DNA of 63,061 nucleotides, counting the filler, from Bipalium vagum (Eukaryota): the NCBI GenBank assembly GCA_037834085.1. It is 3 parts of 3 records of this genome, joined end to end, with 100 filler letters (N's around TTAATTAATTAA, not from the genome) between each part and the next. Parts side by side here need not be neighbours in the genome. Positions count along the whole stretch, not along the records: positions 22,340 to 47,425 come from JBBMKC010197387.1; 2 more parts are not named here. One strand, given 5' to 3'. Made by a program: the position numbers and the translations under genes. Numbering within the stretch: position 1 is the first letter of the stretch; each line of letters begins with the position of its first letter. Of this stretch, positions 1 to 63,061 are shown one piece after another. Under the pieces are notes generated by a model. That model made no database searches. It was not told where the DNA came from and saw only the letters and a list, made by a program, of their open reading frames with translations.

Positions 1-769
1 AAGTGAACATAGTCATTAAGGAACAAAATGGCATATTAATTTCCAAGTCAACTGTGAGAAACCGACTTTCAGACATACGGTTACATGGGAGGATGGCACG
101 GAAAAAAACCTTTAATTTCGAAGATGAATCAGAAAGCAAGAGTTGCATGGGTAAGAGAACTGTTAAACTCTTCAAGCGATTGGAATAAAGTTATTTGGTC
201 TGATTAGTGTAAATTTAACGTATTTGGGTGAGAAGGAAGGGTTACTGTTTGGCGAAAACCCGGAGAAGAAATGAAATTAGAATGTTTCCAACGGATAGTT
301 AAGCATGGTAAGGGGTCGCTTATGGTCTGGGGATGTTTTTCGAGTTTGGGTGTTGGAAATTTAGTCTTCCATAGATGGAATAATGCATAAGGAAGATTAT
401 TCGAAAATTTTAGAAGAAAATTTGTTGGAATCTGTGCAAGACCTTGGTTTTGAGACTGACGTCAAATTCCAGCATGACCGAGATCCACAACATACGGGCA
501 AAATAATTACACATTGGCTTAATCAATCCGGTGTAAATGTTTTGAAATGGATTGGGCAATCACCGGACATGATCCTAATTGAAAATTTGTGGGATTTTAT
601 GAAGAAAAAACTCAAAAGGAGAGAGATTACTGGAAAAGACATGCTGAAAAAGTACATCTTGGAAGAATGGCAACAAATTAACCCAGATTTCTGCAAAAAG
701 TTTGTTACTTCGATGAATATGAGATGTAAAATGATCCTCAAGAATAGGGGTGGTCCAATTAATTATTAA
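1..769 (+). mobile_element. Tc1 (DD34E) transposase pseudogene, 5'-truncated by window edge; probably inside a MARS2 intron
   Basis: Frame-broken Tc1 motifs: STVRNRL..G..ARKK, KVIWSD, VKHGKGSLMVWGCF, FQHDRDPQHT, WIGQSPDMILIENLW, and KNRGGPINY at the C-terminus. Confidence 0.9.
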
Positions 770-1384
770 AAACAAAATGTTGATACAATTTTTTTGTATG
801 CTTATAATAAAAAGACATGTAAATCAAATTCGTTGAGAAATTGAATATTATTCAGTGGGCTATGTAAACAGTATTTTTATGAAACTTTGCCTCATGTTGT
901 AAAAAACTCGTTGACCAAGTAGGGGTTGATTCAATTAATAATTTATTGGAGACATTATACGTGCTAACGAAAGTTGATGCTTTAAATATTATTCAGTGAC
1001 AGGATTAAAGTCATGAAGGAATAACTTCAGCTGATTTAAGACCAAAATGTATGTCTTCAAAAACATGCAATTAAGACATTTCTAAGAGTTATCTTCGATT
1101 CCAAATTCATCATTTAGAAAGAGATAATAAATAAAAATAACTTTGTGATTTTGATTTTTATATTCCTTAATATCTTTGAACTATCTTGTGAGGAAGTTGA
1201 TAACTGTCCAGTCATCCAAAATTGGTTGTCTTATAAATTACTGTCATAACGAAAAGAAATGAATCATTATTCCAATATTATAAAATTTGACATCTTTTAA
1301 GTGTTACTATTATACCTTAACAAAGTAACTTTCGCTCGCAAATCAACAATTCCTCACTATACGATGGTGTGTTCGTTTTACTAT

Positions 1385-1777
1385 TGTAGTGACACAAATT
1401 TACTCTCTAAGTAAATCAAAACTCGTCCTCGAGGTCTTTTGCAGGTCGCCTAGAGATTCCCAAACTCGATGGGTCTCCTTGGTGAATCATCTTGCATCAG
1501 CATATTTACGGAAAGAATGATAATTACTGGAACCAATTTTTTCCCTTGAATGTCCTCGTTGAATTTCCCGCTTTAAAACATTCTCCTTTAATGTCCTCTT
1601 TCCTCTTTGGATTGTCTTCCTTAAAAATTATCCTCTTTAAAAATTCGGTTTCTGAGTAAATTTCTGGGAATAACCGTCTTTTTATATAGTCGTAGAGATT
1701 GGTCTACGATCACCAATCCACACGCTTCGAGACGGCTACTTCCAACAATAGCCTTTATTTCTAATTTTGTCTCTACA
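1385..1777. mobile_element. Probable solo LTR (393 bp, TG...CA)
   Basis: Starts TGTAGTGACACAAATT and ends AATTTTGTCTCTACA (imperfect ~15-bp terminal inverted repeat). GC is higher than in the flanks. No matching TSD (CTAT vs CAAA). Confidence 0.35.
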
Positions 1778-2163
1778 CAAACAAAGTTAGAAAAAAGAAA
1801 TATTGTTGCAATTACTCCGACGACAGAGTTAATGGTTTAATTAATTCTTAATTTAACAAAATTTGATACATAAAAGTCTCGACGCCAATCAATCCGACTA
1901 AGATTATTTCGGCTGTATTTTTATTTTTATTGAATATTTAATATAAGCGAGGATAATAAATCCCAATACGGAACCTTTTAAGAAAAATGATTCTGGCATT
2001 TAATATTTTCTTAAATTTTAATTTTTTTTAATAGTTCTTTGAAAAACTTAAACTTCCTACTCAAGGAAATCGATAGTATTAAGCTGTAACAGAATTTATT
2101 TGTAATGTTTATTTTCAAATTTATTGTACCTTGGTAATTATTGAATTTACTGTCCCGTTTCAG

Positions 2164-2270
2164 ATTTATGTGTGGTTTGAGGCTCTGATTAACTATTTAA
2201 CTGTTTCTAAAACAGAAATTGGTCAAACGTGGCCAGCAGACATTCAAATTATTGGAAAAGATATCATCAA
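2164..2270 (+). CDS. MARS2: Mitochondrial methionyl-tRNA synthetase, internal exon (upstream exons not recognised in this window)
   Basis: CAG acceptor at 2161-2163; translates IYVWFEALINYLTVSKTEIGQTWPADIQIIGKDIIK (YVWFDAL and GKDI motifs of MetRS); GTAAC donor at 2271. Confidence 0.93.
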
Positions 2271-2323
2271 GTAACTTTGAACCTTTCAATTTACTTTGAA
2301 ATCTTCAACATGAATATTTACAG

Positions 2324-2423
2324 ATTCCATACTGTTCTTTGGCCAGCTATTTTGTTAGGAATCGGTATGGAATTACCGAAAAAACTTTTGATTCATTCAC
2401 ACTGGGTTAAAAATGGAATTAAG
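2324..2423 (+). CDS. MARS2: Mitochondrial methionyl-tRNA synthetase, internal exon
   Basis: Follows a 53-nt GT-AG intron (2271-2323) with phase conserved; FHTVLWPAILLGIGMELPKKLLIHSHWVKNGIK; donor GTATTT at 2424. Confidence 0.93.
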
Positions 2424-2779
2424 GTATTTACTAAAGAATTTTTTATTTTATTATTATAGTGAATTAATTTTATCAATTATAAATCTGCTTAATATTAGGT
2501 CATTCGGAAAGTCTTGTGGATTTTTCTAATGATTTCTTTTTAAGTTAATACTGCTGATCTATAAATGTTGTTTAAATAAATAAAAATAAAAGGATCATAT
2601 TAAATATTATAATATATGACAATTTTTATTTAAAATTTAAATATATGACAAATACAAAAAATTAAAAAATATTAATGATATTTTGAGGTATCACGAACTA
2701 CATTTTCAAAAGTATCTTGATCATTATTTCCATTTCTTTCTTTCCTTATATTCATTAAGATAACTGTAAATGGCCTTTT

Positions 2780-3170
2780 CTGAAAATTTTTATTTTTTAT
2801 ATTAAGATTCCATATTACCAAATAGGACTCTATATTCTATGTATGTGTTAGTCTTTGAATCGAAAAAAATTTCCGAATGATTATTAAATCAAAACTCATC
2901 AATTTCCTTTATTTTTGGATAAGCGGGCTATCCATCAGAAATATTTGTAATACCTGGGAGACAAACTTTCAATTATTGATAATAAATATCTGCGTTACGT
3001 TTTCCACAAACTTCATATATCCAACTGGCAGGTTTCAGAACTGGTGTCCATAATTCCAAACAGCCATTTTCATGTTTCGGAGCTCTATCTCTGTGGCATT
3101 AAGGTTTATATCAAAATAGAGATTCATCAACCTGACATGTGATGCCATTTCCACCTAGCTTTTATAGGAG
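2780..3170 (-). mobile_element. Merlin (IS1016/ISXO2-like) transposase remnant in MARS2 intron
   Basis: Minus-strand KLGGNGITCQVDES (3161-3121), WLFGI, LPGITNISDG*PAY and NHS/IES-like segments; stops and frameshifts present. Confidence 0.8.
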
Positions 3171-3299
3171 TTTTATTACAAACTGTTTTTTCTGAACTTC
3201 CAACAACTAGAAGTAAATTGCCGTTTTTAGCCCGTTTTAAATCAAAATGTATAAATCCATTTTGTTCTTCGGTTCACTGTTTCTAATGTGATTTTTTCA

Positions 3300-3910
3300 C
3301 TTACTGAACATGTTTTCTTTGACATTAAATATAGAATATAGGCAGGTAAAATATTTAAATTATGTTCTAATTTTACAATTACATTTCGAATGCTCTTATT
3401 TATATGAATAGGCACATTCCGGGTACTTATCTTATTGGAGTTTGCCAAATACTTGCTCTACCATATTTCGAACGAATACTTACATTGAAGCCTACCTCGT
3501 CAATAAAAAAATGTTGCATTCATTTTTGTTCGCCTACATGTCTTGGAAATTGGAAGCATAGCTTCTCTAGTGGAATACTCGAGTTGCGAGTATCTTTATT
3601 ACTTTTTATTATCAATAGTTTTATATGACAAAGTTACCTGATATTTCTCAAATACTAATGTAATTAAACTTTTCAGGATGATGTCACATTTCTTATCAAC
3701 CTCATATCTAATAAATATATATTAATTTTGGTCTCCTCTTGTGAATTCTTCTATGTGACTTTCCTTTTTATAAGTTTTCAGAATGCTATTAAATGTTGAC
3801 TTGAGTAAGGCAAATGTGACATTAACTGTTTTTATGAAATATCGTCATTATATTTGGCTATGATAAGTCTTCTTAAGTCATCACTTACCTTGTTTCTCAT
3901 ATTTTCCATA
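3300..3910 (-). mobile_element. IS630-like Tc1/mariner-superfamily transposase remnant
   Basis: Minus-strand N-terminal HTH-like MRNKVSDDLRRLIIAKY...KSTFNSILKTY and first catalytic motif FFIDEVGFNVSIRSKYGRAS (3510-3451). Confidence 0.65.
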
Positions 3911-4214
3911 TTTTGGATCTAATTTATAAATTTAATTTGAAAAATATAGGTATTATATTTTACTTTTTAATGATCATATATCTTAAATGTTTTCGCAATT
4001 AAAAGAATAATATAACCAATTTAAAAAATTTTAACAAATCAAGAATTTTCTAAAAGTTTGAAATTGAAGTTTAAACCCTATAAAAGTAATATAGAATTTC
4101 TGTTTGATAATTAAAATTGATTAATGTTCGATTTATGATTTCAGAAAATATAAATATTAAAATCTTGTTGACTAATAATATATTGATAATAACTTTACCG
4201 AAATTAGAACAATA

Positions 4215-5065
4215 CAGTGCAACTTCTATTTTGGACCAATTTCTGAAATGGACCACTTCTAAAATCGAACCAAACTCAATATTTGGACCAATAATTTGTA
4301 CCTATCATATTTCTCGATATTTTCATATAAAAAATAAAATTCTTGGTCCAAAAATTTAAATAATTTGTTTTAATAATATTTTGGTATATAAAATTTTCAA
4401 AATCAGGAATGAGTAAAAAATTATCATATGAAAATAAATATAATATTGCCAATCAACTTCGCAATAAAGAATCTTCCCAGCGAATGCTATGCAAGAAATA
4501 TAAAACTATCAAGTCAAAAATTCAAAGAATTTATACTGAAATCAATATAAATCCTTTAAAAAATTCAGGAACAGGCTTTGACAGTACTATTTTAGATATG
4601 TTTCAAAGATTACGTGAGAGAAACTTCCCGATAAATGGTCCGACATTAAAAAGAATTGCTTTAATTGTAGCAAAAAAACAAATAGAATTGATTTCAAAGC
4701 ATCGACAGGTTGGATGGATAAATTTAAGAGGCGGCATAAAATCAGTTGGAAAGTTTTATCCAGAGAAATGAAATGGGGCATTACCTGCCCCAAAATATAA
4801 AGCTCTTTTATGACTTTAAAAGTAAGTTCATAAAGGATATACGAAAAGAACATGGATTAAAAACAAAAATTACGGATTATTTAATTCAAAAACGTTGAAA
4901 TATATTATTATTTATTGAACTTGTTGTTTTTTAATGTCTATTATTACATCCATATAAGTTCATATAAAACATGTTTTATAGCCTTTTTATGTCTTAACCT
5001 ATAATATTGGACCAACTTCTATTTTAGACCACTTTTGAAATTTTGTGGTCCAAATTTTTGCACTG
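4215..5065 (+). mobile_element. Internally deleted pogo/Tigger DNA transposon (CENP-B-type HTH retained, DDE lost)
   Basis: TA-flanked imperfect TIRs CAGTGCAA..TTTGGACCA / TGGTCCAAA..TTGCACTG; ORF 4409-4771 with LRERNFPINGPTLKRIAL and frameshifted FKASTGWMDKFKRRH; typical KNKITDY C-terminal tail. Confidence 0.85.
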
Positions 5066-6287
5066 TATTACTAAATTTATCAGTTACTTTGTTTAGTTAT
5101 TTTTTTTGTTTAAATTTATCACAATTAATATTTATAAATAACCTTTAATAAGTGTTATTCAAGATTTTTTAGTTATAAAAATTCTACATAATTTATTTTA
5201 ATTTATCATTCTTTTTATTTATTTTTTCTCAGTAAACCTTTTTGTGGCATATTTGAATTAATTTATTATTTTACTTCTGTTGGATTGGCAAATAAGTTCG
5301 TTCGAATTTTTAAGACTAAAAATTAAGATGTTGCTTATAGTTTGAAAAAAGTAGTTTTAATGGGAATTTAAAAAAAAATCTTTATTTATAAGTGTTTTAG
5401 AATATAAAATATTATTTTGACAGGTTATTTATTTCAATTAATTTAAGGTAATAGGTTCGTAATCTTTCAGTTTGCTACCAGATATTTTTGATTTAGAAGC
5501 CTGTCTGGTGTGACTTGGTCGCAAGAAATTAATAAAAATTGTTTCATCGTCTTAAATTATCAAAAATTAATATTTTCTAATGGTTGGCCAAGTTATTGCA
5601 GCATTTAAAATACAAATGATGGAACCCAAGTGAATTCAGTCATTCTCTACAACATGAATTCCCAAATTCACATTCAAAATATTTAAAAAATCTGGAAGAG
5701 CCAGAAGAGAAAATGGCGACGATGTTTTGGAACATCCAAAACTTTTTTCCTACGTATGTGCAGCACGTTATTTAACGAAATCGATTCCATAAAGATATGT
5801 GGAATTTTCCTTTGAATAATTTGTGAAAATTATCTCATGTAAATTATAAAATAAGTTTTTTCTTATATATTTAATTTTATTTATTACATTATAGACTTAG
5901 TTTTCATGATTTATTATGTCCATATTAAAACTTTTAAACAGTAAAATAATTTTGGTTCTTTAACTGAGGAATTATCATGCTATGACAGATCGTGTATGCT
6001 AGAAATATATTTCAAAATTCCGTGCGTTGTTCTTTATATTTAACTTTGTCATAAAATGATTCAAATAAATAATATTTTCATGTTTAAAAATAAATGTGCA
6101 TTTAAATTAAAAAAACGAGCGAAAATATTCATTTTAATACATGTAAAAATGTTAAATTAAATAAGGCCAAAGGAGATGAAAAATGTTCACTCCAGATTTC
6201 TAATTGAAAGGAAAGTCACTTAGAAAAAATACAATTTTCTTGAAAAAAAAACGATAACTGTTTTATTTAATTAATATTTTTTTAAAG

Positions 6288-6577
6288 ATGTCCAAAAGTC
6301 TGGGAAACGTTGTTGATCCTCAGAGTGAGGCAGAAATTCTTGGGGGATATGAAGAATTGAAGTACTTTCTACTGTCAGAAAACGCTATTGACACTGATAG
6401 TTCATATGACACGAAACGTGCCACAGAAAAAATCAATAATCATTTAGTAAATATCCTAGGGAATCTTTTACAGAGAATTTGCAGCAAAAAGATAAATCCC
6501 CATCAACGCCTGGGCGTGGAGTTAGATATGAGTGATAAATTGTTTTCCGGAACTGTCTACAGTGAATTGATTTTTGA
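6288..6577 (+). CDS. MARS2: Mitochondrial methionyl-tRNA synthetase, internal exon (KMSKS loop)
   Basis: AAG acceptor at 6285-6287; K|MSKSLGNVVDP...LKYFLL...NHLVNILGNLLQR; donor GTAAGC at 6578 (phase 2). KMSKSLGN is the bacterial/mitochondrial form rather than cytosolic KFSKS. Confidence 0.93.
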
Positions 6578-8444
6578 GTAAGCTGTCTATTAATTTTACG
6601 ATTTTATAATTTCGAATCCACTGATTCCACGCTTTCCAAATTTCGTAACTTGTCACCTTTAATTCAATCATTTTATTATGAGATTGGTACGAAAGTTTCA
6701 AAAATGTTAATGGTTTCTGTTTTATTTATCAAAGTTTATCAAATGGTACCTTTTCTGCAACGAAACCAACATTTGAATTTGTATTTAAAATTTTGATAAA
6801 AGAACTTTACTGAATGGGTTGGAATTTGGTCATACAGAAATAGAAATAATCCGAACATTTGCAAAAATTGAAGGTGATAGTGGTGGTAAATCTTGAGACT
6901 GGAAGATTTTCATTAACCTCAAGAAATGTGAAAAGGTGGTCCAAAAGTGATTTTTAACGAACTGAAATTCTGTTAGAATAGTTTTTTAATTTTAATATGT
7001 ATATAAAAGAAATTTTGGTTAATAAATTAATCCAAAGTCATATTTTGTTTGACGAATAAAAGATTTTGTTGGTGGTTTGGTAAAAAATTTGATAATTAAT
7101 CTTCATAGTCCTAAGAAATTATTTTAGAATTATGGCCTTTAAGATTATTTTTAGTGGTTCACACTGTAAGAGTGTGGTTTTATCACTTAGGTATTTAAGA
7201 AGTTTGGAATATTTATTTTGAATATTTATTAGTTTCGTGTGTTTTTTTGGTGATTTATTGGAGGTTTACATTAAAAAGGCGCAACGTTTTTTTTATCTAT
7301 GTGTAGTTTATTCCTGTGTGGTGATTAATCTCAGAAAATTCACTTTACAAAACCTTTGCATTATTTTTGCTAAATGCGCGATTGCTTAATCTTGTTGGAA
7401 GATCCACTGTTGATTAATTTGAATATGTTAAGCAGATATTCTATTATATTGAATGTTATGGGCGTTTCCTTCAGAAAAATCACTAATGAAATTGAGCAGC
7501 GTACTCATGCAGTAAACACCGACATCTTTCCATTCTTGTTCTGCATTTTCCCCATTCAGATATTGATATTTCTCGAACTTAAAGAACTTACAGTTCATTT
7601 TAAATGACATTACGAATGTTCAACTCGGATATCCTATTTCCTTATTTACCGTCGAGAATGATGACTAATGTGATCAGGAAGGATTTTTCGGATGTATGGA
7701 ATATTGACCGTACATGGTCTTCCATTTCGTGAACGGTCACTGAAATCTCTTTGGATTATTTGAATGCTTTGGAAACTATCTATTTTCCAATGTCCAAGAA
7801 ACGAAATTTCTCGATTTGCCTTTCTTCTTACTTATATTAATTATTTAAAAAATGACATGAAAAAACATGAATTCTAAGTTAACATTTCATTTAAACAAAA
7901 CCACCAATATACATGTTGATGTGAAAATCTTGGTTTTTAAATTAATTTCCGAACTTTATATTTATATATCCTAAGGTTTGATTTATTAGGTGTTTTGTTT
8001 TTGTAGTTTTTCTAAAGGTCGCTCTTTTAGGTCATTAACTTACATTGGGCCCAATGTCCTTATGGCGTGCTGCTGTTATTAAAATTTTTTTCTTATAAAA
8101 AATTGTTATACTTTATGTTGAAAGAAATATTAGTTTCGCTGTTAGAGGGTTTCCTGTTTTTTATCCAACTTTAGTTTCTTTTTTGTAGATTTGGTTTTTA
8201 ATTGCTTTGTTAAAATATATTTTACACGAGACTGGTAGAAAAAAAAATTTTGGTTTATACAGAGATGGTAATAAGATATCTTTTTATCCACATTTTTTTC
8301 AAGATTATTTTTAAAATTTAATTTTTATTTAAATTTTAATCAATAATCAGAGTTTTTTGAATCTTTAATTTGATTTAATTGACATTTTACGTTTAAGTTA
8401 TTGATTTATTATTTTGAAATATCGATTATTTTTTAAAATTGTAG

Positions 8445-8829
8445 GTTAGAAAATTTACGGCCTGCTGTTGAAAAGAACATGGACAATTTGAATTTTCATT
8501 TGGCCATTGATTCAATAATCAATGTTCTGAGGAAAACCAATGTATTTTTTGACTCCCAAGAGCCATGGAAATTGACCGAAGACCAAATAAAAAGGCGCGA
8601 AGCTGTCATTTATGTCGTGTCCGAATCTCTTCGAATGTGTGCCATCCTCTTGCAGTGTTTCGTTCCTCTATTATCAGATAAAATATTAAATAGAATATCT
8701 GTTCCTAGTGAACAGAGGACTTTGGGAGAAATTAGCTTTAACACGCAAGCGTGGAATAATATTCGATCTCTCCACGATTTTGGCAGCAGTTCCATGTTAT
8801 TGAACAGAATTTCCACGAAATGTCGATAA
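8445..8829 (+). CDS. MARS2: Mitochondrial methionyl-tRNA synthetase, last coding exon (anticodon-binding helical bundle)
   Basis: TAG acceptor at 8442-8444, phase-compatible (GA|G=E); LENLRPAVEKNMDNLNFHLAIDSI...TNVFFDSQEPWKL...ESLRMCAILLQCFVP; stop TAA ends at 8829. Confidence 0.92.
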
Positions 8830-10193
8830 TCTTTTGGTGTTTATATTTGTGTAAAATATATGATATCTTGATTTTCAGTTTTACATTTTCTGTAACTGTC
8901 TAATTTTAGCAAAAATTTTTAAATACTCATTTTCAAACCTGTTTTCATCAATTTTAGAAAATCGTCTTTTAAGAGAAGATTTAAAAAATTTGGTGAATTT
9001 TAATACTTTAAGTGTTTCGATAATTTTTCAGTATTTCTGTAGCTGACATAAGGTCGATTGATGGTTAATTTTGTTACGAAAAATGTATGGGGTTTGTTGT
9101 GTGGAAATTTAAAGGATTCGGTGATTGAAATTAAAATTGCAATTAGTCTTCTTAGACCATTTTAGTCCATTGTAAAACAGATTAAAATGTTAAAATATAA
9201 ATACCTCAATTATCAAATGAAAATTTCATATAAATAGATACTTTAAAATGGTTGAAATAACCAATCTTAAAATTGTTCTATTTTATATATCAATTGAAGT
9301 TATTTTTAGTTTTGTTTACTAAGACTATTGTACTAATAAATATTTGGGTTAATTATATAACGGGGAAGTTTAACTATTAACTTTGGTTTTTCATTGAATT
9401 TATAAATGTATACTCTAATACTATAAACTACTACCACCAAACTTTATATTATGTAAAAGATTATTATTTCGTGTTGGTTATCAACACAAAAATACTTATT
9501 TTTAACTGATTTTAAAGACAAGTTAACAGTAAATTTCTATATCAACTTTTTTTTGAACTTTAAAATTTTTGAACACCACAAATAAAGCCACTTCTGAATT
9601 TCGAGTTTTTAAATCTAATTTGAACTTTTATAGAAATAAAGTGAGTTTTGAAAACTGATAGGTCAATGATAGAAAGAAATTTTTAGAAAAGTCAAAAAGA
9701 ATGTTGATGGTAGAAGATGTTGTTCCAATGGGATGTATATCGACTTGATTTACTAGCGCATGGGTGAGTTTGACGCTCAGTTTTGTTTTTCGAGTTTTGT
9801 CGGTCTGAAAAGAAAATACGTACATGTGAAACTGTGGTCTGGTCTCAATTCTTCTGATTTATATTTTTGGTTCTATTTAATGAAACCAGAAGCATCTAAT
9901 TTACCAATTCTGATCCGGGGTCGCACGAATTCCAATCACACTATTATAAATAAGAATAACTCACTTTCAATCACATTGTAATTCCTGAAACTCTTGGTTT
10001 TTATACAAGGCTACTTCATTCAATTAGTACTTTATTTTAACTTACACCATCTAGCTGTAAAATTAAACTTACTTAAACAAGTAAGTAAACTTAAACTATT
10101 AGTAAACTTAATTAAGCTACACTTAAAATTAACTCGTAAAAAAGTTACATTTTATTACTTTCCTTAATATACAAAATAATATTATTTACTTAA

Positions 10194-10474
10194 CCCATTT
10201 CATTCCACAAGCCCCATTTGGGGATGTCCCTTCAGAGTGAAATTTACACTTTGAAGATTTTACGAAATACAAATTAATTTAAATCACTGCAGAGACATTA
10301 TATTTTAATTGCACGTTGACAACTTTTACTTTGCATATTTTTTTTCTTTTAAATTTAATCTCAATTTTTTTAATTTTTATGAAACTATACTTAGTTCTAA
10401 TATGTCCTATATTAACTATTATACGCTAAGTAAAACAAATTTCTTTGCCCCCTTGAATTCTGGAATGAAATGGG
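10194..10474. mobile_element. piggyBac-type MITE (281 bp)
   Basis: Perfect 14-bp TIR CCCATTTCATTCCA / TGGAATGAAATGGG flanked by TTAA at 10190-10193 and 10475-10478; no transposase-like sequence inside. Confidence 0.85.
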
Positions 10475-12369
10475 TTAAGCTAATAATAATTTATACAAAT
10501 TTTGCTTTTAAACCTCAACATAGAGATATTGTAAATTACGCTACAAATCGTAGGAAAATTAAATTACCAAATTAAAATATTAATTATTAAAATTTTTATT
10601 TAAATTTATTTATTAAAGGAATGTGAAGTGATGAAAATATGAAATGTTTTAAAATTGATAACTTTTTACTCATTTTAATAGGTATAGGTCGTAAACTTTA
10701 GGAATCTTCTAGAAATCTTTTAGAAATTTTTGACCAGTCAACTTTTTCAATTTTATCTAATAGAGATGCATATATAAAATGTTATACTTAAACATGTGTG
10801 TACTTGTTGAACCAATTAGAATACAATAAAAAATATAAAATTAAAATGTAACTATTATTTATATATAGTAAAACTTTATCAAGCACATTTAATCTTTATT
10901 TATATGTAAATACTTAAAAATATATTATTTTAGTCGAATTTAATTGAGAAAGATGTTAAACATTTTATTTTACTTCCGGTTGTTATCACATAAAAAGTGC
11001 AAATTGGTTTTTTAATTAAAAACAATAGGATTTTAGAAATAACATGTAAAGAGAAATTATAACAAATTTTTAACGATATTTTTAATGATACTAATTTATA
11101 GTACACTATTTCACATGTTACGATCAAAAATTCGAATATTTCAAGGTACTATAAACTTTGAACTTTAACAACTTTTTTTATAAAAGATTTTAAATTTAAA
11201 ATTTATGATTTTAGAGATTTTAAGATTCTCTATCTGGTGGAATTAAATAAAATGTTATAAAAACATTATAGTTTCGAATCTATAATTGATATTCAAATTG
11301 TACATGTAACCCAATTAATAAGAAACTAATATATAAATTAAATTTTGTTTAAGAAATATTAAATATTCGCGGGCAAATCCACAACAATGATAACGATATC
11401 AAAAAATGGCTCATCAACATATTCAAGTCAAAATCAATTTATTTATTAAAAAATGGTACTGGAAAATTGATTGTGGTATGGATGTAGGTTGTCAAAACTA
11501 TCGGAGAATATATAACTTACTATTTTTTTGTCCAGATGGTGTACTTTTCAATAAAATTTTAAAATATTTTTAAGATAAAAATAATATAAAAACTTCTACG
11601 AAATTATGCAACAATAATATAATGAATATAATTTATCATGATATTTGATTAGGAATATATACAAAATTCATAAAGTAAAACATACTTAATTTCACTTTCC
11701 TAAAATATAATAATTATAAATCCTATATTTAATAAAATATATAAAATAAAAATATTTTATAAAATATAAATAAATATAAAAATCCTTTATTTTCTTTGAA
11801 TAATTGATTAAGGTAATGAAATTATTGATTTATTAACACAATTAAGACAAAGACGAAATAGATAACAGAAAAAGGAAAAAACATTAATAAAAAAGAAAAA
11901 AGAAGATAATTTTTTGTACAGAAAAAATGTAAAATCTCAGGAAACTAGATCAAGTTTGATTATTTAGCATGTAATGATTTTAGTAACCATTTTGTAGTAC
12001 TCATTCAAAAAAATACGTTTGTAAAAAAAAGATAAAAATAGATGAATAAATTATTATAAATTATTTTTCTTATTGATAATACAAACATTGATAAATTTAA
12101 GGTAGCTGGTAAATTTTATACATTAAATAAAATATAAAATAAGATAATATTTAATCTCTAATAATTTGTTTTAATAATTATTAATATTCCCGAACGGGTT
12201 GTTTTAAATGAATTATATTATCAAAATTATGTAATTATATTATATTAAAAATTAATTAATATTAATATTATTATTAATATTAATTAATATTTTAAAATAA
12301 ATTTAGGACTGAAATAACGTCGAAAAAATTAAATTTAACGTAGTAAAAAATACATTTAGCGTTTCATTA

Positions 12370-12620
12370 TATACGCTTGGGGAGTCAAATTTTATTCTCA
12401 AGTCTAAATTAATTCGATTAGGAAACACGAATCAATAATTTTTACTCCATATAAAAACTCAATCACTAATCGGGATTGAAGGGATTCCAAACACTAAGGC
12501 AATACTTGATCAGAAAGCAAATGATTCCTTGTTTCTTCGATTGATCAACACAACCCAGCTTCCGCATTATCAAATTTGAAGCAAATTCCAAATATTTGTA
12601 TCTCATTAATTAATGTGGTA
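12370..12620 (-). mobile_element. Possible CR1/L2-type LINE ORF2 C-terminal remnant
   Basis: Minus-strand fragments IKYCLSVWNP and LDLRIKFD resemble the EYCSxVWNP / RRxKFDL tail of CR1/L2 RTs; highly decayed. Confidence 0.3.
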
Positions 12621-13939
12621 GAGAAAGCGTTGGTCATAAAATGTAGATGGGAATTGTAATAAAATAGTAATTGGTTATATTTAATTTTGTTCATTCCATA
12701 TATGGCTTTTTGGATATTACATTGAGGTCTGCATTTGGGATAGATTGAAATTATAGTTATATGGGTGAAAATCCCCAGTCATGTTAATTTAACTCTACAA
12801 AGTTATATTATGATAGTTAGATAACTTGACTTTTTGTTGTCAAAGTGATGGAATATTTTTCAAGCAGTACATTGAAAACATAATTGGAAAATAATAATTT
12901 ATATATTTTAATTATTTTAAAGAGTTAATCTATAATATTATTCTCACAATGAGCTGACTTTCTGTTACTCTAATTATGTAGAACTATTTTGTTATATCTA
13001 CGTAATGTATCTGTTTTGTATTTATAGGCTGTCTTAGGAAATGCCGATTTCAATAGTTATTTTTTGCAAATGTTTCATCATGCTTTTGAACTTCACAACC
13101 CGATACCCGTAAGTTTATTCCATTAATGCATTTTAATAACTAATAACCATGTTATTTTTTGACTATATTGAATTAAGAGTAGGAAATATTTTTTAAATTT
13201 TAAATTAAAAATGAATAATATTCTTAGGGAACTTAAAAAGCTTGTGCACAGGTTTAATACAAAATATATGAAAATCTTCTATTGTTTCACTTAAGTCTTA
13301 GTGAAAGTCATAGGTTGCTTACGTTTAGTTTTTCAGTTATTTTTGACAGAAAGACATCTTAGTTATTAAGAGGAAATAAAACTGACTTATTTTAATATTA
13401 ATTTTTTTTCCTTTTAAAACTTAATTATGATATTTTAATAAAATAAAATAACATATTGATTAATTTCACATTTGCTTAGCTGGATATTTCTGTATGAGAA
13501 TATTTTTTAATTCATTAATTCTTTTAAAACTTCCTTCGAAGAATTTAATTATGAATTATCAAATTTTTAAATTAACTTTCTAATTATTATTTTATAATTT
13601 CTAATTATATTTTTTATTATTTCTAATTACAAAAATTGATATATATAATAAAGTTAATTAAAAAATAAAAAAAGAAAAATTTCATCAATAACATAAAAAT
13701 ATTCTCAAGTCCTTGTTCCTGTTGTTTGTAGAGAATTATCAAGAAAAATCTTAATTATTATTAAAATATTAATTATTCTAATAATTTAATAAAATTTATC
13801 GTTAAGAAACTTATATTTTAATGAAACAATTATAAGTCTTAAAAAATCCCATATATTTTGCACCATAGATTTTTGATAATATTAAAGAATTTTACTAGAT
13901 TTATTGGGTTGGATGTTACATGTGGATTTTTTCAACAGA

Positions 13940-14540
13940 GAACACAATAGATAATCATTGATAATTGACTATAATTGTTCATTTCCAAACAAGAAAAATG
14001 AAGTGTTCTTGAAAAGCATGATAACCTGTGACGAGAACTTGGTTATAAACGATAACTCTAGTCGCAAAAAAGATAAACACCTCTGATTACGACTGAACCA
14101 AATATTCATGGAAAAAAGTTAATGTTAACTGTTGAGTTGTCAACTAGGAGTATTATGCATTTCCAGTTGCTGCAACCTGTTGAAGAAATAACCAAGGATG
14201 TTTATTGTGTTTTTCCTTGGGAAAATGAAAGGTGAAATTGAAAAAAAGTAGCCAGCGTTGACAAACAGAATTTGAGTTATTGGTCATCATGATAATGCAC
14301 AACCGAATACATAAAAAATACAATGCAAAAGATTAACGACTTTTATCTCACCCTACTTGCAGTAAAATTGTCTTCTGACAACCCCCGTTGCGTACAATAA
14401 AACATTCCTTGGTGGAAAAAATTGTTCATTATGAAGGTATAAATATTGCCATCTTTCGTTTCCAAGCAAGTAATTTTTTATAGAGATGATATTTTGAAAT
14501 TATTTTGTAAATTGACTGAAGTTTTAGAAAACATTAGTAA
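13940..14540 (+). mobile_element. mariner (DD34D) transposase remnant
   Basis: MITCDE, NIHGKKLML, IMHFQLLQP, VIGHHDNAQPNT, SPYL; multiple stops. Confidence 0.75.
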
Positions 14541-14609
14541 CTAAGCACGTAAATTCAAGAATCTTGATCATTCACAATGCCATAGACAGTTTTTTAGCTT
14601 ATATTATTA

Positions 14610-14900
14610 AACTTGGTCAAGATTTTCAAACCAATCTACAGGAACCATTCTATGTTCATCGATTACCAGATGTGAGATCCAACTGAAAATTAATTTTCTT
14701 TCACCAAATTCTTCATATAGCATTTTTTGCAATGAGGTCATTGAAATACTCAAGTAAGACTTAATTTCACGATGTCACATGTCAATCTTTCTTGATTAGC
14801 TGACGCACATCATCAATATCTTCTTTGATGATTTGCACATAATTTCTTTACTCATTTGTAATATTAAGAAGGCCACGTCTGCATTTGCCATAGCAGGAAA
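14610..14900 (-). mobile_element. mariner transposase N-terminal/linker remnant
   Basis: Minus-strand EEFGERKLIFSWISHLVIDEH resembles the LGxRKLxxRWVPHxL linker. Confidence 0.45.
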
Positions 14901-16007
14901 TTGACATATTTTAACAAAATCTTGAATATTAATTACTTAAATATTGGTGTCAGCTTTAAATTCTAAAATTTTATTATCGGAAACTCCTACGCCACCATAT
15001 ATAGAACTTAAAGACAGCCTTCGTATTTAATTAATATACTTGTAACATTTCTGGTTTCAAGGTTTTAGTAAAAGATATTACTTATGTTCAATATTTAGGG
15101 TATCAAATTTAGGCCTGACTTCAAATCTTAGGTGGTGCAAATAAAAACAATCAATAAAGCAACACTTGTATTTATACCACACAAAAATACAAAATACACA
15201 GGACTACAAAAGATAAGTAAGAGTCTGGGATCACAACTAATGTCTGCAATGTTACACAACCCTTACACTATCTGATCAAAACACAACACACAAATATAAT
15301 TAAAGGTAATGTTCAATCAAATATAATAATGATCAAATATAGTCAAAATGAACGTTTAATCAAATAATATTTAATCAATATTAATAATCAAATGTTAACA
15401 AAATTTCGAAATTCCATTACAATAAAATATTACTTAGGAATCAATATAAATATTTACTTAGAATTAAAAAATATTAAGATAAAACAAAAAGGAAAAATCT
15501 TACAATTTAGTTTTTGTTAAAACTCCCGAGCTATCGTCTGAGCCCTAACGGTTGCTCACCAATAACTATCTGATGGGGAATTTTAAGCATAGCCAAGACA
15601 TCAAAATATTTGCTAACTGATGTTTTTACCTGGTGAATTGATAATATTTCTGCAAATCGATAATATTTCTGCTTTAATAAGACGCTGCAAATCTTAAGCT
15701 ATACGTTTTCTGAGGGGTGAAATTATGCTAGAATCGTTCTGCTTATATACTTTTTTGAAACTGATCTTCATCTGGAGATTATTCTTGAAATAATATCAAA
15801 ATTAATTTTAAATTCTCAAAATTTTATTAAAACTCTAGAATTCCCTAAAAATATATTTTCTGATGACCATTAATATTTGTAAATTCCATCTTTTGGACTT
15901 CTTTAAAAATAAAAATTACTTTTGGAGGGTTGTTTTATTTTCTAAGTATGTTCAAACTAAAAATATCTGTAAATTTTTAATTGCTTTTCAAATGCTAATT
16001 AATTTTA

Positions 16008-16074
<67 letters not shown>
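16008..16074. repeat. (TAT)n microsatellite
   Basis: About 22 perfect TAT/ATT units. Confidence 0.97.
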
Positions 16075-16076
<2 letters not shown>

Positions 16077-16869
16077 ATTTATACCCTTTTATGGTTTTTC
16101 TTAGTTATTTTTCCCGGGGGGTGTCTTGGGTAAACCTAAAACTTATATTTCGATATAATTTGAGTTGTTTTATGTTACTGCCAACATTAAAATAAATAAT
16201 TATAATATTTAAAGACAAAATTTCATATATTTATTCTCTTATTTGAAGGAGAATAATAAGCCCAATAAAATTAAAATAATAATACACAACGGAATAAATT
16301 CTATTCAGAAATATATTAATATAAAAAGACTCTCAAGACGATGAAGTTCATGTTATAACTGACTTTGTCTTTGATAAAAAGATGGAATGTTGTCATTGAT
16401 TGTCTTTAAAAATTGCAGAACAGCCAACCTGGTAAATATCAAACAAATTCAGTGACAGTATTTCTGTAACAAGAACAAAAGAAAATGAATATTTTTGAGG
16501 TGGGTTTTCAATTTTTTGAAAGAAATTTAATTCAATTAATTTGGTTTATCACAGACAATAATAAAATTTAAATAAATAATTTTTAAATTAAATTTTGGGT
16601 TATAAAATCATTTAATTTTTTACCTGTTTCCAATTCAAATACGTTATTAACTTAACAGCATCCTGTATTCGACATGATAATGTTGTGATTTTTGCATTAA
16701 AAACAGAGCTAGAATTGGGTCACAAGATAATTTAACAACGGTTATCTGCCTTATTAGTACTCTAATTATTGAATTGGCCATTGATACAGCCTTTGTTAGG
16801 TCAGTCATATTTTAAAGGCTACTTCTTTTAAATCGACTCTAATACTTGGATTCCTTTTTGAGTCATAAC

Positions 16870-18040
16870 TAGAGACCGATTTTTTTACGTGCTGCAAATG
16901 AATTCAAATAATTTGGCCTTCAGCAAAACGAAATGCCATAACCTAATTGCACCTAAAACGGATTTTTAATCATAGTTTGCATATAATTAAGAATTTTATT
17001 AAAAAAATTAATTAACCTGCTTAAATAATTTAAAATAATTGATTTTTCAAATTTAATTAATAATATGTCCACCACTTCTTACAAATTGGAAAAGCTTACT
17101 CAGCAATATCAGTCCGATAAAATAGTTAGCGATGGGATAATTTTAAAATGTCAATTATGCGACATTATTATTAAGGGTGACAGTAAGCACCAAAAATCTT
17201 TAATTCAACAGCATTTAAAAATTGCTTGTCACATAAACTTGGGCTTAAAATGCCACAATAGTTTGAAGCAATTATTCCTGAAAGAAACAGAATTATTTTT
17301 TAATGGAAAGTCGTCTAAAAAAATGAATTTACTTTAGATTTAACCAAGGTATTTGAGCAATTTGGAATTCCATTATTTAAAATCAATTCACTACCACTCA
17401 AGATTTTTTTGGGAAAACAGACCATGCATCATATTCCTGGCAAAAGTACACTCAGAAAGAATTATATCAAGTCTATTTATACCAGTACAATTCAGAAAAT
17501 AAAGAATGTTGTTCGTCAACACCAGTTTCTTCTATTAAAGATGAAACTACAGATATCAAACAACGTTATATTTTGAACATTTTGGTAATAACATTGAATG
17601 GAAAACCTGTTACGTGGATGTTATTAAAGGTAACTCAAATTTTTTATTTCTATTTTAATAACTGTATTTATAATTTACAGGTCTCTGAATTAGAAAAAAC
17701 GAACAATATGACGACCATGCAAAGTTTTAATGATGCTTGTGGTTTTCTGTGGGATGGAAAAATTGCATACAGAAAAGCATATTTTTTCCTTTAAACTGAA
17801 AGATTACAAATGTGTTTATTCTAGATGTGGCTTGTTGTCCCTTATCAGGCGTACTTATATGTTACTTGCTTTTAGAAAATTAAGACCCATGTATCAAAAT
17901 TTGAAGCATTTTACTTGCTTAACCTGCATTGTATTTGTGTATCTATACGTGACAAATATAGGATAAAAAATGAATTCCTGGGTTGTATGAAAAGGATTTT
18001 GCTAAAGCCACCCTTTCGTATTCAGATTTTCAATGAATAA
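16870..18040 (+). mobile_element. hAT-superfamily (CGGBP1-like) transposase pseudogene with two short spliceosomal introns
   Basis: BED-like finger LKCQLCD...IQQHLKIACH; GIPLFKIN; IPGKSTLRKNY; catalytic DETTD; ELEKTN; LKHFTCL; KRILLKPPFRIQIF. Putative left end TAGAGACCG at 16870. Introns at 17630-17680 and 17777-17824. Confidence 0.8.
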
Positions 18041-19894
18041 ACATACTGTTATACAATTATTAATAATTAATTTTTTATTAATTTTATATATAAATGTTAA
18101 TTAATATAAAATTATTTTTAAATTAATTATTGTTTATTAATTATTATCAATGAATTATTATTTATTATAATGAATTACTAATTATTAATTATTTTTACTT
18201 AATATAAGATATTTATTATTATTTTATTTAATTATTATTATTTATTAATATTAAATTTCTTTTAAGTTGAAAATTCTTTTCAGAAAAAATTTGTTTTTAA
18301 TATCTGGTGGTAAATTCACGTGCTCTTTCGAGATTTAATTATAAACAATTTTTTTGGTTAGGAATTATTTTTCTTCAAAAATAATCTGAAAAAGAAAGTA
18401 AATGTTTTAGCTTCAAAATAAATAAATTATTTTTGTTTAGTTTTTGAATATAAAGCACTGTGCAAACATTTGACCTTAATTCTTCATTTAAAAATAATGC
18501 TTTATTTATATTGATTTTGTTACCAATCTTTTTTATTTTAACATAATTATTTCGTTTATGATAAACTTTAATTTTTAATGTAAATTTATTCAACTTAATA
18601 TATAATTTATTATTTAGATTTAGATTATTTAAAAATGGTTGTGTACAACAATAAAACGGAAATAAGATATATGAGGTTTCTCCAGAAGAAATTGCAGAAA
18701 TAAAAACATTTATTAATAGGAAATACATTCGAAATATAAATAAAACCATATATTATATAAAAAGAAAGCAAAAAAGACATATTATGGAAAATATTTTGAA
18801 AAAGAATATTTTAAATTTTTTACAAATAATTGACTAAAGTAAACGAAATTGTAAACTTATGAAATCGTCATTAGTACACCTTTCTCAAAATCTTTCAGGA
18901 TAATTTTCGTAGTGAAAGTGGCCTATTTTGTATTCCACATCAAACAGATTGCAAAAAATAATTTCAACGTTTTCCTTACATTTATTGTCAACAGCTTGTG
19001 AATGAGAATGGGCTTTTACAGTCGAACTGTTGGGATTAAAATTATGAATTACTTTGTAAAATAATAGTATCACTTTCTAAATGATAATACTTTTCTCCGA
19101 ACTATATAAACATCCTATACAAGAAAAATTAGTTGTCATACAATGGAAAATAAAGAAGTATTGAAGCATGGATTCTCCATAATCAAATTATTTTAACATT
19201 TCTTTTGGAACTAAATTTCTGTAATTTTTATCTCTTAAGAATAAAAAAAATATGGAGAATATAATCAATTTAAATTAATTTAAGGAAAACGTTCACGACA
19301 AATAATTTTTTCATTAATATTTATTTCACCTTTTATTTTATTTATTAAGAACCAATGAATAAATAAGAAACTTTATCGAATTGAAAATTTGAGATTTTAG
19401 TCATGACTTGAAACTCACAAATTTTATTGTGCCATGGGTTGAAATTTCTTTGACAATCGGCAAATGTAAGGTGATCTTAAAGATTTCCAGAGGTTTTTCA
19501 GAAAATTATTTTTCTTATAGCAAATAAATTTTATTAAATCAAATATATTCCCTTTTGTTTGATAACCACTCTCCTTTTTCTTGTAAATCTGGTTAAACTG
19601 AGAAGTTGGACCACAGTAATAAAATTATATTTTTTATTTTACATTTGTAATATTATAAAATATTTTATAGTATCCAGATATTTTTATTAACCGAATGCAG
19701 TGATCTTTTAAATACTATTGATACCTCGAAACATAAAATCCAATGAATGTCAAATTTAAGGATTACTCTCAAAATTGGTAAACTGTCCGAACTGTGGAAT
19801 CTAATTTAAATGATGCTCTTTTTTTGAAATCCTTGACGCTATGTTCATCATGTGTAAATTCAAGTCTATTCGTCCAATATTTTCTTGATTATTG

Positions 19895-20120
19895 CTCAGA
19901 GTCCGCTCTACTGTCCCACAGACACAGAAAGCATGAGAATTTTGAATAGCCAATTTGAAGGCCTAAAAAAAGCAATGACTTTCAAATCGCCGCAGATCAG
20001 CCATTTATGTTCTTTGTACTTAATCAACGATAACATATTTTGTAAATTTGCATAATTTTCTTTTAGAGTAACTGAATACGCAATTGGAAGTGATGAAATT
20101 TTTTTGTCATGGAAGAGAAT
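19895..20120 (-). mobile_element. Chapaev3-like (CMC group) transposase fragment
   Basis: LFHDKKISSLPIAYSVTLKENYANLQNMLSLIKYKEHKWLICGDLKVIA, then frameshifted GLQIGYSKFSCFLCLWDS. Confidence 0.7.
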
Positions 20121-21539
20121 TATAATTAATGGAATTATAAAAATTGAAAGATGGTAAAGATATTCAGTTAATTTTATCAAATTTTGAATAATAAGGTTAT
20201 TAAAATAAAATTAAAAATATAATAATAAATACAACTAAAGACGTTATAAAATAAAAAAAATTAAGAAAGAATTTAAATCAATGAATAAGGGGTTCTTAAT
20301 ACATTCTAAAAATTATTAAGTTATATTAAAACAGTAATTGAAATGTTATAAAAGAATATCACTTTTAAAAGTAACAAAGCCTAAATTTTGACAAAAGTTT
20401 GCAAAAAGATTAACTTTTAAAATTGTTACGAGTTTCACACAAGAAAAAACTTTTGTGCAGAACAAATTTTCAAGATTTGTTAATATAATTTTTAGATTAT
20501 TATTAATAATTGGAGCTGAACTGATGAAAATCACATGCCACCAATTATACGAAAAAGGATACTGTGCAGAAATTAATTACTAAGGCGATGAAAATTTAGA
20601 GAAGTCCAGAACCAAATTTCCAAAGAAAACCAGAGCTTTTAATATCTCTAATAATCTAAACTCTTAAAAATTAATTAATGATAAAAAATTCTTTCAATAC
20701 CTTCCAATTAAAAATAGTTGCCGAAAGCACTTTCATAAATATAAATATTTTTTAACATGGCACAAATTTCTGTTACTGATATAACATGTCATAAAAGATC
20801 AGACTATAAAGAGAAATCTGAGAAAATTAATTAAAATTTGTTAATTTAGTATCACTTAGTATTACTTCGAGGTAAGTGAATTTTTCACGAAAAAATATTA
20901 GGTAGACAAGAAAGTAAATTCGTATTTTATATACTGAAATGTTTTAAAAAATTTCAGAAAGAATAAAATTATTTTATCCATTGAAATTTTCTTTTTTATC
21001 CAGATATTGCCACAACCAGTGAAAAACTGATTGACAATGCCTGAGCTATAGGTTGGATATGGTAGAATATCTCAGTTTTTCTAATCTCCCATTGGTAGTC
21101 AATGAGGAATAATATCGAGAATTATTGTGTTACAGAATATTACTTTTCCTGTTAACTAGTACTGAATGAGTGTCTGAATTTTTGATTCAAACAGGACAGC
21201 TGAGAGCACATTAGTGATATTGTTTCACATTTATGAGGTATCTCATAATAATTGAACTTCGTTTTACTCACAAGATACTCAACATTCGATTTTTATCATG
21301 CATATAAAAATACAACTTTCTTGACAACATCCATATAATTTAGACTTAGATTTTACAACGTTAACTGTTAGTAATACTTTCTTTTTCATATTTGTATGGT
21401 TAATCAATTATTTTTACATTTTAATAGTGCCAATAAGTAAAAAGAATTTGTTTTTTGAATAAAAAGACTAGTATTTGATTTATGAATAAAGTATTTATTT
21501 CAAACTAAAGTACACAGATTACCATTAATTATGGAACTT

Positions 21540-21770
21540 AACTTCATTCATATATCCACCTAGAGCATGTTTACAAATATCTATTCGTTGACTCCAATTT
21601 TCATTACTCTTACACAAATCAAACGAAATTCCAGCAATAGCGTGTTCCATACAGAGAACTTCCAAAATTTCTGGCTTGTTGTTATAGACCAATGATTTGG
21701 CATATATACAAAGTAAAATGTGAAGGGGTGTAAAATATTACAAAAGAAGTGGTCAAATTACAGGTACCCG
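21540..21770 (-). mobile_element. Tc1-superfamily transposase C-terminal remnant (SPDLTPLDFFLWGY-type)
   Basis: Minus-strand FTPLHILLCIYAKSLVYNNKPEILE...WSQRIDICKHALGGY. Confidence 0.55.
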
Positions 21771-21889
21771 TTGCTATAAAAAGTGGCATTTTTAAAAATA
21801 AAAATTACTCTAAGATAATGAAATTTATTATAATTTTTTTTGTGTTTTATTAAAGACATTCACAGAATAAATACTATAAAGTTTAATAT

Positions 21890-22130
21890 TTTGTCTTTTC
21901 TTTCAAAGCAGTACAACTTTGAATTCTTCGGGCATGGATAGAATTAATGTTTTCAAGCATTTCAGTGAGAGTCCATCCCAACAATTCTCTCCAAATCAAT
22001 AATATTTTTTTGACTTTGTCGTTCGACTTCTCTTTTGACAAGTCCCCAAACATTTTCACTTGGGTCTAGGTTTGGAGAGTTTACTAGCCACGGAGTAACA
22101 GTTATATTATTTGCAGCTTACCAATAATTC
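21890..22130 (-). mobile_element. Tc1 transposase C-terminal remnant
   Basis: Minus-strand PWLVNSPNLDPSENVWGLVKRE and frameshifted SMP.RI. Confidence 0.7.
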
Positions 22131-22160
22131 TTGATCAAAAAGCGATGGAAGACTCCCAGA

Positions 22161-22163
<3 letters not shown>

Positions 22164-22199
<36 letters not shown>
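22164..22199. repeat. (AT)n microsatellite
   Basis: About 18 AT units. Confidence 0.95.
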
Positions 22200-22201
<2 letters not shown>

Positions 22202-22239
22202 AGGTTGAGTCAAAAGTTATTAGCGTTTTTTTAATAAAT

Positions 22240-22339
22240 NNNNNNNNNNNNNNNNNNNNNNNNNNNNNNNNNNNNNNNNNNNNTTAATTAATTAANNNNN
22301 NNNNNNNNNNNNNNNNNNNNNNNNNNNNNNNNNNNNNNN
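22240..22339. other. Assembly gap with artificial linker (44 N + TTAATTAATTAA + 44 N)
   Basis: Exactly 100 bp; identical structure recurs at 47426-47525. Confidence 0.95.

Positions 22340-22410
<71 letters not shown>
22340..22410. repeat. (TAT)n microsatellite abutting the gap
   Basis: Perfect TAT array. Confidence 0.95.
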
Positions 22411-22414
<4 letters not shown>

Positions 22415-22654
22415 TAGATTTATGAGAGAAAAATTTTAAAGTAACATTAAGTTACTAAAAATACAAATGGTAAAATTGGAAAGAAAGCAGGCAAAGCAAA
22501 TTAATTAAGGAAAAAGACAATTACTTAAAATAAAAAGAAGGAAAAAATAATCGTATCGAACACACTCTATTGCAACCTTCAACCGTTGAGACCTAAGCCA
22601 AAACTTAAGCTCCGTATTTTAACATCAATTTAACCACCCTCTTAGGATCTTAAC

Positions 22655-23154
22655 AGTTTTGTAAAATTAATTTCATTATCAATTTTAAATAACTCAAAAG
22701 AAACTTTATTTATTGTTAAAATATTTTTTTCAATTGATGGTTTTATTGTTAATGGTAATTCTTGATGATTACGAAAATACTTTTCAAAATTAATATCTTC
22801 ATGTTGTGGAGGTTGATCAATCTTTTTATTGAAAAGATTATCATTTGTTTCATCCTTAATTTTAGCTTCGATCCTTATTTGTTCTCCAATTTCTTCTGTT
22901 ATAACAGAAGTATTTTTATCTAGCTTTTCTTTGTCCCGTTGTTCTTTTTCGTGTTGTAAAATTTTTGTTTATTGTTTAGATTTATTAACTGCATCGGTAA
23001 CAGGTTTATGAAAAATTTTTAAATCTTGTTGAAGTCCTCTTTCTTTTTTCCATTGATTTAATTGATTAGTTTCAAATTTATATTTTACTTCTTGTAATTT
23101 TTTTAATTTTTCTATTCTTTTTTTAAGATCGATTGAATTTTGATTTGTATTCAT
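22655..23154 (-). pseudogene. Maverick-associated coiled-coil protein, truncated
   Basis: MNTNQNSIDLKKRIEKLKKLQEVK...DLKIFHKPVTDAV; frame continues ~100 codons past one premature stop to about 22655. An FxKP(V/I) motif after an N-terminal coiled coil is common in Polinton accessory ORFs. Confidence 0.5.
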
Positions 23155-23392
23155 TTCGATTTTGTGAAAAAAAAGTAGCACCATAAGTGTGTTTTTAAAA
23201 TAAAAAATTAAAATAATTATTTTCATGGAAATTCATAATATTCAATTTCCAAAAAATCATAAATATCTTAAAGCGATTGAATATTAATATTTTTTAAAAT
23301 AGGAAAAATTTCTAATAAATATAAAATTTTTTTTAATTCAAAAATTTTACCATTATATAAAGCATTCATTTTTTTTAAAAAAATTAATTTTT

Positions 23393-24039
23393 ATAAACTT
23401 TTAACTTTTTTTAGATACTCTTTTTTCACTTCTATTTTCAACTCTTTCTTAGTTTCATTTTTAACGTTTTCAATAACATTTCCATTTTTATTTTTATAAT
23501 ATTTTCTCTAAATTCTTGAATTATGTTTCTTGCTTGTTCAATTTCTTCATTAGTAATAATTTTATCTTCTGTAGCTCTAAGTTGAAAAATATAAAGTTTA
23601 TTAATTGAACTTTCTTTAGACTCACAAATTTCTATAAAATTTTTTTGGTTTTGAAGTAATATCTTTTGAAATAGTTTCAGAAATAAATTAATTTACAGCT
23701 CCAAAATTGCAGTACCAATAGGAATATAAAATATTAATCCAACTCCGAAAGATGAAATTCCTGTCATTACTGCTGTTCCAACTCCAACAATACCTGTTAT
23801 ACAATTACTTCTAATTTTAAATGAAAATCTATTTTAGTATACTTAAATTTTAATTTTTTATGTGTTAATAAATCTTTTAAAACTTTTTTTTCATTCATAT
23901 AATTTTCAATTTTTAATTTTTCTAATTGATCAATAATTGGATTAGAAAATCTATCAGATTCAAATTTTTCATCTTCATAAATAAATTTATTTTCTAAATT
24001 TGGATACATTTTTTCAAAAGGTGCACTTGGTTTTTCCAT
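23393..24039 (-). pseudogene. Maverick membrane protein with N-terminal PSAP and YPxL motifs and Gly-rich hydrophobic hairpin
   Basis: MEKPSAPFEKMYPNL...; after frameshift ITGIVGVGTAVMTGISSFGVGLIFYIPIGTAIL(G)AV; then RATEDKIITNEEIEQARNIIQEF. Confidence 0.65.
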
Positions 24040-24684
24040 TTTTTAAAAAAGATTTAGAATTTTACATCATACCGTATATTAGAATAAAATTGTTTCATAA
24101 AAATTTCAATTTCTTTTAATTCATTATTTTGTAAATATCTTTGAAAAACTATAATCTCATAAATTTTTATATCTTCTGAATTAATTTTAAATGAAAAAAA
24201 TAGTTTTTCCACCTTCAGTGAAGCTAAGCATATTACAAATGGATTCAAATTTATTTTCTGAATTATAAAAAAAATAAAATTTCTTTGTTTTATCAGACCT
24301 GATCAATCCTTTAAAACTTTTAACTAACTATTTTCTAAAGGTTTTCCATTCATCATAAAAAACTCCTATTATTGTAAATTCATCTTTCAACATTTTGCAG
24401 CAGATTTATTAATTTTAATTAGATTTTCTTCCATTCTCCATTTCAAGATATTGAAATGATTTTTCTTTTGTTTGAAAAATTCTTTTACATTTCGAAGTTA
24501 CTGCATTTTTTCTTCAATTGCAGAATCTTAAAAATTTGTATTAGTTTTTTAAAAAAGAATATAAACAAAAATTACTATTTTGAAAAATAGATTTTGGTGG
24601 ATTTTCTTGATTCATTTTTAAATTTTAAATTTAGATATTTTTAATTCAGTATTAAAACAAAAAACATATTATTATATATTTATT

Positions 24685-26148
24685 TTACATTAAGCTTCTT
24701 TGAAGTTCATTTTCATAAAATCTACATAACTTTTTTCTCCTTTTAAAATCTCTAATTCCATAAACAATTGGAGTTGTAAAATAAATTTCATTAATAAAAA
24801 ATATTTCATTTGTCCATTTTGCTGTATATCCTTTTTCAAATTTATTTTTACATTTAAAAATTCTTACTTTATCTCCAATATGATATTTTGGTTTTGAGGA
24901 TAATTGAGAAATGGAAGAGGTTTTATCAGTTAGATCATTCTTTAACTTTTCAGGATTAACCATAGGTTCAGCCAACTTTGTTGGACTGGTTGAAGACCTT
25001 GACAGCTGTGCTGGATCTTTAGATGCTTCAGTTGGTGTTATTCCAATTGAACTGTGAATTTTATTATTATAAAAACTAATTAAATTTGGTAAAAGATGTA
25101 ACCATTTTCTATTTACCTGTTTCGTAAATTTTTTAAACATCAAATTTTTTAGAGCTCTATTAAATCTGTCAATGAAAACAAGCATTTGTAATTGATTGAC
25201 CTTTTTTATTTTTTAAAGGAACAGCAAAACAAAACGAGTATATAAATCAATAACTGTTAGAATTATTTTATAATCTTTTTCTCCAGGAGCAAATGTAAGA
25301 CCTGCAGACCAAATATTATACCTATAATTAACTCTAACTTTTAGGAAATTTTTAGTTTTTCTAAATTCTTTATGAAGTTCATTTGCAAGTATTTTTGATT
25401 TTTCAGGAGTAAGAATTTTTGTTTTTTCATAGATTTTTACATTTGCGAGAGTCTTTGTAGATCTTTCTAATCCTAATCCTAAAGCTATCTTTCCTTTCAT
25501 AATTAATTTTACAATTGCTCTTTCAAGTTTTTCTCTTGGAGTTGAATTTTGAATATTATTCATTTTATGAATCATATCTACGTCTGCAACATGTCTATCT
25601 TTTAAATCTGTTGACATTTATTTTACATCATGTTTCATTGCTGCTTGATCAACTCGATTTATTAAAATTGAATCAGGTTTTGGAATTGGGAAATTGATAA
25701 ATCTCGATTTTCTACTATTTCATTATAGTTTTCTAAACGTTTATTAACACGGGTTCCAGGTCCAGTAAAATTGTGGATTTGTTTTGTTTAAAGGATTTAA
25801 AGATTTTAAATGTAATTCTCCTGAATATTTTCCAGTTGTAAATTTGTTAAGGAATTTATTATTTGTAATTTGTGATTGAATATCTCCTCCTGTTTTTATA
25901 AAAATCGATGGATATTTTTCTTGAATTTTTTGAATATTTAGATTTTTATTTTTAGTCGTTGATAAAGTTTTTTCAGTCGTTGTTTTTTTATTGATGTTAT
26001 TGTTATTTTTAATCGTTTTTTTTTCGTTGAAAGCGTTGTTTTTTCTTTGAAATAAATTTTTTTAATGTATTTTTGTATCTTTATGATGACTTTTATTTTT
26101 TTTATTAATAGATTTATCACAAATTTCACAATACCATTTTTCAACCAT
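24685..26148 (-). pseudogene. C2H2 zinc finger - PLA2-like domain - Polinton integrase fusion, pseudogenised
   Basis: MVEKWYCEICDKSINKKNKSHHKDTKIH; GGDIQ..GELHL; HNFTGPGT; NRVDQAAMKHDVK*; RHVAD; KIALGLG in the same open frame as LANELHK..IWSAGL..ILTVIDLYTRF; then IDRFNRALK, YNNKIHSSIGITP, PKYHIGDKVRI, FEKGYTAKWTNEIF, FYENELQ. Confidence 0.85.
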
Positions 26149-28008
26149 TTTAGTGTATTTTTTAGTGATTTTTCTGAACTAAAAAAAATATATATTTGTC
26201 CCCAATACAATTATTTTTTTTGATTATTTTTTAGTGGTTTTTTTGATATTTATATGACATAAAATGTATTTTATATTTTTTATATTTATATGACACAAAG
26301 TGTACCCTGTTAATCAACACATTTTTTTCGTGAACAAAAAGAAGCCCTGAAGTTTTTATATACATATATATTTTATGCTTTTTTATATTTTATTTTTTAC
26401 TTTTATTTTTTTATATTTTTAGTAATTTTGTATAATTATAATTTTGTTGCCAAAAGTATATTTTTTAACCTATTTTAGGGCTCTTTTTTATTCATGAAAG
26501 AATGGGGGGATAATAAAAAAATATTATATTTTTAAGAGGTAAAATATACTTATTTTAATGTAAAAATATCTTATATAAATATAAATATAAATGTAAAATA
26601 TAAATATCTTAAGTAAAATATCTTATTGTCTTATATGACAAATGCTATATAAAGCTTTTTTGTAAGTGTTTTTTTATCAATTTTTTGTCATATTTTGTAC
26701 ATTTTTAGTTTTCTGTTATGATTATTTTAAAATTTTAAAATATGTTTTCATGTTTTTTCTATTTTTAATGATTTTTGTGATAGTTTTGAAAAATACATAA
26801 AAAATCGTATACCGCCGACTTTTTTCCATTACTTAGATCAAAATGAATAGAATTACAGGAATTATTATGAAATCTTTGTAAAAATAAAATAAAAATATTT
26901 AAACAGAAAAAAGAATTATATATCGATTCTTATGGTAAAAAATATTTTGATGATCAAAATGGATCTGCAAAGCAATAAGAAAATTGCTTATTAATTTGTT
27001 TCTGTAAACATAGTATTAGTAATAATAGTATTTTTATGTAACCGATATAACCAAGAAGATTGAAAATAAATTTTTATTAGTTTTACTTTAATAAAGATTT
27101 TAATGAATGAACAAAATATAACAAAAAATTTAATAAATGAAATTTTAGTTAACCAGTAAGGAAATCTATGAAAATAAAAAATATTTTTTTTTTAAAATCA
27201 AAAGTATGTTGTTATCAACAAACCTAAAATTTAATAATTCACGATACAAATCAATGAGGTATAAAACTTTTTAAAGTCTTAATACTTGGGGTTTTTAATT
27301 TATAAAAGTAAAAATTGCAATTATTAAATTTTATTTGGTGTAGGTTTTATTTTAGTATCCGACAAATGCCACTCTCTGCTTTTGTAAGACTATTTCCCAG
27401 TATAACCCAATAACAACAAACCTTTGGCAAACTCAACATAACGATATTATTATAAGAATTTATTATTATTATAACCACTGAGGCCCCTTGGTTGTCTTTA
27501 TAATTCGAAAGGATGTGCCTTCAGCCAACTCAACATAGTTATTAAAAATAATATTCCAGCCTTAAATATAAAGATAAATTTACTTATAACAGTCAATAAA
27601 AAAATGTTTTTTAATATTTTGTTAATTTTAAGTAATTATTTAAAATTTTAAATTGTACAAAACGAAATTTCTTTGTTTTTCGTTTCTTTTTAAATAGTCT
27701 GATTAGAATATTACTTCACAAAAAGGTTAACTTAAAATATCTAAGTAACATATCAAAGTTTACATATTTTCCTGATTTGTCCTGCATCAAATTTGAATTT
27801 TTTAATGTGCTTTTTATGTCTTAAACTTATAAAAATTGATAGGTGATCAAGCTTTTAAATTAAGATTATTTTTACACATGAATTTAAATATACGCTGTAG
27901 GAATCAAAAATCGGATACAATTTAAATATCCAAATTTAAGATGATTTTGTAAAATGTAATCATTTTGAAATAAATAATGTTAACATGATCTTATTACATT
28001 TATAAAAA

Positions 28009-29431
28009 CAGTATAACCTGCATAAGCAGAACAAAAATGGGACTACAAAAGTTTATTCTGTTTAAGCGAAAAATTCTGTTTAAACGATATAATCATCAAA
28101 ATAAAACACTAATAAAATACTATGTTATTATAATTAAATTTTATTTCAAGTTAAGATATTCCGTAATTTTTCTCTGGATCAATTTTTTCTTGAAAATTCT
28201 ATCTCTGAGATTATTCTCAACGTTAAGTAAGTTGATATAAATAACTTCATTGTAATTTTCTGTAAAATAGTATTCCTTAAGTATTTTTAAAGCTTCTAAT
28301 ACATGCCCAATTTCAATTTCATTTTTTTTATCCAATGGTTTTAATACATTAATTTCGGATGAACCATGAATATTCTCAGTTTCTTCCAAAAACCCCTACT
28401 ACTTCCAAACCATTATCAATAACTAAGTAATCCTCTAAATCTCGTCTTGATTCAAAAAATTCGGCTAAAACAGTAGATACATCTTTAATTTTGTTCTCAA
28501 TTAAAGCATTTACATCTTCAGAAGTCTCAGGAATGTTTACTTGTTGCTCGGTTTTAAATATTTTCCAATAATGATAGGAGGCTTCTTTTCACCAGTAATA
28601 TTAGCACAAAGAAAAACTCTTAACCTTTCTTTTGATATTTTACCACCTCTGCATCTGTCTCCTTTAATTCTCATAGTTTTTTTAGGTAACATTTTAAAGA
28701 AAAGACCAGTCTCACCCCCATTAAAGATATTTCGATTTTTATATTCCAATCTTAGTTGAGGCCATTGATCAGTTAACCAATTTTTAACAACCAACTGATC
28801 CACTACTTTAGATTCACCAGATACAATACCATATGTAATTGAATGACGGTTTTTAAAACGTTCAATCCAACTTAAGTTACAATTGAAATCTTTAATTTTC
28901 AATCTTTCGGAGAATTGAGCCGCTTTTTCAAGAAGTATTTGTGAAGAAATTGGAACATTGCTCATTCTTTGAAATTTAAACCAGTTCAGTAATTCGGAAT
29001 CAATGCTTTCAAAAGGGGTATTTTTAACTTTCTGGGTGTTTAATGGTCGAGTTTAAATAACATCACAAATTCTTTCTCTCTTATTTTTTATTGATGAAAC
29101 TATAGAAAGGTAGAGATCATACTTTCTTGCTACATCAGCTTGCTTAACACCCGCATCCAACAGACAAGAAATTTCATATTTCTCTATAAGAGTTAAAGTT
29201 TCCTTTTTCCATTATTTGTAATTCTAAAAGAGATTTAAAAAGGAAAGAAAAACAAATTAAAAAAAATTAAACATAAACAAAATCAAAATTATTAGAATTT
29301 AAAAATTAAAAATCTTAAACTAAAATTTATTCTGTTTAAACATAATCGCTTAAACAAAACAAAAAGTAATAATAAAGATAGGAAGGCGAAAATATGGGAC
29401 TGAGATTTGTTCTGTTTAGCAGGTTATACTG
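28009..29431 (-). mobile_element. pogo/Tigger DNA transposon, internally deleted
   Basis: TIRs CAGTATAACCTGC..CAGAACAAA at both ends, right TA intact. CENP-B HTH (VPISSQILLEKA, SWIERFKNRH), IFNGGETGLFFKMLP (catalytic D lost), GGKISKERL, PPIIIGK and QRKITEYL tail; most of DDE_1 deleted. Confidence 0.92.
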
Positions 29432-29565
29432 TATATGATTTAACATATTACAAAATAGTACTGTTTTAATACTTTTTAAAATGCATGCTAGTGGCATTTG
29501 GAAGACGGATTTGGTGCTTAATGTCACTTGTGATCAACATATATAATATTATTCAAATTCCCTTT

Positions 29566-30226
29566 TGTTAAGGTTCGACTCCTATCTTAAAAGTTTCTGT
29601 AAATAAAATTTTGGCAAAAAATAAAATTTAAATAATACGCTGGCTGATTTAAAATTAAGTATTTTAATTATTAATTTAAAATTAATTAAATAAAATTTAA
29701 AAAATACATTTTAAATATTATTTTAGAATCAAATACTGATTTTTAATCAGCAGCATGGATTTCTAAAATTCTAATTTTCAAAAAATTGTAGAAATGTATT
29801 TTATATTTAGTAATAATTAAATTTAGAAAGTACGTCATGGTTGACAGCTTAACTGGTCAATCAGAGACGCTAAAACAAACAGTAAAATAGTATATAAGCC
29901 GGCTAAAATTCATTATTTTTCGCCCAGAAAATTACCAAGAATAAAAGGTAATTCTTCATGTTGGTAGTTTTATTTTGCTGACCAGGATCTTTGCTGGCAC
30001 AGCTTTTTAATTAAGGAGTGTGTTGTTTTTAGACTATCCGAGTAGTTTGTTGATTTAGTGTGACTGCCGAGAGTTGCAGTTTGTTTGTGGTAATTCAAAG
30101 GATCTTACCCTCATTTAATTTTAAAAAGTTTTAGAGTTTTTGTTATAAAGTGAGATAACGAGCTATTTAGATAGACCCACAGTAACCTCAACGTAGGTCA
30201 GGTGAGCTAAATAAGTTGCGCCAACA
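29566..30226 (+). mobile_element. Solo LTR (Ty3/gypsy-type), copy A, TSD CTTT
   Basis: TGTTAAGG...GCGCCAACA; CTTT at 29562-29565 and 30227-30230; TATATAAG at ~29891 and AATAAA at ~29940; near-identical inverted copy at 31741-32348. Confidence 0.85.
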
Positions 30227-31029
30227 CTTTTAAATGAGATATTCAAACATTTATACAATTATTAATGATTGCTTCCTTTCTGTGGGGAATTGTTTCAGAA
30301 TTTTGTATATTTAAAATTGTTTTCAATTTGAGAAATTAATCCATTTTTTACAGAATTTTATTAATTCTTAAATTGCAAGATGTTTTCCAAAAAATCACAA
30401 TAAAAGTACATATTATTCAAATTACTGAAGTTTACAGTCTAATACCAATATTATTCTTCGCAAACCACAATAAACTAATAATAAATATATTTCGTAAGTC
30501 TGTATTCATTCACGAGAGATATCTTTGAAATTGAAATATTTTTTTATTTTGTAGTCTCACTAGCTACAGTCATTAAAAAGCAATTTATTTAATTTATTCC
30601 GGAAGAATATTGAGTTCAAAAACCTCAGTGAACTAAATCAAAGTAATCATTAGACCATGAAGGATAATTATCATCTACCAGACAAACAATTAAAATATTT
30701 TGCAATTTCCATATCGTTCATAAAACGAGCAATTAAAACATTTTCTAAAGAATTTATAAAAAAGAACCCATGAGTATCATATCTTGAACTATTACAATTG
30801 ATTACGATTTTATTTTTCAATTTGAAAAATTTCTTTTTCAAAAGTTGAATATATTAATTTGCAGGTTGCACAAGAAATAAATAAAGTACCACTATTTTCC
30901 CAAAGTAAGGTGAGTTCTAAGTGGGAATATCAGAAAAATGTTGGAGTACCAAAAACTGTTATATTGCCACAACATTTATTTATATTTTTGCCGAATTTAA
31001 TTTTGATATGTTAAATAACAAATAATGAC

Positions 31030-31690
31030 AGTTAACATCAATTAATTGAGCAAATTTGTAAAATGTATTTTACACAGCAAAGAAGTTGCATTAAATTTTC
31101 TTTAAAAAATAAGATCAATGCCACCAAAACTTTTCAAATGATGCAGACAGCATTTTTTTGATGTTGCAAAAGAGATGCTGGAGCAAGTAGGATATGACTA
31201 AACATTCAGCAAGCAAATTATTAATGGTGACGGTTTACCAGTTTGATATGCACAGTTCATTGAATGCAAACTCCGATTGAACCAAGACTTAACAGAATTC
31301 GAAAAACGCATCAAAAATCAAGACTCTGTTAACAGTTTTATGGAGTATCGTGGTGTAGTTCATCATGAATTTCTTGCAGAAGGTTGTACTGTAATAAAGA
31401 TATTATTTACAAATTATACATCACTTAGGTCAAGCAATTCGTCAAAAAGACTAGATTTTACATCACGTCAATACTTCTTCTCATAATGTAATTATTATCC
31501 GTGAGGTTTTAGCCAAAAATTCAACAAATGTTATTTTTGCGCCATATTCTTAAGATATGTCATCTTACAACTTTTTCCTGTTCAATCGATTAAAGAAATC
31601 ACTTCGAGGGACCAGCTTTATTTGGTTTAATAAATAAAACAAAAATCCAATGACGAACTTATGAACATTCCGTAAAGTGATTTTAATTGA
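31030..31690 (+). mobile_element. mariner transposase remnant
   Basis: QIINGD, FMEYRGVVHHEFLAEGCTV, APYS*DMSSYNFFLFNRLKKSLRG. Confidence 0.75.
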
Positions 31691-31740
31691 AATAGTATAA
31701 AAAATAATTTTTATAATATTAATTTTTACTAGCACAATTA

Positions 31741-32348
31741 TATTGAAGTAACTCTTAACTACCTCACCTAACCTACCCTGAGGTTGCTGTGGGTCTATCT
31801 AAATAGCTCGTTATCTCACCTTATAACAAAAACTCCAAAACTTTTGAAAATTAAGATCCTTTTAATTATCACAAACAAACCGCAACAATCGGCAGTCACA
31901 CTAAATCAACAAACTGCTCAGTCAGTCAAAAACAACACACTCCTTAATTAAAAAGCTGTGCCAGCAAAGATCCTGGTCAGCAAAATAAAACTACCAACAT
32001 GAAGAATTACCTTTTATTCTTGGTAATTTTCTGGGCGAAAAATAATGAATTTTAGTCGGCTTATATACTATTTTACTGTTCGTTTAATTGTCTGATTGAC
32101 CAGTTAAGCTGTCAATCATGACGTACTTTCTAAATTTAATTATTACTGAAGATAAAATACATTTCTAAAATTTTAGAAATACATGATACTGACTAAAAAT
32201 CAGTAGTTGATACTAAAATAATATTTAAAATTTATTTAATTAATGTTAAATTAATAATTAATAATTAAAATATTTAATTTTAAATTAGCCAGCGTATTAT
32301 TTAAATTTTATTTACAGAAACTTATAAGATAGGAAATGAACCTCAACA
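31741..32348 (-). mobile_element. Solo LTR, copy B (inverted relative to copy A), TSD ATTA
   Basis: Reverse complement aligns along copy A; ATTA at 31737-31740 and 32349-32352. Confidence 0.85.
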
Positions 32349-32712
32349 ATTATAAATAATCATTTTTTATTTGTAATGATTATAATGATAATAATTACAA
32401 TATATTATTATTTTATCAATATTAAATAAATATTAAATAATAACTGAAACAATTTCCATTGTTCTTATAACTTATTTTTAAAAAATATTAATGAGAATAA
32501 ATCAAATGAATTATTGATTAAAATTATTATTAATTATACATTAGAAAATTATCAATTTCTTATTTGATAGAACTTATCTCTAAATCAATGAATAATTATA
32601 GGAGACACATCAACACATAATTTACTCAAAAGTTAATAAGACTTTCAATAAAATTATATATATTCTATAATATAAAAATCAAAGTGTATATTGAATCAAA
32701 TTATATCTTTCA

Positions 32713-33587
32713 TTATTTATTGTTTTCGTATTTTTCAGCAAATGGCGAATGTCGTGATAAAAATGTCTTTTTCTTAGACAGATTGAAGCTGTCAACGAAT
32801 GCAGTTACTTCTTTAACATTTTGAAGTAGTATATTAGAAATAATTAGGAAAAACCTTCCACTGTAATTTAATGGTTTCTCGATTCTAATGGATGGGTTTT
32901 GATACACTTCATTTTTAGCCGGAATTATTCGGTTTACCAAAGCACAAAAAGTTAAAAACATAAAAAAGACCATAGGAAGCATGACAATATTTTCAAGTTT
33001 CTATAAGATAACATGATGATTTGGAAAAACTAGAATTTTAATGAGACAGAAGACTTTACATAATAATCTCAGTGAACGTACTGAATTGTGTGCTCGTATA
33101 CTTAAGATATTAAAGATCCATGTTTTCGAAAAATGAATTGACAAAAAATAATTGACACTGAATCGAATTATAGAATTAAATAAAAATTAATTGAACATCA
33201 AATAAAAACTCTGAAAAGATGCACTTCTTTGAATCGAATATATATACAAAGTTTATGGATTTTAAAATGCTCTAACTAATAAAATCAAAATAAATTTCAC
33301 AAATACTTTAGCTTCGAATACATGGAAGAATATTCGAATTTCACATGACGCTTAATTAAAAGGAAACTAAAATTTAGTTTTATTGCATAAATATTAAACT
33401 ACATCCAAAGATCTAACAGAAAAATAATATTCGATTTGAAAAAGTTAAAATATTTGGTGTTATATTTATTCAAAATTTTAAATATTCGAATCTTAATATC
33501 TCTTAAACAAAGATAGATATAAAACATCTGTTGAAATGTTATTATATTATTAATAGAAACCTGACAAGGCTCGTTCGAATGAGACAT
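32713..33587 (-). CDS. Candidate small multi-exon host gene of unknown function (hydrophobic segment near C-terminal exon)
   Basis: Several short GT...AG intron-like segments on the minus strand; ORF 32713-32982 has the hydrophobic stretch MLPMVFFMFLTFCALV preceded by an in-frame TAG acceptor; no recognisable homology, exon structure unresolved. Confidence 0.25.
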
Positions 33588-33859
33588 GTTTTATTTTTGT
33601 CGAATAATTATTCTTTGCCTAATTAAAACAATAAATGCAAAATACATTTTATTATTTATTATTAACTGTAAGAAAAATATTTTTGTAAAAGTAATTAAAA
33701 TAACTGATCAAAAATTAAAAAATATCATTGATGCAGGACAATAAAAATGCATAACTTTTAATTGTAAACAATATTACTTAAGTCAAAATATAATTAATGA
33801 AAAGTTAAAAAGAAGAAAAAAAGGAAGGCAGAGTTGTACCAGTTATACCAATCTAGAAA

Positions 33860-34825
33860 TAAAATGAAAATTGTAAAACAAAGAAATTTTCTATATTTTG
33901 ATCCATATGAAAAAAGCAATATTAAAATTTTAAATAATAATGTATACACAAATTATGAAATCTAGTTTACTGTTAGAATTTTTATGTAAATATGGAATTA
34001 ATACAACTAGGAATTGTGATTTAATATGTATTGCTGAAGATTTAGAAATGCTTTTAAACGTTTTTGTGAAAGATGATTTTAATAAAATAGAAAAAATCTT
34101 AAAAACCTGATAAAACTGGAGGCAAAAAAATTATCACTTAAAAGTGTGTTTACAACCATGGTACACTTTGTGTCACACATGAAATATTTTTTTTCAGAAT
34201 TATGAAAACACTACATATATATATATATATATATAAAGTTTTTTGACACACCTATGATTTATAAATCTAAGAAACTTATGTTCAAAATATTATTAAAGTT
34301 GATTACTAAGCGAGTCAAAAAATATGTCTTTTAAATAAATTCAAAATTTACTAAATGACTATATTACATGAAAAAGTAATATTTATTTTAAAAATTTTAG
34401 GATATTTTAAATAAGCATTTATATCCATACAAAATAAATTATAAAATTATTTTGATTAAACATCGTATATAAAATATAAGGTGTGTCAAAATAATTAACC
34501 ATTAGTATATGTACCAAAAATATGAAACTTAAAAATCAAATGTTTTCTTTAAAAATTGGTAATGAGAGAAACATACTTTTGTCATTTTTGTAAAAATAAA
34601 CTTCAAAACAGAATAAAAACAAGCATGAAAACAGTAAGAAACGTAAATTTAAAAGAATGAATAAAAGTATGAATGAAAATAAATGTCTAAATATTCAAGA
34701 AAAATATCCAATTTTTTTCCAAAAGTTGGTGATGATATTCAACAAACAATAACCAACAAGAAATTTTTAAATAAATTTACGACAGGAAAATATTCAGGAG
34801 AATTTCATTGAAAATCTTTAAATAA
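33860..34825 (+). mobile_element. Second, diverged fragment of the same Maverick lineage
   Basis: 34562-34823 reads YFCHFC...NIQEKYP..GDDIQQTITNKKFLNKFTTGKYSGEFH*KSLN, homologous to 26148-25800 (minus); shared upstream 16-mer GGTACACTTTGTGTCA. Confidence 0.75.
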
Positions 34826-35442
34826 TATGTTAAATTAAAATTAATTTTTATTATTTTCCTTTTCATAGACAACTCTTGAGCATTTATACATGACTTTTCT
34901 CCGCCATTTTATTGGAAATACTTATCGAATTAAAAATAGGTTGACTATAAACATTATTTAGCAGACTGTCCTAAGATTGTTTGACACTTCCTTGAGCCCT
35001 TTATCTGCCCATGTTAAATTTCCCTTCCAGATAAGAAACATGATGTGATATTATTAATATAATATATTATAATGGAAATAATCCAATATTTTATTGTAAG
35101 TTTCAAATACCGTTTAATATCCCATATTGAACACAATAATATCTTCCAGAATATTGAAAAGACTCAAAATATGAACTTTCAACAATTATTTCATTACAGC
35201 GAGTTTCTCAAATGATTTTTTCTAAGCAGTAAATTTATTTCGATTGAACAAAAAAAATACTGATTACGTAGTATTATATTTACTTAAATTTTTCTTATAT
35301 TTATCATCAGAATATTAATAAATTTAAATTAAAATAGATAAATTAATTAATTAAAATAAATTTAAATTATTTAATGTATTATAATAATACATGAAAAGTG
35401 TTCCAATTTCCATTATATATTCAACTTTTCAATTTAGGAATA

Positions 35443-35860
35443 CAGGTAAACATTTAATTAACGAACCCTTTATTTAACGAATCACTGCTTAATAACGAAA
35501 GAATTTTAATACTCCAATTTAGTCAATTTAGAAATTTCCTGCAATTAACGAACCATGTCTAAACGAACGAACAAAAAAGTTTTCGCATATTTTCTATAAA
35601 ATATTTAGATTTCAAGTATACGAACACGTGAGAATATTTTTTTAAATATTCGATTTTTACAAATAATATCGGTTTTAAAATTAATCAATTTGTCAGTTTT
35701 AAAAATAAAAAATTTTATTCTTAGAAAATAATGAATAGCAACAAGTCTTTAAAAAGAAGAAATTATTCAATAGAAGACAAGAATAAAGTTATTGAATTTA
35801 AAAATAGCAATATTTTTATCGCTAATTGAGTAGAAATTTTTATATGCCTCTTGGTGTCCT
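35443..35860 (+). mobile_element. pogo/Tigger 5' end fragment
   Basis: TA-CAGGTAAA start with repeated TAACGAA subterminal motifs; ORF start MNSNKSLKRRNYSIEDKNKVIE (psq-type HTH). Confidence 0.6.
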
Positions 35861-35939
35861 ATCTGACACTCCAAAAAAAGGGATTAATAATAGGCATCTA
35901 AAAGCATTAGAGAAATTCAAGTCTTAGCAGAAGCTCTGC

Positions 35940-38085
35940 GATATAAAAAGGCTCAGAAGATGCTGAGACATTCAGTAAGAAGATAGAAAGGATGGTGAAA
36001 AGAATCCTATCACATTATTTGAACGAAGAAGGAGAGAAGAGGAGAATAACCGACAAAGTATAGAATGTTGGTCATGCAATCAAAGAGGACACATCAGCAG
36101 AGTATGCCCGATGAGGAAAACCAAAAGATGTTACGCCTGTGGCAGGGAAGGACACATTAGAAGATTCTTTACGGAAGTTCATTGTGGAAGATCCAACCGA
36201 AATGGCCATATAGAGGAAGACTGTTATATAAAAATAGGAGGAGACACAATAAATGTTAAGCCATGGAGGCAGCCTATGCATCTTAAAGACAAGATTAATG
36301 AAGCGAAGATTTATATATCAATGACATCATACTGATGTTATACACCCCTGATATGCGTGTGGAAGAAAGTAAAGAAAGATATTGACGTTGTCTATATTTT
36401 CGACAACTAAACCTAGAAACGGAAAGACAGGCCTTCTCCATGCCGAATATAGATGATATGTTGGACAAACTTAATAAAACCGTTTATTTTAGCTCTATCG
36501 ACCTCAGATAGTCTTACTACCAGATAGAATTGGATGGAGATTCGAAGCAGAAGACAGCATTCTCGAAGAAATCAGTACAGTTTTATTTCAATCGCTGCAG
36601 TACCATGTACATTCCAAGAATTGATGACCAAAATCCTGGGAGACATAAGAGGAGCTGTCGTGTATCTAGATGACATTCTAATACAGTCAGAAGGCCTAGA
36701 AGAACACTACGAACGCTTAAATGAAGTGCTGATGAGAATCGAATCAGCAGGAATACAAATAAATCCAGAAAAATGCTCATTTATACAGAAAGAAATAAAA
36801 TTTTTGGGGCATATTATCAGCAATTAAAGTATGAGAGCCTAAAAAACCTATCACTCTACAGTTCCAGAATTGGATAAATTATTTAAGCGGCTTAGATATG
36901 AAACTAGAATACCGACAGGGAACCAGTCATCTGAATGTAGACGCTATGTCAAGGATAAAATGTAGAATGGGTTAGCATTGCCAAATAATGCACGAAGAAG
37001 CAAAGACCGAAAAAATACAGACACGGTTACTGATAATAACGAGAAACGAAGATCATAAATGACGGAAATGAAATTACACAAATAAAGAAAAGAGTTGCAA
37101 AAGAATAAGAGGCAAGATTTATCGTAATTAATAACGTCGTTTGCACTAGGAACGGACGAATATGGATACCAAGGGATGTGAAGAAATGATCGAAGAGACA
37201 CATAAACAACTATGTCATGCTGCAATAAAAAAGACGTTGAGATATCTACAAGGCAGATGCGAAATGGACGAGATGAGTACCAGAGTAAGGACATATGTAC
37301 AGAGTTGCGGATTGTGTCAAAGAACCAAACCAGTGACGACAACCATAAAAGAAGAAACAATAAGACTATATGCAAAGAAACAATTCGAGAAGATATTAGT
37401 CGACATATGTGGACCACTGAAAGAAACGCGGTGTCGGAAGAAGTACATATTATTGATCAATTTAGCAAAACATCTCTCTAGCAGCTGTGATCAGACAGGA
37501 TGAGGATACAATTTGGTATATAATTAGAGATAAATAGGTACTACGTTTCGAAATGCCAAAAGATATCCACGTGGATTGTGGCAGATCATTGGAATCAATA
37601 AAGATCAAGAACTCGCTCCTGGAGGCCGAAATTGGAATCTTAATGTCCAGACCGTATCACTACCAAATCAATGGAGTAATAGAAAGAAAATTTTGACAGT
37701 TCGTGAATTCTTTAATTCAACAATGAAAGAAAGGAAACTAACCGATTGGGCTAGTATTCTCCTCGAAGTAGAGTTTGTATTAAATACTATGGTGCAGAAG
37801 ACAATCAGAGTCAGTCCAGCCGAGATCGTGTTTGGAAGAAGAATCAATAGAGACAGATGGATCGGAGTAGCAGAGACAGAAGAGACTACTGGAATCGAAA
37901 GAAGTCATGGGAGAACAAGAAGAAAATTTGCCACCAATGACGATGTCATGGTCAAGATCGAAAGTAGAACAAAGGACAGTGACAGATTCGAAGGTCTATT
38001 CCAAGTCCTAGGAAAGATACACAATCTGAGATACGAACTCCGAAATCAAAAAGGAAAAGTAATTCAAAGAAATTCAGATAAATGA
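35940..38085 (+). mobile_element. Ty3/gypsy LTR retrotransposon internal relic (gag-RT-integrase, with deletions)
   Basis: Zinc knuckles CWSCNQRGHISRVC and CYACGREGH; RT MPNIDDMLDKL, FSSIDL, VVYLDDILI, INPEKC, FLGHII; integrase HKQLCH..CGLC, VDICGPL, SPAEIVFGR, DRFEG. Confidence 0.93.
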
Positions 38086-39199
38086 GCATTAAAAATTTTT
38101 AAAGGTAATATATTTAAACAATTGATTAATATTTTAATTACTCTAAAACCTGAAATAATGCCTCGCGGCTTTAATTTTTTCAGTTTTGAAAAAGACCACG
38201 AGGCTTTATTAAAGGGATGGGCTTGAAAGGAGGAGGCGTTATTTCAGTTTTAGAATAATTAATTTAATTTCAAAAATTGAATTTCATAATTGTGAATTTA
38301 ACTAGATTAATAATATTTTTTTTACAAAAAATTATTCGTTCAGCTTTTAATGGTTCATTTGATAAGTCATTAAAAGAATTTATCTAAACTCACTTCATAT
38401 TTCAATACGTTTAATCTGATATATTCAATACTTTTATCAAAATTATGTCTACTTATGTCTAAAATATTATAACTTAGATATAAAGAAATTTATTTCTTTT
38501 TTAAAAACTATGGGAAATTCAAGAGGACTTAAACTTAAAAATAATTTTGTATCTTTAAGTGTTCCTATTTCTTCAAATAATTAGAACTTTAAAGATTTGA
38601 GAATTTTTAAAATATTTTTCAATAATAACAACATATTTCCTTCCATTCTGCTTTAAATATTTTTCTTTTTTCACCATAATTTTTTAAAAGTTAAACATTC
38701 TAAAATTCAAACTTTGTTAGCCAATAGTTTTTTGCAACAAATCTGATTATCTTTGCTTATTTTCAAAGTTATACCTAATTGATTTTCTGAAATATTTTTA
38801 AAATAATAACAAAAGAAAATCTTGAAAAAATCATTGTTTGATTAAATATTTATATTCTCTTTTTTCTGGAGTACGAGTTAATTCAGCTGACCAAATATCA
38901 TCTTTTTAAAAAAAAATTCGACAATTAAAATGTTTAATTTTTATAAATTCTTTTACTAAAGTTCCATTTTATTTTGGGAAACATTCTTTAGTTTTCAGTA
39001 CTAAGATTTTATAAAGCCTTGAAACCAAAAGGTATTTTACTAAAATTGATAACCTCTTTTTATCACCATTTAAATCAATAAAATATCTGTGATTAATTTA
39101 ATATAAATTTGATCGTAACAATACTTTAATTAGTAAAAACAAATTTTATTAATGTAAAAATCAATTAATTCAAATTACATGATCAAGATCTAATAGATA

Positions 39200-39800
39200 T
39201 TGATAAAATATCCAAAATGTTGGGTGATATTTTCGATTATGGTTGAAATTGAATATAAATACCACAAAAAGCGGTTTGGCCAGCCCCCTAATGGTAAAAA
39301 AGTATAAAAGCCCACCAATGCGTAAAAGGAATATTCATGCCAAAAAGAACTGGAATAGTCAGGGATTAGTCCTTTTCGAGGTGTTAAAAAAGAGTCATAA
39401 TGTTAATGCGGACCTGTGCTCATAACAACTAAGTCATGTGGTCCAAGCGCTGAGTATCTATGGCACCAATACGAAGGTGATAAATATCCACTATGATAAC
39501 GTCAGGTGTCTCTCAAAAAACGCGAAAGTCTCTGAAAAGAAAATTTATAAATTCAATTGCCAAGTTCTTTCTCATCCACCGAACAGTCCGGACATTGTGC
39601 CATCCGAGTACTTTTTGTTCCGGTCCATGCAGAATGTTTTAGCTTGAAAAAAATATAAAAACCGACATGAGGTTGAAATTTGGGTGACTAACTTCTCCGA
39701 GTCGCAACAATCTGATTACTTTAAGAAGGTCAATTATTCTTTACGTGAATGTTGGGACAGGCCATGGATCTTAATGGAGAGTTTTACATTGGATTAACAT
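39200..39800 (+). mobile_element. mariner transposase remnant
   Basis: NIHAKK..WNSQGLVLFEVL, IHYDNVR, LSHPPNSPDIVPSEYFLFRSMQN. Confidence 0.85.
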
Positions 39801-41039
39801 ATTTTATTATTGTTTTTATAATAGATATTCTTTTTTGATAAATTTCTAATCTGACAACCTGATATTTATAATGAAATCTTAAAATTTTATTTTCATAAAA
39901 TTAAAAGGTGAATAAATTAATGAACTCATATATCAATAATTTTTATAATATTCGATTGTTTGTTTTAAATGAAAAACATGTATTTAAAGTAATGTAAAAT
40001 AAAAAATAATTTATTATAAAATAAATTTAAATAATAATTTATTCGCACTATTAAAAAATTTTAAAATTTTTTTGGCATTTTACATTTTCTATTATAATCA
40101 AATTACTACATTAACCTATGTCACAAGAAGACCCAAATATTTAAATCGGTTTCCAATAATTCAAAGCTTTCGATCTTATTCCAGCTGTGGTGGTGGTTAT
40201 AACATTCGCGTTTATGGAAAATAAAAATTGATTTATTAAAACGTGAAGATTTTTTTCTTATTTTGTATAAAGAATATTATACGGTATTTATTAAAAGTAC
40301 TTAACAAATACTATTAATTAAGTCAATAAACAAATAAGAAATAGAATAAATATGGTAATTAGAACACGAGAACATTATTTCTAAAATAATTATGAAAAAG
40401 GAATATTGTTTTATTAAAATTATTTATTTACAATTCAGAATTTCACTTTTAAAGCCATTGTTTTATTTTCCAAGCGGATGCTTTAAACATTTTTCCAGAC
40501 AATTAATTATTTTTTGAGATTTTCAAGATTACCATTTAAAACGATTCTTTTGAAATATATTAATTAAACATTAAACAAGATGTAAAAATTATTTACTGTT
40601 GAAAACGAAGAAATCATTGGATAATTTTAATAGAATTAATTTTAGAGTAAATCTGTTTTGTATAATTCTTATTTCATTAGTTTTCATGTTTATTTTATAA
40701 AATTCGTGAATAATTAATAAATTAAATAAGTTAAAGTTCATTATTGAATACTTTTTTCTGATATTTAAATATGGAAAGTGATAAATTACTAATGTATATT
40801 AATTCTGGTCTAAAGTTCAAATAAGCAACAGCGTTCTCGTAAAGCTCTGTTCGAGTTTGAACTTATTATTTTCCATTAAAAGTTACGTTTCTTGCAGATT
40901 GTGAACCGGCTGTACGATAACTGTAAGAGTCAAAATAACAATTTATAATAAATACATGAACATCTAATTTAAGCTTACATAGGTTACGTTACACACTATT
41001 ATAACACAATAAACGAATAAGTTCAGTTATATTTCTGTC

Positions 41040-43120
41040 ATGAATGTTTTTATTCAATATTTGGAAATCAGTAGCGGAATCACATTAAACGCTTCAGGAA
41101 AGATTTGCTAATGAAGCTTCATCGTAATCAAACGGAAAATTCTGGTTTATAGATTTAAATCAGTCAACTTCGATTTGAATGATAAAAAAAGACAAAATCA
41201 GTCAAAAGATAGTGAATTGAAAGATTAGTTGAATGACAACCCCGTTGAAACAGAGAAATAGGTGATTATGACACTGAACAAACTTAGAAAGAATTTCCAG
41301 AAGGTTATATCCGATAGGAAACATTAAAAAATAGAATAAATATCTCTGATAATTTGAATGAAAATTAAATCTCAGATAGTTTAAGAATAATCACTCTCTA
41401 TGTTATTTTTCGGAATTATAATAAATCCAGTTCTCGAAACTGTAAGCCTTGTTTCGGTTACAGTTTTTATCATTGGAACATCTTTGATAAGAGTTTCGGC
41501 TTATGCAGATGATATTGCCAATAATTCTAGTGACTTGCAAAAAATGATAGATCTGTCCAATAAGTTGTCATGAAAAGAACTACAGGTACTAAGAAATGTG
41601 CTTTCTTATATATGTTGCAAGATAAAATGAGTAGTGTCATTTCCACTTCATCAGCTGTCGTCCAAAGACTTCTGAGAATTTCTGTGTTCCTGTTGGTGTG
41701 AAATTTGATCAATTACCCTATGAGACTTTGAATAAAATCATTATCTATTTTGGTAAGATTGTCAATTCTCACTTGTTTCGTTGGCAAAAACTGAAAGCCT
41801 ACAAAATCTTTTTCCATTCTCGTTGGTTTTTCCTTTCAGAATTAGAGAAGTAAAAATTAACTAGATATGTATATCATTAAGAACTAGTCCAAGTAATAGG
41901 AATAGAAGCTCACAAATCAGAGCATATTTGAAACAAGTTTTGAAACTAATTATCTCTATTCTCCTATCGAAAACGGAGTAGCTGGATTGACGGTTTTGCG
42001 TGATGAATATTCAACTCAATGCATTATACAAGGTTTTCGTCTCTTGATTTTACTCGTAAAATCACTTCTCACTTTATTTGTTTTCTCGCGGCTACTCTTT
42101 TGACATTATCTACTTGTGATATTTTGGATTGTCTTCTATGGATTAACAGTAGTTAGACAATATACAACTCATATGGTTTTTCTTCGGATTTCTTGTAAAT
42201 GCATATATACTCCTGTAAGCATCTTTAAAGATAGATGTGCTTTGATTCATCTTCTCCATCTCTACATTCAAAGTTCTTACAGTTTGAAGTGACGCAACAG
42301 CAAGTGGAGGGATTTTATTGTTCAACTGTTCCCTCTCTAAAAAAATGATCTTTAACAGTGGTTTGAATAAATTTGGCTTCAAATTCATTCATAAAGCTCA
42401 TTCGAATTCACTTTCTATCAATACAAAATAGTGGAATAAGTGTAAAGATTATCATGTCTGCTGACGCTGCACTTTTCAGAGAAATCATTAGCGCATGCCC
42501 TGCAAAATTTTTTCCCAAACATGCCATTCTGTACAGTGTCCATATGCTTGTTTAAAAAAAATCACTGTGCTCTGCATACCTGGCATTATTGTAGTCATGG
42601 ATAAGAAATGTGAGCTCTTGAAGGATTGCAACGAGTGTGTTGACTTTTGATCCCACATGTTGAGAAAAAGCTGATTTTTCTCGTGGATTTTAAATGTCCA
42701 ACGGAGACACTAGAAAATTTCCGGAATTTAAATGAAGACAATTCAGCTAAATATGCAGATCTTCATAATCGACTTCAGGTGTTGAAGCCTGATTATAAAA
42801 TTATTCTGCATACAAGCATAATTGGTTCCCTAGAAACAGTGTCACCAAAAATAGTTTATCTATTGGAGATAATTGCCCACTTCTCAAGGAATATGCAGTA
42901 TTAAATATTGAATACTGGGCAAAGATGTGGCAGTACCACGTTACAGAAATCCTGAGAGCTATTTAAAAATGGGAGATTCCCGGATGTCAACAAAACTGGA
43001 CGAAGGACGCTGAAGCACAGCTCTACTACAGCCGATGACCTCAGCGCAATTGATATAGAACCATGCAGATTCACTATGCTCTGTAGAAATAAGCCTAAAC
43101 GTATTTATTAAAATAAATGT
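41040..43120 (+). mobile_element. Non-LTR retrotransposon relic with C-terminal restriction-like endonuclease (NeSL/Utopia/R2 group)
   Basis: RT motif RVSAYADDIA (41490-41519); FKFIHKA (~42377); RLE segment IFLVDFKCPTE...NSAKYADL...IIGSL (ORF 42647-42904); AATAAA near 43114. Confidence 0.8.
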
Positions 43121-43618
43121 TATATAAAGGAATGTTTTAAATGAATTCACATTTGTTGGGAAAGATTTAGAAAACAACAACATAAAACAAACAAAGCATA
43201 CAGGAATAATTAAAATGGAAATTAAAGATAAAATGGACCAAAAATTATTTCAAGAATAAATTGACTTAGAAGACATAGAAAGTGACTTGCTCGTCCATTG
43301 AAATTAATTTTAAAGACGTGTTTCAACAAATTGAAAGTGTTATTAATTTTCCCGATAAAAAGTATAATACATCTAAGCAAGATATAAAATATTTTTCTAA
43401 TAAAAAACGAAATTTGAGAATTTGCGATCAAAAGAATCAGTTAGATATTTCAATTTTTTGAAAAACCTTAAGTGTTTTCTATTTGTGTTTTGCTTTAGTT
43501 ACTGTAAATCTAACATGATTTCTCGATTTTTGCACAATTTTGTTTCGCCAGTGTTTTTTATTTTCCCAGGAACGGTTAATGACAAAATATCTAATGTCTA
43601 CTGTTTTATTATTATACT

Positions 43619-46112
43619 TGTTAGTTACATTGACATTATTAGAAAAATCCTCAACATCCATTTTCAAAAATCTGTATTTATCTGTCACAAAACTATTTTA
43701 AAAAAACTATTTAAATAATAAAACTGTTTAAATAATAAAACTTCTAAAATCAAAAATAATTTAAATTAGTTTTGATTTTGAAATCCTCACATCCCCCTCT
43801 TTTAAAGTATTTCATCTTTTCGATGTTTCTGATTATTTTCTTTCCATTCGAATCTGTTATCTCGTAGCATCTGTCGTGAATCTTCCTTTTGATTTTCTAA
43901 GGTCCCTCGTATCGATCTTGATCTTTGGTTCGATCTTCTTTCCTAACCATGACCATTTTTCCGATCGTAAACTCCCTTCTGGTTTTCTGGCTACTCAATT
44001 CTTGATTCGTTTCTAGCTATTTGATTCTCACTGAACCATCTTTCTCTATTTATTTTCTGACCTAAAATTAATTCAGCTGAACTCATTCGAATTGTTTATT
44101 GTACCGATGAATTTAAACTATTTTCAATTTCTGTTAAAATTTCAGCTCAATCGGTGTTCTTTCTATCCTTTAAGGTTAAATTTACATACTCTCTTATGGT
44201 TCGAAATTGTCGTTCAACGATTCCATTTGTATTGTGGTGATATGGGCTAGAGAAGATCAAGTCTGCCAGTCTTTTAAATTCTTAGGACTCAAAACATTTT
44301 CCACAATCTGCATGTATCTGCTTAGGAACACCAAATCTTAAGACCCAATTGTTTTATACTATCTTGACGACAGTATTATTGTCCTTTCTTGCGATGTACT
44401 TACCAAAATGATCTATGATTGCCATAATGTATTTCTTTATGTGGAAAGTTTCTTTAATGGTCCACAAATATCTAGGTAGACCTTCTCAAACGGCTCTATC
44501 GATCTGATTATTATTGTCTCCCTTCATATTTGCTGTCACCGTCTTGACTCGTTGACACGTTTCACATTTTCTTATATTTTCTGTTACCGTACTGCTTAAT
44601 CCTTCCATGTCAAAATCTTGTAAAATGTATTTCTTCACTTTCTTTGTTCCCGCATGAGATAGCAGCTTGTGCGTATGCATGATGAATTCTTGTTTCTTCT
44701 TGTGTGGTATCCATATTTTATTGTTCTTTGTAATTATCGTATTGCCTGCCAATATGAAGTCTTTCTCTTTAACCTTAACAATGTTTTCTTTGATTTTACA
44801 AATTTCGAGATTATCCCTTTGTCACTGTTCACCTCTATCTTTGCTGAGCAAATTTAAAATTCTCGTTTTCATCTTTCCAGATTTAGAATAAGAGAATAAT
44901 AGCATAATAGAATGTAACATAAGGCACTGTATGCAGGTCTCACAAGATCTTCTCGACAACATAACAGCATTAGAATGTTCTGAGCCTTTTCGATATTCTA
45001 AATTTATGTCTAAACTACTTGAGTAGTTTATCCATATCTGGAACTGTGCTGTAATTGGCTTCTTTGTTGTCAGCATAAGTGTTATAGCTTTGTGATCTGT
45101 TCTAACAGTAAATCTTTTTCCATATACATGTAAATAGTAATTAAAGTGATTGCAGAAGTAATAAATTGCAAGTACTTCTTTCCTTGTGATGCAATATCCC
45201 TTTTCATGAGAATTTATAGCATGGGATCCATAGAATATTACTCTTTCCCTCCCATTTCTGTGTTTTTGCGCTAACACGGCTCCCATAGTATCAAAACTGC
45301 GATATGTGTCAAATATGAATTCCTTGGTGAAATCGGGAAAACAATATTGGTGATCTTATAAGTGCTTCTTTCATCTCTACAAACGCATTTTCACAATTAT
45401 CTGACCAGATTAACTTCCCAATTGTTTTTCCACACATTGTTTATAATGCCCTTGTTTCCTGCGAATATCCTTTCATGAACCTTCTGTAATAGTTGCAGAT
45501 TCCTAAAAAACTGCGAAGGCTTTTTACACATTTTGGCCTTTCATATAATTTAATTGCTTCAATCTTCATATGGTCCGTTTTAACTCCGTCTTTGCTGATA
45601 ATGTGGCCCAAACATTTAATTTGACTTCTCATAAGGTGGCTTTTTTCTGGATTTATGGGAGGTCCCGCTTCCCCAATGCTTCCAATTACGCGATTCAAAA
45701 TTTTATAATGATTCTCAATGTTGTCGGTGAACACCAGTATGTCATCCAGATATACGCATGTACCTTCCATTCCGTTGAGCACCTTGATCATCAGTACTTG
45801 AAAAGTTCCCAAAACTGCTGCAATCCCGAAAGACATTCTATTAAAACAGTATTGGCTTAATTTTTTAGAGAACGCTGTCTTCTTCTTTGATTCGTCTTCC
45901 AATTCAACCTGGTAGTAGGCATTCCCTAAATCAATCGAACCAAAATACCGAGCTTTCCCAAGTTTATCCAGCATATCTTCTATATTTGGCATTTATCTAT
46001 CACAAAACTATTTAAATAAAACTATTATTCAAATATTAATAGTTTAGTTTAAATAATAAAACTTTTAAAATCAAAAATAATTTAAATTTGTTTTGATTTT
46101 GAAATCTTCATA
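43619..46112 (-). mobile_element. Ty3/gypsy element lacking gag/protease, with 3' LTR and truncated 5' LTR
   Basis: RT (FGSIDLGNAYYQV, VYLDDILVF), RNase H (MGAVLAQ, ITRKEVLAI, VRTDHKAI), integrase (HKLLSH..CETC, DICGP, SSPYHH). Polypurine tract at 43792-43805 abuts LTR start 43791. LTR repeat at 45992-46112. Possible TSD ATACT (43614-43618 / 46113-46117); left boundary tentative. Confidence 0.9.
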
Positions 46113-46597
46113 ATACTGAAAGACAGCAGAATGCAAAAATGGTGAGGGGAAGAAGCAATATCAAATTTAACTTGGAATATCCTATAGAAATGTTGAAATT
46201 TTTTCCAGGATCCTCAATGTTAGTTGACAACAATGATAATATTTTATTTTCATTTTTTATTTATTACTAACCATATCCTTCCAATCCAATCTAACTGGAA
46301 CTTCTATCAAATGCTAACCTGTATATTATAAATTTAGTATATTGAGAAAGTTCTGGTGATGTTTCAAATCATGCCCTTGTAGTATTTCTACAGTAATTTG
46401 TACAGTGTGAGGTCTAACGTTTGATGGAACAAGATGAGTTGATCTATTGATTTATCTGGACTATTTTAAGTTTTCACAACATTTTCTCCATTTGATCGCT
46501 AAGCCCTGTTTTATGAATTCAGAATAAATCATATGAATTTTAATAATCGCATTTTTAAACATTCTGTATTTTAACAATATTAAAGTAAATCTATGTA

Positions 46598-47235
46598 TTA
46601 GGTTTTCCTAAAAGTAATGTCGTTTTTTAATAGAAATTTGAAAAACCAAATTTTGACAAAAAGTTATATCTTACCAATAACATAGTCAGCAACCGTCTTC
46701 CATCTTAAAACAAGCTTTTCTATGCCATCTTTTTAAAAAATTTTTGACTTCGACGCGAAATACCCGTTTATTACTGTTTTTACATCATAAAGGGAACTAA
46801 ATCTTTTCCATATAAACAAATTTTGGAGTGAACGAAATGAGTGGTAATCAGATGGTGCACAATCGTGGGAGTAAGGAGAATTCGATAGAACTTCCCACTG
46901 AAGTTCTTTGACTTTTTATAACATTTATTACAAATTACTGGTTTCTTTATTCAACCTTTCCTGCATACGAATTTTTACATTGTTGACGAATTTTATTTGT
47001 TTTTTTGTTTTCACAATATCTTATCTGACATGTTTTTCGTTTATTACCAATTGGACGTTTATCTGCATTTGTCAGACGTTTGGTTCAATAAACGATCTAG
47101 AAAAATGATTTCCGATATCAATCAACTATAATATATGTCTTTTAATTTAAAATTAAAATCTGTTCAAGGAAAATTATAAAATAATTGATTAAAAGTTTGT
47201 TTTAAAAAAACGACATTGCTTTTTGGAAAATCTAA
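46598..47235 (-). mobile_element. Internally deleted mariner element with both TIRs
   Basis: TA-flanked TIRs TTAGGTTTTCCTAAAAGTAATGTCGTTTTTT / AAAAAACGACATTGCTTTTTGGAAAATCTAA; C-terminal SPYSHDCAPSDYHSFRSLQN, IEKLVLRWKTV. Confidence 0.9.
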
Positions 47236-47425
47236 TAATAAACAATGAATAATAATTTAATAATTATTTTAAAAATTTATTTTAATTTTAAGGAGAGAAA
47301 CTGAAAAAACCTGTTCAGCAAAGTAAAAAAATATTTTGTAGAAATTAAAATATGGCTTTTAAAAATTTTTATTTTATATTTCCATATTAATGTGTTTTTC
47401 TATAAATAATTAATGAATATATATA

Positions 47426-47525
47426 NNNNNNNNNNNNNNNNNNNNNNNNNNNNNNNNNNNNNNNNNNNNTTAATTAATTAANNNNNNNNNNNNNNNNNNN
47501 NNNNNNNNNNNNNNNNNNNNNNNNN
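47426..47525. other. Assembly gap with artificial linker (44 N + TTAATTAATTAA + 44 N)
   Basis: Same 100-bp construct as 22240-22339. Confidence 0.95.
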
Positions 47526-47891
47526 GCAATAAAGTGTTGTTCATAATTGTTTGATTCATTCAATTGCGTACACGTATAAGAATAAGTGAAGGGGTCAGTA
47601 ACGTTTCGAGCTAAGGTTACGACAGGGTTCATAGTGAAATAATATCGTAACATATAAATATTCATATTATACATATGAAGATTTCTGAGAATGCAAAAAA
47701 GGAGATTTCACAAATCTTTCATTTAGTGACTTTATTATGATGAGCTGTCTTTTAAGTTTTGCATACATACAAGCCTACAATAATAAAATATTATATAAAA
47801 CAAACATCTATATTTAGACACTAAGAATTATAATTTTCGTTTAAATATATCAAAGTCTTTGATTACAGCGACTATTTAACAAACATAATCA

Positions 47892-48600
47892 ATGAAAAAA
47901 TTGAATTCACGAGAGAAAATGTAAGAAAAATAATTTTGTACAATTTTTGAAGAGGATTAACTCAGGAACAATGTCGATCCAAAATGATATCTGTTCTTGA
48001 GGATGAAACCCCACTTGTGTCAGCAATTTCCCGCTGGTACCGCGATTACCATCATGGACGATCTAGTCTGACCAACGCATCGGTGCAACAAGGACAGCAG
48101 TTATCCAGGAAAAAATCGATTCTCACATATCCTAACTGATGAACAAAAAGTAGCTCGAGTCAACTGGTGCCGAAAAATCTTGAATGGATTCAACAACTGA
48201 AGCTCAAAAAATGTGAACAACACTGTCAGTAGTGACAAATTATGGATTTATGCGTATGAGCCTGAAAAGAAAAGTAAATTTTATGTTTGGGTGTTCCAAT
48301 TTGAGGAGAAACCGAGAAAAGTTACCCTTTCTCTCAGTGTTTCAAAGCAGATGATCGCAACGTCTGTTTCAAAAGCAGCTTGCGGCTACAATTCCTTTAC
48401 CAAATCGAAAAACGGTTACTGCGCAATTGTATGCAACAATGTGTTTCCTGGAAATAATTTCAGTTCTTTAAAGGACAAACATGAAACTAAAATCATTCTT
48501 CATCACGACAATGCTAGTTCACATACATCTCTAGCAACAGCAGATTTTCTATCATCTCTAAATCTAGAATAATTAGGTCATCCACAATTTAGTCCCAAAA
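47892..48600 (+). mobile_element. mariner transposase remnant
   Basis: FTRENVRKIILYNF*RGLTQEQC, ISRWYRDY, VSSDKLWIYAYEPE, ILHHDNASSHTS, LGHPQFSP. Confidence 0.88.
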
Positions 48601-50199
48601 TAAATCCAAAGTCTTATATTAGAATATTTTGTTTTTGTCTATTAAATACTTGTAACCGATTAATTATGAATCTGTTCCGTTCAAATATAGTTATAGGAAC
48701 ATTAAATAACTAATAATCAAAGACAAATAAATACTTGGGAGCTTCCTCCGTTGCTCGCTCAAGGATCGCGTAAAAGAAAATGGGTAACGATCTGGGAACT
48801 TTCAAAGGGATTATTCAGGCTATCTATCTTTTGTCAATAATCATTTACTTCTTAAATAAAAAACAAGACTTTAGTAAAGCACGAAATCATTTCAATCATT
48901 GTAATTGTGATATCATCAATTTATTTTACACGCAACCTAGTTCTTTTTTTGGAGTTTTGTGTTGAGTTAGAGGAAAATTAGCAGAATTAACCTAACCATA
49001 TCCAATAAACAAATAAATATATTATCAACTTACGATACATTTAAATGTACCAAAATTTAAAATAAAACTTTTGGGAAAAGATTATCTTTTTGAGCTACTC
49101 TATGAAATAGAATAAATCTATAAATAACAATAAGAACTTAAATTCAATCTATAAATTAATAAAATTGAAGTTTTAATAATAAAATAAATTTGTTTGTATA
49201 AGTTATAAATATAAACAAAAATTATACAAATAAAAGAAATAAAAATATAAATAAATAAAAATAAATTCAACTAGTTCATCTTTTAAATATAAAAATTTTA
49301 TTACACAGAAAATGTTATATTTTTTCTGGCTCTAAATAATAAACGTCCAACATTAACCATCACTCGTTTATCTCGCTTTTGATAAGGAATTTAAAGACAC
49401 AACTATGCTCTATTCCGTCCAGCCCCGTTTCACTTCTATAAAAGCGTATTTCCGTTACTCTTATAGATAAAGCCAAAAGTCGAAATTCTATTATTTTATT
49501 TCTTCAAATCCAATTTGGATGGAGAATAATTTTTTTCAATATTTTAAAACTGGTTTCATTTTATAACTTTTGCAAATTTTCTGAATCAATTCTTTCAGTC
49601 ATTTTAAGCCCGGATAAAGTATGACAAATGGGCCGAATATATTAACCCTCAGTTTTTAAGATTCTCTAACAAAGAATGAACGTACAATGCGATATGCATC
49701 AACCAACGTCTGTCTTTAGTAATCATATTAGAATGATTTATGATCTAATGTCGGACTTTCGATCAGATTGATAAACTATAACTCCACACATTCCATAACC
49801 CAGTTTCTTTTTATCTGCTAATAAATTATAATTTTTTTAATAATCCTGATTGCAATATTCTTAAAACTCGATGTCAATTCATCCTCTTAAAAATTTTTCT
49901 CATCAATTTTTTGATGTTTTTTTTTGATGATTTTCATTTTCAACTTTCGATCAATTAATTAATTAAATTAATTAAATTAATTAATTAATTAAATTAGAGT
50001 AATGTTTTATTAGATAAACAGAGAAAAAACAGAAATGTTAACTGATATCTGCACACGACCACAGTTTTGAAAAATTTATTTAGGTGAAATGTGCGAAGGA
50101 TAAGATTGAAATTTCATCTGACCTTGATAGTGGATATCAGCTCCATTGGAAAACAACATTAATGGAGTAGGTTAATTACGTGGTGTGGATAAAAAGTCC

Positions 50200-50385
50200 T
50201 TAGACTTGTACATTAATAAAAAGGCTACTGAAACGAAACTTTGTATTTAGGACAAGTAAACCACATAGGTAAATAAACTTTCTAAATAAATATGCTTGCT
50301 CCATTTGAGAAATAATTTCCTTCTTTTCTGTTTCCTTCAACAACAAAAATATTATGAAGCATCGGAATTCCACTAAATGATGCAT
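50200..50385 (-). mobile_element. Possible mariner N-terminal fragment
   Basis: MHHLVEFRCFIIFLLLKETEKKEIISQMEQAY resembles the first mariner HTH. Confidence 0.4.
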
Positions 50386-52299
50386 TTTTTTTCAAAAATG
50401 TCGTACCTAATGTCAACAAAAGCTTACCACTTAAGAAATATAATAATACTTACCTATATATATTAATTATTAAAATTTCATGAAATTCTTAATTATATTT
50501 CTGTACTAGTCTAACTAGTTTGTATTCACACCGCGCATAAGGCTGATATTCAACATAAAATGGAAATAAATAAAAAAAAGAGAAAAAAAATAAAAATTCT
50601 CCCGGTAAACCCGGTATATCAGTTTTGGTATTAATAAGAATTTAGGTTGATCATGATTCTGAGAATCTTCAGGAGTTTTTATCGTTTTAATGGTGGAAAT
50701 GAAATTAAGAGCATTAATATTTGATACTATAATAGAATCAATAAAATCTTTAAAAATAATGTGTAATTAACATTTTTCAAAAAGAATATTATTGATTGTA
50801 TTATTTTTTTATTAAAAGTCACCTTTAACTTTTCATTATTTTTCATCGATTATTATACAAAAATTGACGAGAGAAATGTTTTAAAAACAATTTTTACAAA
50901 AATTTAATGGAAATTGAATTATTTTATTTGTTTTAAACAACGATTATTTTATTTTTATTCAACATTGATTTTAATTTTATTTATTAACATTTTTGTTATA
51001 TTTATATATTCATTAAAATAAAGCAGCCTGACATATCAAATGTCCAAGCTGTCATTAAGTATTTTTCCTCGGATCCAGTGAAATATTTCAGATTTGTTCA
51101 ATATAACTTGTTTTTATACGGTCAAGAGCTCCTCAAGAACTCTTGACATTGTATAGTCTGTCAAGGGCAAATAAGAATTTGACTCCAAAATGTGAAGCTT
51201 GCATGTTTATCAAAATTAAATAAACATTATTTCATGAAAGGTGGAGAACCATAAAATTTGATATTAGTTTTAAAAATTCAAAATTTTTAACAATAATTTT
51301 TTATTATATATTATAAATGAATTGGTTTTTATTTTTAAATGTTCGATTTGATTTTTTAATGATCAATATTTTTCGAAATTAATTTTTTCAAATTTAATTA
51401 AAATAAATGAAAATTTATTAAAGTGCAATATATTATTTTTTTAATTTTAAAAATTAATAAATAAAAATTTCCTTTTTCAACAATGTCAGTTAACCGGATT
51501 CAAGAGGGGCTGCTTTATAAATATTCTGATCTTGATTTATATCAACAGTTTGATTATGAACATAAATTAAATCGATGTTTTAATAAAATTTAATTTTGAT
51601 GAAAATAATTTCGTACATGTACATTGAATGTGAGTAAAAATTCAAAAAAAGTTTAAAATCATTTTACGATGTTTAGTAAAACAAAATATTACTTAGGAGA
51701 ATTAATTAAATTTAGTACAATTTAAAAATGTTTTAAAATTTAAATAATAATAAATAAATAAATAAATAAATAATAATTTTTTATTGTTTTTCACTGATAA
51801 AAATCTATTTTTGAAAATATTTACAAATTAATTATTTTCCTTTCTGAAATAGAGGAGAATTGTCTTTATCAATTACCACATCCTGTCTATACAATTTATG
51901 ATACTTTTAATTACTGATAATAATTTTTAAAATTAGCAAAAATATTTTATTGCTATCAAAAGAGAGGAAAGTTTAATAAAAATCGTAAATATTTGTTGAC
52001 GATTGGTACAGATTTCTCTTTCCTGGGGAAGTCTTAATTATATGGAATGTTCAGTAGTAATACGCTGTCATTTGTGTTGGTTTTTCTGCGTAATCTTTCA
52101 GAGAGAAAAGTTAAAAAAAGAAAGGAAAATAAAAATAAGAAAATGATTTCTGAATTAAATTACCACAAATGGAAAAGGAAGAGAATTTTACAAAACATAG
52201 TGGGAAAAGTAAAGCCACCATCGCTTGTAACACAGTTGTTCGAGTTTTTATTATTTTATGGTTGTTTACTGTATCAAATTTTCTTAATGCCAAATACAT

Positions 52300-53126
52300 T
52301 TGAAAGAAGTTTTCTGCTCTACAAAAGGATAATAAAATGAAGGTCAGAGTTGATCAAAAACACAATTTCCGTCACCTATTTCAGAAATTTTGCAGAAGCG
52401 GTCAACAGATTTTACTCTTTTTAGCTCGCTGCCTAATCAAATACAAGGAATTATTTTTGTAAAGGAAAAGAATCTTAGAAAGTGGTTGATAAATTTATTT
52501 CTGAGTAGATCTATCGATTTCTGGAATTCAGATTTTGATGACGTGCTGGAAAACATAGAGAAAATCCAAATTAAAAAGTGAAATGACATTATCGATTGAT
52601 TTGTTATTATTTGTAAACAAATTGATTTATTGTTTGTAAATATATACATATACAGGACAATGATCCCAAACATAAAGCCAAACTATGTTAGAATTATTTG
52701 AAAGATGGAAAAGAAAAATATCATAAAAATAATGATCTAGCTCCCTCAATCACCTGACCTTAATCCCATAGAGTTACTATGGGATAAACTGGATCGAAGT
52801 ATTAGAAAAACCTGCCCAAATACACAGAAGGATCTGTGGCAGAAACTCCAGAAGGAATGGGTAAAAATTAAACCAGATACTTTAAGAAATTTATTAGAAA
52901 GGATTCCAAGGCTATGCTAGATGATCATTGAAAAACAAGGAGGTTACATAGATGAGCTTCGGCTTAATTCTTAATTAGTTATTTAAAAGTTTTCTTATGT
53001 TACTATGTTTGGTAATTGTCAATAAATATGTGTTGAAAAAATCTTAACTTTTATTGCTTTTTTGTAAGAGTTGTTAGAGTTCAAAGTTATACTTAAAGGG
53101 TGTACAAATACTTTCCGACGGTAGAG
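52300..53126 (+). mobile_element. Tc1 transposase remnant with 3' end
   Basis: IQDNDPKHKAK, PQSPDLNPIELLWDKLDR, LQKEWVKI, LLERIPRLC, QGGYIDE; 3' TIR-like GGGTGTACAAATACTTTCCGACGGTAGAG followed by TA. Confidence 0.9.
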
Positions 53127-54511
53127 TATGTATTATTCAACAAAACACAGTGATTTATTTCAAGCCAGAGATTTGGTTGTTATTGACTTGGGGAAGTTTT
53201 ACATGTTTGTCTAAGCTCTGGATACGAATTCTTCCCAAACATTACATCCGACTGCTTGGTTGTGTGAAGGGGGATCCACAGCCTTCCGACTCTGATTATA
53301 AATGTTCTGATGTTATTGTACCATGTTCTTCGAGTTATGCTTCGGCTTTGTCCAGTTACCTGTGATATTTTTGTTTGTTTTGTTCGTCATTGTCACGAAT
53401 TCAAACGGAGACTTAACGCCAATAATTAGATATCTTTTAAGCCTCTTGTTGATCCATTGTATAGAGGAATTAAGTTTTCCTTTTTCTTTCAAGCTGTATT
53501 TCTTATTCCTCTTTAAGTGTCTATAAGAAATTAAAGAGCTAATCGCACACATCTTCCTGTCTTTTTACTGCTAAATCATTTTGTAGTCACAGCTACATAA
53601 GGTGTGTCAGGCAGTTTCTACAGTTACCTGCTGTTTTCAATTTTTTATTCGTCGGTAGATCATTAGTGCCATACTTCTTAATAAAGTTCCATTCATCTGT
53701 ACTGCGCAGGTGTACGTTCATCAGCTTGTGGTTTAGGCGTTCATTTAAAACAATTGTTTTCACCAGTACTCCCGCGCTGCATAGGTTAGTCCAATCTCAA
53801 ATACCTTTTACCCGATTTTCTCGTGTAAGAATGGACACAAATTAATTCAAATTTATCCTTTTTAATTCATTCTTAAAATTCCAAATCATAACATAAAAAT
53901 AACATTCTAATTCTCATCTTCCTTTGCTTCATAAAGATTTCTTACAATTATATATATTAAAAATAATAACAAATTTTAACATTTTAAGTTACTTTTATTA
54001 TTACTTATCACATCAATGATGTGGAAAAAAACTTCTTTTTGCGCTCTACTAATTAAACCAGAAAATAGATATAGCACCTGTCTTTATTATTTACTTTACT
54101 ATTTATTGATATATTCAATGAGATTTTTGTTTTCGAAGTACACTCTTAAGTACACTTGTTATATTTGTCTGTATTTGTTCTCCTACCTGATCTACCAACT
54201 TATATCTTCTGCTGTGGACTTTTCTAATCAGTTATAACGTGTGATCAATAAAAATCTGAACTAATTTCAAAGAAAAAATTGATAAAAAGGTTTTGTAAAG
54301 AAAGACATAAAAATATTTTATCCTTCCTATGATCACAGAGAAATATTTCAATTACCCACAAAGTTATATTTGGAAATCCATTAAGAGACTAAAGTTCAAT
54401 GTCGAACGAAGCAGTAATCACCAGAATAAAAAATTCAGAATATATATTATCCATAAAATCTCAATGTCGGTGGATTGTCAGGAAGCTATCGAAAATTATG
54501 CTTCGTTTTAT

Positions 54512-54598
54512 ATGATTAATTAGATGATTAATTAGAAAATGATTAATTAATTAGATTAATTAATTAGATTAATTAATTAGAAAGATGATTAATTAGAA
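54512..54598. repeat. Degenerate (GATTAATTA)n tandem repeat
   Basis: Repeated GATTAATTAG/A units visible directly. Confidence 0.8.
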
Positions 54599-55419
54599 AA
54601 CCCTTAAACAATTATTGTTATTATTACGTTTATAACTATAATAAGAATAAGAGTTATTTCAAATCGAACAAAATTTTATGATTTCAATTAAAAAATAAAG
54701 GAAATGAAATATTTGAAATCATTCATAAATTTTGAATTCAGTTTTGCTTTAATCGATTTTTTTTGTATATTATTACTATTAACACCAAGAAGCTTAAGGA
54801 CATTTTTTTAAAGAACATTAACATTTATTTCTTTGTATGCATCAAATTAGATTTTTTTAAAAAAAATAATTATCAAATCAGAAGAAATTTAATTTTTAAA
54901 AAACCTATATTAATTTGATTTTAAAATTAATTAATTAATTAATTAGAATTCTGAATTATTCTGGGAAAGATTATAAAATCTTTAAAATAAAGGATTTAAA
55001 TATTTTACTTAAATTTTAATTATTAAATTAAAGGGATATTCAATATTAAATTGAAATACTTTATATTTTATGCTCTTTTGTCTTTATAGATAAAGCAGGA
55101 AAAAGAAGTTACTACAGAGGTGAATTTTCAATGTTTATCCCATTTGAGTGGTGAATATAAAGAAACAGGAAAGACAAGTTGTCATCTTAAAACGCGAATG
55201 AAGAAATCTATATTATTTTTGAATTATTACAAAGGAAATTAAATGATTTAAGAGAGAAAGATTTATTGCCACCACGAGATGATAAGAGTACATAGTTGGA
55301 ATCAAATGACCATAATAATAATTTACAAAAACTTTATATTTTAAAAATTACATTATATAACTAATCTATAAGGACCACTATTATATTCAACTGGAGATTA
55401 TTTTTCTGGTATTATTTTA

Positions 55420-55650
55420 GATTTGTTTAAAATTTCAAGACGGTAACGCACCATTTCATAGATCTAGAACAGTTAAAAAATTGCTGTCTAATGAAGGTAT
55501 TCCAACACTTTTTCTGGCATCCTAACAGCTCAGATCTGAACCCCATGGAAAATCAGTGTGGGAATCCATATATTAATTCGAGAACATGGTTATGTTTTGA
55601 AGTAGGATGAAATGGTCTTGAAAAGCAGTGGTTCAGAACGTGGGCTTGAC
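55420..55650 (+). mobile_element. Tc1 transposase C-terminal remnant
   Basis: FQDGNAPFHRSRTVKKLL and WHPNSSDLNPMEN. Confidence 0.8.
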
Positions 55651-56699
55651 ATTGACTACACGTGATCTCTTTTCCTTATTCCATATTAAAACCTATATTT
55701 CAATCCTGGATTAATATTCCATGCTTTGATCAGAAATCTCATTTGAAAACTGAATAAAATTCGTTTGAAGGATCTTATTTGATTTGATGCTTAGTGTCTT
55801 TTAGTTGCATCCTTTTCCATTCATTTTCTTTCTGTCGAGAACAATCCACTCATTTTTCTTTCAACTGTCCTTTTTATTCAAACTATACTAACAAAATCCA
55901 GAAAATGTTATATCTCCTTTCTATGCAAAGACATAACAATCTCTTTTAAAAATACACAAACTTCATACTCCTTAATCCTTAACTTACCTTCAGTTCTGCT
56001 AAATGAAAATCAAATAAATTTTTTCCTTAGATCTTTAACTTACAAATCTGTCAATTTCCCAACTCTCCTGCAATCAAAAATCTGTCTAGCATCCTTAAAA
56101 GACCTTGCCTTAGTTCTTAAATCATTTGAAAAATGGTCTTCACTGGAATCATCTACCAACGTGCTTTGATCAATCTTCAATGGTTAAAGAAGAGATCAAC
56201 CACAAAGGGATGTTAACACAAATACGGATGTAGATGTTATCATCCAAGAAAATGAGTATCTTATAGATTTAAATTTATAAGAATCAGATAATTAATCCTG
56301 AGATCTATCCTGTAGGTATGGAGGATGATATGGTGCGTAATAGTCTGTGTGATGACCAGAGAATCATAAAGAAGCGTTGGGTTGCTATCCAAATCCAATG
56401 ACTGACCAGGTTGAAGAGAGAACCCAAACAGAATTGGATTCGAGAGTGAAGGACACAATACTATGTGGTTGAATCTCATTGGGAACAATGGTTAATGGAT
56501 AAGTCTGATATATAATATCTTTGTGATAGCCTGGACCACCAGAGGTTTGACCACGAAACTGGATTGAATTCCAGTTGAAAGCAGAGATACTCCTCTGTTG
56601 ATAATGAAAGGTGGTTAATTTCCATTGGAAAATATTTTATTGCCCTCAAATTCAAATGTTAGTTTAGTTCTGATGAGTTCGCGAAGAGAAAATTATTTT

Positions 56700-58486
56700 A
56701 GGAGTCATCGTCATTATTGTCCTTTGGGTTTTTATCTAATGGATAATGTCCTATGAGGTCTTCACAAACTTTATGAATAAACTGTCGACGAGAAATTGTA
56801 CTTCTGCACACGCTTTTATAAGCTATTCAAGCATTTATCAGGGAGAAGTCCAAAACATTATAAAAAACATGCATTGACCATCTTCTACTACTAACTCTTG
56901 TGGAATATGTCCTTGACATTTGATCAGTGACATCAACTCCAAATTTGTTCTTGTTATAACATAAAAAAGGTTGGGGTTTTTTCTTAGGATTAGATACCAT
57001 TGGAATAATGAAATCAGGATTTACGGTGCTGAAAATGGCAACAGATTTAGTTGTTTTGCACCGATATGACGTTAAATTTATATGATTCGATGTTTCCATT
57101 ATTAATGTATCATGAAGAGGTCTTTTTACCTTTATTAATTCAGGCAATTCTCTTATATTAAAACGAATTGTATCAAAAATGCTAGTTTTTTTCAGCAGTA
57201 ATGTTTGAACAAGATTCAAGGTAAAGTAATTTTTACAAATGACGTTATATCCTCGGTTGGCAAAGGGACTCATTAATTTTAGTACAACATCAGTGGGTAA
57301 AGAATCAATTGGTGATCTTGTTTCATCTTTGCCTAGGTATGGAAAGCAATTGCATAAATATTTACTTTCAACATCAACAGCAAACCAAAATTTTAATCCA
57401 AATTTATCAGGCTTGTTTGACATATATTGAATAAATGTACACCTAGCCTTATAAGATAATAACTGCTCGTCAATTGTAATATTCTCATGAGGAATGTAAG
57501 CTTTTTGAGAGTTTTCTATAAATGAATTCCATAGGTTAGAAACTAAACAAAACTTATTTGTTTCGAAATTCTTTCTCCTCTCACTTTTGAGATCAAATCG
57601 TAGGTTTTCCATTATATCTGAAAATTTATCAAGTGTCATAGTTTTGTTAAATAGTGGACACCCCCAAGACTTATCCAAAATATGTGCTATCGGTAATTTT
57701 TGTCCTCCAATTACTCCTCTAGCCATAATAAGACCAATTAATTTGTCTAAATCATCCAATGTTATTGCCAATGTGTTGTTATCCCTTTGAGCTTCCGCTA
57801 TTGTACATTTTAGAATATTTCGCATCATTGCTTCACTGAAAAATAACCGGAATGCTGAAATATGACTTTCTTCTTTAATTCTCGTTGAGCAATATAACGT
57901 CGGACCCAGGTTGAAGCACTTCATATTTTGGAAATTTTTCTTTCCGCGAGTTGCTATACCTGCCTTCAAAAAATGCCATTGGGTGCCATCTTTACTCTTC
58001 ATGGATCTTGAAGTTTCCACATCATTGTCCTCATTGCTTGACTGGCTTGATTCACTTGAAATAGATATGATTTCATAATCATCCATTTCAAAATCATTGT
58101 CACGGTTATCATCAGATTGGTCAGATGGAATATCTCTCAATTTCTGTATTGCGTTCGAAAACATTTAAAATTTGTATTTTTTTGTTAATATTGAAACAAA
58201 ATAATAAACAAATCTATTAAAGTTCGATCTTATATAATTTTAAATAAATTTATACAGGTTTATTAAAAAAATTATATAAGCGTCAATTGACACTTGTATA
58301 ATTTTATAGGTAGTGTGCTTTTTTATGAAAACTACGAAAGATATTTCATAAAATTCTTCAAATATAGTTAAATCTTGATAAAATAAATAAACTCAAATTT
58401 TTAAAAAATTTATTTATATACGATTTTAAAGATATTAGTGTTTTTGTATGCAAATGCGTCAATTGACGCGCGCCGGGTTTCTTATG
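56700..58486 (-). mobile_element. piggyBac transposon, 5' end intact, 3' end not found
   Basis: TTAA at 58487-58490 next to terminus CATAAGAAACCCGG (minus); subterminal palindrome GCGTCAATTGACGC at 58456-58469 with a near copy at 58281-58294. Confidence 0.85.
56827..58164 (-). pseudogene. piggyBac (PGBD4-like, DDE_Tnp_1_7) transposase, 445-aa ORF, probably inactive
   Basis: Acidic N-terminus, NLRFD, ITIDEQL, QYMSNKPDKFGLKFW, GVDVTDQM, RRWSMHVFYNVLD. The second catalytic Asp motif DNYFT reads KNYFT. Premature stop at INA*; no Cys-rich tail seen. Confidence 0.92.
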
Positions 58487-58544
58487 TTAACTGTGCTTGG
58501 GAAAGCTGTAAAACCCAGATCATTTAAAAATGTTAATGTGTTAA

Positions 58545-58630
58545 ATTATTATTATAATTATTATAATAATAATTATTATTATTATAATTATTATTATTAT
58601 AATAATAATAATTATTATAATTATTATTAT
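58545..58630. repeat. Mixed (TAT)/(AAT) low-complexity microsatellite
   Basis: Direct inspection. Confidence 0.85.
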
Positions 58631-60603
58631 TTATATTTTTTAATTAAATAACTTCTAAATCGAGATTTATATTAATAATAATTTTTGGAATGTTTTCAAA
58701 AATTATTAAAGGTAAAAGCAAAATATAAATAAATAAAAAATAAAAAGTAAACGGTTGTAGCGGAAACTAAACCCAGTCTCTAAATATTTATTTAATATAA
58801 TAAATTAATAAAAATCAATTAATATCGTTATTGAATTAAAAAATAAAAAATGCAATAATTTCAATAATCAGAATTATTGAAATAAGATATTTACATTTGA
58901 GAGGAAAATTATAATTAATAAGAATTATTTATAAAAAAAACATATCAAAGTTTTAAAATTTAATTAAATTTAAAGATTTCACATTTAAGACTCACCTTTT
59001 CATTCGGGATTATATGCCTAGGCCACAAGGATGACAAGCAGTTACACTCTTTGAGAAGAGAAGCCTGTAGAGCAGCGTCGACACATTGAGAAAATGTATA
59101 ATTAAAAACGCGGTCTAAATCCTTCACTTTTTCCTGATCATCCTTGCAAATCTTGACAGGAGTAGAGAGGAATTGCCATTTTATGGGCTCGTAAGCAATT
59201 TCATTTAGTTTTCCTAAAATGGAAAAGTTTCCTCATCCATCAATTCTCGACGTTGTGGTGAATTATTAGAGATAATTATTGTCTAAATTGAGTTGAAAAT
59301 GAAACGTGAGCCTTTATTGAAAAACCTCATTCTTTTCCACACTGCACTGCACTGACTTTCCCTGTTTAATTTTCTGTTAATTAATTATATTAAAGTGCGA
59401 AGAGCGAATTGTAAGAGACAGGAATTCGTAAAGAAAGGATGCGGAAGGTATATTAACCCCAGTTTTTTTATTTCAGTGTACATGCGATAAAATAACAAAA
59501 TAATTTTATTTTAATATTTTTTTTATTAAGAACACATTGGAAATTAATATTTCAACGTTATTTATTAATAAATCTCTTAATTTGAGTATATTCCTCAAAA
59601 ATTTCTTAATGGAAAATCAATAAGATCCATAATAATAATAATAATAATAATAAAAATTATTATTTATTGAATAAAATATCTAAAAATAATTTAAAATAAT
59701 AATAATAATAATAATATAATAAAAAAAATTAAAATAATAAAAAAATAAAAAATAATAATTAAAGTAAAAATTTAAATTTAAACATAATTTCTTTTATACT
59801 TTAAGGACTTTAAGATAAAATTTGTTAAATGTTTACGGAAACTTTGTAATGTTATCAAATATCTATTTTGAAATCCACACTTAGTCTGATAACCTTGTAA
59901 GGTGAGAGTTTCAAGGACGTGACATAGGAATTTCATGAAGAGTATTTACATATTTGACTAAGGAAAAAGAAGCGAAATATTAAACCGATATTGAGCTTGA
60001 CACGATGTCCTTGTCTCTGAATATATTTCTTTCATCTTTTTCTTGTTTATGTACAAAAGCACAAGCCTACTCTTATTTACCACTTAATAATGTCACACAA
60101 AAAATTATAACAATGTACTCTTTTATCTAAAATGCTATCACCGTACGCAAAATGTTTATTTTATATCGGTATTTGTTTTAACAAAAAGTTTCTTATCAGC
60201 TCTTATCCAAATAAGAAAATTATGTTCTATCACATTACATTTTTCATGTTTGAACTTTTCGGTGAGACAACTTTCCTTATGATTAAGTTAGTTAAAATAT
60301 TATTGTATCAATGATAGCAGTTTTCTTCCCGAATTCTACATGTGGAAAAGTATAATGTCAAAACATTTACATTTATAAGCTTTGTCTATTTATTAAAACA
60401 AAACAAATTATTTAAGCATATTTAACTCAGAAATTATATAATTCAATTAATTTATTAAGTATTGTATTAGGTTGTAACAATTTTTGCAATTCTGAATAAT
60501 ATACGATGGTGGATGGATAAGTAAGCTACACTACAACTACGTGTCGTCTCAAAAATAAAATAAACATTATTATTGACAAGTACAATCAACCAATTTAATA
60601 ATA

Positions 60604-61100
60604 CAGGGTGTCAAAAAGTAACCGAACCGCAAACTTAAATATAAATTAGATATAAAAAACGACTAATGTAATTTCTTCTTTTGTGTCATTTTATGTTATC
60701 TTTGTTACCATTCATTTCCTTCGGCAAGTTGTAGTCTTTGAATTGAATGCCGCTGCGTGATCCTATTGATTTTGTTCTAACGTCATTACTTTATTTTTGT
60801 TCAGTGTGCGCTTCTGCACTCATTCCTAAAAAATGAAGCACAGGACTTTAGATTTAAACAAGCGCATCTTCGTTATTAAGAGTTATTATGCATGAACTAG
60901 TTATAAGCATGTTGAAGAAAGATAGGAAGCAAACTTCGGAACACCTGTACCGAGTAAATCGACAATTTTCAATCTTGTATACAAATTTGAAGTAAGTGGA
61001 AGTGTGTCAAATGGTCCTTAGGAAGGTTATCAGAAAACAGTTCGTTCAGAAGAAAGCAGGGATATAGTGGCAGCTTCATTTTCTTTCTCCTAAACAGATC
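60604..61100 (+). mobile_element. Tc1-superfamily element 5' part (DUF4817-type HTH)
   Basis: TA-CAGGGTGTC left end; RIFVIKSYY...FGTPVPSKSTIFNLVYKFEVSGSV...KTVRSEE from ATG 60833. Confidence 0.8.
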
Positions 61101-61234
61101 TATATATCATAACTAAATATATTCAATTTATATTTTTCTAAATAATAGAATCACCGAAATTTAATGTAACTGTTTAATTGTTTTAATAAGTCGATATTAT
61201 CGAAATTAACTGTAGTAAATTCAATTTTTAATTA

Positions 61235-61700
61235 GATCACCATTGAAGAAAGATTGAAAATTGTTTTACGGATAGCTACGATAAAATCAGTAACATTAGT
61301 CAGATGGCATTTTAAAACTTGAGGTTGAAAAACATACCTAAAAATAGGACAATGACAAAGATATTTGAACAATTCAAAGAGATTGGGAGTACTTGTTATC
61401 TTTGGAACTCTGGAAGAGCATGAATGAAAGATGAAAAATACACAAACTCAGTGAAGTTTATGAAAAACCTGAAACATGGTTAAGAACCGCTGTCAAGGAA
61501 GCTGGATGCAGTTGTAAAGCTGTGCAGAATGTAGTACGATTAGATCTTCAACTTTATCCATTAGTTGCACGTCCAAGGCTTTGCTCAAAGAATTGCAATG
61601 TGCGAAATACTAATTTATGAATTCGAAAATAATCAAGCTTTTCTTCAAAATCTAATGTCATTTGATTTTTTTCTGTGAGGAAATTTGAAGACACAGGTAA
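61235..61700 (+). mobile_element. Second DUF4817-type Tc1-superfamily remnant
   Basis: TIEERLKIV...RTMTKIFEQFKEIGST...NSGRA, DLQLYP. Confidence 0.6.
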
Positions 61701-63061
61701 ATAAAAAAACCAAAAGATATCCAAGACAAGACGTGAAAAATATTATTATTCAAATTGAGGTAGCTAGAATATCAAAGTGCTATGAATGAATTTTATAATT
61801 ACATAAAGAGGTTTATTAAAGTCAACGGTCATTCTGTAGAAAAAAGTTAAATCATAATAAATAAAGGTTGCTGTGTCAAAAATTTGCGGTCTTATGTTGA
61901 ATATATTTACGGAATTAAATTTTAAAATCGGATACTTTATAAAAATCCTGTAATAAATGTATAAGGTATAAAACGTTTTTTACAAATATTAATAAAAATC
62001 AATCGATAATGTAATTTCCGTTATGGTTAATAAAGAAATTGACTATTAGCTTTTAACGTCTTTCTTTTAAAGCCACTGGACTCTGCATTTCAAAGCAGTC
62101 TAATTTTGTCAGTAAAATGAAATAAAATAAAAACCTTTACTGTACTTTTGTAAAGCAGAAACAGATTTTTCAAAAAAAGTACTTGGTATTAAATAAATAT
62201 GATACCGTAAAACAAAACCATAAATGATAAAATCACGAAAAATTGTTACATAATAAATTAAAATGAAAAAAAATTCTTATAAATTCTCAACATATTCACT
62301 GTTATTTAAAGATTATTGATAGAGATATGTAGAGGTCTGTTCCAGCACCAGATGGTCGTCATGTTATCAGCATAAATCATTCCTTATTTCATTATATTAT
62401 AAAATTTCAGAGACAATTCGCAAGAAGTGAAAGTCTAATTAAATGATCTAATCATCTCAAGAACAAATGCAAATAAAATTTCAAATGAGTTCAACGAAAA
62501 TTATTATGTGGAAAAATTATTATATAAATATTTAAAGCAAGAAATATTCAACATCTTCTGGGAACATTGGAGAGAAATGTCAATTCTCGAACTACTAAAA
62601 GATAACGTTAATTTCTTTAAAAGAAAAATATGTTAAACTGTCGAGAAATAGGAGAAGAGTGTTTGGAAAGAATTTATAATTTCTCTCTATCATCTATCAT
62701 CTATTTCTAAAGGGAAAAACGTAAATTTTTCAAATATTTTTTATTCCTTTTTCAAACTTGTTTTACATACATTTCTACATATAATTAAAAAAAACATTTC
62801 CATAATATTATTTTATATTAGTTCTTATTTTTATTTATTTATTTATCAACTTTTGAAAATCAAAAAATATAAAGACGTAATATTAATTTAATACGTTATC
62901 AAAATTTTATTATTCAATAATTTTCGTTATTTTCCCAGAGAATAGTTTGAGATAAACAATAGGTACAATCTAAAAAAATTAAAAAATTCCTAAAACATGA
63001 AATGCAGATTTCCTTTTTTCCGCAAATTTAATATTAATCAAATGATTATTATAATTATTAT

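Follow-up and report, generated by a model that had tools for sequence, protein, structure and literature searches.

The window (the whole stretch of Bipalium vagum DNA that we analysed, 63,061 nucleotides) includes, at positions 26148-24685 of the minus strand, a decayed gene that combines a zinc finger, a PLA2 and an integrase and belongs to a high-copy Maverick/Polinton family. We estimate a probability of roughly 0.6 that the intact form of this dead gene was one protein, likely finger-PLA2-integrase, which likely carried the integrase into the particle and from which a protease freed it. The architecture and the element context recur in relatives, in which the motifs of PLA2 and integrase are conserved and the two domains are joined in two modes, in frame or at -1. 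It is also somewhat better than an even bet that a large Maverick/Polinton branch has converged on the Gag-Pol strategy, with a -1 frameshift yielding a minor PLA2-integrase polyprotein that delivers the integrase in the particle; several stems would have been invented for this, other lineages (including the family of the window) would have a hard-wired fusion, and standard annotation would then split the gene and truncate the integrase.

The decayed gene and its sibling copies

The gene lies in the part of the window (positions 22340-47425, 27% GC) that comes from contig C197387 (JBBMKC010197387.1). Its features are collected in Table 1, with other observations on the same contig.

Table 1. 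Positions of the gene remnant, its parts and other features of the window.
Feature	Position	Strand	Basis
Start codon and single C2H2-type (U1/matrin-like) finger	26065..26148	-	C-x2-C-x11-H-x5-H, ATG at 26148
In-frame stop directly after finger	26062-26064	-	translation
K/N/T-rich low-complexity linker, highly variable between copies	25891..26061	-	translation and sibling comparison
Parvovirus-type PLA2 domain, GGDIQ to LGLG	25468..25890	-	motifs, homologue alignment, sibling PF08398
GPG Ca-loop of PLA2, different frame from GGDIQ	about 25752-25775	-	one frameshift pair around loop
DxxAxxHD motif of PLA2 (here DQAAMKHD)	about 25627-25650	-	translation
Stop after HD motif of PLA2	25618-25620	-	translation
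In-frame linker, Gly-x-Gly motif to integrase	25390..25467	-	translation, sibling spacing
rve integrase, LANELHK to C-terminal domain, without chromodomain	24685..25389	-	motifs, sibling PF00665
144-nt core deletion in integrase	near 25220	-	spacing against siblings
Stop inside integrase	25213-25215	-	translation
Decayed downstream ORFs, same element	22636..24302	-	ORF mapping
Upstream DNA common to other copies, up to about 26500	26149..26500		copy comparison
T-run ending in AG, splice-acceptor-like, about 30 nt 5' of finger ATG	26170-26195	-	
Short piece of the same PLA2-integrase gene	34701-34823	+	
Short piece of the same PLA2-integrase gene	38840-38950	-	
Tc5/pogo-type transposase remnant	28537-29052	-	PF03221
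Decayed LTR retrotransposon	35979-38085	+	zinc knuckle, RT, RNase H, integrase zinc domains
Decayed LTR retrotransposon	44486-45992	-	zinc knuckle, RT, RNase H, integrase zinc domains

All the motifs named in the first-pass annotation are recovered by translation of the minus strand. According to that annotation the finger is reached through frameshifts, which does not hold for the finger and the GGDIQ segment (they share one frame, with an in-frame stop between them and no frameshift) and does hold for the GPG loop, which is in another frame. The join between PLA2 and integrase, said to need no correction, indeed needs none: the ORF 25213-25617 runs unbroken from the C-terminal helices of PLA2 through LGLG and LANELHK to TVIDLY. 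Further into the integrase, the spacing from TVID to ERFN is 90 nt in the window against a mode of 234 nt (20 of 33 copies), and because 144 nt are missing from the core the second acidic catalytic position is absent; the first and third are substituted. With the stop after the HD motif, these changes bear out the description of the copy as dead, an ordinary fossil. It is truncated near the contig end, without the protease gene that comes after the integrase in other copies, and no terminal inverted repeat was recognised in 22340-28200. The fragments of the window have no relevant Pfam match by themselves. By tblastn, the database homologue P0001 aligns with the window over residues 34-461 (E 2e-87), a likeness that we judge to be beyond chance.

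Sibling copies were compared individually. The search of the B. vagum genome gave at least 87 matches with DNA (from 40 of 3665 candidates scored) and at least 103 with protein (from 92 of 4915 candidates scored). No sibling copy that was translated has an unbroken frame from the finger to the end. The copy L021 has a single 496-aa frame from PLA2 to the end of the integrase with matches to both PF08398 (27.3 bits, cut-off 23.9) and PF00665 (43.2 bits, cut-off 32.6), and PF08398 is also found in L014 (25.1 bits, cut-off 23.9); the identification of a parvovirus-type PLA2 and an rve integrase is thus upheld. The finger was called C2H2; its best Pfam match, in L021, is a sub-threshold zf-U1 (E 6e-4, 20 bits, cut-off 22), with no zf-C2H2 match.

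In 24 of 31 sibling copies the linker between PLA2 and integrase keeps the frame, and in 19 it measures 108 nt. Ten of 18 window-family linkers contain a slippery heptamer somewhere; no heptamer is common to more than 4 of the 18, and none of the 18 has a stem with z <= -2. The family of the window has neither a shared slippery site nor a stem at this join. The spacing from finger to GGDIQ ranges from 163 to 289 nt among copies, and in 13 siblings the frame of this linker is maintained in 4, at +1 in 5 and at -1 in 4. A finger/PLA2 frameshift, suggested by the five +1 copies, was dropped given this 4:5:4 split over a low-complexity linker, which therefore reflects linker decay only, so that siblings do not settle the frame. 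Finger and PLA2 probably shared a frame, as indicated by sibling L025, where finger and GPG lie within one natural frame, and by six intact homologues described below.

On sibling contigs the natural ORFs run from the integrase fusion to the protease, then through several unknown ORFs to the minor capsid, the ATPase and the major capsid. The protease is 3' of the integrase in L067, L072, L074, L077 and L079; minor capsid and ATPase share a contig with the integrase in L071, and the major capsid (PF21738) does so in L058, L060, L064 and L066. The linkage of the gene in siblings, though not in the window, to a double jelly-roll major capsid, a minor capsid and an A32-like ATPase, together with the protease and PF00665, supports the Maverick/Polinton identity. 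By motif likeness, the protease is an adenovirus-like cysteine protease; in the relative L147 the PF00770 match is sub-threshold. The genome has 75 PF03175 (PolB) matches, and PolB is linked to the window-family integrase only through the capsid gene, in L055, where PolB faces the major capsid gene. An apparent integrase-PolB linkage on contig C204146 (L062/L063) was rejected, a host Cse1 gene lying between the two, and no contig joins PolB and a window-family integrase without a host gene between. That host Cse1/exportin-2 frame is long and unbroken (L062:9480-9998, L063:2-2293) and has a Maverick integrase on one side and a fragment of PolB on the other. At least two distinct Polinton-like lineages can be told apart in the genome from their PolB, capsid and ATPase (L046, L047, L054, L082, L084).

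Homologues of the fused protein

Among 87 longer proteins retrieved with a natural sibling frame, by a query and a length filter that favour fusions, 65 have both PF08398 and PF00665, and a purpose-built profile identifies PLA2 in 70 and protease in 7. The expectation that PLA2-integrase fusions might already be in databases was therefore correct. The suggestion that the three-domain form could be new was not, since 6 of the 87 are intact three-domain proteins with the finger N-terminal. In these homologues the domains occupy a single ORF and not separate ones, which, with the L021 frame, supports one ancestral polypeptide for PLA2 and integrase.

The D/H/D/Y residues of PLA2 do not vary across 44 aligned proteins, and neither do the second and third carboxylates of the integrase; all three carboxylates are conserved in a 23-protein alignment. 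A profile of related PLA2s matches AAV VP1 (E 5e-4). The P0001 model (pLDDT 77, pTM 0.53) has a finger, a disordered linker and a helical PLA2; the glycine motif is followed by a helical linker, and the fold of the integrase matches those of foamy-virus and MELD-virus integrases. The finger is beta-beta-alpha (two strands and a helix, pLDDT about 75). A viral-contig scan with P0001 alone gave no match.

The PLA2 domain is of the same parvovirus VP1 type as PLA2X, a virion module of Polintons (PMC8502044, PMC3671162, PMC5803895). In section 3.2 of Starrett et al. 2021, the PLA2X of alpha adintoviruses and group 2 Mavericks is its own gene (PMC8502044). That PLA2X has a pX-like tail (PMC8502044), whereas the window family has the integrase in place of the tail; in alignment the pX-like C-terminal domain is absent, and the integrase follows the Gly-x-Gly motif via a short linker. 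The C-terminal chromodomain described for the adintovirus integrase (Starrett 2021; Buck 2024) is absent from the window family and from all six finger-bearing homologues, which end with the C-terminal domain. At the other end of the protein, most related PLA2s have a C4 zinc ribbon (DUF5679) where the window family has the finger, and small separate ORFs with similar fingers are present in the related elements L094, L255, L124 and L132. The finger looks like a replacement of one zinc module by another.

The integrase tree (121 of 164 rows, with all fused integrases and a subset of the stand-alone ones; quick IQ-TREE, midpoint root) places the window family and all six finger-bearing homologues in a clade of 14 (SH-aLRT 96), nested within 34 in-frame fusions (SH-aLRT 99). 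At least 6 changes between -1-frame and in-frame joins occur on the tree, which does not give the order of the states. In-frame fusions of protease and integrase (P0030, P0040, P0048, P0059, P0060, P0066, P0067, L102, L147, L258) appear in at least three places.

The PLA2-integrase junction in relatives

We scanned collections of viral, metagenome and genome sequences and obtained 181 loci, some of them duplicated. The frame tally includes loci with PLA2 just upstream of the integrase and with frames unbroken or cut only by the contig end (n = 20). Left out are duplicates (L203, L204, L256), broken loci (L131, L138, L144, L145, L151, L155, L181, L187, L194, L267), L130, in which the contig begins within PLA2, and L154, with the shift after ELH. 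Relative to PLA2, the integrase is at -1 in 13 loci (L093, L094, L124, L127, L132, L133, L139, L164, L170, L179, L253, L254, L255), at +1 in one (L252) and in frame in six (L092, L123, L125, L129, L135, L268), counts that are not independent because the loci fall into few families. In L093, a break occurs downstream of the junction. L255 is a long element in which the ATPase, capsid, PLA2 and PolB frames are all unbroken, and where an integrase started at the first ATG would be without the first catalytic Asp. Three studies contribute contigs (runs X1, X7 and X9) that bridge its junction gap-free; among the X4 pieces listed, none bridges it. As to RNA, three raw runs have 0 reads and the sole RNA assembly misses the junction. 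The Polinton contigs L252-L269 were found within bins labelled bacteria or archaea, and are likely mis-binned eukaryotic-virus DNA.

The split -1 arrangement may be widespread. We found 2897 short PLA2 proteins, and amongst those bearing the motif, 109 of the best 117 end no more than 25 residues from it. With hand-made, family-specific signatures, the tails read as the -1 shadow of an integrase start in 71 of 120 cases (the full split being 71, 16, 25 and 8, with 16 at +1 and 8 in frame), which makes for weak support, as the signatures are hand-made and the matches redundant. A general back-translation classifier does not discriminate, placing 27 tails at -1, 33 at +1 and 8 in frame, with 52 undecided (n = 120).

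A canonical slippery heptamer is in the right phase at 14 of 20 junctions (broken loci included) against 1.75 expected by shuffling, and in the other two phases at 6 and 4; heptamers come cheaply in DNA with 75% AT. Two of the six junctions without a right-phase heptamer are mis-set windows. Folding of the sequence past the heptamer predicts a 12-bp hairpin, separated from it by 5 nt, in L124, L170, L254 and L255 (z -3.8 to -4.7). In L131, L144, L181, L187 and L268, and also in L130, L132 and L139, the prediction is a long-range stem that begins after 7 nt; in L164 it is an 8-bp hairpin that begins after about 8 nt. The stems differ among the three families and the single locus, and each begins 5-8 nt past the heptamer. 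In fixed-window folding, 8 of 17 loci of this kind (whose families are not independent) reach z <= -2; among stand-alone integrases 2 of 61 do so, and among in-frame fusions 0 of 8. The predicted frameshift signal, defined as an in-phase X XXY YYZ heptamer followed 5-9 nt later by a stem, is strongest at A AAA AAC and G GGA AAC sites. The latter is found in L268, where relatives have A AAA AAC; L268 keeps the family stem and is in frame only because of an extra base upstream. Covariation can be seen in the stems, but with so few sequences it falls short of significance: one family has 1 double change in 12 pairs and 4 sequences, equalled in 118 of 500 shuffles, and the other two have 1 and 3 double changes. 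Phased heptamers, stems and indel-free contigs point to a Gag-Pol-like programmed -1 frameshift in the relatives, and the family of the window would be its hard-wired version.

A DNA pattern for other integrase families has 21 matches in the B. vagum genome against 13 in the control, and a heptamer-plus-ELHKP pattern identifies at least 120 stretches in viral contigs. The 141 pattern loci listed from both sources include no PLA2 or integrase match.

A different overlap is seen in insect-type elements, in which PLA2X overlaps the protease gene at -1, with A-run heptamers, in 5 of 6 loci (L095, L096, L099, L106, L152) and at +1 in L098. These overlaps have no stable stem, and L101 and L103 have an in-frame fusion. 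The arrangement agrees with the paired PLA2X / PLA2X-Adenain annotations in the supplement of Buck 2024 (PMC11071296).

Proposed delivery of the integrase

Frameshifting, packaging, cleavage and PLA2 activity are all predicted from these sequences, as follows. In split lineages, most ribosomes would stop after PLA2, and a minority would slip back one base to make PLA2-integrase. In the clade of the window the join is in frame, and every PLA2 would carry an integrase. A predicted core protein would take the integrase along into the virus particle, where the element's protease would release it by cutting at Gly-x-Gly. PLA2 would act at entry, and the finger would bind nucleic acid. Delivery appears to be the most economical reading: a predicted particle protein would bring the integrase along, on a minority of its copies where the join is at -1 and on all of them where it is in frame.

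Of 70 PLA2-integrase joins, 57 have Gly-x-Gly, compared with 8 of 350 background windows, and 6 of the 13 misses do show the motif in alignments. It is also present at 8 of 10 protease-integrase joins, the remaining two being DAG and GG. The motif may predate the fusion because it terminates stand-alone PLA2X domains as well. Gly-x-Gly is a putative protease site by analogy with adenovirus-like proteases, on which the cleavage reading leans; the usual junction, K-L-G-x-G, does not meet the P4 rule of the adenovirus protease.

The fusions could instead result from genome compaction, in which adjacent late genes merge by loss of a stop codon, the products are parted by the protease or not at all, and the integrase works in the cell, unpackaged. 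We find this unlikely, even though several pairs of partners exist (PLA2-integrase, protease-integrase, PLA2X-protease), stand-alone integrases that have a Met of their own are numerous (61 loci), and about 7 changes between the fused and the stand-alone state are required on the tree. The partners are mostly predicted particle proteins, and random stop loss would not yield phased heptamers and stems at a fixed spacing.

More doubtful is a second explanation, which keeps some plausibility for the long-A-run class only, that the -1 joins are in-frame fusions that suffered one-base deletions in A runs, by mutation or assembly error, or are subject to transcriptional slippage. Loss of a single base gives exactly a -1 offset, and the A7-A10 junctions L094, L127, L133, L179 and L253 have no stem on folding, while L138, L194 and L252 are +1 and in-frame variants of that class, which is thus found in all three frames; because of the missing stem and the variable frame, some other slippage is possible at these long A runs. 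Elsewhere, three families maintain the offset across samples, with an A6 run that ends in phase on AAC, and one member has GGG for AAA in its heptamer. The in-frame fusions have no stems (0/8, 0/18), and contigs of three studies show no indel.

It is hardly credible that split forms make a separate integrase by splicing, a non-AUG start or re-initiation, with the stem regulating that, since L094 does have its own AUG 7 codons before ELH but the other 12 of 13 -1 loci have no Met between the last stop and the conserved ELH motif, and the A-rich gap from Gly-x-Gly to a conserved Trp, as short as about 33 nt, is too small to hold an intron or an acceptor rich in pyrimidines.

Delivery of the integrase as part of a particle protein would have a close parallel. 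In retroviral Gag-Pol and Gag-Pro-Pol, a structural protein brings enzymes into the particle by -1 frameshift (a heptamer and a stem), followed by proteolysis, and LTR retrotransposons with a single-frame gag-pol take the in-frame route. PLA2-integrase resembles Gag-Pol in that an enzyme is placed on a particle protein at -1 or in frame, packaging being predicted in Mavericks. The two also differ: retroviruses are RNA viruses whose protease is aspartic and whose carrier is Gag, whereas Mavericks are dsDNA elements whose protease, a cysteine enzyme, is supplied in trans and whose predicted carrier is a small protein that bears a lipase.

The in-frame PLA2-integrase fusion is already on record and is not new. 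Supplementary file 2 of Buck et al. 2024 has at least two under the name PLA2-Integrase, in the genomes Adinto15303 and Adinto6405, with a G-x-G...ELH join like that of the window family; unlike the window family, neither begins with a C2H2 finger (PMC11071296). The finger-bearing form is a minor undescribed variant. Section 16 and the available passages of Buck 2024 do not discuss the fusion and give no mechanism for it, and Adinto13074 is given as two genes, PLA2X and an integrase from an internal Met (PMC11071296). The same section proposes slippery sites for Penton (Penton+) and Hexon-Adenain, which extend a virion protein in the same virus group as the relatives studied here; in the available text that proposal is not extended to the integrase (PMC11071296). 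The name Adenain-Integrase is not found in the supplements of that paper that were searched (PMC11071296). No PLA2-integrase join is reported in the available text of PMC3671162, PMC5803895, PMC11296320, PMC11161782, PMC8097293, PMC12567637 and bioRxiv 10.64898/2026.06.19.733378. In the literature on polinton/maverick integrase, taken here without subscription papers, Repbase notes, figures and some supplement parts, we found no description of a PLA2-integrase frameshift, and on integrase in mavirus particles we found nothing usable. The likely programmed frameshift at the PLA2-integrase join of the relatives is the part that looks new.

In annotation, a split locus appears as a short PLA2 next to an integrase that lacks the first catalytic residue, and such loci could be taken for pseudogenes when intact elements are counted. 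For the biology of Polintons, the finding bears on how they bring integrase to incoming DNA and on whether they form particles. The integrase has repeatedly been fused to predicted particle proteins, at a level that a frameshift signal would adjust, which is indirect evidence for integrase in virions. If true, this would be a striking convergence between dsDNA elements and retroviruses.
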